Shown in pieces: positions 1 through 64,000 of a stretch of 64,000 nucleotides of DNA. The stretch is from Octopus sinensis (Eukaryota). The stretch covers positions 183,768,001 through 183,832,000 of the forward strand of contig NC_042998.1 of the NCBI RefSeq assembly GCF_006345805.1, in the 5' to 3' direction. A program made the position numbers and the translations under genes. Positions within the stretch are counted from its first letter, which is position 1. Each line of letters begins with the position of its first letter. The notes under the pieces are model-generated. The model was not told the DNA's origin. It worked only from the letters and a program-made list of their open reading frames with translations, and did not search any database.

Positions 1-418
1 CACACACACACACACACATACACGCACACACTTCATACAATCCTTCGCTTTCCCACCTTCTGTGGTACGTGTGTACATGTGCATGTGTAAACATGTATGT
101 TTAGTTTGTCCTTATGGGAAGAAAGGAGACATAAGTTTATGAATAATAAATATCACAAATAAAAACATAAAGACCGACCAACATTTCCAACGTTGAAAGC
201 TAATTTCCATCCATTAAAACGTCAATAAAACCATACTGAAAGTGTGGAACATTATGGGCTAACTACTGACCTAATCTTGACGTTTAAATAAAGTAACAGT
301 TCCTTGTAGCAGTAGCAGCAGCAGCAGTAGCAGCAGCAGCAGTAGCATCACCATCACCGTCACCATCGCCACTACCAACACCGCCGCCACCACCACTATT
401 GTGCCTTCAGTGGAAAGG

Positions 419-420
<2 letters not shown>

Positions 421-460
<40 letters not shown>
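421..460. repeat. (TATC)n microsatellite, left flank of a short Tx1-type insertion
   Basis: Perfect TCTA repeats; the same repeat resumes at 698. Confidence 0.95.
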
Positions 461-463
<3 letters not shown>

Positions 464-697
464 TTTTTTTTTTTTTTTTTTTTTCCTCTCCCCCCCTTTT
501 TTTTTTTTTTTCCTCTCCCCCCCTTTTTTTTTTTAACCCCCCTTATTTTTGTCCTCTTTCTCTCCTTTTACGATCCCTTTTGATCGAACCTCCCCCTTCC
601 TTTTTTTTTTTTTTTTTTTTTAATACCTTCAAAAGAAAAGCTCTACCTTGTAATTTGTTCTATCTGTGTGCAGCCCTGTGTGGCTAATAAAGAAACA
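461..697 (+). mobile_element. 5'-truncated Tx1/L1-type LINE (3' UTR only) inside (TATC)n
   Basis: Near-identical to 19670-19857 (cgatcccttttgatcgaa...ctctaccttgtaatttgttctatctgtgtgcagccctgtgtggctaataaagaaaca); TATC repeats on both sides. Confidence 0.85.
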
Positions 698-741
<44 letters not shown>

Positions 742-901
742 ACTGCATCAATCAATCTAGATAGACAGACAGACAGATAGACAGGAGACAAACAGGAGAC
801 AGACACACAGACAGGCAGACAGACAGATAGACAGACAGACAGACAGATAGATAGATAGATAGATGGATGGATGGATGGATGGATGGATGGATGGATGGAT
901 G

Positions 902-962
<61 letters not shown>
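698..962. repeat. Compound tetranucleotide microsatellite (TATC/GACA/GATA/GATG)
   Basis: Read directly from the sequence. Confidence 0.95.
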
Positions 963-964
<2 letters not shown>

Positions 965-1065
965 TCTGAAGAAGGTCAATGTCCAAAACGTTACAATTCA
1001 TCTGGGTGTCGATCTAAGCTCCCAAACTGATACCGTCGTGTATCTTTTATTTTTTGTTCTTTCGT

Positions 1066-1117
<52 letters not shown>

Positions 1118-1169
1118 TTGTGGTTTTAGCTGACGTAAAGGTCATCTGGTATAGATTTACGTTTCTTAT

Positions 1170-1790
1170 CAACTTTCTTTGCCATAAGTAACGAGTACTC
1201 CAGTCCGTACTGGTACCGTTGTCATTTGCGAATCCTGGATCCTGCTGTTATCAGTTCCAAAATCTTTTTACTACAACAGTTTCTTGAGCACCATCCGGGC
1301 AAGGTTTTTGTAAGAAAGGATTGAGCTGTTTATCAGACTACATAGATTAATCCTTTTTGTCAGTCTGGACAGGCATGTCGAAGATGTTTACGGCCGAATC
1401 GTTATGTTCTGCGTTTACTTACTTATTTAAGCCCTTTGCTCCTTATGAAGCAAAATGTCCACCGATGACTTATCTCCACTGTTCTCAGCTCTGGGCTGTC
1501 TTCTCAGCTTCCCTCCAAATTGGATTCCTGTTTTTGCTTTTTAGCTCTACGTCAGTATCCCGCCTCCTACTACTTTTTAAGGCACCCTCTCTTCCGCCTT
1601 CCTTGTGGATTCCAAGTCAGGGTCTAACGTATAATGCAGGTTATTGGCTTCCTAAAGATGTGGCCTAACTAGCCCCGCTTGTCATTCAAGATCTGTTCTA
1701 CCACTGGCACCTACGCCCTACCTCCCTTCTGTCACAGCTCTTCATTTGTTATCTTATTCTGCTCGGTACATGTTGTATCACTTCTTATCT
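1170..1790 (-). mobile_element. Decayed RTE-clade LINE C-terminal fragment
   Basis: Minus strand translates with frameshifts to ...LGHIFRK...RQTLTWNPQGRRKRG..., the typical RTE ORF C-terminus. Confidence 0.55.
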
Positions 1791-1849
1791 GTTTTGACAT
1801 CGAAGTGTCAGTATATTAATTGTTCAGTCGACGTAGCTAACCGACTCGG

Positions 1850-2115
1850 TGTCTGTGAATATACTCGAACTTCGCAAGTATTCAGCCACCAGAAATAATG
1901 TGGTCAGTTGACTCACTGGTACTTGATACAGCTGAGCACTGGGTGTTATCTATTTCCTCACACTTCAAAATTGCTGGCCTTGAGCCAAAACACGAAAGGG
2001 TTAGTGATAAATTAAGTACCAGTTACGCACTGGGGTCGGTGTAATCGACTTAATACCTATGTCTGTCCTTGTTTGTCCCCTCTGTGTTTAGCCCCTTGTG
2101 GGTAATAAAGAAATA
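1850..2115 (+). mobile_element. Old tRNA-derived SINE remnant followed by a 5'-truncated Tx1-tailed SINE (about 2020-2115)
   Basis: gataaattaagtaccagttacgcactggggtc...tgtcccctctgtgtttagccccttgtgggtaataaagaaata matches the family at 8195-8826 in reverse complement. Confidence 0.8.
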
Positions 2116-2735
2116 GGTATTAAAGAGGGCGACGAATCAAGCCTACTATTCAAGAAAAGGAACAGTCACTCCGACAAGCTTCCATTTAATAAATTTCAGT
2201 CATAAAGCCTTCTAAGATGCTAGGAAGGGAATTTGGTTGCAATTTCTTGCAGTCGCTTGTCCACATGTACATGTGTGTGTGTGCCTGTGTTCCTTTGCGC
2301 ATTGTTCTTCTGTTTCTTTTGACCATCCAGGATTACAATACATTTTTCCCTATCAACTGAGTGTGTATTTTCCTTTTTAACTTTGTGCAAAATAAACATG
2401 AGAAATCGAATACTCCTCCCACCATTTTTTAAATATTTTCAATTCTTTAATTAAGATTAAAACCAGTGGCGAGGTACGGGATATATATACCGCAATAGAA
2501 CGGGTACTTTATATATGTACGCTTGGTATATTCAACTATGTTGGGACAGCGGTCCACATGGCATTGATTAACACATCACTTTAAATCTGTTACTTCGCAA
2601 TTTGGGTGCAAGTTAGTGTGGATATGTTTAATGCAGTTAGTGGTGTAACATGGGCAGGTCCACCGGAACAGTTGACCAAGACGCAAAATTGTTAGGGAAA
2701 CAAAATTTCAAAAGAAAATTATAAAGAGTTAAGAA

Positions 2736-2872
2736 GCTCGCTTTGCAACCTCGTGGTTTCGGGTTCAGTCCTACGGCACGGCACTTTCAGCAAATGTCTT
2801 CAACTTTAGTCCCTGACCGATCAATGCCTTGTGGGTGAATTTGGTTGGCGGAAACTGTGTGGAAGCCCGTCA
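2736..2872 (+). mobile_element. CORE-type tRNA-derived SINE (5' half)
   Basis: B-box-like gggttcagtcc, MIR-CORE-like segment and ggaaactg...agcccgtc; related copies at 17811, 26100 and 40402. Confidence 0.6.
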
Positions 2873-3288
2873 AACTCGTAGATACCATTTGCATAAAAAA
2901 GAAAAAATAACAACCATAGTTAAATCCGTGTTGATGTACATACACGTTATGTTAGCAGTAACATATACACATGAACTAACATGCAGTTATACAGACACAT
3001 ATGTATACGTGTGTGTGTGTTTGTGTGTGTAATATTGCATGAATAACGCAATCAACTTCCATTGGCTTCATAAACTTTTGCTGGCTCCGAGAAAGCTATA
3101 ATATTTTGCACAAACACTCGGCCCTGAGTGCACTGATTTCATAGCAGAAACAGTTGTAAGCTAAGGTAGATGATTACGTATTTCCTGTTCTCTTGTTATT
3201 CAATAATTAATGTTACACTCTGTACTCACCTAACGTTTTATTCTAAAGCATATGTATATTAGGTTTGTATCGCACTGCCTGGCGAAAC

Positions 3289-3712
3289 ATGTATGTATGT
3301 ATGTATGTATGTATGTATGTATGTGTGTATGTATGTATTTATGTGTGTGTGTATGTATGTATGTATGTATGTATGTATGTATTTGCGTGTGTATGTGCGT
3401 GTGTATGTATGTATGTATGTATGTATGTGTGTGTGTATGTATGTATGTATGTGTGTGTATGTATGTATGTATGTGTGTATGTATGTATGTATGTGTGTAT
3501 GTATGTATGTGTGTATGTGTGTGTGTATGTATGTATGTATGTATGTATGTATGTATGTATGTATGTGTGTATGTATGTATGTATTTATGTGTATGTATGT
3601 ATTTATGTGTGTATGTATGTATGTATGTATGTATTTATGTGTGTATGTATGTATGTATGTATTTATGTGTGTATGTATTTATGTGTGTATGTGCGTGTGT
3701 GTGAGTGAGTGG
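3289..3712. repeat. (TATG/TG)n microsatellite
   Basis: About 420 bp of degenerate TATG/TG repeats; source of the MYVC pseudo-ORFs. Confidence 0.97.
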
Positions 3713-4493
3713 GGGGGGGCAGAGGAAGAGAGCATTCTTCCCATAGTAATAGTTTTGAGAAGTGGTAAAAAGGAGAAATGTCTAGGAAAATCATAAAAAC
3801 AAACATTATGGTCTGGAAGAACTGTCATTTACAGATTCATAAAAGAAAAATAAATACTTCTTATTAATTCAATTTTCGATAATTCAGTTAACCTTGTTAA
3901 TTAAATTTCTTCATTCTTTGTAATAAACGTTTTTCTTTCCATGTATGGGTTTGTAAATTAAATGAAAATTATTGTGTTTTTAATGTTTACTTTTAAATAT
4001 ATTTTTGCTGTCGATATTCATTAACACTGTAATGTATGATTTATTTTTACCAAACTTTGGAACGGCTTAGCCCACTGATTCTCAATAGGTTTGACTTCGT
4101 GGAACGTTGGATATCAAATTAAAATTAAAGAATACTGGCGCACTGCGTATGGAAAATTAAAAACAAAAAAGAAACTGGTTTTGAAATTTAGAAGTATATA
4201 GAAAAGTACTGCTTCCTTTGTTTCATGAATTAAACTTTTGTGTAACGAATAGGAACACCTAACCATATAGTTGCAAAACGAATTTCTTATCTAAATACTC
4301 ATTTCTGCATTCTTTGGCGAAAACGGGGAAAAAGTCAATACCGCATTTTCCGGCGTAGAAGTCGAATTTATCAGGCGAAAATTTACAGGCAGCAAAAAAA
4401 AATAAGTCGAATTATACACCAAGACGACTTTGGAGGACCAAAAAATGCAGCAGGATTTGGGAAGCTAGTGACGTTGTTTGAATGTTTCCACTA

Positions 4494-4876
4494 TGGAAGC
4501 ACTCCGTCAGTTACGATGATGAGGGTTCCGGTTGATCCGAATCAACGGAACAGCCTGCTCGTGAAATTAACGTGTAAGTGGCTGAGCACTCCACAGACAC
4601 GTGCACCCTTAACGTAGTTCTCGGGGATATTCAGCGTGACACAGAGAGTGACAAGGCCGGCCCCTTGAAATACAGGTACAACAGAAACAGGAAGTAAGAG
4701 TGAGAGAAAGTTGTGGTGAAAGAGTACAGCAGGGATCACCACCATCCCCTGCCGGAGCTTCGTGGAGCTTTTAGGTGTTTTCGCTCAATAAACACTCACA
4801 ACGCCCGGTCTGGGAATCGAAACCGCGATCCTATGACCGCGAGTCCGCTGCCCTAACCACTGGGCCATTGCGCCTG
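4494..4876 (-). mobile_element. About 380-bp tRNA-headed SINE (family S2), full length
   Basis: Reverse complement of 6574-6958; tRNA head GGCGCAATGGCCCAGTGGTTAGGGCAGCGGACTCGCGGTCATAGGATCGCGGTTTCGATTCC with A and B boxes. Confidence 0.92.
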
Positions 4877-5493
4877 CCTACCCTATATGCCTACATCGAT
4901 TTGTATACTGGAAAATACAGTATTTCAATTGACTGGTGATTAACGTAAGGCAAGGACAATGGAAGGAAATGGAATGAAAGGAGGTCAGATTCTTGGAGAT
5001 GCCTTAATCGTCCAAAGTGGCAGTTCTGCGTCCCTTTGTGTTTCCTTTCGCTTTCGCTCTTAGACGTGGACATCTAAGAGCGAAAACGAATTGTCCGTAA
5101 ATATTCGGAGAGGGTTACAGTGCTAAGAATAGCAGCCATGTTACTTCGACTACTTGCCGGATAAAAAAAGAGAGACATGATAAGTCACCCAGATGCCGGG
5201 TAATAAAAAGGGAGAGGCAAAGTGCCAGATGAAAGAATAAGAGAGAATTTGGCATGGGTTCTGTATTTATATATGTTAGAAAGCTGGAAGCAGGTCGTGA
5301 GATCATAGGAAGTGGATGTGTTTATCTGTGTAGAACTAAATTACACTAAGATGTTCAGGAAAAGTTGGAGGTGTATGACAGTTGACTCTTGTAAATTTAC
5401 AAGTACGGATGCCGAGATCATTGGAAAGAATCTGACAGAAAAATCTAGACTAAGGTTTCGATTCCTGGTTAAGACTCCTGGAAACCAACTGTT

Positions 5494-5706
5494 TCACTCA
5501 CACACATACACGCACACACGCACGCACGCACGCACGCACGAACACGAACACACGCACACACACACACACACCCACACACACACACACACGCGCGCACGAA
5601 CACGAACACACACACACACGCACGTACACGAACACGAACACACAAATACACACACACACGCACGAACACGAACACAAACACGCACACACACACACACACG
5701 CACACG
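5494..5706. repeat. Degenerate (CA)n/(CACGAA)n microsatellite
   Basis: Read directly from the sequence. Confidence 0.95.
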
Positions 5707-5997
5707 TATTTTAGTTTCAAGTAAATACTTGGATGATTGAATACTTCTATAACATGATATTGCTAGGCGTTTTTATTTTCTTTTAAAATTTTTCATTATG
5801 CATCATTTAAAAGCCTGCGGCCAGTTACGCTCATACACGTGTCATAGGTTATCCGTTTACTTTCCTCGACAGTATCCAAAGTTTGAGGACTGACGAAGAT
5901 ATTTACTCATCAACAGACAACAGCCATTAGCTTGCGCATAAGTCTGTGTCCGTCACTTTCTTTCACTCTCTCTGAAATTACTTCTAAAAGTCGTCTG

Positions 5998-6418
5998 GGC
6001 GATCTTTCGTCACTAGTAGACCTTTCCGTCGATTTCCGTAAAATTTTTTTTTTTTTTTTACATATGGGCTTGCGGGAACTTTTGAAGTAATATACATACA
6101 TATCCACATACACCGAGTAAAAAATTTCAGTTATCTCTTTCTTTCACACATTACTCTGTCTCTTCACACACACTAACAGAAGCACTTCACTTACACAACA
6201 TACTGTCTGTCTCCCACACCCCATCAAACACACACACATGTACATCAATGCTTGCCATGCACGGTAACTTCAAAAGAACTTCCCTCGTCATAAAATCGAT
6301 TTCTCTTAGTCTCTTTCGCTCTCATTACTTCAAAAGTTCCCGCAAGCCCATATGTAAAAAAAAAAAAAAATTTTTTACGGAAATCGACGGAAAGGTCTAC
6401 TAGAGACGAAAGATTGCC
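5998..6418. mobile_element. MITE with about 95-bp TIRs (GGCGATCTTTCG...), Merlin-like
   Basis: Inverted repeats 5998-6090 and 6325-6418; 8-bp TSD GTCGTCTG at 5990-5997 and 6419-6426; GG termini. Confidence 0.85.
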
Positions 6419-6573
6419 GTCGTCTGTTTCTTTGAACTAGCAAACTGCTTACAATATCCACTCATGAAACTCACTTCCCAGATCCAGCACCAAGCACTTT
6501 TGTCCAACTCTTCTTTCCGGAATGTAGCCTCTCAAATTCCTTTCCGTTCATCGTTTTTCCTTGTAGAAATTCA

Positions 6574-6958
6574 GTGGAGGCGCAATGGCCCAGTGGTTAG
6601 GGCAGCGGACTCGCGGTCATAGGATCGTGGTTTCGATTCCCAGACCGGGCGTTGTGAGTGTTTATTGAGCGAAAACACCTAAAGCTCCACGAGGCTCCGG
6701 CAGGGGATGGTAGTGATCCCTGCTGTACTCTTTCACCACAACTTTCTCTCACTCTTTCTTCCAGTTTCTGTTGTACCTCTATTTCAAAAGGCCGGCCTTG
6801 TCACTCTCTGTGTCACGCTGAATATCCCCGAGAACTACGTTAAGGGTACACGTGTCTGTGGAGTGCTCAGCCACTTACACGTTAATTTCACGAGCAGGCT
6901 GTTCCGTTGATTCGGATCAACCGGAACCCTCGTCGTCGTAACCGACGGAGTGCTTCCA
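6574..6958 (+). mobile_element. About 385-bp tRNA-headed SINE (family S2), full length
   Basis: tRNA head with A and B boxes; 13-bp TSD TTGTAGAAATTCA at 6561-6573 and 6959-6971. Confidence 0.95.
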
Positions 6959-7994
6959 TTGTAGAAATTCACATCAAACTAAACTTTATCCTCTTTGAAT
7001 ACGAAAATATAGGAGGGCCTGATAAAGCTCGTGCAACCGTTCTTTCTTCTCTTCCTCTACTTATTTAAAACGTAGTAGTAGCAGTAATAACAGCAGCAGC
7101 AGTAGCAGTATTAGTAGTAATAGTAGTTTTTGTTGTTGTGTAACATAATCACCTGTTCTTTCCTCTCTCCGCGAAATTTCAGGGTCTTTACCAATAAAAA
7201 AAAGCCGTTATTATTTATTTATTATTCGGCAACATTAGTCCCGACTTCAAAGAACTGTTTGAATAAACGCCACTAAACGCAGTTTTATGATGCTTTGTTA
7301 GTTCACGATCATTTGTTTATTTTCCCTAAGATTAAACATCTTCTCGCGCAGAAATATTTGAACTTAAAGTTCCAGTTGAACAGACAAAAACGTAGGCTCA
7401 GTAATTGGAGGTTTTACTAAAGCTCCTTGATCCGCCTTGTTTTGGAATAAAAAACGCGAGCTTGTCAATAAAACCTCGACAAAACATTGTTGATCAATGT
7501 CAGAATAGACTTGATTTAAATATAATTCTTTAGGGTGTTAATACTTAAACGAAAGTGCATAATACTTCACCAATACCAATAAAAATGTAAATCACAATCA
7601 TATTTTAATTTTAATTTTTAACCCTAAAAAAGAAATGTTGCAAGGCTCAACTAGTAATATTTTCTACCGTAGGCAGAAGGCCTGAAAATCTGAGAAAATC
7701 GATAACATCAATTTCAGTGGTCAACTTATTTTATCAATCCTGAAATGATGAAAGGCAAAGTCGACCTCGGTAGAATTTGAACTCAGAGTAAAAAGACGGA
7801 TGAACTGTCGTTAAAATTTTCGGCCAGCATGCTAACGATTCAGCCAGCTCGAAACTTAAAGTTCAACCAATAACTTAACGATCCTAAGAGATGAATAAAT
7901 AAAATCAACTCTGGCTGGACTTGAACTCAGTTGGGCGTAATTAATTAGTTAATATGTTTAGTCTCATATTCTAACGTTTCTGTCATGTCACTAC

Positions 7995-9017
7995 CGTATG
8001 ATTTCAACTCCGCATGAAGATCGATAAGGACATGATCAATAAGGACATGTTGAACTTTGCAAACTACGACTCAGACTTCATGAAGACCAACATCAGCGGT
8101 GATGAGACATGGGTTTATGGTCTCTGCTCAATGTGTTCGTTCGGTCATCCTGCGTGGAAACGAAATCCGACGAGCGCGCACTACACGTCTATACATATTT
8201 CTTTACTACCCAGAAGGGGCTAAACACAGAGAGGACAAACAGGGACAGACAAACGGATTAAGTCGATTATATCGACCACATTGCGTAACTGGTACTTATT
8301 TAATCGACCCCGAAAGGATGAAAGGCAAAGTCAACCTCGGCGGAATTTGAACTCAGAACGTAACGGCAGACGAAATACCTATTTCTTTATTACCCACAAG
8401 GGGCTAACATAGAGGGGACAAACATGGACAGACATAGGTATTAAGTCGATTACATCGACCCCAGTGCGTAATTGGTACTTAATTTATCGACCCCGAAAGG
8501 ATGAAAGGCAAAGTCAACCTCGGCGGAATTTGAACTCAGAACGTAACGGCAGACGAAATACCGCTAAGCATTTTGCCCGGCGTGCTAACGTTTCTTATTT
8601 CTTTATTGCCCACAAGGGGCTAAACATAGAGGGGACAAACAAGGACAGACAAAGGCGTTAAGTCGATTACATCGACCCCAGTGCGTAATTGGTACTTAAT
8701 TTATCGACCCCGAAAGGATGAAAGGCAAAGTCGACCTCGGCGGAATTTGAACTCAGAACGTAAAGGCAGACGAAATACCGCTAAGCATTTCGCCCGGCGT
8801 GCTAACGTTTCTGCCAGCTCGCCGCCTTAGACTACACGCCTATACCGTAGGCGTAACAGCTGGGAACTAACGCGGCCTACCTGCACGAAAGCTTTCGTTG
8901 CATGCGCAGGAAAGATGACGTTGCTTCTCAACCTAAAGGGTTTTTCTCGCACGGCAAAAAACTTTATATTTGGCGGGAAAAAAAATAAAGTCAGACACTT
9001 TTTGGACGTAACTCATA
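7995..9017. mobile_element. Decayed mariner-type element interrupted by a SINE trimer
   Basis: DSDFMKTNISGDETWVYG resembles the mariner 'I.TGDETW' first-Asp motif; TIR-like tcagacactttttggacgtaactcata at about 8991-9017. Confidence 0.55.
8195..8826 (-). mobile_element. Head-to-tail trimer of the Tx1-tailed tRNA SINE (family S1)
   Basis: Units 8595-8826 (full head GGCGGCGAGCTGGCAGAAAC), 8380-8594 and 8195-8379; outer TSD ACTACACG(T/C)CTATAC at 8180-8194 and 8831-8845. Confidence 0.93.
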
Positions 9018-9092
9018 TATGTAAACATACACCTGTTCCCGTCAGTTCTTTTTCTATCGTTGCTAGGTTTGTTCAAAGCTCTACATAATATT

Positions 9093-9125
<33 letters not shown>

Positions 9126-9127
9126 CA

Positions 9128-9167
<40 letters not shown>

Positions 9168-9248
9168 ACACGAGCGGAACACTGAAATTATATGCCTGTA
9201 AAAACATTACAAAACAGCCTAAATACAACAAACATTTATCTACCTAAA

Positions 9249-9282
<34 letters not shown>

Positions 9283-9849
9283 TGTGTGTGTGTGTGTGTG
9301 TGTGTGCGTGTGTGTGTGTGCGAGAGGGAGTATTTGTGTATGTGTGTGCGTGCGCGCATGTGTGTTATATCTATATTAATCTTTTGCTTTCATCTCTTGT
9401 TTTATATTTCTTTGTTTCCTGAATTTATAGCGTTTCCTCTGCGTTGCTTCTCATTCTCCAATTTCTCCCGTGACCTCACACCAGTCGATGAGTGTATGTA
9501 CACCTTTCACAGTCAGTTGGAGTTCATCCAATAAATTCTCCTATAATTAGCTCAGGTCCTCAATTTCACCAACGCAATTCCTTTTATGAAGGTGTTCTCC
9601 CTTCAACTGTAATAACCAAAAAGCGAATCAATAAAATCCTATTAGAAGTGCGAGGGGGTGAGCTGCGTGTTCCATAAAATAACATTGGGGGTGATTAATT
9701 GATTCATTAATAACAACTGAATCCCTATACTAGGGAAATAAATTTAATAATTATTCCTTACAGAGGTATAAAGCTACATGTTTTTTGTTAAAGGTGGGGA
9801 GAAACGGGAAGTTTTGGTGTCAATGCTCTCCTAAGAGTATAAAGCAATT

Positions 9850-10582
9850 TACGAGGGGTTGTTGCAAAGTTCCTGGTATTGGGTAAAAGAAAATACAGGA
9901 GGATCGGTTAATTATGATTTTATTCAATACTAGCAGTATCGCCCGACGTTGCACGGGTTTGTAAGGGAAATAACTATATAAGCATTTTTAGAGAGTTACT
10001 TCCCTTATAGATGCCAATTCGGGCTTTCTTAGCCATTTCTGTTTTGGTGTCTTCAAGCCATGAAGTCGTTGTTCTAAAAGAACGCTGGTCTCCTTGACAA
10101 CGCTTTACGACGTTGATTTCCTTACACTCCCTTCCCCACAGCTTCATGAGGGAGGGAAGAAGGGGGAGAAGCAAACAGGTGCAGGTGTGACCATGGACGC
10201 CAACTCCGCCGCCATCGACACACGAAAAATTATGCATTAAAATGGAATAAAAAATGATGTTAAATTATTTTTAAAATCGTAGACTCATCGTAGACGCGCG
10301 CTAATAGCCAGACGGGCTCGATATGAATCACGACTATAACATACCCGAATTTGGTTAAACTGCACCGCAAAATGTGGGAGTAGTTAGGAATCTAAATCGA
10401 AGGGGACAAACAATCACACAACTACAGTTTTATATATATAGATATTCCTCTCTCAGATTCACACACTTACTGCAGCAGTTCTTGAGTTTTTCTAAGCCCT
10501 GTAAAAGAACTCAGAATGTTGGGTGCCAATCAGACCTTTCGCGACACCTTTAAAACAAGGAACTTCTCAGCACCCCCTCGTA
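9850..10582. mobile_element. Tc1/mariner-type MITE (TA-CGAGGGG...CCCCTCG-TA) split by a Helitron
   Basis: TIRs tacgaggggttgttgcaaagttcct and aggaacttctcagcaccccctcgta with TA TSD. Confidence 0.85.
9930..10442 (-). mobile_element. Non-autonomous Helitron
   Basis: Minus strand A|TCTATATATATAAAA...CCCGTGCAACGTCGGG hairpin...CTAG|T, no TSD; homologous to 42561-42961 and 58940-59305. Confidence 0.92.
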
Positions 10583-10929
10583 CACTTCGATGAAATTAAA
10601 ATCAGAACTGAAAGGACTTGGAAACTCACGGTTTAGTATATTTTTGTGGTGATCCTTCGGTATAGGTACCGTAAGTACCGGAAATGGCTTTGTTTACATT
10701 TCTGAAGATAACAGAAACCCTTTTCTCCCCCCCCTAACCCCCCCCCCCGTATATATATAAAAAAAACACTTTCTTGAAATGTATCCGGTACTTCCGGTAC
10801 CTATACCGAAGTTACGCCTTTTTTTTTTTGTCTTTCTTGAGTCCTAGTACGCCAATGATCGGGATCATAACATTCCTCTGAACGAGGCTCCGGTCTGTTG
10901 CAGGAATGAAGGACTGCAATTTTGAGGGG

Positions 10930-11070
10930 AGGGAACAAGTCAAGCACTTGACTGGTACTTTATTTTATCAATCTCGAAAGTCGATGTCAATAAGATTTGA
11001 ACTCAGAACATCAAGAAATGCGGCTAAACATTTTGTCCGGCATGTTAATGAATCTGCCGGATCGCCGCCT
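10930..11070 (-). mobile_element. Diverged S1-related SINE remnant
   Basis: actggtacttatt...tttgaactcagaac...ccggcatgttaatgaatctgcc. Confidence 0.7.
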
Positions 11071-11093
11071 ATGGTTTAGTATTAACATCGTCA

Positions 11094-11475
11094 GTGGAGG
11101 CGCAATGGCCCAGTGGTTAGGGCAGCGGACTCGCGGTCGTAGGATCGCGGTTTTGATTCCCAGACCGGGTGTTGTGAGTGTTTATTGAGCGAAAACACCT
11201 AAAGCTCCACGAGCTCCGGCAGGGATGGTGGTGATCCCTGCTGTACTCTTTCACCACAACTTTCTCTCACTCTTACTTCCTGTTTCTGTTGTACCTGTAT
11301 TTCAAAGGGCCGGCCTTGTCATTCTCTATGTCACGCTAAATATCCCCGAGAACTACGTTAAGGGTGCACGTGACTGTGGAGTGCTCAGCCACTTAAACGT
11401 TAATTTCACGAGCAGGCTGTTCCATTGATTCGGATCAACCGGAACCCTCGTCGTCGTAACCGACGGAGTGCTTCC
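11094..11475 (+). mobile_element. tRNA-headed SINE (family S2), full length
   Basis: 13-bp TSD ATTAACATCGTCA at 11081-11093 and 11476-11488. Confidence 0.95.
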
Positions 11476-11729
11476 ATTAACATCGTCATATATTCTACCC
11501 ATAAACGTATGATTCATATTTGCAGAGGAGTGGATGCAGTAAATTGCGTACTTGAAAATTTCATCACTCCTGTAGAGAGACGAAAAACAAAAATAAACAC
11601 TATCAGGATTTGAACCCATAAGGTAGAATAACGAAACAAGATGACGAGCCAACAAAGGGACTTCTAAGAGGCAATCCGACGTGTTAGTAATAGCAGCCAC
11701 ATTTCAATATCATACTTTCACATATTTTA

Positions 11730-11900
11730 GTTCACAGCCTGGAATTTGCGTGGAGATGGGGCCAGTCGACTTCATCGACCCGTGAAAGGATGCAAGGCAA
11801 AGTCAACTTCGGCGGAGCTTGAACTCAGAATGTAAAGAATCGGAAGTAATAACGCTAAGCATATTGTCCGACGCGCTAACAGTTCTGCCAGGTCGCCGCA
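11730..11900 (-). mobile_element. Diverged S1-related SINE
   Basis: tcgacccgtgaaaggatgcaaggcaaagtcaacttcggcggagcttgaactcagaa...gctaacagttctgccag. Confidence 0.75.
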
Positions 11901-12200
11901 TTATTTTTGGCTATAATGAAACTTCATAGTAGTAACAAGGAAAGCATATTTCTTAATCATTACTACCGCCACATAAATGATTCTTCGCATATAGACAGGA
12001 AACTCGAGATATTGAGGTGTGAAAAGGAAGTTCAACAAGTTTCCGCTTCCGTTTTTAACCGTCTTGTATAAGGATATGTACACACACACACACACTCATG
12101 CAAGCACGCACGTGAGTGAATAAGCTGTACCTGTGTGTGTGTGTGTGTGTGTGTGTGTTGTATACATACATATCTGTAAATAAAAGGGATGTGATATTTA

Positions 12201-12637
12201 GGATCTTTTCGGTTTGAACGGCAGTTTTTAAAAATAATTTCCACGTAACTAAACACCTTTAAACTTCGTATACTGGTAGAATGTGTTTATAAAACATCTT
12301 TTTCTCGGCTTTATTGAGAAAATTCTATAGTTTGTAAGATATTTGTTGTTTTTTTCCCTTCAATTTCCGCAATTCCAACCAATCAATGACGTCTATTGAG
12401 GTGAAAACATTCTGTGCCGTATGAACATGTCCCTCATTTAAGAAACAGATTGGGTTTATTTACATTTCTGAAGAAAAAAAGATACCCTTCCCCCACCCCT
12501 AACCCTAACCCTAACTAACCCTAACCCTAACCCTAAAATAGATTGAAATGCAATAGATCGATACTAGAGTCATAATTATGGGTGACAATTTCATATGACA
12601 CCGCGAGAAAAAACTGCCGTTCAAACCGAAAAGATCC
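12201..12637. mobile_element. About 420-bp MITE (family M1; GGATCTTTTCGGTTTGAACGGCAG TIR) with internal CCCTAA repeats, Merlin-like
   Basis: About 29-bp TIRs; TSD GATATTT(A/G) at 12193-12200 and 12638-12645; telomere-type hexamers at about 12495-12535. Confidence 0.92.
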
Positions 12638-13029
12638 GATATTTGAGTACTACAGCTGTTTCAAACGCAGGTCGGTTGCATCTTAAGTAACATTACGAAT
12701 GTCTTGTAGCCGTGCCGTGTACTTTTTTTTTTTTATATCTGCTACATATAGCTGTTTCGTTGAAAGTAGTCCGCCGTAATGGAGGATACGGACTGCTTGT
12801 GGCTTTCGAAATGGAATTATATAGCACCTGTCATATTATCGGAATTTTTCTGCCTAATCTCAATATGGGACGAACTGTATTTGATGCATTGATTAAAAAG
12901 TTTTATTGATCAATTATCGAGTCATTTTTCTTTTACTTTTTCTTTTGTTTTTGTTTTTTATATACAAGACGTGTTTATGCTAGAGACTAACAAACTGTAT
13001 TTTACCACGATCACTCGACTGATTCTACC

Positions 13030-13068
13030 TTATTATTATTATTATCATCATCATCATCATCATCATCA

Positions 13069-13140
<72 letters not shown>

Positions 13141-13215
13141 TTATTATTTTCATCATCATCATCATCGTCGTCGTCGTCATCATCATCATCATCATCGCCA
13201 CCATGATTATTATTG

Positions 13216-13264
<49 letters not shown>

Positions 13265-13310
13265 AACACACACATATGTATGTATGTATGTATGTATGTA
13301 CACACACACA
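13030..13310. repeat. Compound trinucleotide microsatellite (TAT/CAT/CGT) plus TATG
   Basis: Read directly from the sequence. Confidence 0.95.
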
Positions 13311-13518
13311 CATGTACAGGTGCGTCTCAGAAAATTAGAATATTGAGGGGAAAAAATGAATATCGGAAGAAGTTATTATTCTTACGCATAACAGATATAG
13401 CTGTTAGCTTCAATTCAGTATGAGCAATCTTACTAAATTATAGAATGATTACCAAGTGACTAAGATGTTGGAAGAATACAAATAATGTGATTTCTTATAT
13501 ATATATATATGTATATTA

Positions 13519-13556
<38 letters not shown>

Positions 13557-13639
13557 ATAATATAAGATATACACACACACAAACAAACGCGTCGTGCACA
13601 CACACCGTACGCACACACACTACGCACACACATATATAT

Positions 13640-14417
13640 ATGCATGTATGTATGTATGTATGTATGTATGTACTGATGTATGTATGTAGTATGTATGTAT
13701 GTGTGTATGTATGTATGTATGTATGTATGTATGTATGTATATGTATATGTATGTATGTATGTAATGTGTTGGTGTGTGTATGGTATGTATGTATGTATGT
13801 ATGAATGTATGTATGTATGTATGTATGTGTGTGTATGTATGTATGTATGTATGTATGAATGTATGTATGTATGTATGTATGTGTGTGTGTGTATGTATGT
13901 ATGTATGTATGTATGTATGTGTGTGTGTGTATGTATGTATGTATGTATGTATGTGTGTGTGTATGTATGTATGAATGTATGTATGTATGTATGTATGTAT
14001 GTATGTATGTATGTATGTGTGTGTGTGTATGTATGTATGTATGTATGAATGTATGTATGTATGTATGTGTGTGTGTATGTATGTATGAATGTATGTATGT
14101 ATGTATGTATGTATGAATGTATGTATGTATGTATGTAAGTATGTATGTATGTATGTATGTATGTAAGTATGTATGTATGTATGTATGTAAGTATGTATGT
14201 ATGTATGTATATATGTATGTATGTATGAATGTATGTATGTATGTATGAATGTATGTATGTATGTATGTATGAATGTATGTATGTATGTATGTATGTATGT
14301 ATGTATGTATGTATGTATGCATGTATGTATGCATGTATGTATGTATGTATGTATGTATGTATGTATGTATGTATGTATGTATGTATGCATGTATGTAAGT
14401 ATGTATGTATGTATGTA
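13640..14417. repeat. About 780-bp (TATG)n tract
   Basis: Read directly; source of the YIHT/MYVC pseudo-ORFs. Confidence 0.97.
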
Positions 14418-14429
14418 CATTGAAAACGC

Positions 14430-16070
14430 TGCAATCGCAAACATTTCCAAAAGACCATAATTGATATAGTCCGCAAAGAAGGGAGGAAACGAAGGTTGTC
14501 ATTGAAAAAGCTGGTTGTTCTCAGAATTCCGTTCGAAGCATTTTTCTTGAATCTCGTCTGGACGACGGCACGAATACGAAGGACGGTAACTTTGTGATAA
14601 TTGTAAAAAAAAAATGAGCTGGCTTGACTGTGGGAGAGATTCATAAAAAGTGAACGGAAGCAGAAGTTATTGTATCAAAGGCCACCACGGCTTTAAGAGA
14701 TACTTTCTGAACGACAGGCAGTGCCAAAGTCTGCTGAATCGAAACAAACAGGAACGTATTGAGTAGTGGCTTAAAGTTTTTTTCCCCGATGAAAGCAAGT
14801 TTATATTTCCATAAGAAACCAAAACTACAGAATTTGAAGGAGGCTTGGAAAAGCATATAACTTAAGCTGTCAATTCCCGCAGTCAGTAGAGGCTTGGGTC
14901 TCATGTGCAGGAACCAAATCACGAAGCCAATAAATTTCCTCGGGGTTAGTCTATGCGGCGGGGTGCACCAGACGATACGTGAGCACTTCATACTTTCATC
15001 AACTGAAAAGCTATTTAATGATGTAGAATTTTTGTTCCAGCAGGATTTGGCACCAGCGCATCTGTTCCAGTTTGCATGGATTTCCCGACTCGATTTCGCC
15101 ACCCATTATGATGATCGTATCTAGCATTTGGGTCAGTGGGGGGAAATATCGTGTTTCTGTACACAGTTGGTTGATGAAGATTTTTGATGGACCATGACCC
15201 GTGTGTATTCATGCCATGATGTCCATAGGTGTGTATCACTAACAGATTGCTAGCTATCTTGCAATGTCTTTGCTAGTTTTCTTGCAATGATTACAAGAAG
15301 ATTGCTGTATTATCTTTGTTTAGTCGAAAGCACTTTCCATGAGAGAATCAAAACAACAAGTAACGTGCAGGTGTAAACGTCATTATGTGTGAGTGTCCCA
15401 GCAGTGGATTCGCTCAATACCAATGATTTTGCAGTGGCACAAGAGAGGCTTCTCTTAAAATCCTGTTGCGACGACTTCCAAATGATACTAGGGCCATCGA
15501 ATGACCTCTAAATATAAGAAATTACCAGCGAATATGGAAATAAGCTGCCTTGAACTAAACACAGGCTGCTCTTCAATAAGGCGTAGAACCTGACAGTCAC
15601 ATGGTCTAGGGTTACTGATATAACCATAGGAAGCTGTATTTCGTATGAGCAGTTTCGGGGAAAGAGTCATCCACTACCAACGGCATGGCCAGGATCATCA
15701 AATATCCGAAGTATATTAATGCTAATGTTCATAGACCTGGAAACCATGGATGTTATTAGCCAAGGAAAGATTTCATAGAACTTATCCACAGCGCCAAAAC
15801 AACAGCTGCCCAGTTACTACATAATCAATACATAAACATGCTTCCTTGACCAGTTGACTTACCTGACTTGACCCCTAAAGAGAGTATATGGAGTATCGTT
15901 AAAAAGAACAAGACCATGTTGCCTCCCAGTAATCAGGTAGAACTAAAGATGGCTATCGAGAATACCTGGACTTCTATCACACCTAAACAGTATTACAGGT
16001 TGTTTTCCATATGTTACGACATATTCAAGTAGTGATTGAAACTAAAGGGGCTCCAACCATGTGATAAAGG
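14430..16070 (+). mobile_element. Decayed Tc1-family transposase, interrupted at about 15063-15787
   Basis: Fragments read EKAGCSQ, TVGEIHKK, (S)DESKF, EFLFQQDLAPAH, then HSAKTT...PDLTPKESIWSIVKK. Confidence 0.75.
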
Positions 16071-16511
16071 ACATTCCGTAATCACCTTTCAAGTTTTTGT
16101 CAACTTGCTTTATTGTAATGATATATTTTGCATATGCAATCCAATGAATACACACAGCTTTTCAAATACATGATATAAACCGAAGTTTTCTCCGTTGTTA
16201 CCCGTGTAGTAGTAACTGTGTTTGGTATCTGTTGTCAATATTCCGGTTTAGTTTCGGATAGAAAGCCTTTATAAAATACTCCTCTTTTGCCTTTCATAAT
16301 TGTTCATATTTTCTTCAGTTTCAAAAAAAAAAAAAAGAAGAAAAGAAAAAAGAAAGAAAAAGAAAAAAAAAAGGAAAAAATTCAAATTTCACTGCATGAA
16401 ATATTCTTATAAGATATACCCGTGATCTGTTGTTTATATAACCTGACTTGGTCTAATAATTTTGTTCCTGTTTGATCAATATGGTTCCACTGTACCTTCC
16501 TGCTCTCCTTG

Positions 16512-17091
16512 GTTTCTGATTACAAATATCTTGGGTCATACATATCATCATCTGGAAAAGACTTTCTACCTAGAAAGGGTATGGCCTGGTCAGCCTGTAA
16601 TGACATGCATAAGATCTGGTCATCAAATCAAAGTAGAGACCTCAAACTTGAAATCTTCAAAGCCACAGTCGAACCAATTCTACTATACGGCTCAGAAACC
16701 TGGACGTTATCAAAGAAGCTTGAGAGGCGGTTGGATGGAACCTACACTCGCCTCCTTATGAGAGCTCAAAATCTCCCGTGGAAGCGCCATCCAACCAAAA
16801 TGCAAATATATGGGAAACTACCACCTGTGTCATCTCTTCTGAAAGGTAGGAGAGTCCAGTTTGCTGGACATTGTTGTAGAGCTGAAAAAGAGGTAATTTC
16901 TACTCTTCTCCTCTGGAAGCCATCAACCCGCAATACCAGAGGGCGCACACTCTCCTACCCTGATGTAATCTCCAGGGATACAGGTATCTAGCAACAGGAC
17001 CTCCGTAATGCCATGATGGACCGTGAAGTCTGGCGAAGCATAGTAAATTCCATTGTCTCGACCACAGTCGAACAATGATGATGATGAATGA
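16512..17091 (+). mobile_element. 5'-truncated RTE/RTEX-type LINE
   Basis: VSDYKYLGS...ILLYGSETWTL...RRVQFAGHC; (ATG)n tail; TSD TGC(T/C)CTCCTTG at 16501-16511 and 17092-17102. Confidence 0.88.
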
Positions 17092-17755
17092 TGCCCTCCT
17101 TGCTTTTTTTCTCCATTACCTCGACCCTTCTCTTACTACCACCCAACACGCACATATCACGTACACATCGCACACCAATTACAAGCACACTTACACACCC
17201 ATACATATCTCTTGTCTCTAAGCATTTCTGTCCAGAGTTCAGTCCAGCCTTTAAACTTTTGTAACTAGGTGTTTATTTACAATAAACACGCCTTACTCTA
17301 AAGCTTCACTAAACTCTAAACTGTAACCTTCACGCTCCCAAAGCAAAAAGTTAAATTTTCCATTAGTATCCATATAAAACCAATTACAACTAAACCTAGT
17401 GACATAGCTGCTGATCAACTAACCTTTTCACCTACATACATTCTCTTTTGAATCCTTAAATGATAACCTTGTGTTCTGAAGCTGGCAGAGCTAAATAAAC
17501 ACTTGCATGATTAAATTCTGAACAATAACACAACTACAAATTTAATCAATAAAAATCTTCCATAATATCGTTCCATCACAACCTATCCCATAACCTAATT
17601 ATCATTCAACGGAGCTCCATATATCCTAGAAAAATTTTAACTTAACAGAGACTATATTCAAGACGAACTCAAATGTACCACAGATCGATGATGGCTTAGC
17701 AAATCGAAAATTCGAAGTCACTGTCAATACTATTCTATATGAATGTATATATATG

Positions 17756-17793
<38 letters not shown>

Positions 17794-17810
17794 ACACGCG
17801 CGCACTTATA

Positions 17811-17950
17811 TATGACGGACTTCTTTCCGTCTGCCAAATCCACTTACAATGATTTAATCGGCTGGAGGCAATTGTAGATGACACTTGCCCAGTGGAACTG
17901 AACCCTGGACCATATCGTTGGGAAGCATGCTTCATACCACGCAGCCATGC
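17811..17950 (-). mobile_element. CORE-type SINE 5' half
   Basis: Reverse complement of the 26100-26250 family. Confidence 0.65.
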
Positions 17951-18670
17951 CTGATACATACACATACACATACACACACACACATATATATATTATACCA
18001 ATACTGAATACATCGTTTTAGCAAGAATCTAATACTTATAGATTTACTCGTGAGTTTGAGTTCTATCCCATTTATTTAGAACTTCAGCTTTTATTTTTTC
18101 ATTGATTTTTCTTTATAATATTTCTAATACATTTTGCGAACTAATTAAATTTAAAACTATTTAATTTTCATTTTAAAAACATACATTTAACCGTTATATC
18201 ACTTAAATGAAATGTTGGTTCAAATTTTTAGCAATAATGCTACCCTTTCATAAATAACACCAGCCTACGATATATTTTCATAATCTATAGAAAATAATAT
18301 TTCAAACACATTCACTTGATGGATAATGGTTTTTTCGATCAAGGTCATTTTATTTGTAAGATAGCATGAAAGTACGTATACGTAGCTAATACATCTAGAA
18401 AGTATTTATAAATTACACCCGGTTTTTATTTTGTTTATAGCTGGTCTAGATAGCAGTATATAAATGCGAAAATTATTCTATCTAGTAAGTTTAATTTTTA
18501 AATCGATAAGTTTTCTTTCTCTTAATGCGTATAAACTTGGACTATGGATAAATTAAACTTATTACATCATATCGAAATAACTTACCCAATATTGAAAGAA
18601 AAATTCATCTTGCCTGGTATTTATTGAAAATTCACTTTCGAGGTTGCATATTATCCCTTTTATAAGAAAA

Positions 18671-18760
<90 letters not shown>
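18671..18760. repeat. (TATC)n, left flank of the Tx1-type insertion
   Basis: Perfect repeats. Confidence 0.97.
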
Positions 18761-19857
18761 AGGGCGAATAGCACCGCGAGTGTCGCGTTGCTCTCAAGCA
18801 ACTCTGCCGTCCTGGGTCGACCTTAAGTGACTTCAACACAACCAAAGCATTCTATAGGGGTTTAGTGGAGGGGAGGTACGACGACGAGCTCGGGGCTAAC
18901 CTGGACGTCGACGAGGAGTACCTGACCCGCCTGTTCAGGACGACTTTCGGGCCAGGGCCCATGGACAACTTCCAGAGATCCCTGGCCTGGCAGTGCTACC
19001 GAGAAGCGCTACCCGTTCGGGATAAGCTCTACAGACACGGCTCGAGAAACACGGGGCCGACCTGCCCGAGATGCGGTCAGAGCGACGAAACCGTTCTGCA
19101 CGCACTCGTTCAGTGTCCAACAATTTCCGACCTGTGGGCTTATGTCGAACAACTGCTGTCACGTGTGGGACGAGTCGGTTTATCAGCTGAGTCTATCGTC
19201 AATATTGTCACACCTCCTTCCTTCAAACGGGAAGGAAGAGCTATTTTCATCATCCTTGTGGCTATGGCGAAAGAATGTATCTGGTGGACGCGTCTGAAAG
19301 GATTGGAGACAAACACTTTCCTCTCTGGTCAATCTCTCATCAACTTCTTCAAGTACCACTTGAAAAGGAAAGTGAGAGTAGAGAGGCAAGTTTTGTCTAG
19401 CGAATGTTTTAAAAAAAGATGGGTGAATGTAGCAAGAATGGCACGTATGAATGACGAAGCCACCTTGAGCATAGTCCTATGAACCCAGAAATCGAAAACA
19501 GAGAGTTGCTTATTTGCAAAAAAAAAAAAAAAAAAAGAAATAAAATGTGACTTCATTGACCGAGGTTACCGTGGTCTTTTCCGTAGGCTTTTCTTTCCAC
19601 GGGTAAACCTCACCTGTCCTCCCCTTTACACTTCATATTGACATTTCTGTGATAACGATCCCTATTGATCAATTTTTTTTTTTTTCCCTCTCCCCCTTTT
19701 TTTTTAACCCCCTTTTTTTGTCCTCTTTCTCTCCTTTTACGATCCCTTTTGATCGAAACTCCCCTTCCTTTTTTTTTTTTTTTAACCTTCAAAAGAAAAG
19801 CTCTACCTTGTAATTTGTTCTATCTGTGTGCAGCCCTGTGTGGCTAATAAAGAAACA
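18761..19857 (+). mobile_element. 5'-truncated Tx1/L1-clade LINE (ORF2 C-terminus with zf-RVT-type Cys/His motif plus 3' UTR)
   Basis: ORF 18865-19482: WQCYREALPVRDKLYRHG...CPRCGQSDETVLHALVQCP; T-rich 3' UTR ending AATAAAGAAACA; (TATC)n on both sides. Confidence 0.88.
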
Positions 19858-19869
19858 TATCTATCTATC

Positions 19870-19973
<104 letters not shown>

Positions 19974-19987
19974 CTTTATTATTATTA

Positions 19988-20109
19988 TTTTGCTAGTGCT
20001 TGTAAATTTTGTTATCAGGTATTCTATCTTGAGATTTGGTGACCAGAGTTCCCCTCATATCTCAATCAGGTCGACAAAGCGAGTTTCAATTCCATTTTCT
20101 TTCAGGCTC

Positions 20110-20199
<90 letters not shown>

Positions 20200-22130
20200 T
20201 ATTATTATTATTATTATTGCCTTTACACGGCTTCTAACACGGGAGATGTATTACAGTATCAGCTGTTCACTACCAGTGAACTAAGGTAACATCTCTTATT
20301 TTCGAACACCTTCCGGAGTATTCGAGCGGTTCCAAGCAGTGCTGTTTTCTGCAAGTGCTACACCCTTATTGCAGCCCTATTTGTTCGAGATTTTTGCTCA
20401 CTGTTCCCAGGCCTCCGACAATTATTGGTACTACTGCCACCTTTTTCATCGACCACAACTGCTTAACTTCCCAAGCTAACCTGTCATACCTCCCGACTTT
20501 TCTCTCTTCCTTATCGCATACCTTGTTGTCAGCTGGGCATGCTATATCTATGATCCAGCACAGTTTGTTTTCTTTCTCAATTAAGACTATGCCTGGCTTC
20601 CTATTCTCTATCTCATGGTCGCACTGAATAATAAACTCCCATGAGGTCTTTGTATTTCTATTTTCGACGATGCCTTCAGGTTTGTGGTCGTACCAATTTT
20701 TTGCTCAGTCAAGTCCATACTTGTTGCAAAGTGTCCAATGGACAAGCCTAGCTATATTGTCGTGGCATTTCTTATATTCCTTCTGGGCTATTGGCGTACA
20801 TTAGCTGGCTATATGCCATACGGTTTCACCGTTTTGTCCACAGATTCTGCACGTATCACTTTCTGCTGTGTTGTCTATTCTGTATTTTATGTAGTTTGTT
20901 CTTAGTGCTTGCTCTTGGGCAGCACAGATTAGAGCCTCCTTTCCGGTTTTAAATCACTTTTAGACATCCAAAGCCATCTTTTTCTCTGTCTGTCTTATCT
21001 TCAACATCCCTATGAAATTGGCCATGCATTCTTTTCTTTACCCACCTATTTTCAGTTCCATTCGTTTTCAATTTCTTATATAGTGCTTTATCATTGCAAT
21101 CTTTCATCCTGCACAAGCCTGACCTTTTTACTTCTAAGAATAGCGGTTCTGTAGCATTTTTTACATACCATGCTATGTTGTTTTCTTCTGCGCTAATGCT
21201 GTGTTCGCATCCAATAAGTCCTTTTCCCCCTCTTTTTCTTGGTACATACAGTCTGTCTGTGTCACATTTTGGGTGGAGTGACCCATATCTAGTTAGCAAC
21301 TTCCTTATCTTTCTATCTAAGTTGTTTAGTTCGTCTACTCTCCATGCGATTACCCTGCTCCATATCTAAAGTGTGAAACCGCCCAGCTGTTGATAGCTTC
21401 GATCTTATTCCGTCCATTTAATTTCGACTTAAGGATCAGTCTCAGTCTGCGTAAGTACTCCACCTTAAATCTTTCTCTCATTTTTTTCTCCATCAATTTA
21501 TCCATTTCCAAAATCCCAAGTACTTATAGCCCGTCTCTTCTATCTGCTTCATAACCTCTACCGACGATATCGTTAGCCCGTCCATTCATTTGATTTTGTC
21601 TCTCTTCAAGACTAACACATCACACTTTCTCAGTCCAAACTCTATTCTGATATCAGCACTGAAGTTATACACCGTATCAGCGAGGGAACTGACTTGGGCT
21701 TCATCTTTACCATAAAGTTTGAGGTCATCCATGAATAACAAATGGTTGACTTTTGGTTGGCGGCTTTCGAATAAATACCCAGCTTTTACTTTCCTCAGAA
21801 TCAGTGTTAGTGGTATCAAGCACAGTACAAAGCTCAGTGGAGACAGGCAGTCCCCTTGGAAGATGCCCCTCCCAATTTCTACTGTCCCTAAACTTCTTCC
21901 GTATGCTGTCAGGTTCGTCCTCCAATTCGCCATACTTTTTCTAAGCAATCGCTCAACATTCGATTCAATACCATATAGGGTCATACACTCTATATGGTGT
22001 TTATTTTGTACTAGTTTTTCTAGCTGTATAACGCCTCTACCACCTTTGATACGTTGTATATATAGCCTTTCTATGTCAGATTTTTGGTGGTGCATCCTAA
22101 ATCCTGTCATTATTTTTCATATTTTCCCTT
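19988..22130 (-). mobile_element. Decayed R4/Dong-type (RLE) non-LTR retrotransposon
   Basis: RT motifs GRGIFQGDCLSP and HLLFMDDLKLY; LHPK.D.DRLY.PR..GGKGL; 3' end runs into (TAA)n. Confidence 0.88.
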
Positions 22131-22279
22131 TTTTTTTTATTAGTTCATTTAGAGTCCAGTTAATAATATTGTAGCTGTAACTTATAACTAGGAGGGCTAG
22201 AGTGTTGGTACCTATTATCTTGTTTTTCGCATTGATCTCTGTTTTCAGCATTAATCTAACTCTCTATATCATCATCACC

Positions 22280-22328
<49 letters not shown>

Positions 22329-22699
22329 GTCTTTAAGTTTCAATTTTATTATAGGCGAAAAGAAGAAGACAGAAAAAAAGATAGAAAAAAAGAGGAAAGA
22401 AAAAAGGAGAATATTTAATCAAACAGTTTTGTGTAAATTTGATGAAATTCTCCCGTCATTTTATTCATTCCTCCAGGGCGTAATGTTAAGGACCCGCAGA
22501 CATATTTCTCCTCGTGCATTTTGAGAAGTGGAAGTGAAGTAGATTAAGAATATTTTCTAAGAATATGCGCTTTCAGGTCTTTTTCAAAATTGCAGCCGTT
22601 TGAAGCAAATATTCAGCAATCTCTACCGAATTTCTGTTATTGTGTCTGATGTCATACCTATACCTATTAAATCTTTTGTTTAGTTGTTCTGTTGTACAA

Positions 22700-23141
22700 T
22701 CACATGTGCACGACAGTGTGATCTTATATCAAGATAAACAACACATGACCTTGCAGGTGGGGCCCAGTTAGAATTTTCCTCAGGCCGAGTAGCCTATCCC
22801 TCTCAAAAGGTGCCTGAATAAGGTTTGTTTAAGGATGATGAGCGAAACACCCATGTTTCCAGAAGTGAATTATTCAAATCCCAAAGAATCCCTCTCAACA
22901 CATGGCTATGATGCTCCCCCACTACTTCTGCTCGTGATCAGAGATGCACATATCGTCAGCCACTAAGGGACATGCTCAACTGGTTATGGTCAAACAACTG
23001 ATAAGCAAATCTGTGGTATTGAGCAGAATATTTACTGTAGCCCATCTTTTATACCAAGACAAAACAATGTACATGATAACACTTCCAATCAGTTAAGATC
23101 AGAAGCCACGAGAACCACTGTCTGGTACTGCATCAGGGCAT

Positions 23142-23142
<1 letters not shown>
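22700..23142 (-). mobile_element. Unclassified probable interspersed-repeat segment abutting (TAAA/TAA)n
   Basis: Complex, relatively GC-balanced block with a sharp boundary at the microsatellite; single copy here and family not determinable. Confidence 0.3.
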
Positions 23143-23184
<42 letters not shown>

Positions 23185-23259
23185 TTATTATTATTATTAT
23201 ATTATTATTATTATTATTATTACTATTACTATTACTATTATTATTATTATTACTATTAC

Positions 23260-23294
<35 letters not shown>

Positions 23295-23331
23295 CTATTA
23301 CTATTACTATTATTATTATTATTACTATTAC

Positions 23332-23428
<97 letters not shown>

Positions 23429-23450
23429 ATATTATTATTATTAATATTAA

Positions 23451-23505
<55 letters not shown>
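23143..23505. repeat. (TTTA)n/(TAT)n microsatellite
   Basis: Read directly from the sequence. Confidence 0.97.
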
Positions 23506-23508
<3 letters not shown>

Positions 23509-24798
23509 TAGTTTTAATTTTATAGCGTACTTTCACTTCACTACCGAGCGCAGCTCTGTGTACCTTAGGTATGTGCTGTGATTTGTTGTGATGCTCTGAT
23601 GGTTATTGTATTGAAAGTGTTTTGCGTAGGAAGTGTGCAGTGCCTAGTAGTGCAATTTTCTGTATGTTATATGTGTTTGTAAGTCCTGGTGTTTTGATTA
23701 TGTATTTGTCTGAATATTTTTTTATCATGCCTAATGCACCTACTATGATAGGAATTGTTTCTGTTTTTAGATTCCACATTCTAGTTACCTCTATTTCCAG
23801 GTCTTTGTATTTTGAAATTTTCTCCATTTCTTTTAGAGAAACGTTGTCATCTGCTGGTATTGATACATCAATTAGAAAGCATTTTTTTCTTCATGATCTC
23901 TGACAACTATATCTGGCCTTTTGGCCTTAATTTCTCTATCTGTGTGTATTGGAATATCCCAGAGTATGGTTGCTTTCTCATTTTCTGTGACCTTTTCTGG
24001 TGTGTGCCTATACCATCTTTTTTCTGTTGTTATTTCATAATGTTGGCATAGCTTCCAGTGTATGTAGGTCCCAACTCTGTCGTGTCGGTGAATATATTCC
24101 TTCTTAGCCAGAACTGGGCAGCCAGAGATAATATGATTTATTGTTTCTTGTCCATCTCCACATACTCTGCAGTTACTTGTTATATTTCTTTTCATTATAT
24201 GTTTTTGGTAATCTCTGGTGGGGAGGCTTTGGTCTTGTGCTGCAATTAAAAATCTCTCTGCCTCTGCTTTGAATCCTGAGCTTCTCAACCATTGCTGAGA
24301 TTTTTCTTTGTCTATTTCTTTTGCATTTAGTTTAGTCCAGTATTTGCCATGAAGGGGCTCTTCTTGCCATCGTTTTATCATGGTCCGTTGCCGTTCTAGT
24401 TTTAGTTTGGATTTCATTTGTTTTATAGCTTTTCTTCTTCTTCTTCTTCTTCTTCTTCTTCTTCTTCTTCTTCTTCTTCTTCTTCTTCTTCTTCTTCTTC
24501 TTCTTCTTCTTCTTCTTCTTCTTCTTCTTCTCTTCTTCTTCTTCTTCTTCTTCTTCATCATCATATTTGTTAGGTGGTATGATTTCTTGTTTGTATTTGT
24601 CAGCTTCCTTAAATACTGAGAACAGTTTTTTTAAAATTTTGCTCGTGTTTTGCCGCTATTTGTATCAGTTTTCCTTGCTTTTGAAGTAGGTATTTTTGCA
24701 GTCCTATGCTGGTTATTTTATAATAGTTTTCCTGTTGTATAAGGCCTCTACCACCTTCTATACGTTGTATATATAGCCTTTCTATGTCAGTTAGAAAG
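23506..24798 (-). mobile_element. 5'-truncated R4/Dong-type element flanked by (TAA)n on both sides
   Basis: CRVC...ETINHIISGC (CCHC), RHDRV, WD.PI.TDR....RPDI (RLE), EKISKYKDL; TAT repeats at 23160-23505 and 24800-24857. Confidence 0.9.
24432..24556. repeat. (TTC)n expansion inside the LINE ORF
   Basis: About 40 TTC units. Confidence 0.95.
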
Positions 24799-24804
24799 TT
24801 ATTA

Positions 24805-24899
<95 letters not shown>

Positions 24900-25310
24900 C
24901 AATGCATTTCGTAAACGGTAATAAAATTTAGGAGTTTAGATGGTTAGGTGGTTTTCCATCTAATGTGACTCCGCTCAGAAGTTTGTAATCTTGTTTGGTA
25001 GTAACCCGGTAAAGAAATACATGGAGCAAAAGTGATAACTTTAAATACGTTTATTGTTATCAAACGTATATATACATAAGCTGAATGGAAGTGGTTGATG
25101 TACATTTATTCATATATCTATATGCGTCTGCGTGTGTTGTATGTTAGCTGTTTAAGGAAAGCTTACGAACAGCGATATGTCAGAACCAGTGCAGTGCATT
25201 GGTGCTGTGTAAATGTTGTTGACGAGGTTGATGAGAGACATCAGTGGTGGCGACGAAGATGGAGGTCGCTGTAATGTGGTCAGTGGTTAGACCGTAGAAA
25301 GTCTGGAACC

Positions 25311-25451
25311 AACTGACGTTGAGACTAGTAGGAGGCGAGCTTTTATAGCTGGTGGTAGGCTCTCAAATGCTTGTTTGAAGGTTGCGATTGCTTGGGGGTG
25401 CATATTGGCGTGCGATAGAGTAAGAGACAAATTGCGCCAATACCAACCAAT
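25311..25451 (-). promoter_or_regulatory. Candidate Pol II core promoter (CCAAT x3, TATAAAAG, Inr TCAGTT)
   Basis: CCAAT motifs at 25404-25408, 25437-25441 and 25447-25451; TATAAAAG at 25347-25340; TCAGTT at 25316-25311. Motif presence only. Confidence 0.45.
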
Positions 25452-25531
25452 CAGAGTGGTAGACACAACGAGATCCAAAACAGCTCCGAAGGTTAACTGG
25501 TACCTGCTACGTTCGTAAGTATGTATTATGA

Positions 25532-25864
25532 GGTTTCGATTCCCAGACCGGGCGTTGTGAGTGTTTATTGAGCGAAAACACCTAAAGCTCCACGAGGCTC
25601 CGGCAGGGGATGGTGGTGACCCCTGCTGTACTCTTTCACCACAACTTTCTCTCTCTCTTACTTCCTGTTTCTGTTGTACCTGTATTTCAAAGGGTCGGCC
25701 TTGTCACTCTCTGTGTCACGCTGAATATCCCCGAGAACTACGTTAAGGGTACACGTGTCTGTGGAATGCTCAACCACTTACACGTTAATTTCACGAGCAG
25801 GCTGTTCCGTTGATCGGATCAACCGGGACCCTCGTCGTCGTAACCGACGGAGTGCTTCCATCCA
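25532..25864 (+). mobile_element. 5'-truncated family S2 SINE
   Basis: Starts at the B box ggtttcgattccc; short TSD ATTATGA. Confidence 0.9.
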
Positions 25865-26099
25865 TTATGATGGCGGAAGCTCACCAGAGTTCGCTACAGG
25901 AATATTAAGATACGGTTAAAACTAATTTAACCGCAAGATTATTTCAAGAGAGAGATTGATTCTCATTCATACAACTAGCACTATCAATCTCTGTTAAAAT
26001 ATACCACTCACCTACAATATCAACCCTTCTTTCCCTTTTCCACTGTAAATGGATACCAAAAAATATTCCATAGCTATTCTGTTAGGTAACATTGTCTCT

Positions 26100-26410
<311 letters not shown>

Positions 26411-26829
26411 CCGAAAAAGAAGTCGACGTATTTAAAGTTATCACTTTTGCTCCATGTATATTTTAACCGGGTTACTACCAAACAAGATTACAAACTTCTG
26501 AACGGAGTCACATTAGATGGAAAACCACCTAACCATCTAAGGTTTGAAAAAAGTATAAGTACTGAGGGTCATTCGTTCGACTAAAATTCCCGAAGGTCGG
26601 TGTCAAAAGGGTTTTGCGTGTGTCGTGTGCTATTTTGTTGCTTTCAAATATTCAAATACGACCTATGTAGATAAGATGAAACATGTTTGTCTGAACATTG
26701 TGACCTCTGATGAAAGTGTAATAACACGGAGAAGCAGTCTATCGGCTGTAAGGTTCAAATGTAAATAAATATATTATAGTACTTTAAAAATGTATAGATT
26801 CGTTTATTGATATTGATGGGCGGTTTCGT

Positions 26830-27018
26830 GAATTCGCCATGATAGATCGGTAGCCACTAAACACTTTTTTCTCTCCTTGTTTCTTTCTGTGTTCCTTTCT
26901 GTGGAAGAGTGTAGGCTCGAAACGTAAAAGACTTTTTCAATTCCCGAGCGTTATACTAATACATCTGTTTGTTTTGTACACCACCTGTCTTCGTCTTTTG
27001 TTTTTTTCGTAAATTCTT

Positions 27019-27066
<48 letters not shown>
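26830..27066 (+). mobile_element. Penelope-type pseudo-LTR remnant with degenerate hammerhead, ending in (TA)n
   Basis: tggaagag-tgtagg-ctc-gaaacgtaaaagac; homologous to the minus-strand copy at 44100-44310. Confidence 0.6.
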
Positions 27067-27070
<4 letters not shown>

Positions 27071-27169
27071 ATGAGAGGTGATAGTGTCAGTGAGACCCAA
27101 GGGAAATATGATATCCCTGCATATCTCACATCTATTTTCATTCCTCCACCCCACTCTCTACTTCGTATC

Positions 27170-27290
27170 TTATCTAAATTAACTATTGCTTAACCATCTT
27201 CTCACACCGTCTCCGATGAAGGGATATAATAGATGTCCTAGAAACAGCTGTAAGACCTTCTATTTATAAATGTTCTAATATCTGCAGTCT
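27170..27290 (+). mobile_element. Penelope-type remnant with a hammerhead-like motif
   Basis: gtct-ccgatgaa-gggat...gtcct-agaaa-cagctgta-agac at 27209-27256. Confidence 0.5.
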
Positions 27291-27325
27291 TGGGGTTTTT
27301 TTTTATCTCATTACGGAAAAAAATT

Positions 27326-27365
<40 letters not shown>

Positions 27366-28185
27366 TCATACATCTATACACATGCATGCATACATACATA
27401 CACACATACATACATACATACATGCACACACACATACATACATGAGAAAGGGAACAAGAACAGTTCATAATATTTATTATTTGTGTGTTTGAAGCTATGC
27501 AGTTACACACACACACACACACGCACGCACGCACACACACACACACACACACACCACACACACACGCTCATACATGGGCACATATACATACATGCACACT
27601 CTTAGTCACACCCAATACAATGTATATATAAATATAACTCAGTACGTGACTTGGCAGGAAGTGTAACAAAGAAATATTAATTTACTTGAAGTCATAGCCT
27701 AGTTTAGACAAGGTCTGTATACATGCGTGTGTTTATATATATATTTAGAGAGAGAGAGAGAGGCAGACAGACAGACAGATAGATAGACACGCAGACAGAC
27801 AGACAGATGTATGTATGTACGTATCCGCTACATAGAGGCAAGACTGAGTGAAGATGACACGGTTAAATGCATTAAACACGTCTGTTCTATTGTAGTTATA
27901 CATGTATGAGTTGAAAGGAAGTTAGAGAATGCTACAGGGAACAATTTTAGAGGAACAACTGAGTGTAACGGATTCTCTAAGATCTGCAGATTTGACATTC
28001 CTAAGGAACAAAGACATATGATAAGTATTAATGTGTGTCTCCCGCATGGCTAGAACTATTTGGTTACTAACAGCAAGAATTTAAATAAAGTGTAAATTAA
28101 TGACTAAGGAAGATAAAATGTCCAAGTGGAAACTGTTGTAGCAACTATTCGAGCAAATGGAGAGGGACAATTCGATGGAGAACGT

Positions 28186-28459
28186 GGATCTTTTCGGTTT
28201 GAACGGCAGTTTTTTTAAAATAATTTCCACGTAACTAAACACTTTTAAACTTCGTATACTGGTAGAATATGTTCATAAAACATCTTTTTCTCTTGGCTTT
28301 ATTGAGAAAATTCTTGGAAATTATTTTAAAAAACTGCCGGTCAAACCGAAAGGATCCGGTGTTGCACATGCATATAGTGCCAATATGCTGAATTTCTGAT
28401 TCGATTTCATTCCTACATGATAGGCTTTCAGAAGGACGCCGTTCAAACCGAAAAGATCC
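28186..28459. mobile_element. Rearranged M1 MITE derivative (two copies of the same end plus an extra TIR)
   Basis: TIR at 28186, inverted same-end TIR ending 28357, third TIR ending 28459. Confidence 0.75.
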
Positions 28460-29093
28460 CAATGCGTAAATATGAAGTGACACAAAACTAGATTATTCAA
28501 GTCTTTCTCAGCTATCTTTCATTGCATGTTGAATAAGTCGACACGATTGCAATACGTTTCAGAAGATTTCTAACGTCGATCGTTTAATAAACTTGTTAAT
28601 CGTTTATTTTCTTTCTTGTTATTAGTAACACTAGAATGAGATTACAGGAGATACATAAAAAAAAGAAAGAAAGAAAAAAAGGAAGAAAGAAAGAAAAAAG
28701 AAGAAAGAAAAGGAAAGAAAGAAAGATAGCTTCAAAAGGATTTATTCAACCGGAAGGAATGCTCTAAGATAATTTTTGCTGTGGAAAATATAGTTTTCGG
28801 CCATCATAAAAATAACTCCAATTTCAGCTTCAATGTGGCTTGCTATATTATGCTGGAAGAGATAAACTGCATCTGCTGCACTGATGTTGGTGTGTGTGTG
28901 TGTGCGTGTGTGTGCGCGCGCGCGTGTGTGTGTGTGTGTGTGCACGTGTATCTGCGCGCGCGTGCGTGTGTGCAAAAAAAAAACATGTCGCAGTTAACTT
29001 GAAATGAGAGTCAGTTTGCTATCAAAAGATACTTTTTCACAGCAAAAATTATTGCGAGAACTCTGGTTGGGTTACAAATTTTGAAAGGTATTG

Positions 29094-29507
29094 GGATCTT
29101 TTCGGTTTGAACGGCAGTTTTTTCTTGCGGTGTCATATGAAATTGTCACCCATAATTATGACCCGAGTATCGATCTATTGCATTTCAATCTGTTTTAGGT
29201 TTAAGGTTAGGGTTAGGGGTGAGGGAAGGGTATCTTTTTTTTCTTCAGAAATGTAAATATACCCAATCTGTTTCTTAAACGAGGGACATATTCATACGGC
29301 ACAGAATATTTTCACCTCAATAGACGTCATTGATTGGTTGAAATTGAAGAAAAATAACAACAAATATCTTACAAACTATAGAATTTTCTCAATAAAGCCA
29401 AGAGAAAAAGATGTTTTATAAACACATTCTACCAGTATACGAAGTTTAAAAGTGTTTAGTTACGTGGAAATTATTTTAAAAAACTGCCGTTCAAACCGAA
29501 AAGATTC
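29094..29507. mobile_element. M1 MITE (opposite orientation)
   Basis: TSD AGGTA(T/A)TG at 29086-29093 and 29508-29515; internal ggttagggttagggg. Confidence 0.92.
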
Positions 29508-30159
29508 AGGTAATGTCTATTTGTGTCAAAAAGAGAAGGCGAAAATAAACGGTAAACTTAAACTTTATAGCATTTGTCGTATTTCCGGCCCCATTTTCTA
29601 CCCGAATCTTACTGTGATCAATCGTCGAAGGAATAGTACACTTTCACCCCTATTAAACAGTTGTTCTCTTAAGTACAGAGAAGCAGCATGATAAATAATA
29701 CAGCGGAAACTCTGCTAATTTCGTTTGTGACACCTTTCTCTTTCCGTATCATTTATAACTGCCTAGCAACATTAATAATGATACTTCTGTCCCGGCCCTC
29801 ATGGCATTCAGTTTCGCTGCCGCCGCCGCCGCCGCCGCCGCCTCACAGCAGCAGCAGCAACAACAACAATTTTTTTTTCCAGTTCTTAAGATTCATGACT
29901 TATAGGTTCCAGATTTGAAGTAGCATTGTTAAGATATGGAGAAGAAAAGAGCTGAGGACTGAAACTGACTGCAGGATGAAATACATAATACGAAAGAGTG
30001 ACAAAAAAAAAAGGGGGGAATGAAAGACGGAGAGAGGAAGGAACGGAGGGAGAGCGAGAGGAGAGAGAGAGAGTGAGTGAGAGAGAGAGAGAGAGAGAGA
30101 GAAAGTGTGTGTGTATGTGTGTGTGTATGTGTGCGTGTGTGAGAGCGTGCGTGAGATAT

Positions 30160-30352
30160 TTATTTCTTTATTGCCCACAGGGGGCTAAACATAGAGGGGA
30201 CAAACAAGGACAGACAAACGGATTAAGTCGATTACATCACCCCAGTGCGTAACTGGTACTTAATTTATCGACCCCGAAAGGATGAAAGGCAAAGTCGACC
30301 GGCGGAATTTGAACTTCCGAGGTCGACTTTGCCTTTCATCCTTTCGGGGTCG
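30160..30352 (-). mobile_element. 5'-truncated S1 SINE with a fold-back inverted duplication
   Basis: Tail at about 30160; about 30268-30300 is mirrored at about 30318-30352. Confidence 0.8.
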
Positions 30353-30758
30353 TGAGATATTGTGTTCGTATAGCCCCAAGTCAGGTCTGATTGAGCAGAC
30401 AATGTACGCAGAGATGGGCGTATAAGACTTGGTCAGAGCGGGACAGTTACTGTCTCCTGTGTTACCCATCACAGTGCTTAAGGTTAATAATGAGACTCTT
30501 GAGGTTTCAGCTATTTGTGAGTGTATGTGTGTGTTTTTTTTTTTAAATATATTTGTCTATACTGAGTAAGAGAAAGAGATAGGTGTTTTAGTAATTTCAT
30601 TATAATAGTGTTCGTGGTGTTACATATACATAACAGAAAGTTTTCAGGTTAACCTGAATGGCACGTAGGAGGTAATCAATAGTTGCATGTATTATAACAT
30701 GATGTTGTAAGATTGATTATATTGAACTAAGACGAAACAGTTGAACTTGTAACAGATA

Positions 30759-30932
30759 ATACAGTTATATATTTAAGAGATGAAGAATTATGTACATTAT
30801 TTACATTATTTACATTTGACGGATATTTGCCCTCATCTTGTTTGTTGTTAACACAACGTTTCGGCATATGGCGTAGTGATTAAGAGCGCGGGCTACTAAC
30901 CCCAAGATTCCGAGTTCGATTCCAAGCAGTGA

Positions 30933-31001
<69 letters not shown>

Positions 31002-31154
31002 CAACAACATCGAAAAATACCTTTGAAATGAGAACCCAGGTTCGGAAAATTCCCCAAGATACCTGATGAAGGTTGGAGGGTATATCAGCCGAAACGTTGT
31101 GTTAACAACAAACAAGATGAGGACAAATATCCGTTAAATGTAAATAATGTAAAT
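30759..31154 (+). mobile_element. tRNA-headed, hammerhead-carrying Penelope-type non-autonomous element with inverted 5' tail
   Basis: tRNA head about 30863-30935 (A box TGGCGTAGTGA, B box GAGTTCGATTCC), (AAT)n, hammerhead 31058-31103, 67-bp inverted repeat 30799-30865 / 31088-31154. Confidence 0.8.
31058..31103 (+). ncRNA. Predicted minimal type I hammerhead ribozyme
   Basis: Stem I GATAC/GTGTT, core CTGATGA (31063-31069), stem II GGTTG/CAGCC, GAAA (31091-31094), palindromic AACGTT stem III, predicted GUU cleavage. Folded by eye. Confidence 0.7.
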
Positions 31155-31197
31155 ATTGTAACACATAACTTGCTCAGTCCATTCTTTTTATATGTAA

Positions 31198-32005
31198 CTA
31201 GTAGAGATACCCGGCGTTGCTCGGGATTAAAATAGTATAGTTTGTGAGTGGGAGTATGTAACTTGTGAACCCATCGAAAAGCTATCAGTGGATATACTCG
31301 CCTTTGAGCCGGTCAGTGCTGCGTCTAACACGACCCATCGTATGGTTGACAATCAAATGAATAGAGGTGGAATGGAGATATTGTATGTAAATGGGTACAT
31401 TCTGGAATGAGTACATTCGGGGAAGTGAACTATTGAAAGACGTTGAGGGGGAGCTGGTGGTGCTGGCAATCTTACCTTACCGCCTGAGTAGCACATGCCG
31501 CTAGTTTCATTTGGAAATTTGAAAGCTTTGCAGAAACAACAATTTGAGTGTAGCATACCAATTTGTACATGATTATCATTTTTATAAGGATAGGATGGAT
31601 CATATCTGAAAGCAACTCCTGGTGTTGTGAAGAACGAATTTGCATGTGATCTATTTCTGAGAGCTTATTATATTGGACCTATGTCTAATCTGGCGTGCTA
31701 AACGTTGTTCTAATGACTCAGCATTAAGTATTGAAGTATGCCTTAGCTGATCTTGGGAAAGTCTCATCTCCTTTCTTTCTTGAGACTCCATTTGACGTGC
31801 TGCAGCATGCCTCTGCTGATCTTGAGAAAGTCTCATCTCCTTTCTCTGTTGAGACACTCGCCTTCAGTTTTCTGCAATCGTCCTCGCTTTATACATGTTT
31901 CTGCAGAGATTACATCTTTTCTTTGGTGGCATATTTTTTCAACATCGTAAAAAAAAATTATGATCATAGAAAAAATATACATAAATCTATATTTTTGTAA
32001 GATTT
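31198..32005 (-). mobile_element. Internally deleted Helitron retaining Rep/Hel N-terminal fragments
   Basis: 3' CCCGAGCAACGCCGGG hairpin + CTAG|T; ORF pieces MSQQRKEMRLSQDQ repeats and C.FCKAFKFPNETSGMC.SGGKVRLP (Helitron Zn-finger-like). 5' end approximate. Confidence 0.8.
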
Positions 32006-32187
32006 GTATGTATATAGTATGTTCGTATTTTTGTATGCAGTGTAAATTAACGAAATATAAACAAATGAACGAAATAGCACATGTATGGAACTGCTAATTT
32101 AACGGTAAATTATTACTGAGAGACAAAAAAATTTTATATTTTACCTTGCAACTGCTGCGATAATTATTTATTTCTTTACTAAATACC

Positions 32188-32418
32188 TATTTCTTTATTA
32201 CCCACAAGGGGCTATACCGAGAGGGGACAAAGAAGGACAGACAAACGGATTAAGTCGATTACATCGACCCCCAGTGCGTAACTGGTACTTAATTTATCGA
32301 CCCCAAAAGGATGAAAGGCAAAGTCGACCTCGGCGGAATTTGAACTCAAAACGCAAAGACAGACGAAATACCGCTAGGCATTTCGCCCGGCGTGCTAACG
32401 TTTCTGCCAGCTCGCCGC
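32188..32418 (-). mobile_element. Full-length Tx1-tailed SINE (S1)
   Basis: Complete head to tail; the tail is followed by GGTATTT on the minus strand. Confidence 0.92.
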
Positions 32419-32489
32419 TCTATTCATGTATATTTGTATGTATAGACGTATGTATGTATGCATGAATGTATGTTTGTGTATAATTCAAA

Positions 32490-33500
32490 TAAGCAAAAAC
32501 ACCTTAGAACTGGACCTGGAGGATTTTAAATCGCGAAACCTTCAAGGAAGTAGAACACATTATAATAAACGAAATAAGTCATTGTTCGGAATATTGAAAC
32601 AATTAACAAGATCAAAGGCAGCGATTATAGAATGCTGAGAAACAAACTCCAAATAGATAGAAAGAAACTATTCCATTTGAAGAACAAACCAATCAGAAAC
32701 ATCAAAAGCCAAATCGATCTTCTCCCAGCTGACTTAACAACACAATAACTAAGCAAACAAAAAGGCTATGACATTGAAATTTTAAATCACAATCTTGCCA
32801 AATGTCTTAACGAAACAGCTGAATACTACAGGAAAACAAAGAAATATTGGATATGATGAAGAAACAAAATATTTTTAAAACACCCTTTAAACTCAGCTAG
32901 AGACAAGAGAGAAACAGTGTTACTGAATGATCAAGTAGAAAACATGAAAAAACAATAGATACCTCATAGAAACAACAATGCTGAGGAGATTTCACAAGAT
33001 CAAAAACCTAAACTGTTCATAGCTTATTTAAATTCTTTTACAAGCTACACTGGAAGGAAACGAACTGGCAATTAAAATCATTGGCAAGTTCTTACATACT
33101 TTCGATTCGCAGATGTGATAGTTCTTGTTTCTGGAGATCCAGCTGAATTTCAAACAATATTACAACTGAAAATAGAATCAAAATAAATAAATAAATAAAT
33201 AAAACACAAAATAAGGGTCTGTATGTTGATAGATAAATTTCCTGGTATCAAATTTGGAACATGTCTTCAAATAGTAAAGAGTTTCACCTACAGTAGCCAA
33301 CTTATAGCAGGACAACCAAGTCTTCAGGAGAGCAAGCTACATTTTTTAAAAACGAAAGGCCCCTAAACTTTAAAATGAAGGGTTTCGAACGAATACATCA
33401 CGATAATAATTTCTTAAGTTTTGAACATGGGACTTGACAAAATATCTAAGAATCAAACTAAGAACAGCTCAGCAAGTCATTCTCACGAACGCATTGTGTT
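32490..33500 (+). mobile_element. Highly decayed RTE-like LINE fragment
   Basis: Residual RT-like RFAD.IVL and TGLDK...K.RT.Q.....R.VF motifs with many stops. Confidence 0.4.
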
Positions 33501-33730
33501 CGAAATGACATTGAAAGGCCTTTAAAACCCCCAAATAAATTAGGAAACCAACGAAATTAAATATTATTGTCAAATTAAAAGAATTGTTGAAATGGTGATA
33601 GTGGGTGGACAAAAAGAGGTAAGAGACTGGATTCTTGGAGATCCGATCCCGAAAACTGTAAAACAAACAAACACACACACACACACCACACACACACACA
33701 CACACAACACACACACACAACACACACACA

Positions 33731-33761
<31 letters not shown>

Positions 33762-33766
33762 GCGCG

Positions 33767-33806
<40 letters not shown>

Positions 33807-34379
33807 GAAAGTAGTACAAAGATGGACCTAGTAACCATTACTCCTTGTTATGTGTAGTTTGGGTTCTAATGGGATAGACAACCAAATGAAAGCCATTGTT
33901 ATTGTTAACGTGTTTATTTACAATTCATGTTACACGGACTCGACATTCGGCGTAGTAATACATTATATACTTTACACACAGTTTGTACTATTCACTAACA
34001 AAATAGTGCCAAGAGTGGGGATGCACGTATACACATAGATATATGAATGTGTAACACTCCTATTCTTCATTGCAGGCTAATAAGGGCTTCCAAGTAGAAG
34101 CCTCGTGCCGTCATTGTTACCCACAAGCTGTCCGTTACCCACAGAAGGCTATAGGTTATTTACAGAGACCACACTGCTGACGAGAGCAATCTTTTATCTT
34201 TCACTTGCTTCAGTCATTAGATTACGGACATGCTGAGGCACCGCCTTGAAGAATTTTATTCGAGCAAGTCAACCTTAGTACATATTTCTTTTAAGCCTAT
34301 TACTTATTCTGTCGGTATCTTTTGCCGAACTTCCATGTTACAGGGGTCAGAAATTTTAAAAGAAAGAGGAAACCAGTAT

Positions 34380-35400
34380 TGAAACTAGCATTAAAGGACC
34401 ACCAACTGCGACCACTGACAAGAATCGCCAGCGAATGGACGAATTGATTCACGTGGACAGACGAGTAACAATCCGTAAGCTGGCTGCATAACTGGATTGG
34501 GGTCACAATCCATCACAGAAGAAGGTGAGACTTTGAGCGTCGAAAAGTGTGTGTAAAGTGTCTACCGCGGCAGTTGACACACGATTTCACCGTCCAAGAA
34601 TTTGGACCTGGAGATCTCTATTTCCAGCGACTTCGAGGGCCACCTCCCAGTGGTGACGGGCGTCAACGAAGAGCCCTCGACTACAAGACGACCAAAGTTT
34701 TTTTCACCAAGGTCTGGGGTCTCCCGCCCCTAAGCCCTAGACCATCACCTAAACACCCTTACCCGTCTTGTTGCTTAACAACAACAACACCCGATTTCAA
34801 GGAGAATAAGGTGGAAATCTGCTTTGATTTGCTGGAAGCGTCTGAAGCCAATAAGGACATGTTTTTTCCAGTCTGGTAACAAGGGATAAAATGTGAGTGT
34901 ATCTTTATGATATGGAAACGATGGCTCAGTTCATGCAACGGTGTCACATCTTTTCTCCAAAATCTAAGGAGTTCAAAAGTCAGTGATCGGCACAGAAATT
35001 GATGACTGCTTTTTTGAATGACAAAAGTGCCGTTTACTTTAATTTTCCGGAACGTGGCTATACTGTGAGCAGCGGGTGATATTGAGATAGTCAAAAAGCT
35101 TTAAGAGGAGCCTTTAGGAAGAAGTGACCGAACGAGAATATGAAAACGATCAACATTCACCATGACATACGACCACGCATATCATTAGCAACATATCAGG
35201 CAATCGGCAAATTGGACTAGTCTTTGGTTTCATATCCACTGTACAATCTGTATCCAGCCCGTTCGGTCTAATGAAGGAAAGTCTTCTGGACAACGAGTTG
35301 ATATATCATACGAGGTGAAGAAGTGGGTACAATGGCGAACATCTGAATTTTTACAAAGAATATTTGAGATTTGGGTTTAACGATGTGCAAATACATCATT
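34380..35400 (+). mobile_element. Decayed mariner (DD34D-type) transposase, interrupted at 34590-34786
   Basis: DELIHVDRRVTIRKLA, K(V)C.K.(V)PRQLT, YD.ETMAQ, SAQKLMT; many frameshifts. Confidence 0.6.
34590..34786 (+). mobile_element. About 197-bp GC-rich retroposed insert with (CAA)n tail
   Basis: TSD ACAC(A/C)CGATTTCA at 34577-34589 and 34787-34799. Confidence 0.7.
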
Positions 35401-35755
35401 TTTGATGAAGACTTTTGAATATCTTTGTATAGAGGAAGATTTGTTATATCAATATGTGCATTGCACATGTTGGCAGAGTAAACAGCCTGTATCACATAAA
35501 ATCATGCCCACCTATGCGTTATTTTCGGTACAACATTTGTTTGTCTGTGTGCGCATGTATGGATGTGTTACAGTGTTAATGAATATTGATAAGAAAATGC
35601 ATAAAAGGAAATAACTTCCCGTTTAAGAATCCATACAACACGAGAAGAAAACACATTACAAAGAAGGAAGATTAAATTAACAGGATTAACTAAATTAACG
35701 AAAGTTTAATTAAGAACCTAGTTTCAGAGATACTCACACTATTTTAAACTTTTCC

Positions 35756-35842
<87 letters not shown>

Positions 35843-36108
35843 ACACTAACTGCTGTTTGCATATTTATTTTGGAGTATACTCTTCGCTGGTGACAAGTGT
35901 CTAAAGACAGTTATTACCCAATACGTGAACGCAAATGTACAAATGTTTTGTTGTTATATATTTTATTATTGTTTAGCTCCGAGTCAACCCAATTCGCAAA
36001 GGAGTCACAAGGAAAGCAGAAAAGTATTCTACTTCGTCATAAAAGAACGAAATAATGAAATGCACATTTGGATGCTGCTAGCATATATATATATATATAT
36101 ATATATAT

Positions 36109-36560
36109 GTCATCATCATCATCGTTCAACGTCTGTTTTCCGTGCTAGCACGGGTTGGACTTTTCGACTGGGGTCTGGGAAGCCAGGAGGCTGCACCAGG
36201 CTCCGGTCTGATCTGGCAGTGTTTCTACAGCTGGATGCCCTTCCTAACGCCAACCACTCCGTGAGTGTAGTGGGTGCTTTTTACGTGCCACCGGCACAGA
36301 AGCCAGTCAAGGCGGTGCTGGCATCGGCCACGTTCGGATGGTGCTTTTTACGTGCCACCGGTGCAGGTATCAGAACTACAATTTCCATTTGATATTTATT
36401 TTGATGTTGATGTACTTGACTCAGTAGGTCTCCTCAAGCACAGCAGGTCGTTCTGCAATCCAAGGTACTTTGGATGGACTGGGGCTATGCGAAACTGGTG
36501 CAGGAAGAGCCATGAACTCACATTATTTGTCGGGTCTTTGCAGTCACAGCATACATATTA
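36109..36560 (-). mobile_element. RTE-type 3' end / non-autonomous RTE with (GAT)n tail
   Basis: ctggatgcccttcctaacgccaaccac and a catcatcatc tail, typical of RTE 3' UTRs. Confidence 0.7.
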
Positions 36561-36616
36561 TGAAAAACATATATCAGAAAAGAAGCACACTGTAAAGAAT
36601 GGAGCTGTTATTGTTA

Positions 36617-37462
36617 CAACAAAATTTTATATTTTAGACATAGAGTTATCCAAGGTTCCGCATCCACAAACTCAAAGCCTTGTGGACAGTTCGTCAGACT
36701 CTATATAAAGACAAAAATTTTTAATTTCTACATCGCTGACCTGAGAAAACGCTCAGAAATCGAGAAATACGTCTTAACAAAAACGTTAATGAGGACAGGT
36801 TATCTTCCTCGAACCAGAGGAAATAAAACAACCCTTTTAGGCCTGAAGAGGCCTAACTAGCAAACGGGGAGATCCAATTTTCCAGTAAGTAACGTTTGAA
36901 GAGGACACATTTAGAAAACACTTCTTTACGACTATTTAACGCGCCAGGTTTCGTATAGTCCCAAAGAATTTTGGCTCTCTCCGATATGCAGATCTTGCAA
37001 CGGTCATTTCCATTAATACATGGGTCCGGATGATCAATTAATTTCCACCTGAGATCACACGGGGCCCCTTGATCTTTGAGGTGTCACACATGGCGGGCCA
37101 GGTACGTGACAAACCGTCCTTACGGGACTCTGAAGGTTGACTGGTGGTTAAGAAAACGTCGCTTGGAAGCAGTACTAGCAGATCCATTATATATTTACAA
37201 ACATGGGATGTGGCCATATTCGCACCCCTGGTAACATATGGTATGGGGCCAGTTATCCAATCGGTATCGAAGGGAATTATTTGGTCGTCATCTGAGCTGG
37301 TGGTACTGGGAACGCCGGATACCTCCTCCATGTTGCTGGTCCTGGATTGGTCATCATTTCTAGGTCTGCGACGTATAGAGTCTGACGAGCTGTCCACAGT
37401 GCTTTGGCTTTGTGGATGCGAAACCTTGGGTAATTCTATGTCCAAGATATAAAATTTTGTTG
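36617..37462. mobile_element. 846-bp TA-flanked TIR element (Tc1/mariner-type non-autonomous) with about 90-bp TIRs
   Basis: TA|CAACAAAATTTTATAT... and ...ATATAAAATTTTGTTG|TA; arms 36617-36706 and 37372-37462. Confidence 0.85.
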
Positions 37463-37707
37463 TATATATATATATATATATATAAGTAGTGAATAGCTAC
37501 CAAATACCTAAGCCAAGATTCAAAAGCGAAACCACATTTTGTCACAAGCCATCGGCTTTTTGTTTTCGCCTGTTGCAATAGGAAATTTATAAGAATAATT
37601 TGACCTCTCAGTCTTTCACGAGTCATACATAGTTCAGAACTGATACAGAGGAGAAATCCTTTATTTTTGACTTAATTTAGTTAGGAAAAATATAAATAAA
37701 CAACCAC

Positions 37708-37854
37708 AAATAAGTTCCTTCTCTTTTGGTCGAGCGACTTCTGATCAGAGAGCATCTATTTTCTTCCTTCTTTCTAACATCAGACAGAAAGAAGGAAGAA
37801 GGATAAATGCTCAGTGATAAGGGGTCGCTCGACCAAAAGAGAAGGAACTTATTT
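37708..37854. repeat. About 147-bp imperfect fold-back palindrome
   Basis: aaataagttccttctcttttggtcgagcgac ... gtcgctcgaccaaaagagaaggaacttattt. Confidence 0.9.
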
Positions 37855-38431
37855 ATTTCTATTTATTTATATTGTTCTTAACCAAATTAGTCAAGCTAAA
37901 ACAAAGGATTTTCCGGATAACCGAGGTTTCAGTGTACCCAACTTCAGCAATAAAATGAAGAAAAAAAAATCTCTTGATCCAGTGAATATTATGCGAAATC
38001 AGTTGTTGAACGCAATCACCGGCACTATGCAATTAAACGGAGCAATTAACCATATTTATATAATTATATGTAATTAAAAAATAGCAATAAATTATTTTAT
38101 GAAGCTGAGGGTGATGAAAACACAGGATTGTTTGCTTTTCGTTATTTACCAATCATAAATGTTAGAGAACCTATCGCTCATATTGGCATTCTCCTCCACT
38201 CTAGTTGTTCAGAAACTATTCTCATTTCTTCGTGATTAATTTTCTCCTATGTGTATTTACTGTTCTATAGTGATCTAGACATTACTTGAGATTCCATATA
38301 ACATTGTTTATATGTATTTCTGACGTAAATAAAGCTGCTGCCACGAAATTATCAGCTAATCCATAAATATCAAAACTATCGGGAACAGGTGGAAATTTCT
38401 CATCTTTTCACGCATAATATTGATTTAGAAA

Positions 38432-38498
<67 letters not shown>

Positions 38499-39360
38499 TT
38501 AATAATAAGCGAGATATTTTTTCTTTTCTTTTGTTTTTATTCAACGATTCATGGTTTCCCTCACATGTCTGAATAAAACATCTTAACCATTTCTCGCAGA
38601 CATATTGTAGTTAATGCATTTTTATGCTCGGTTACGCACTCAGGTTATCCAACTTGTTTAGTTGGAAGTAAACATCTGATAATCAAACTTTTTCATTAGC
38701 TACTCTGAGTCTGTGCAGGAAATAGTGAACAAGATAGTCGAGTAGATAGCTAAGCTATTAAAACTGCAAGCTTGCTACATTTATTTCCTTTCTCTAGGCA
38801 GGGGTACTTATTTTAATTTTGCTTCAGCTTTACTTAACCGTATTTGACGGCATAAAAGATGTACCCCATTTTCAGCAGCGCATATTCAGAAAAATAGTGT
38901 TAGATGCTTTAAACGCATGTAATATTTAAAACAACTTCGCACATAAGACCTAGAGCGACGACTTCTTCTTTCTTCTTCTTCTTCTTCTTCTTCTTCTTCT
39001 TCTTCTTCTTCTTCTTCTTCTTCTTCTTCTTCTTCTTCTTCTTCTTCGTGGAAGATGTCTTATATGCACTCAAACAACGATAACTATTGGTATGGTGTAT
39101 AAAATCCAGGGCTAACAAGGTCATTTTTTTCTTTTCTTTTCTATTCTTTTACCTATTTCAGTCATTTGACAATAGCCATGCTGGGGCAACGCCTTGTAGG
39201 GTTTTAGTCGAGTAAATCGACTTATTATTATTTTTTTTTATTAAAGCCTAGTCTTTATTCTAAAAGTCTCTTTTGCAGAACCGCTAAGTTACGGAAACGT
39301 AAACACACCAGCACTGGTTGTTAAGCGGTGGTTGGGAACAAACACAGACAGACAGACAGA

Positions 39361-40320
39361 CTTGCGAAAGTTATGTCCCCCAAATGATTCTGTAAACTAC
39401 GAAACAAATGGTAGTCTGAAGGAGCAAGATCGGGAGAATAAGGTGGATGAGGAATTTTTTCCCAACCAAGCTCTTCGATCTTCTGTGATGTGATCTTTGC
39501 AGTGTAGGGCCGCGCATTGTCCTGATGAAACATCACTCCTTTTCCATTCACTAAAGCGGGTCGTTTTTCTTCAAAGTTTGGTTCAAACGCTCCTACTTGC
39601 TGACAGAAGATTTGAGCATTGATTGTTGCATTAGGTGGTACAATTCAAAGTGAATTACTCCTTTGCAATCCCACCAGATAGAGAGAAGAACCTTTTCCCT
39701 ATGAAGTTGCCTTCTCGGTTGTGGTTGAGCTTTTTCCCTTTTACGATGTTTAACATTTCGATAGAAGATCCATTTTTCATCACCAGTCAATAAGAGTGAA
39801 ATGAGTTCCTCGAGAATGGAGAGAAGAGCAGATATCAACTCGGGATTTGCAGTTGCTTTCGGACAATTCACGAGTTACCCATTTTCCAAGTTTAGGAACC
39901 TTTCCAAGTTGTTGAAGATGACGATGAACAGTTGTATGGTTTGAACTAAGCTTTATTGCCAATTCTTCAACTGATAATGCAAGATTTTCTTCAAGTAATA
40001 CCTCAAACTCAACTGGACATCCTGTTCGATCTTCATTTTCAAGGCTGCAATCTCAACTTCTGAATTTTGCAAATCATCTTCTGCAAGTTCGTTCATTCAA
40101 GCATTCTTTCCCATAAACTGAGTGTATGTTTCGAGTCACTTCGGCTGCAGAGTTTCCTTTTTTGTACTCATAAAGCATTATGCACCTCAAATGCTCTTTG
40201 GATACTTCCATGTTAGAAAGGGTTTTAATCAAAGAAATTTTAATTCTATTATTCTGTAAAATAATATTTAATTAGTTTAAATGTACACGAATGCATAAAA
40301 ATAATTTTTGATTCCATTAG
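39361..40320 (-). mobile_element. Decayed mariner (Mos1/SETMAR-like) transposase
   Basis: TGDEKW, KVLLSIWWDCKGVIHFEL, FHQDNARP, HPPYSPDLAPSDYHLF. Confidence 0.92.
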
Positions 40321-40401
40321 ACATTTTAAATACTATTAAATTTCATTCAATTTTAAAAAAGGTAAAATCGGACAGAATTTATGGGATGACTTTATATATG
40401 T

Positions 40402-40560
40402 ACGATGGGGTTCTTTCAGTTTCCGTCTACCAAATCCACTCACATGGATTTGGTCGGTCCGAGGCTATAGTAGAAGACATTTTCCCAAAGTGCCACGCAG
40501 TTGGACTGAACCCGGCACCATGTGGTTGGGAAGCAAGCTTCATACTACACACCCACGCCT
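40402..40560 (-). mobile_element. CORE-type SINE 5' half
   Basis: acgatggggttctttcagtttccgtctaccaaatccactcac...gaacccggcaccatgtggttgggaagc. Confidence 0.7.
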
Positions 40561-40808
40561 GCACCTAATTTGTTTCCTTTTTGGACATTTACCGCATTCA
40601 CTCAACTATAGATTCGATGGCGATAAATTTCCAACAAGCCTATTATAGGATTATGACATTTTGACTGTATCAAGGGAGTGCGTGTGACTTGTTGCAGAAC
40701 ACATATTCCAAGTCACTTCGTTCACAAAACATTGCTTGTTCGATTCGCTCCTAGGTGTTTACTTCCTTCGCTTTATACATAAGTGAAAGTTCACACACAC
40801 ACGCACGC

Positions 40809-40874
<66 letters not shown>

Positions 40875-40877
<3 letters not shown>

Positions 40878-41029
40878 AACGTGTAAATATTGGGCTTTAA
40901 AAAAACCCCTTGGACAGGTCTTTTTAAGCCAATATTTACACGGTCCATCTACTTCGTATTCCACCTTTAAAAACGATATATTTCACGTCTCGAAGTTTCT
41001 AAATTCTTATCATTCACACACACACACAC

Positions 41030-41071
<42 letters not shown>

Positions 41072-41220
41072 AACGTGTAAATATTGGGCTTTAAAAAAAC
41101 CCCTTGGACAGGTCTTTTTAAGCCAATATTTACACGGTCCATCTACTTCGTATTCCACCTTTAAAAACGATATATTTCACGTCTCGAAGTTTCTAATTCT
41201 TATCATTCACACACACACAC
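40875..41220. repeat. Tandem duplication, period 194 bp, bounded by (CA)n
   Basis: Unique segments starting at 40875 and 41069 are identical except for a 1-bp indel. Confidence 0.95.
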
Positions 41221-41501
41221 ACAAACACATCGTTTATAACGAACAAGATAAAAAGTATGCATGGTGTAGAGTATAATCATATTTATTCGGCTAATGCTGT
41301 TTGTCGTTACACGAAGTTTCACGATAATTTGATCAATCAAATGGTTGTTTGTCTGTAATGAAGACAGTTTTTTTTTCATTGCAGACCAAAACACATACAC
41401 ACTCATTTATGTATACAAATGCACACAATACACAGCACCCACACACATTCACACGGACATACACACACACTCACTCACTCACTCACTCACTCACTCACTC
41501 A

Positions 41502-41561
<60 letters not shown>

Positions 41562-41774
41562 TATAGTTGTATTTCGGGAGGCAATCCTGTACAATATATA
41601 GAAAAACAAAATATGTAAGGGTTGCAGTTCATCTTTTCTTTTCTTATTGTTATGTATTGATTTGTCAGTGTTTCGACATACGACAATAGCCTATTCAATG
41701 AGTTCTCTGTAACTAGCTTTCTTTCGCGAGCGTGATATCCACCCATCCGTCCGTCCGTCGTCCGTCCGTCCGTC

Positions 41775-41805
<31 letters not shown>

Positions 41806-42010
41806 CTATCTCTCTGTCTGTCTGTCAATCTATCTATCAATTGTCATACATGAATATGCGTACATGTGTGAGCATGTTTGTTGTCATTTTCTTGTACGGT
41901 TTGTGTACGCGTGTGATAGTAATTGAGATGATGCAGGGTCCACATGAATGCGAGCATACTTGCATACCATATCTTTTTGTTTTCGTTACACGCACACACA
42001 CATACACGAG

Positions 42011-42052
<42 letters not shown>

Positions 42053-42068
42053 TATATATATATATATA

Positions 42069-43784
42069 TAGGGTGTCCCAAAAGTCGCGCATCATCCTGT
42101 TTTCTTTTTTAAAAAATACACCTTTATTGAAATTAATCATAACAAATGCTCAAATTCAGCATCCTCTGCAATAAAATATGCATCAATTCTCTTTATGAAA
42201 CTATCTTTCACACTCCCGAGGGTGGAAAGGGTGACCTTTCGGCACTCAGTTGTCATTGCATCCTTCAAAGCATCAAGAGTGCGTGGACGATTCTGGCACA
42301 CAACAGATTTGAGATGTCCCCAAAGGAAATAGTCAAGGGCAGTAAGATCCAGGGATCAGGGTGGCCACTCCACGGAACCTCTCCGTCTAATCCATCAGTT
42401 AAGAAAGGTCTGGTTTAAGTAGTTACGCACGCAATTAGTAAGGTGTGCTGGAGCCCCATCTTGCTGCAAAAGGAAGTTTTTTCATCGAAGTGTGGGAACA
42501 TCCTCAAGATAGTCAAACAAGAAGGTCTGCAGGGGCTCTGAATAGGTTTCACCGGTGACATCTTTATATATAAAAGTGAGGTTGTGTGCTGTCTGTCTCC
42601 TACGATTTAGATTCCTAACTACTCCCACATTTTGCGGTGCAGTTTAACCAAAACCGGGTATCTTATAGTCGTGATTCATATCGAGCCCTTCTCGATATTA
42701 GCGCGCGTCTACGATGAGTCTACGATTTAAAAAAAAAAATTACCATCAATTTTTCCCATTTTTTAATGCATTTTTGGCATATATTAGGGAAGTAACTCTC
42801 TAAAAATTTATTATTAAATCTCAGAACGTAAAAAGCTTCAGTAACACCCCCCCCCCTTTGTGGTTAGCCATATTAAGATGGCTATTATACTTTACATCTC
42901 TAAAAATACTTCTATAGTTATTTCCCTTACAAACCCGAGCAACGCCGGGCGATACTGTTAGTTATCATTAAAAAAGTAAGCACCAATGATTTCTTCCTCC
43001 CAGATTCCAGCCCAGACCATGATCCTCGGGTTGTTCTTTCTGATGGTGTCCCCTCCTCATTCCAACGTGGATTGTTACCTGACCAATAGCGCATATTGTG
43101 CCGGTTTCCTTGGCCAATCAAATGGAAAATGGCTTCATCACTGACGAATATTAAAGAATCTTTATGTGCGTGAATCCATTCACAGAATTCCAATCGTGGA
43201 TCTTTGTTATCACCATGAAGAGCTTGCACAGGGTGCGCTTTGTACGGATGAAATTTGTGAGTCTTGAGAATACGATGCACTGATGATTTGCTAATGTTTA
43301 CCTCCTGGCTTCTCTTCTGACTCCTGGCTTCTCTTCACAGGACTACTAACAACTTTCGCCAAAATAATTGTGGATGTTTCTTCACCAGTTACACACTTTG
43401 GTCACCCATATCTCTTATGGTCAGCAACTAAGCCATCTTCTTGGAAACGTCTGATTAAACGGCAGACAGTAGTATGGCTCAATGGCTCTCGCTCAGGGTG
43501 TTTCCGGTTGAATTCTTTAGCTACTGAGCGGTGTATTGCCCCATCTCTTCCAAACATGAAAACAATTTGAACTCTTTCTTTCACTCTTAGTTTACTAGCC
43601 ATAATTAAATCTGAAAGATAGAAAAGATAGAAAATAAATTGAATATAATAAAATAAATTGGAAAAAAAATTTAGAAAAATAAATTGAATAAAATAAAATA
43701 AATTAGAAAAAATAAAATAAAATAAATTGCCTCAATTATTTTTAATGAAAACCAGAATGGTGCGTCATTTCTGGGACACTCAGT
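42069..43784 (-). mobile_element. Decayed IS630/Tc1/mariner element (DUF4817-type HTH) with a Helitron inserted
   Basis: MASKLRVKERVQIV...HTTVCRLIRRF, F.SDEA.FHL.G..NRHN.RYW, QQDGAP.H, WPP.SPDL; TIR-like gggtgtcccaaaagtcgcgcatca / tggtgcgtcatttctgggacactcag. Confidence 0.85.
42561..42961 (+). mobile_element. Non-autonomous Helitron
   Basis: A|TCTTTATATATAAAA...CCCGAGCAACGCCGGG...GTTAG|T. Confidence 0.92.
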
Positions 43785-43785
43785 A

Positions 43786-44106
<321 letters not shown>

Positions 44107-44310
44107 AGTTGAAATTTATAGAAAAACAAAAGACAAAGACAAGTGTATGAACAACTAGCAGGTGTATTAGTTTGACGATCGGGAAGGTGAGAAAGTCTTT
44201 TACGTTTCGAGTCTATGCTCTTCAACAGACAAGAATAAGAGAAAATAAACAGAGAGAGAATAAAAAACGTGTGGATTTAGCGATCAAGTATGCCGACTGG
44301 TTATATGCGT
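44107..44310 (-). mobile_element. Penelope-type pseudo-LTR remnant with hammerhead-like motif, ending in (TA)n
   Basis: Minus strand gtctgTTGAAGAgcatagactcGAAAcgtaaaagac (44230-44195); homologous to 26830-27066. Confidence 0.6.
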
Positions 44311-44377
<67 letters not shown>

Positions 44378-44999
44378 GTGTGTGTGTATGTATTTTGATA
44401 TTCTTTATTGTCTAGTTGCTGTCAGCTTAGCAGTTAACCATTCGGAGTGGTTTTTACAATACAGCAGCGCCATCGAGCTTGTTAATGCCACCATGTATAA
44501 TTTCACCTGAGGATTGATATAAAACGCGAAAGTACTTGTAAAAATGTCAAAATACAAAAATGAAATGTGAAAATCGGACAGTGTCGGAATTTGATTCACA
44601 CACACACATACACACACACACACACCGCACATTCAATTTCGGCGAAACAATCAGTTTCATCTAAGTTGTTATCATGTTTGCTGAATTGATATCTAATGCA
44701 CTAATCTTATAATTCTAAAGCGAACTGACACGAGCAGGATACTACAGAACAGTAACCAATACTAAAGGACTGCAATATCTGCCATTTCTATAAATATCCC
44801 TATATTAAAATCTATATTCATTTACATAATATTGAGATTTCTATATACTTCTATTTATATGTATCATTATGTTGAATAATTTTCCAGACACACTGACACC
44901 ATCAAATTATCTTTCCTTATCAGATGACTGGTTTCGTTATACATCAGCAAATGGATATTTCATCTTGTTCACAGACAAAACATATACATACACGGACTG

Positions 45000-45034
<35 letters not shown>

Positions 45035-45245
45035 GTGTGTGTGCGCGCGCGCGCGTGTGTGTGTCTTCTCCCTCTCTCCTTCTCAATTATTCCCTTCTTT
45101 TTTTTTAGTTTCAAATAGCATAAATAACTGACTTTATAATTTACTGTGTGAAATGTTTTGAATGAGATGAAATTACTGCAACCTGAAACGAGTTTGCCAA
45201 TACGGCGAATGAAGAAAGTAAAATGTAATAGCTCTCATGTCGAAC

Positions 45246-45342
<97 letters not shown>

Positions 45343-46279
45343 TGTATGTATGTATGTATGTATGTTTGGGGTCCAAGCAAATTGTACCAACAGACTGGTT
45401 CATGAATGTTCTTAAACTGACGGCAGACTCGACGAATAGTCAAATAAATAAAAAGTAATTTTTGACAACAAACTAGGTTCAAATTTCGGTTTTAAAAGAA
45501 GCGCGGTCGTTGGGGTCGATATAGACGGTTGAATTAACCTACAGTACTTTAGTTTTATCGATTCCGTTCCATTAACTTAAATATGTGAGCGATCTTTGAC
45601 GTGTAATAAGAGGCAACTGAAAGATGTCAGAGAAGTCATCTGTATCATCTATATCTCCTCGACGAGGCAGAAAGGAATCTCAGTCAGGCATGGGCAACTT
45701 TTTTCCTAAGAAGCGGGCCGCATGAGGCATGGATGATCATCAGGTGGCCAGCACTACTAAAAAAAATTCGAGTTAGCTAATTTTCCGTTAGCATGCCAAA
45801 TCTTTCGTATCACATCTAACAGTCTTAAAAAGACAAGGGCCCATTGGATAATACAGTTTGTAGATGTTCTATCTCTGAAAAATAGAACGGGATGCTAAAA
45901 TATTATTGATTATAGGTTTGTTTCACCAATAAAGGCCAGGGACTAAACACAATAACCTCAAACACATCTCAATGGGCCAATTCACCTAGCTATGTCATGA
46001 GGAAGCTATATCTCATAGCAATACAGATAATATAAGCAGCAGATATTGCATAACGTATAAATGAAGAAGGCTCCTTTTAGTGTTAAGCTCAGATTTTCCT
46101 ATCGATTGTACAATAATGGAATATGTACATACGTTTATCTATAACATACTTCTTCCTTCAGTCTACTACTCCTCTTCCATCTCCTTGCTATTTATATTTA
46201 TGTGAATGTGGTGCATATTATTATGTCAGACTTTACAAATAAAAGCTAACATTTTTGGTTGGTATTTGCTAACACTATT

Positions 46280-46960
46280 TTTCAAAATTTGCCCATATAT
46301 AGTCACAGTAAACTGTCGTTTAATTCCATGTGAATCGCAGATAACTTCCCTGAATCATTATCATGTCCTTTAATAGAGCCAGTTAATGCAAACGCTGCTT
46401 ATTTGTTATTTTCCCAATCGCTAGCTTCGGCAATTTGCATCTTTCGTATGACTTCGTTTATTTTTGCAAACGCTTTTTTGTAATACGAGCGTGAATCGAA
46501 GATACTGTCTAAAACCTACATTTGAATAAAAAATTTACGTTGGCACTCATTGTTATCGAATCTACTTGAATAAGAAGCAATTTAAGTTGGTTAGATTTTA
46601 TCTCGGTTGACTATTAAACGTTCTCATATAACTGATAGATTAATCGTGGTGAAAGCAATATGGCGATTGGTGACTCATATTAACAGAATAAATTGATGGT
46701 ATCGGAATAAATTAATTCATAAATCCTATTAAAAATCGATTGAACTTATTATTCTGAAGATAACTACGGCTTGTTGTTGGGATTGAACTGTAATTATCAA
46801 TAGCTACCATGCTGATAAACCACGTTGGGAAAACTACTAACAAACTCGTTTTGCACCAGAGATAATAGATTTAAGAATATGAATTTATAATCAGAGTGTT
46901 TTGTTAGCTTTATATTCATATGTAATTTAGCTGCTGAATTGATTAATTCTGTATTAGAAA
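46280..46960 (-). mobile_element. Possible decayed hAT transposase fragments
   Basis: LVQNEFVSSFPNV resembles the hAT dimerisation-domain FPN motif; weak. Confidence 0.3.
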
Positions 46961-48470
46961 ATACATGCATTCTTGCCATAAAATAGCTGTGAAGATATAA
47001 TTAATCATGAGAAGGTTTGAAAATCCAGGAATCGAAATATCACACTTACATTTTCTGTGTTTCTATTGACTTCGATACAGTCAGTGTTGTATGATGCATA
47101 GTTAGTTTCAAGTCTATATATATAAGAGGTTTTCTAGGCGTCTTTCTTTTGAGCTTTTCTTTTCCAGTTAAGTCCAGGTGTAGGAAATTTTAAGAATGTC
47201 CGTTGGGATAACAGCAAGAGATTATTTGTCTTTTTTTATTTCCTACATACCAGCAAGGATAGATTTCTTCCGACCTTATTCGCAGAATGATGCCACAAAC
47301 ATTTCCGCTTTAGACACAAGGCGACTAATATTAGAGGAAGGAAGTTGGTTAATCGATACTATCGATTACAGTACTTGATTAGTATTATATTTTATCGACC
47401 CTGAAAGAATGAAAGGTAAATATAAATCATTTTTTTCGATGCTCTAACGACTCCGCCTCTAACGATTCCGCTAAATCAGTGTGATGCAATAACCAGTACG
47501 TGGCTTGCATAGATTTTCTGATTCAGGCACACGATCAGCAACCCTAGAGGAGGGATGTAAGTTGATAGTAGGGTGGAGGGCACGATGCATTTCGGGGTAG
47601 TGCGATCGAGTTGGTTAATCTCCGCTCGCGTCCATTTCAGGATGAATTCACTCTAGCGGACTACAGCAACAGCCCATATGTTGATGGCAGTCACAAGGTT
47701 CCTTGAGTCAACTTCTTCTTGAAGTCAGAACTCAACAGGAGAGGAGATTGACCAACTCGTTCGCACTACCCAACTAACAATGATATTGTATGGTGTCCTC
47801 CACCCTAAGGCGAACGTACACAGGCTCTACATGAAAAGGTGTAAAGGTGGACGTGGGCTGGTTAGTGGAGTGCATCAGCAGTGAAAGAAGAAACATGGCA
47901 GAATATTTGGTAAATGGCAAACGAGACCTGCTACAGTATGCTGCTAATGCGGAAGGATTTATCAAATATGGACTTGAGAATGCTAATGAATTCCGATCAC
48001 GAATAACCAACGAGAGAGAAGAAACTCTACTCCGCATAGAATTACATGGTCAGTTCCACCGTGAAACTAACCAGGTAGCAACATGGAGGTAGCTCAGCAA
48101 GGGTGACGCTAAAAAAAGATTGAAAGCCTTACCATCGCTGCCCAGGATCAGGCAGTGAACACCGAGTGAAAAGGGACATATACCACACAAATGCAACGAA
48201 CCTCCGCATAATGTGTGGGAAGAGGGTCGAAAGCGTGACTTACATTGTTAGTGCTTGTGAAAGTCTTGTGCTGAAAGAGTACAAGCGCAGACACGACAAG
48301 GTGGCACAGAACCTTCATTGGCTACTATGCCGGAAGTATAGATGCGAGGTAACGGGTGCTTGATACCAACATACACCAGAAAAGGTAGTGGGCGAAAAGG
48401 GGAAGGCAAAATCGTCTGGGACTTTGACTTCCAGACAGACAAGGTGTTAGGATACCGAAGGCCGGATATT

Positions 48471-48682
48471 CTTTTCTACTCTAGGCACAAAGCCCGAAAT
48501 TTTGGAGGACAGGGGCCAGTCGATTAGATTAACACCAGTACGCAACTGGTACTTAATTTATCGACCCTGAAAGGATGAAAGGCAAGTCGACCTCGGCGGA
48601 ATTTGTACTCAGAACGTAAAGACAGACGAAATACTGCTAAGCATTTCGCCCGGCGTGCTAACGATTCTGCCAGCTCGCCGCC
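48471..48682 (-). mobile_element. Full-length tRNA SINE (S1 head, alternative tail), 3' half of the U6-SINE chimera
   Basis: Head GGCGGCGAGCTGGCAGAATCG at 48682; tail ...aaaatttcgggctttgtgcctagagtagaaaagaata. Confidence 0.93.
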
Positions 48683-48688
48683 ATTTAT

Positions 48689-48727
48689 AAGATATGGAAC
48701 GCTTCACGAATTTGCGTGAGGCCATGT

Positions 48728-48761
<34 letters not shown>

Positions 48762-48780
48762 TTACTGTCGAAGCAAGTAC
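48689..48780 (-). pseudogene. U6: U6 snRNA retrocopy with internal deletion, fused 5' of a SINE
   Basis: Minus strand GTACTTGCTTCGACAGTAAATATACTAAAATTGGAACGATACAGAGAAGATTAACATGGCCTCACGCAAATTCGTGAAGCGTTCCATATCTT matches canonical U6 from nt 1, including the ACAGAGA box; about 14 nt are missing after GGCC. Confidence 0.95.
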
Positions 48781-49196
48781 ACCGAAGGCCGGATATTGTA
48801 AGCTTTAGAGGGGCACATAAGAGTGCCTAATAATCGACGTGACAGGGCCAGGAGATCAACATATTATCACGAAAGAAAGAGAAAAGATTGATAAATATGG
48901 AGACCCGAGAATTGGGATCGCCAAGGTGTGGCTGCTATGAGAGTCAAACATAAAAGTTGTCTCTCTTGTCATCGGAGCATTGGGTTCAATACCACCCAAC
49001 CTGAAGAAACATCTGAAAACTTTAAAAATACCCTACAACCTAGGTGTATTGCAAAAATCGGCATATTGTGTAAAATACTGTTTGTTTGAGGTCCTTGTGA
49101 CTTGACAGTACAAACCCCCGGTTGACATGATATCTTCAGTCAACATCATGATACTGGATACTGTGCGACGTCTTAAATAATAATAATATTATTATT

Positions 49197-49256
<60 letters not shown>

Positions 49257-49257
<1 letters not shown>

Positions 49258-49510
49258 TTTTCTTTATTAACCACTAAGGGTTCACAAAATCATTGGGGGC
49301 GTTACAGGATAATATGATGTGGGATTACATAAAAGGCGTGCAAAAAGTAAAAAACAGTAACAAAATAAAATTATAACAATGAATAATTCTCGCAAAAATG
49401 GAGACTTGTTAGGGTTGCTCGGGAGACTCCACAAAACCACGGTCGTCCTGACCACTAGGGCAAGTGCCCAATCCACATCGTCCGCCTTCAACCTACAGCC
49501 ACATACTCAG
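49257..49510 (-). mobile_element. Tx1/L1-type 3' end running into (ATT)n
   Basis: Minus strand ends ...cccttagtggttaataaagaaaac|attattatt, the same terminal motif as the other Tx1 tails. Confidence 0.6.
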
Positions 49511-49519
49511 AGTAGGCCC

Positions 49520-50543
49520 ATTCACTCAGACCATTCTTGCAACATTCATCTACCTTATTGCTGGGATGTATTGCTTTCTGGCAAAAAACAACAATACAAA
49601 TGTTAGTTAAGAAATGGTGCGTCACGGGCTCAGTGCACACCGTCCCAAAACAAAAGACTCTACAGTTCGAACGCCAGAAGTTATTCAGAACGTTCACCAA
49701 AAGATTACTTGAAGTTTAAAGAAGTCAATATGTAAATTGGCGCCACAGTCTCACATAAGTAGAAAGTTGAAGCCATATCATTTCACATGTGTACAGCAAT
49801 TAAAAATGGACAAGTATAAACGAGTAAATTACTGCACATGGCTTCTGAATAGCATTGCTAATGGTGAGCTAACCCATTCTAGTACACAATGAGTGATGAG
49901 GCATGGTTCCATCACTCTGGCCACGTAAATTCACAAAATATACAGTACCTGGCGGTGAAAATCCTCCCCTTGTACATGAGCAGCCACTCCACAATAAAGA
50001 AATCGGTGTTTGGTGTGCTGTTTCAGGAATACGTACCATTGGACCGATATTTTTTGACAGTACTGTCAATACGGAGGTCTACATAGACATTTTGGACTAA
50101 TTTTGTGCTCAATTCACTGAAGATGAGAAACAGTTGTATTTCTTCCAGGAGGATGGAGCGACTTTCCACTCTTCTCCGGTGTCCGTGGGATCTTCTCTGG
50201 GGAACGCACTGTTAGCAAAAATTTGTGGCCGTCACGTTCACCTGACCTTTCAACGTGTCATTATTATCTCTGAGGACACTTGAAGAGTACGGTGTACAAA
50301 CAAACAAAAAATCCGCTCATAATTCAAGAGCTGAGGGATAATATCACGCAAGCATTCGCCGTCATCGATGTCATTATTTTGCGCCGGATGTACGTAAATA
50401 TGGTTAGACGTGCACAACTATGTATTAATGCCGCAGGGAATCATTTTGAAAATCTTCTGAGTCCTTTCCAGCAGTTGTAAATTTGTTTCTGTATTTACAG
50501 TATGCTTCGGAACCCGAGCGACTTTTTCTCGCACCACACTGTA
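49520..50543 (+). mobile_element. Decayed IS630/Tc1/mariner element (DUF4817-type)
   Basis: KTTIQMLVKKW..TGSV, MSDEAWFH.SGHVNSQN, GVWCAVS...IGP.FFD, FQEDGAT, WPSRSPDL; right end ...gcaccacactgta. Confidence 0.85.
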
Positions 50544-52183
50544 TTATCTGTCATAGTACGCAAGCATGCACCGCACACACGAAAAACAATACACTTACAG
50601 ACATCATCATAGAGGCAAGCAATTTTAAATTACAAATTCTTCCGCAGATGTAAATATCTTGAACGGTCTTTAGTGAATTGCAGTTTCGAGACGTATCTCT
50701 GAATCTCTCCTGTTCTGTAAAAGCAAACTCATTGGTAAAAAATAGCGAAGAGCATCAGAACTATGTCGAATATAACTAGACAGAAGAAACTTCTTACTCT
50801 CCTCGACAAGTCGCTAATGGCTATCGTGCTACAGCCTAATTATGCACTTTCACACATCCTAATTAACGAACAATTCAACAACTGAAGCCTATTATATAGG
50901 GCTAACCTACAAACAATTATTGAAATTCACGTCAACATGTACATTCTCAATGTAACGACTAGTTCTTTATACACTTAAGCCAGTGTCACGACCAGCTGTG
51001 CTTTCCACGACGACGAATTTTTCCAGTAATTTTTGCGAACAAATAAATGGATGCTTATAAAGAATTCTCGTCTTTGTCTTAGTTTTTCTTTTTCTTGAAC
51101 TGATACCTATAACAATGCTCTCTGAAATCACATGACTATTCGCTTCCTGACCTTCCTTTATTAAGACAGCCTGACGTTATATGAGAAAGATTTGGCTGTT
51201 AAATCTAACATGTTAAGTGACCACGTAGAGGCTTCCACATTCAAAGATCACAATTTGTAGAGACATGGCTAATGAGAAGCACAGGCATAGAGCGTGCTAA
51301 ATATTTCAGAAAATCATATTTGAAAGCAAAACGTAGGCGTCCAGGATTTTTTCAATTCCCACATATAACTGGAAAATGTGACTTGAGTTTGATTTCATGC
51401 ATATTTCTGAGCTATATTGCCATAAGCTAATGACAAAATCTAGTTGTGTGATCCGATTAAAAAAGAAAACATCTAGGAAATTACAGAAGAGGATCAAGGG
51501 AGGAAGAGAAACATATGTCAGATATCGGTAGAGGATTGCCGCAATAAAGGAGTTTTTCCGGCGGAAGCTGGTAATCGAACGTTTGTAGATCGTACTCTGA
51601 GCAAGACCTATGGAACTTTGGGAATTTCAGGAGCTCGCAGAAGAGCTATCAAGAACAACGTAGAGTCTGTTGAAAAAAGTGTCTAGATGGCTCTGGATGA
51701 AAAGATCTTATCGACAGGGCCACTAGAATGCCGCTTGAACACTGGCCTAAGTCTTGATCAACCAAGGTTGGGTTACCTGGATGAAGGTTGTATGTTGTAA
51801 GACCCAAAACATCCAGTAACTTCAAGATAAAATACTAATAATGTGTCCAAGCACTGCATCCACAGATGTTTGTTGTGCTAGATATCTAAATGTCTGTGCT
51901 TATAAGAAAACAGAAGCTACTCGTGATAAAAAGAATTTGCGAATATGAGGGTTTCAGTGAGTAATGTAAGAATGGGGACGGGATTTACTACTGATGGACT
52001 TATTGTTGTTTACCTCCTTCTCAACCCTCATTGAGAGGGTCTATGGTTATAAACGTTCCAACTGTGACCAACTCGTCTATTTTCAGACAATAGAGGATTA
52101 CATTTTTCTGTTCTTTCGTCAATATTGTATATCGCGCGCGCACACACACACATAACGCGCAGGGATAACAATAAAGCTACATG

Positions 52184-52322
52184 CACTAGCGTAGTTGGGG
52201 GTAGGGCGACATGGTTGTTCTGCCACTTTTGGGTCCGCTGTAAAAATATATGTTTTTTGTGGGGTCCGGGGCGGCAAACGGAAGGGGCGCCCCGAGCGGC
52301 ACACACACTAGCTACGCTAGTG
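52184..52322. mobile_element. Short hAT-type MITE
   Basis: TIR CACTAGCGTAG / CTACGCTAGTG; degenerate 8-bp TSD GCTACATG / GTTACATT. Confidence 0.65.
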
Positions 52323-53084
52323 GTTACATTTATAATTTTCCCTTTATTTCCTACGCTCTGCCAGAAAGGTGGTCCTTTTCCGGTCTAAGTGGCACAAAAA
52401 TTCAAAGTGATCAAATAACCCATATTTTTTTAAGTATAGGTTTGAAAATGGACAGTAGATACACGAAGAGAATATTATCAAGTTTCTAAAAACACACACA
52501 CACACACAAAAGAGAATTATATATAATAAATGGCATAGGTATGTTTGTGTTGTAAAATAAAACACGTGATTCATGTGTCGCAGAAAAATAGTGATATTTG
52601 TGTGTATGCGTGTATTAAACTTCCCCTTAGTTCATATGTAGTGTAAACAGGAAAAAATGCTGAGAAAATAGAAAATATTGAGAAAAGAAAATAACACACA
52701 TGGTTGTAACTTTGGGATGTACGGCAAATTTCTCTCTCATTCAGCTTAACATGCCTTTTTATTATAAACAGCTGACGACGTGAATGAACGAAAAGCTGAT
52801 TTTGATTTGCATATTGCCTTTGCTATATCCTGGCTGAAATGAGAGTGCAAATAAAGCAGTTTGGTCATGACTGCCGAGTATTGAATACAAAAGTACAAAA
52901 GTGTAAGCTCTGTTGGGTTCAGCTTTATATACATAAAATGCTCCAGTAATTGGTTGATAAGATTAGCGAAAAAGAGTGAAAAACCAAAGCGCCATCTTGC
53001 TGCATGAAGTCGCTACATATATATACAAATAATTGAAATAGTGTAATACATTTTATAGCATAGAGAAATCTAACAAGAAATGTT

Positions 53085-53504
53085 GGATTTTTTCGGTTTG
53101 ACCGGCAGTTTTTTAAAATAATTTCTACGTAACTAAACACTTTTAAACTTCGTATACTGGTAGGATGTGTTTATAAAACATCTTTTTCTCTTGGCTTTAT
53201 TGAGAAAATTCTATAGTTTGTAAGATATTTGTTGTTTTTCTTCTTCAATTTCTGCAATTTCAACCAATCAGTGACGTCTATTGAGTTAAAAAGCATTATG
53301 TGCCGTATGAATATTCCCTCGTTTAAGAAACAGATTGGGTTTATTTACATTTCTGAAGAAAAAAAGATACCCTTCCCCTAACCCAAACTAACCCTAACTC
53401 TAAAACAGATTGAAATGTAATAGATCGATACTAGGGTCATAATTATGGGTGACAATTTCATATGACACCGCTAGAAAAAACTGCCGTTCAAATCGAAAAG
53501 ATCC
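53085..53504. mobile_element. M1 MITE
   Basis: Perfect 8-bp TSD GAAATGTT at 53077-53084 and 53505-53512. Confidence 0.93.
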
Positions 53505-53620
53505 GAAATGTTAACTATTTAATGGAGGATAAATATTTAGGTAACATTTCATCTCTCTCCGAAGAAGGATTAAGCCCGGAGTGTTAGACTTCTTCACGGT
53601 TTAATATTATTGAACGAAGT

Positions 53621-54370
53621 GGATCTTTTCTGTTTGGTTGCCAGCGGCTGCTAACGTAAATTTTCTGTTCGAATTGATTTCATATTCAGTGTAAAGATAC
53701 ACTTTTATAGGCTTATTAATGACGGAAAAGTAATCAATAAATAAAGAGTTATTAATAATTAAAGTTTGAAAATTTTCGTAATTTTAGCCAATCGTAAGTC
53801 ACATACACATTCATGTCTGTTTCGATAGTAACATGCGGAAACAGGAAGAACTATTGCCTGTTGCTGTAGTAACAGCCTTTGAAAAGTCTTTTATTTTACG
53901 TGTTGACAGCAGGCTTTGAGAAGTCTTTCATCTGCGAGGAAGCATGTTGACAAATGTTTGTTTACTCGTTTCTTTTTGCCATCGAGGTGTGCCAAAAATA
54001 ACAGCTAAATAAGATTTTGGGGATAAATCTTTTAAATCAAAATTAATTGAGGTGTACTAAAAATAACAGCTAAATAAGATTTATTTACATGAAAGAAAAT
54101 TACCGGTGACATAATACGTATCGTTTACAAATATTGACAACACGCGCTATTTTCAGGATATTGACGACAAAATGTGCAGTCACGCACAAAATGACAGCTT
54201 CCAAATCCTGTTTCAAACTTTAAACCTCTATAATTTTTTAAAATATTTTTATGGAAAAAATAAAATAACTCCAGCAATTCAGTTTGGGTAAGTGCATTAT
54301 TGTGCCAAATTTTAGAATTTTCAGTCAACTTTAATTTTTGGAGCCGCTGGCAACCAAACAGAAAAGATCC
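53621..54370. mobile_element. 750-bp MITE (family M2; GGATCTTTTCTGTTTGGTTGCCAGCGGCT TIR), Merlin-like
   Basis: 29-bp TIRs; perfect 8-bp TSD AACGAAGT at 53613-53620 and 54371-54378. Confidence 0.92.
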
Positions 54371-54380
54371 AACGAAGTAA

Positions 54381-55000
54381 TATTCTTTTCTATTCTAGGC
54401 ACAAGGCACGAAATTTTTGAGGAGAGAAGGCCAGTCGATTAGATAAACCCAGTACGCAACTGGTACTTAATTTATCGACCCCGAAAGGATGAAAGGCAAA
54501 ATCGACCTCAGTGGAATTTGAACTCAGAACGTAAAGACGGATGAAATAACTCTAAGCATTTCGCCCGGCGTGCTAACGTTTCTTATTTATTTATTGCCCA
54601 CAAGGGGCTAAACATAGAGGGGACAAAGAAGGACAGACAAAGGGGTTAAATTGATTACATCGACCCCAGTGCGTAACTAGTACTTAATTTATCGACCCCG
54701 AAAGAATGCAAGGCAAAGTCGACCTCGGCGGAATTTGAACTCAGAACGTAGCGGCAGACGAAATACCTATTTCTATTTCTTTACTACCCACAAGGGGCTA
54801 AACACAGAAGGGACAAACAAGGGCAGACAAACGGATTAAGTCGATTATATCTACCCCAGTGCGTGACTGGTACTTATTTAATCAACCCCGAAAGGATGAA
54901 AGGCAAAGTCGACCTCGGCGGAATTTGAACTCAGAACGTAACGGCAGACGAAATACTGCTAAGCATTTCGCCCGGCGTGCTAACGTTTCTGCCAGCTCGC
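54381..55000 (-). mobile_element. Second SINE trimer (two Tx1-tailed units plus one alternative-tail unit)
   Basis: Junctions GTTTC|TTATT at 54582/54583 and AAATACC|TATTTC at 54767/54768. Confidence 0.93.
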
Positions 55001-55128
55001 ATTATATTTTACCGACTCAGAACATCACCAGTTTACTCAGATTCTACTGTTTTATTATTTCTTTTATTCATGTTTAGAGAGCAAAACGATTGAAAAGTCA
55101 GTTAACTAATTTAATGTAAAGCTTTTGG

Positions 55129-55182
<54 letters not shown>

Positions 55183-55184
<2 letters not shown>

Positions 55185-55935
55185 AATTATTGTATTCAGT
55201 GCTCAGGTGCACCACAACTTGTCAGAAAGTGCATATAAAGCATATGCAGTAATGTACAAATGTCTGGAAAGTGAACAGTGTATGAGTCAGATACATGCTT
55301 GCGTGTGTATGGAGTGGAGAAAATCAGGTGTAGTATTGGCGAATCTCAGGAAGCATGGAAGTTTTGAAGGATGCATTGCTCCGACAACTAACAACTGATG
55401 CCGGCAGTTTGTCCCATGCTTCAGCAACTCTTAGCGTGAAAAAATGCTTCCGAAAGTCATGGGTGCTGTGCTGTTTTCTGACTTTGTAAACATGTCCACG
55501 GGTGTTAGACAGATGGAATTTGAAAAGGTGCTCAGAGATATTGTTTGTAAGATGGTTAATAATTTTATGGGTGTCTGCCAAGTCAGCTGCCAGACGTCGG
55601 AGTTTCAATGTATCCATGCCCAGGGAAGTAAGGCGTTCAGAATATGGCAAATGCCTGATGGAGGGTATTCTTTTCGTTGCATGTCGCGGAACGGCTTCCA
55701 GACGATTAATATCTTGGGCAAGATAGGGGTTCCAGACCGGGGATGCAAATTCCAGGTGAGGTCGCACCATAGCTATATAAAGCCGCAGATAGATATCTGG
55801 AGAGCGGCTCACAAAGGACTTGGTGAGTGATGCCAAGATACCCTCAGCCTTCTTGGCAATTTTAGCAATGTGTTTTGTCCAACGCAAATCGCTGTCGACA
55901 ATAATGCCCAGGTCACGTTCACAATGAAACAACTA
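55183..55935 (-). mobile_element. 5'-truncated CR1-clade LINE
   Basis: ERDLGIIVDSDL...VRPHLEFASPVWNPY...INRLEAV..YSERL..L.M.TL..RRL.ADL; (ATT)n tail at 55129-55182. Confidence 0.92.
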
Positions 55936-57208
55936 TAATGAAACACCTTATTGTTATATTCTATATCATTAGAGAAGAAGAGAAAGAAAGATTAGTATTA
56001 CAGCCGTTAACTTGTTAAAAGTTCTATTAACCTTTCTTCTTTAATGATAGAAACCGCAACTCTCCTTTCAAATACAACTAACCTGGCGTAAGGTTAAACA
56101 TACAGCTCAACATAAATTGGATTAACAGACTTTCTTGTCCGACTAAACATACATATATGCCAGGTTTCCCACAAGCAGGATACTATTCAGATATTTATAT
56201 AATGTTTCACGCTGTCTTGTGTTTGTGCGTGCGCGCACAAGTGTGTTTTCTAGATAGATGTTTAGTCGGACAATTTTGGAAGTGTCTTCCAAAATTTCAT
56301 ACTTCATTTAGTTAACAACACATGGCTTCTATCTTGTCTTCTATCTTCAAAAGTCGAACAAACCACCGACATTTCAAATATGCACTTCAGTTCAGCTAAC
56401 ACTATTTATTTTGATGGAAGATGTTTGTTTAACAATCAAGCCGTTTGCTGACGTTAACGTCACTCTCATCGCCTGATTTAAGAAATCTTATTTACACGAA
56501 GACAATGGTAGTGATGGCAGTGAAATAGGTTTGTAAAATGGATGTACTTTAATGTGCTTTGTTCAACTAACTCAAGCTAGTTCAGAAGCTACTGCAACAG
56601 AATATGGTGTAACAAAGTTCAGCGTAACAGAATACCAACTATGTAACACAAGTAAAGTTCATTTGGAAATATTCCCAGACTTGACTTGTATATCTCGTAT
56701 TACAGACTGAAACTTTCCTTGTTGTTAACAGATTATTAAAAACAAAAATTCATTTATATCATTTAAACTATTGATAATTTTGCCTCACTCTCTCACGCAT
56801 ATTCTATAACTCTTTCTCTTCAACACATTCTTCCACATCGCTTTTCTTACATACACATTATCCCCCATATTTACTCAATGTAGGTTTTCTTTTTCTTTGT
56901 CATACTGTGTAGTTTTTTTTTTTTCTGCTATCTTTCATGTACCTATCTACACTCTTTCTCTCAATATACTTCTCTGCACACGTGTAACATATTCATTCTC
57001 ACATGCTCGCCAAACACACATTCTTGCTCTCGCACACTTTTTCTCTTTCACACATTCTCTTTTATACACACACACACACACACACACTCTCATAAATTTA
57101 TCATATCTATAGACACTCTCTACCTCACATATTACACACTTTGACAGGCAAACTCACGAAACGGTTTCTTTTCTTTCACTATTTCCTATCTTCCCAACTT
57201 CAGAAGTA

Positions 57209-57621
57209 GGATCTTTTCGGTTTGAACGGCAGTTTTTCCTAGCGGTGTCATATGAAATTGTCACCCATAATTATGACCCTAGTATCGATCTATTGCATTT
57301 CAATCTGTTTTAGGGTTAGGGTTAGGGGTGGGGGGAAAGGTATCTTTTTTCTTCAGAAATGTAAATAAACCCAATCTGTTTCTTAAACGAGGGACATATT
57401 CATACGGCACAATGTTTTCACCTCAAAAGACGTCATTGATTGGTTGAAATTGCAGAAATTGAAGAAAAAAACAACAAATATCTTACAAACTATAGAATTT
57501 TCTCAATAAAGCCAAGAGAAAAAGATGTTTTATAAACACATTCTACCAGTATACGAAGTTTAAAAGTGTTCAGTTACGTGGAAATTATTTTTAAAAACTG
57601 CCGTTCAAACCGAAAAGATCC
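57209..57621. mobile_element. M1 MITE
   Basis: Perfect 8-bp TSD CAGAAGTA at 57201-57208 and 57622-57629; internal tagggttagggttagggg. Confidence 0.93.
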
Positions 57622-58189
57622 CAGAAGTACGTTCGTTCGTATGGACAGTTCAGTCATTTCTACTTGTTTTCTTTCATTATTTTCGCGCTACTGATTTCTG
57701 AAACTGTATTAATAATCATTTCTAGTACAGGAAAAAGACCTGAAATTTGGAGAGGGAAGGGTTAGTCAATTAAATTCGCCCCCAGTACTAGATTAATATT
57801 CTATTTTATTGGCCCCGGAAGGGGTCGATAAGTTGATCTCGAAGGGATTTGAACTCAGAACGTTAAGAGCCGAAAAAATACCACAATGCCGATGCTCTAA
57901 CGATTTTGCCCATCCATCGCCTTTTTGAAACTACTTCAGTAATATCCATTTGATAGATTGTACAATCCTTTGTTCAGGATAAGTCTTTGTTTCATGAAAC
58001 CTGTTTGTTGTTCTTTAGCCCCAGTTCAACTCTGATGATTATCCATGATCAAAAATGTTTCATCAGTGAAGATGCCATCAATTTTCTGGCATAGTGCATG
58101 CAAAAATACATTAACTAAGTTCTTTTTAAAGGGAGATTTGATTACGATTTCTTTCGGGTCGAACGATCGCGTACAACAGCGGTAGAAAA

Positions 58190-58550
58190 CACTGGTCTAC
58201 AAAGTTTTTGGTGTTTAGGAAATAGACATCATCCCTATACAAAATCGGTCTCTTGGATCCAAATATAACCTTCTTTTTGACATATCAGATTTAGTTTTCA
58301 AGTTATTGAGCAACCCTATAGTAACTATGTCTGTGTGTACGTCCAGTACGCAGTGTTTGTTACCTTATCCTAAGTTTTTTTTTCCTTTTTCCATACTTTT
58401 TAGATGTTGTGGTGAACTAAGCAATAGAAAAATGAGCAAGATGTCCTCTTCAAGAAAGTGTTGCGTTAATTCTCCAAATGTGTTTTGTTATGCTTGTGGA
58501 GAATACACATTACCTGAAAATCGAAATTATGTCCACATTAAATTTTGAAA
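58190..58550 (+). mobile_element. 5' remnant of a DNA transposon, possibly Chapaev3/CMC-like
   Basis: Starts CACTGGTCTACAAA; ORF start MSSSRKCCVNSPNVFCYACGEYT resembles a transposase N-terminal Cys motif. Family assignment from recall, not a search. Confidence 0.45.
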
Positions 58551-58939
58551 TTGTCCACAGACGAAGCCTTAACACCAAAGCAGTGACTTGAAATATTTGT
58601 GAATTTGTAAAATTAACGGTTCGTTATTTTTCTCACCTCAGAAACGTCTCATACGTCCTTATGAACTTACAATTTACCTCTGGTACTCATTCCTGACGTA
58701 GGGGATCCTTATTGGCTTGTTCATACTTTTGGTTAATGTTTTTACAGTGAAAAAAGTAGTTAAAGGCTTATTAAATTAATCTTGTCTCTACATTTTGAGT
58801 ACAAATTATTGGATCTAGTACACACACTCTCTTTTCGAGATCATTAAAATAATTACCAATAATACTCAAAGTATATCTCTTTTTATAAACGTGCAACGTT
58901 GGGTCCATGTAAGACATCAGTAGAGAAATAATCCTCACA

Positions 58940-59305
58940 TCTTTATATATAAAAGTCAAGTTGTATGTCTGTCTCCTACGATTTAGATTCCTAACTACTC
59001 CCACATTTTGCGGTGCAGTTTAACCAAAACCGGGTATCTTATAGTCGTGATTCATATCGAGCCCTTCTGGGTATTAGCATAATTACCATAATTTTTTTTC
59101 CATTTTAATGCATTTTTTCGCTATTATATAAGGGAAGTAACTTTCTAAAAATGTCTACGATGAGTCAACGATTTAAAAAAAAATTTAATATAATTTTTTT
59201 CCATTTTTAATGCATTTTTTTGCTATTTTTTGGCCATAACTCTCTAAAAATGCTTATATAGTTATTTCCCTTACAAACCCGAGCAACGCCGGGCGATACT
59301 GCTAG
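58940..59305 (+). mobile_element. Non-autonomous Helitron
   Basis: A|TCTTTATATATAAAA...CCCGAGCAACGCCGGG...CTAG|T. Confidence 0.92.
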
Positions 59306-59379
59306 TTTAGTGATAAAACTTCAAGGCATCTAGCTTGTGTTAGGCAAATAAATTAAAATCTAATAGAGTACGTTATTTT

Positions 59380-59572
59380 CAGTGGCGTATGGTAGTTGTT
59401 GTATTGGGTGTGCTTCCACACCCAATGTCACCAAATTTCAAGCAGGAGTATAACAAAAGTTTTCCATTAAGATCCGTGATTAAATTAATGAGTAAGGTTA
59501 ATATTTACAATGAATTTGCTATCTATGATGGGTGTGCAGCGCACACCTAGCAACGAGAAATATACGCCCCTG
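59380..59572. mobile_element. 193-bp hAT-type MITE
   Basis: TIR CAGTGGCGTAT / ATACGCCCCTG; TSD GTTAT(T/A)TT. Confidence 0.8.
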
Positions 59573-59704
59573 GTTATATTCTCAACGATTAGTGATTTGG
59601 TTACATAGCAAAACATAATTATCTTTCTTGGTTTAAGATCTTTTTAAACATTTCTTTTTATAAAAGAAATACTTACAGATTATCCTTTGGAAGGTTTTGT
59701 TTTT

Positions 59705-61503
59705 TTAGCAAAGGCGGAGGTATTGTTTTCAGTTGTGTTTATTTGTTTGTCCATGGACAAGATGTCTCAAGAACCGCTGGATGAATTCGGATGAAACTTT
59801 CAGGGATGGTAGGCCTCGTGACCTACACGAATTGATTAGATTCTGGATTATTTTTCCTGTTTTTTACTTAATTTTTGAGAGCGGTCGGGTTCATTTTTAG
59901 TATTTTCATTTGTGAGAGCAGTCGAGTTTATTTCAGATATTCTCATTTTAAAAATCGTCTTACTCGTTGAGGGGACACGCCGCCGTCGTCTCAGGCTTTT
60001 TGTAAGGTGTACGTGAGTTAGTTTTGACGGAATTTTTGCAGTGTGCACATCGTTTTGTTTTGTGTTAGTGTTTTAAAAAGAACACTTTGTTTATTGTTTT
60101 GTGCTGCTTTGCAGCAATTTGTTTGTGCTTTCTCTCCTCGTTTGAGGAGAGTTGGCTATGGATAGAAGGAAGAGTTTGTTTTATTCAGACCTTAGTGGGT
60201 CTGAATTGCCATCGTCGGAGGAGGAATTCGTACTAGTAGTGAATAGAATAGATAGTCAATTAAAGAAGAAAAGTTTTACGGAAGTTGCGAATAAGGAGGC
60301 GGATCTATCAAAGCTGAAAGTTATGAGAAGATGGTACACAGAGAAGATGGCGACGTAAAGTTGTCGCCACATCAGGAAGTAATAAAAGATATGCAGGAAA
60401 GGACTATTGTGTATTAAGTATATTCCTTAGACGATAAGAAATAGATGTGGCTTGGGTGACAGCGGCTATTCTTTTGGGTAACGAAGAGGAAATAGCTGTT
60501 CTCCAAGCCACGAAAACAGAAGCAACGAATTGGAAAGGACAAACATTGAATATAATAATACAAAGTTCGGTGGAAAACCTAGAAAAAATGGTGGAAACAG
60601 TAACAGTTGGAGATGCAGTATTGAGAGTCAGGGTGGAAGACAGAATCCCTCGATGTTTCAAATGTGGCAAAAAGGGACACATTAGAGTGGACTGCCCTTC
60701 ACCGACTGAGAAAAATCAGAAAGAAGTCAGGAAGGAACCAGAGAAAGCAGAGGAGGAGATATAAATAAACGACGAATCGTGGAAGTGATAGAAAAGCAAA
60801 ACCAGAGGAAGAGAAAGAAAGCAGGTCAGACTGAATGGGAACCCCAATCCACACCCACACCTTCTCAGCCCCACCTCTCCGCGCAGACACCAAACCCACC
60901 CATTCCCCTCCGACACAAAAACATAAAAAGGCACTTACACACAGGAACCCACAAACTACCCCTCTCACTGAAAGTTGTTTTGCATGTATGTTGTTTGAAG
61001 GTGTAGATGAGGAATTTATTGACAAAGCAACGAAATGGAAGAACACAGTGTTCGTTAAGATGGAAGAAAAGACGAGTGTTAAGGGTTGACATATATGTAT
61101 TTTAACATCAGAGAAACAGAAGAATGAAATAGAAAAGTATAAAGGTGGGTACAAGTGTTGGAGAGTGAACTTTGACATGAAAGGGTTGCTAGATGATATG
61201 AAGTATGAGGAACTTATAAAAGAATATGGACTGGATATTTTGGAAGGTAAAAAATTCAAAGGAAAAAGGAAGTAAAGCCACTCGGAGGTGGGGTGAGTAG
61301 CTTCGTTTTCATTTTCTCATTTTCATTTTTCATTCTTGTTTTCATACGCTGTCCTGTGTTTCTTTATCCTTTTTCTTCCCCTTGTTTCGTGTCCCCACAT
61401 GTTTCTGTATTGTCCCCTCTGTGTTCGACCCCCAGTGGGCAATAAAAAAACCCAGGACATTGGCGTTGCCTTGGCGGAGGTTTGCTCTCTCTGAGTGCTC
61501 TTG
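59705..61503 (+). mobile_element. Possible Helentron/DINE-1-like non-autonomous element, split by the ORF1-only retroposon
   Basis: Begins aaggcggaggtattgttttc, ends ttggcggaggtttgctctctctgagtgctcttgtt; resembles HINE-type termini (pattern recall). Confidence 0.45.
60046..61450 (+). mobile_element. ORF1-only (half-LINE-like) retroposon with a Tx1-type 3' end
   Basis: Disrupted gag-like ORF from about 60158 to about 61275 with zinc knuckle CFKCGKKGHIRVDC; then a T-rich UTR and ttgtcccctctgtgttcgacccccagtgggcaataaaaaaa; no room for an ORF2. 5' boundary approximate. Confidence 0.7.
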
Positions 61504-61558
61504 TTGTCATATGCTTTCTGGGTTTTGTCGAACTGTGGAAATTGAATTCATAAATGTA

Positions 61559-62069
61559 CCGTAAATCCTCGAGTATAGTCTGCCCTTGAGTATAATACGC
61601 AGGGGATTTTTAGGGGCTGTACTTCTGAAAAACCTAAACCTTGTGTATAATACGCACCCCTTCTCTAACTTGAGTCAAGGAGGTGTATATAACGTCCTTG
61701 GTTTGTAAAAATGTATACGGTAACGCCCTTTATTATTATTGTATATATAACATAATGCAAACGTGCAGCTTTTTTGTGCATTTTGTTTGCAGAAAATAAA
61801 GAAATAACAGTAATAACGTTTAATAAGTGTTGCTTACTGCAAGTTATGGATGATTCTTTTATGACTTCATTGCTTTCAGGCTTAGCTTAAAGTATTTTCA
61901 CGCCCGACATCACAAACTGCATCTGAATAAACATTGCCGGACAGCAAATAGAGAATTAAACATTGCTTAGAAAATAATTTTCATTTTTAACCTCGTGTAT
62001 AATACATACTAAGGATTTTGACCTTTAAATTCTGGGGGGAAAATGCGGATTATACTCGAGGATTTACGG
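61559..62069. mobile_element. 511-bp pogo/Tigger-like MITE
   Basis: TA|CCGTAAATCCTCGAGTATA...TATACTCGAGGATTTACGG|TA. Confidence 0.88.
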
Positions 62070-62699
62070 TAAGCTGCTGAACTGGATCCCAAAGAATTAG
62101 TCTTCTTCTCTGTCATCTATGTCGAATTCATTTTCCTGAGAGGAAGCGAAGAAAATTAGCCAGAACATTATAACTACTTCTAAGAGTGGAGCCTAGTAAT
62201 TTGAGATTGTTGTGATAAATTAGTTTGGAATTTAGTGTGAAGTTAAAGATGGCTCTGTTCTTGCCAAAATCGAGAAGAAAAAAGTCACATTAAAATTCAA
62301 GGGTTCACAGTATATGTTATAGTAAACAGTTTATGACTAAGATTAAGATGGTAAATGTGTATAAATTAACAAAACGAAATAAACTGGTTGGCAATTTTCT
62401 GTTTAGATGAACCGATGCAACTTCAACATGCAATATTTGCATTCAAGTATGAGCGCACACACACACAGTAGGTGTTGTAATTTGGGACAAAACATTTTGA
62501 TAACAATAACCAGATGATGATGTTAAGCGGAAGATATAACAATGTCTGGATTGAGATTCTATAAGCTGATAATTAATTTTTTTTAAATAGTTTCATTAAT
62601 TTTCATAAAAGCCATTTGATAACATCCACTGTGATTGTAATCAACACACTGGTGGCTCTACTCCCAGCACCAACATTCGATTCCATCACCGTTACCATA

Positions 62700-63770
62700 C
62701 ACTTGTGGCTAGAACACTTTACTTTTGATCTCTGTGTTATAGTGGTTGTGGAGTGGTTTACTTAGAGATTTTGATGATATCCAATGCTTTGATTTTAATT
62801 TTTAAATAGTTTTTGAAGAGTTTGAACGCACTAATGTTGATTAGAATAAACTGATAACATCCGCGATTATATTAAGCGGCTTCCACTAAATGTACCATAA
62901 ATGAACTGAAGTTCAAATTTGCACTAGGTCAGTGTACTTAGTAATACTTTCTTCATAACAAGAGAAGTTTTTAGCAAAAAATAAGCTTCTCCTCCTAGCA
63001 TTTGTTGATCTTGAGAAGGTCTTTACCAGGATACCACGATTTGTAGTCTGGTGGTCTTTAAGAAAATTAGGTGTAAGTGAAGGTAGTGCACATACAGAGA
63101 TGCAGTCAGTGAAATGGGAGTTGGCAATGAGTTCAATGAGGAATTGAGTGTGCAGATAGGTATTTATCAAACTTGTCTCTCATCCCTCTCTTTTTATAGT
63201 TCTCCAGGCTATAGCAGAGGAGTTTAAAGTTTTGGCTGTCCATGATGCAGGTGGCGTAATCATTATAATTGTCTGTTGAAGACTTAAAGAAATTTCAGAT
63301 ATAGAGACCAAAGCTAAAATCAAGAGGCCTCAAAGTAAACTTAAAGAAATTTTAGAAAGTAGGAAATTAGGAAATGTCTATGCTCAGTAAGCAGAAAAGG
63401 AGTTTGTAGGAACTCCATACAGTGCACACGGTGTAAACTATGGGTGTACCAGAGAACTGGGATCACAGTCAGGTTGATAGTGAATAAAGGCTTAGTACGT
63501 GGCAGATGTACAGGGGTAGTTAACAATAAAATAAATTCCTTTTGGATGGCTTCCAGAGAAGTAGTTAACTTCTGTTACCTAGGCAACCTAATCAACTGTA
63601 GAAGAGATTGCTCTGCAAAAATAGTAAACACCATAAGAACAAGGTGGAAAAAGTCGAGGTGGCTATTAATCCCTGGTGGCAACTAGGTGATTCTTTTTCA
63701 AGTAAAGGGTAATGAGATGGCCTTGAATACAGAGGATATGTAAAGACTGGGGAGAAATGAAGCAAGAATG
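62700..63770 (+). mobile_element. Decayed RTE-clade RT fragment
   Basis: AFVDLEKVFTRIPRFVVWWSLRKLGV; F.YLGN.I; .RT.WKK.R.L. Confidence 0.7.
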
Positions 63771-63799
63771 ATCCGAGGTACTAATACGTGCTAACCTGC

Positions 63800-64000
63800 C
63801 CAGCATCCATACCACCTTGATGCAGTCTCAGCTTCACTGGGCAGGGCATGTAGCTTACATGTCAGACGATCGATTACCAAAAGGATTGCTCTTTGGCAAG
63901 CTGCAAAAGGGAAAGCGCTCACAAGGTGGCCAGAAGAAGCACTTTAAGGACACACTGAAAGCCTTCAACGTCGACTATGACACTTGGGAGCTGTTTGCTC
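63800..64000 (+). mobile_element. RTE/BovB-type ORF C-terminal fragment (runs off the window)
   Basis: PSIHTTLMQSQLHWAGHVAYMSDDRLPKGLLFGKLQKGKRSQGGQKKHFKDTLKAFNVDYDTWEL. Confidence 0.8.

What the first reader, a model, noticed from the sequence alone, without database searches (positions are those of the whole stretch)
8180..8845. Self-targeting SINE: trimer nested at two fixed sites of its own tRNA head
Seen: three head-to-tail units under one 15-bp TSD. The internal junctions join the tail to head positions GAAACGTTAGC (8594/8595) and GGTATTTCG (8379/8380). The same two breakpoints recur at 54582/54583 and 54767/54768 in the opposite order and with a different innermost SINE subfamily, which argues against simple tandem duplication. 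Established: many Tx1-clade elements are sequence-specific (tRNA, snRNA, microsatellite or transposon targets). Inference: a SINE with a borrowed Tx1 tail is mobilised by a Tx1 endonuclease that targets the tRNA-like SINE head, so arrays grow by recursive insertion. I am not aware of this being described for these SINEs but cannot search the literature.
Basis: partly seen in the sequence, partly recalled or inferred. Interest (0 to 1): 0.8.

Follow-up and report, generated by a model that had tools for sequence, protein, structure and literature searches.

The report
Octopus SINE trimers with fixed joints
Two head-to-tail triplets of an octopus short retrotransposon really are joined at the same two internal positions, but the joints travel with particular SINE lineages, so they look more like several SINE RNAs (or one read-through RNA) copied in one insertion than like an enzyme cutting the SINE's own head.

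Summary
Window 8180-8845 (minus strand) holds three SINE units under one 15-bp target-site duplication (14/15). The internal units start at head nt 18 (GAAACGTTAGC) and nt 50 (GGTATTTCG). The same two joints recur at 54582/54583 and 54767/54768, in the other order and next to a different SINE family. The organism is an Octopus. The SINE tail matches the 3' end of an L1/Tx1-type LINE (APE endonuclease, RT, zf-RVT), and relatives of that LINE in the window sit inside (TCTA)n microsatellites. Joint type follows the lineage of the upstream unit. GGTATT also follows that lineage's tail where no head follows. Solo copies have unrelated target sites and never start at nt 18 or 50. A U6-SINE chimera under one 14-bp duplication shows that this machinery switches templates. 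Best reading (about 0.45): the joints are carried in read-through or multimeric SINE RNAs and re-assorted by template switching during a single insertion. Stepwise homing into resident heads (about 0.25 to 0.35) cannot be excluded with about 17 units. This is a new variant of known processes, of moderate interest.

The parts
8831..8845 (-). 5' copy of the target-site duplication of array 1 (GTATAGGCGTGTAGT)
   Evidence: It matches 8180-8194 at 14/15 positions.
8596..8828 (-). Unit A (A1): full-length SINE, nt 1-233, tail variant GGGCAAT ('C-type', TTAACGCC lineage)
8594..8595 (-). Joint J1: complete tail ...AAAGAAATA(A) joined to head nt 18, GAAACGTTAGC. The A at 8595 is ambiguous.
8380..8594 (-). 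Unit B (B1): nt 18-233, tail variant GGGTAAT ('T-type', TAATACCTATG lineage)
8379..8380 (-). Joint J2: complete tail ...AAAGAAATA joined to head nt 50, GGTATTTCG
8196..8379 (-). Unit C (C1): nt 50-233, tail variant GGGTAGT (sub-lineage shared with unit A2 of array 2)
8180..8194 (-). 3' copy of the target-site duplication of array 1 (GTATAGACGTGTAGT). It begins with GTAT, like the head site of J2.
54768..55000 (-). Array 2, unit A2: nt 7-233, T-type tail GGGTAGT with GAAATA duplicated, followed by J2 at 54767/54768
54584..54767 (-). Array 2, unit B2: nt 50-233, C-type tail of the same TTAACSCC lineage as unit A, followed by J1 at 54582/54583
54382..54582 (-). Array 2, unit C2: starts at nt 18. 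Its body and tail belong to a second SINE family (T2, ...CCTAGAATAGAAAAGAAT).
48454..48794 (-). U6 snRNA (48780-48688) fused to a full-length T2 SINE (48687-48468) between two perfect 14-bp TSDs, ATCCGGCCTTCGGT (48794-48781 and 48467-48454). This is a template-switch chimera made by the same machinery.
   Evidence: (Rfam U6, 63.7 bits)
32168..32418 (-). Solo full-length T-type SINE (32418-32188) whose tail is followed by GGTATTT (32187-32181) and then only AGTAAAGAAATAA (32180-32168). J2 is present without a head behind it.
2006..2121 (+). T-type SINE fragment, nt 124-233, of the same TAATACCTATG lineage as unit B. It is joined upstream to the tail of another SINE and followed by GGTATT (2116-2121), then non-SINE DNA.
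18761..19857 (+). 5'-truncated LINE (zf-RVT ORF 18772-19479) whose 3' end ...CAGCCCTGTGTGGCTAATAAAGAAACA is homologous to the SINE tail. It is flanked by (TATC)n on both sides (18671-18760 and 19858-19941).

Best explanation
The arrays are compound retrocopies of an Octopus tRNA-type SINE. The SINE has a head with pol III boxes, a widely conserved central domain, and a tail borrowed from an L1/Tx1-type LINE.

I propose that the two joints, tail to nt 18 and tail to nt 50, are not made afresh by a nuclease that recognises the head. They are carried in RNA. The element has no TTTT terminator, so a SINE that already sits in front of a partial head is transcribed through the joint. Particular SINE lineages therefore own a head-derived 3' extension or a whole second unit. 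During one target-primed reverse transcription, the LINE reverse transcriptase copies such RNAs and switches between homologous SINE RNAs within the shared head. That swaps the unit behind a joint but leaves the joint itself unchanged. The product is a head-to-tail multimer under a single target-site duplication.

Shown: the anatomy, the single TSD of array 1, the LINE-tail homology, the link between lineage and joint, the absence of a terminator, and the U6 chimera.

Inferred: that each array is one event, that read-through RNAs exist, and that the switches happen at the RNA/cDNA stage.
For: 1. One 15-bp TSD encloses all three units of array 1.
2. The same machinery made a U6-SINE chimera between perfect 14-bp TSDs, the classical signature of LINE RT template switching. 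A 5'-inverted copy with an 11-bp TSD (30150-30361) shows L1-like twin priming.
3. Joint type follows the upstream unit.
   - All four tails in front of a GGTATT joint are the GGGTA variant. That variant is 5 of 11 units, so the chance probability is 0.015.
   - Both tails in front of the GAAACG joint belong to the TTAACSCC/GGGCAAT lineage. That lineage is 2 of 11 units, so the chance probability is 0.018.
4. The fifth GGGTA tail, unit C at the array end, is followed by TGTATAG. The genomic TSD there starts with GTAT, which is microhomology to the GGTAT extension.
5. GGTATT(T) follows that tail twice with no head behind it, at 32181-32187 and 2116-2121.
6. No unit that starts at nt 18 or 50 stands alone. 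About 11 solo or first copies start at nt 1-8 and are not preceded by a SINE tail. All 4 truncated units are preceded by one (Fisher p = 7e-4).
7. There is no TTTT anywhere on the SINE strand of the 633-nt array 1, so pol III could read through it.
8. The middle unit B shares private variants with both neighbours (nt 140 A with unit A, nt 96 T with unit C) and is 74/74 identical to unit C over nt 50-123 but only 95/110 over nt 124-233. This fits the same RNAs being re-used within one event.
9. Precedent exists: tripartite chimeras from double template jumps (PMC2104539), and template switching as the accepted source of SINE module exchange (PMC4758252 and PMC4824008).
Against: - The sample is tiny: about 17 units, in a window that was chosen because it holds the arrays.
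- The lineage associations were noticed after the fact.
- Every structural feature (single TSD, in-register joints, full-length first unit) is also produced by stepwise insertion into a resident head with homology-assisted 5' joining.
- The variants shared between neighbouring units could instead come from later gene conversion. One of them is a CpG transition, and identity over nt 50-123 is only mildly unusual (p about 0.08).
- The origin of the first tail-to-18 and tail-to-50 joints is not explained.
- Evidence for a 3' extension is good for the GGTATT joint but weak for the GAAACG joint. Only 1 of 4 solo C-type tails is followed by AGAA.
- Relatives of the partner LINE are clearly target-specific, which keeps a targeting model plausible.
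- No TSD was found for array 2.
Confidence: 0.45

Rival explanations
1. Stepwise homing guided by RNA. SINE lineages whose source copies sit inside another SINE's head make read-through RNAs with a head-derived 3' end (GGUAUUU..., AGAAACG...). That end anneals to nicked resident heads, as co-transcribed target sequence does for target-specific LINEs. New copies therefore land at the same head position, the 5' end is joined in register by homology, and arrays grow one insertion at a time.
For: - It explains the lineage-joint association, the GGTATT remnants, the GTAT start of the array-1 TSD, and the absence of solo units starting at nt 18 or 50.
- The partner LINE's relatives are flanked on both sides by (TCTA)n, or followed by (ATT)n. 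So the sequence after ...AAAGAAA(C)ATA is a lineage-specific target in this group.
- Tandem SINEU-3 arrays made by sequential insertion with Tx1-Mar are a precedent (PMC4494074).
- SINE heads would make up a large share of all GGTATTT sites in a genome that is 11.6% SINE (plus my own estimate).
Against: - No intermediate alleles were seen, though none could be looked for.
- The variants that unit B shares with both neighbours lie beyond a normal 7-15 bp TSD and are not predicted.
- Two trimers in 64 kb need two hits each at the same locus.
- CpG decay shows no age gradient between units. Power is low, with 11-18 sites per unit.
Confidence: 0.25
2. A Tx1 endonuclease recognises two sequences in the tRNA-like head and nicks there, so any SINE RNA with the Tx1 tail is inserted at those sites recursively.
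For: - Two exact, recurrent breakpoints.
- Both are preceded by TRGC (TGGC|AG and TAGC|GG), seen directly in the sequence.
- Target-specific relatives of the LINE exist.
- Many Tx1-clade elements are sequence-specific (PMC4494074).
Against: - Verified TSDs of other copies are unrelated to either site.
- Joint type depends on the lineage of the inserted unit, although the tails differ by a single base 12 nt from the end.
- GGTATT follows the tail without a head twice.
- The three partner-type LINE 3' ends available are followed by (TCTA)n, not by SINE heads.
Confidence: 0.12
3. RNA processing. The SINE RNA is cut in two exposed loops of its tRNA-like head. The 3' fragments keep the LINE-recognised tail. 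The RT runs off their new 5' ends and jumps to the 3' end of another SINE RNA, or a tRNA ligase joins the fragments before copying.
For: - In the predicted fold, nt 17|18 is the 5' edge of the loop of hairpin 11-16/23-28, and nt 49|50 is the 3' edge of the loop of hairpin 34-45/50-61.
- 87.5% of these pairs are kept in 11 heads, against 30-57% when the partners are slid, with two compensatory pairs.
- Both cuts would follow a C.
Against: - Cut fragments should also give solo copies that start at nt 18 or 50. None is seen among about 11.
- The one clear end-jump (U6) is from the full-length 5' end.
- RNAalifold does not recover these hairpins as the consensus, and the structure I tested was derived from one of the sequences.
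- The chance that both joints fall in loops is only about 0.03-0.07.
- It does not explain the lineage association.
Confidence: 0.08
4. DNA-level tandem duplication or unequal exchange within a single SINE, followed by divergence and gene conversion.
For: The repeats are tandem and in register. Neighbouring units share private variants.
Against: - Units differ at subfamily-diagnostic positions (86-96% identity).
- One unit belongs to another SINE family.
- The same joints occur in a second array with different partners.
- CpGs are almost all intact, so there has been little time for divergence.
Confidence: 0.05

Closest known systems
Chimeric retrocopies made by LINE RT template switching (U6-L1 type chimeras; the tripartite chimera of Magnaporthe, PMC2104539)
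   Same: Several RNAs are copied in succession. The acceptor is joined at its 3' end. One TSD surrounds the whole product. Three-part products are documented. A U6-SINE example lies in this same window (48454-48794).
   Different: In the known chimeras the donor is left at its 5' end or at scattered positions, and the partners are unrelated RNAs. Here the partners are homologous SINEs, and the joints fall at two fixed nucleotides that follow the upstream lineage.
Tandem SINEU-3 arrays and Tx1-Mar in crocodilians (Kojima 2015, PMC4494074)
   Same: A SINE moved by a target-preferring Tx1-type LINE forms tandem copies. Its tail is shared with the LINE.
   Different: There the target is a Mariner transposon, the tandem copies sandwich a TSD, and they arise by sequential insertion. 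Here the apparent target would be the SINE's own head, no TSD is visible at the internal joints, and sequential insertion is not shown.
Inherited multimeric SINE families (Alu dimer; the dimeric shrew-mole SINE, PMC13023118 abstract; colugo CYN multimers, from my own knowledge)
   Same: A joint between two SINE-derived monomers becomes a heritable part of an active lineage and is transcribed from the first monomer's promoter.
   Different: Those families have one fixed architecture. Here at least two joints are combined in either order, with partners from different subfamilies and even another family.
Target-specific non-LTR elements that use co-transcribed target sequence (R1/R2; microsatellite-specific Kibi/Koshi of the Tx1 clade, as cited in PMC4494074)
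   Same: The sequence just 3' of the element is a lineage-specific target: (TCTA)n and (ATT)n for the LINE relatives seen here, and GGTATTT for the T-type SINE.
   Different: For the SINE the 'target' is part of the SINE itself. Other copies of the same SINE insert at unrelated sites with 7-15 bp TSDs.

Membership tests
tRNA-derived SINE | Head with pol III A and B boxes / tRNA-like fold | tested here: inconclusive
   A box-B-like GAGTTCAAATTCC and TRGC motifs are visible in the sequence. ARAGORN calls no tRNA in the window and Rfam gives no tRNA hit. The predicted fold has an acceptor-like helix plus two hairpins.
tRNA-derived SINE | 3' tail shared with a partner LINE | tested here: met
   SINE nt 193-234 match the 3' end of the Argonauta APE-RT-zf-RVT LINE at 86% (L011 11150-11192). 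They also resemble the 3' ends of Octopus and other cephalopod relatives.
tRNA-derived SINE | Dispersed copies with target-site duplications | tested here: met
   10 core matches in the window against 0 expected. TSDs of 15, 14 and 11 bp were verified, plus one approximate 7-9 bp match.
Tx1 clade of L1-superfamily LINEs (as partner) | APE endonuclease + RT + C-terminal zinc-binding domain | tested here: met
   Exo_endo_phos, RVT_1 and zf-RVT in L011. RVT_1 and zf-RVT in L003. zf-RVT in window 18772-19479. This architecture defines the L1 superfamily, not Tx1 specifically.
Tx1 clade of L1-superfamily LINEs (as partner) | Placement within Tx1 in an RT phylogeny with reference elements | not testable with these tools
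   No reference Tx1 or L1 sequences were on hand. The only indirect evidence is that L1-Tx1 is the L1-type class listed among recently active O. vulgaris LINEs (PMC13282606).
Target-specific retrotransposon | The same sequence flanks a large share of copies (Kojima's criterion is >20%) | tested here: inconclusive
   LINE relatives: 3 of 3 3' ends are followed by (TCTA)n, and 2 are flanked on both sides. SINE: 4 of about 17 tails are followed by a head and 2 more by GGTATT only. The window was chosen for its arrays, and the other TSDs are unrelated.
Template-switch chimeric retrocopy | One TSD around the whole multi-part copy | tested here: met
   Array 1 has a 14/15 TSD. The U6-SINE chimera has a 14/14 TSD. 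No TSD was found for array 2.
Template-switch chimeric retrocopy | The upstream part ends at the natural 3' end of its RNA | tested here: met
   All four internal joints keep the complete tail ...AAAGAAATA, once with GAAATA repeated. U6 is matched end to end by the Rfam model (positions 1-105 of 105) and runs up to the SINE.
Template-switch chimeric retrocopy | The downstream part is left at its 5' end or at scattered positions | tested here: not met
   The downstream SINE units start at exactly nt 18 or nt 50 in both arrays. This is why I invoke joints carried in RNA plus homologous switching, rather than simple end-jumping.
Simple tandem duplication | Units near-identical and of one origin | tested here: not met
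   Units are 88-96% identical with subfamily-diagnostic differences, and one unit is from another family.

The most novel reading that the evidence does not exclude
A self-homing SINE. Lineages whose source copies sit inside another copy's head make read-through RNAs that end in head sequence. That RNA end guides target-primed reverse transcription to the same nucleotide of other resident heads. Target choice would then be set by the RNA rather than by the endonuclease, and arrays would grow recursively.
Probability: 0.25. Interest if true: 0.7.

Novelty: new variant of a known kind. Interest (0 to 1): 0.45.

Why it matters
SINEs make up about 11.6% of the O. vulgaris genome (PMC13282606). If many copies are compound products with heritable joints, three things follow:
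- Copy counts, subfamily trees and age estimates from standard repeat annotation would be distorted.
- Presence or absence of a 'SINE' at a locus might reflect one event or several.
- Mosaic subfamilies would be explained by copying errors rather than by mutation.

If the homing version is true instead, it would be a natural case in which the RNA 3' end sets target choice for an L1/Tx1-type machinery. That bears on how target-specific LINEs evolve, and on RNA-programmed insertion.

Tried and rejected
**Getting more Octopus DNA**
- Exact scans for the SINE core found nothing in viral contigs or metagenome contigs.
- The scan of prokaryote genomes gave only a chance match inside a bacterial gene.
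- A second metagenome scan with the central-domain pattern returned nine contigs (L012-L020). They share only nt 92-140, so they are other animals' SINEs with the same conserved domain.

**Mining arrays through proteins**
- The SINE's antisense ORF spans the joints, so I searched the protein collection with it. There were no candidates at all.

**Fetching loci through TE proteins**
- This gave three Octopus loci (L001-L003, 61 kb) with only three solo T1 copies. It also gave short LINE contigs and one Argonauta locus.
- None of them is orthologous to the window, so the allele/orthologue test could not be run.
- No paralogous empty site exists for the mariner that hosts array 1.

**Tests that were uninformative or led nowhere**
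- Relative age of units by CpG decay: 0-2 decayed sites per unit, so uninformative.
- A TSD around the composite at 1900-2121: none found.
- RNAalifold on 11 heads gave a weak, different consensus of -5.6 kcal/mol, so the loop mapping rests on the single-sequence fold plus pair counts.
- Microhomology between the canonical tail and GAAACG: rejected, because the joint keeps the full tail.
- A full-text search for the SINE sequence in papers found nothing.

Full report
**What is there**

I read the finding on the minus strand, which is the SINE's sense strand. I number the element from the first A of AAGGCGGCG (window 8828 = nt 1).

Array 1 runs as follows:
- TSD GTATAGGCGTGTAGT (8845-8831), then CT
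- unit A, nt 1-233 (8828-8596)
- one ambiguous A (8595)
- unit B, nt 18-233 (8594-8380)
- unit C, nt 50-233 (8379-8196)
- one T (8195)
- TSD GTATAGACGTGTAGT (8194-8180)

The duplication matches at 14 of 15 bases, about 4e-8 by chance per register.

Array 2 runs as follows:
- unit A2, nt 7-233, with the terminal GAAATA doubled (55000-54768)
- unit B2, nt 50-233 (54767-54584)
- one ambiguous A (54583)
- unit C2, which starts at nt 18 but has the body and tail of a second SINE family, T2 (54582-54382)

TRF calls both arrays independently. The units are 88-96% identical and carry subfamily-diagnostic differences, so these are not fresh duplications. I could not find a TSD for array 2.

**Organism and element**

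TE proteins in the window have their best matches in Octopus sinensis and O. vulgaris. The window holds 10 matches to the SINE core against 0 expected, all on the minus strand.

The SINE has three parts. The head has box-B-like and TRGC motifs, although ARAGORN and Rfam do not call it a tRNA. The central domain (nt 92-140) recurs in unrelated metagenome contigs, so it belongs to the class of widely conserved SINE domains. The tail is LINE-derived.

The tail link is solid. SINE nt 193-234 match the 3' end of an Argonauta LINE at 86%, and that LINE encodes an APE endonuclease, RVT_1 and zf-RVT. Octopus relatives of the LINE end in ...CCCTGTGTGGCTAATAAAGAAACATA. This is the L1-superfamily architecture. 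L1-Tx1 is the L1-type class listed as recently active in O. vulgaris, where SINEs are 11.6% of the genome (PMC13282606). Placement in Tx1 proper was not testable here.

Two copies of the Octopus LINE relative in the window (461-697 and 18761-19857) are flanked on both sides by (TCTA)n, and a third in L003 is followed by it. The Argonauta copy is followed by (ATT)n. So the group includes target-specific members.

**Evidence on the mechanism**

1. *The machinery switches templates.* At 48794-48454 a full U6 snRNA (Rfam, 63.7 bits) is fused to a full-length T2 SINE between two perfect 14-bp duplications. This is the classical chimera made when a LINE RT reaches the end of one RNA and continues on another. 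A 5'-inverted copy with an 11-bp TSD (30150-30361) shows L1-like twin priming.

2. *Solo copies are not aimed at the head.* Verified duplications are GTATAGGCGTGTAGT, ATCCGGCCTTCGGT and AATATCTCACG. A fourth, A(C/G)GTATGTA, matches only approximately.

3. *Joint type follows the upstream unit.*
   - All four tails in front of GGTATT are the GGGTA variant: unit B, unit A2, and the copies at 32188 and 2006.
   - The fifth GGGTA tail, unit C at the end of array 1, is followed by TGTATAG. The genomic duplication there itself begins with GTAT.
   - Both tails in front of GAAACG belong to one sub-lineage (TTAACSCC with GGGCAAT). No other unit in the sample has that combination.
   - With 11 units the chance values are 0.015 and 0.018. 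They are post hoc and the sample is small.

4. *The joint occurs without a head.* GGTATT(T) follows the T-type tail at 32187-32181, where it is followed only by AGTAAAGAAATAA. It also follows the tail at 2116-2121, where non-SINE DNA comes next.

5. *Truncated units never stand alone.* About 11 solo or first copies start at nt 1-8. All four units that start at nt 18 or 50 lie behind another unit's tail (Fisher p = 7e-4).

6. *The array could be transcribed as one RNA.* Array 1 has no TTTT on the SINE strand over 633 nt.

7. *Unit B looks like a mosaic.* It shares a private variant with each neighbour (nt 140 with A, nt 96 with C). It is 74/74 identical to C over nt 50-123 but only 95/110 over nt 124-233.

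**Weighing the models**

Simple end-jumping from cleaved RNAs fits one observation. Both joints map to the edges of predicted hairpin loops: loop 17-22 of hairpin 11-16/23-28, and loop 46-49 of hairpin 34-45/50-61. 87.5% of those pairs are kept in 11 heads. This model is contradicted by point 5 and by the U6 joint being at the full 5' end. The loop coincidence is also only about 0.03-0.07, and RNAalifold does not recover the hairpins.

Points 3, 4 and 6 say that the joints are properties of the upstream lineage's RNA. A SINE that sits in front of a partial head is transcribed through the joint and passes it on. That is the accepted route for SINE module exchange (PMC4758252 and PMC4824008). 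Double jumps that give three-part copies are documented (PMC2104539).

I therefore favour compound copies made in one insertion from such RNAs (0.45).

What I cannot separate from this, with about 17 units and no orthologous loci, is a stepwise version (0.25). In that version the same head-derived RNA end anneals to a nicked resident head and the 5' end joins in register. It would give identical structures, and it is favoured by the target-specific habit of the LINE's relatives. The strict nuclease model gets 0.12, loop cleavage 0.08 and DNA-level duplication 0.05.

**What was not possible**

No Octopus DNA beyond three 20-kb loci could be fetched. None of those loci is orthologous to the window. 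CpG decay gives no age signal.

The decisive tests are:
- a genome-wide table of what follows each tail, split by lineage
- the 5'-end histogram of solo copies
- orthologous or allelic states of these two loci
- RNA evidence for read-through multimers

**Verdict**

The LINE-tail link and the target-specific relatives are confirmed. The proposed head-directed endonuclease is not supported by what the sequences show. Recursive growth remains possible, but only in an RNA-guided form. This is a new variant of known processes (template-switch chimeras, inherited multimeric SINEs, target-specific L1/Tx1 elements) and is of moderate interest.

Noticed in passing
window 48454-48794 (-): A full-length U6 snRNA is fused to a full-length SINE of the T2 family between perfect 14-bp target-site duplications (ATCCGGCCTTCGGT). 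This is a template-switch chimera.
   Followed up: yes
window 422-741 and 18671-19941 (+); L003 3960-5100: LINE fragments (zf-RVT, tail ...AATAAAGAAACATA) lie inside (TCTA)n microsatellites, with the repeat on both sides in the two window copies. This looks like a microsatellite-specific LINE lineage related to the SINE's partner.
   Followed up: partly
window 30150-30361 (-): A SINE copy with its 5' part inverted (nt 91-124 reversed, then nt 76-233 direct) and an 11-bp TSD, AATATCTCACG. This is an L1-like twin-priming structure.
   Followed up: partly
whole window: All 10 SINE core matches, and about 10 of 11 independent insertions of this SINE group, are on the minus strand. This suggests orientation selection inside a transcribed region. 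No host exon was identified.
   Followed up: no
window 1900-2121 (+): The tail of a third, older SINE type (...GAGCCAAAACACGAAAGGGTTAGT) is joined directly to nt 124 of the T1 SINE. This is a tail-to-body joint at a third position. No TSD was found around the composite.
   Followed up: partly
L012-L020 (JGI metagenome contigs): The SINE's central 47 nt (nt 92-140, ...CTTTCGGGGTCGATAAATTAAGTACC) occur at 85-97% identity in contigs that share nothing else with it. The domain is therefore conserved in SINEs of other animals. It was not matched to a named domain family.
   Followed up: no
window 7900-8180 and 8846-9100: Array 1 sits inside a decayed mariner-like transposase remnant (...GDETWVYG). 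Crocodilian Tx1-Mar and SINEU prefer a Mariner target (PMC4494074). With a single case here, this may be coincidence.
   Followed up: no
window 47250-47560 (-): An old T2-like SINE copy has a short internal tandem duplication in its head (GCGGAATCGTTAGAG GCGGAGTCGTTAGAG), next to the position of joint J1.
   Followed up: no
window 40820-41229; 26099-26283 and 40393-40568: A 194-bp tandem repeat (2.1 copies, 98% matches) begins with a (CA)n tract. Separately, an abundant repeat of about 180 bp has 6-7 copies in the 20-kb O. vulgaris locus L001. Neither was identified.
   Followed up: no
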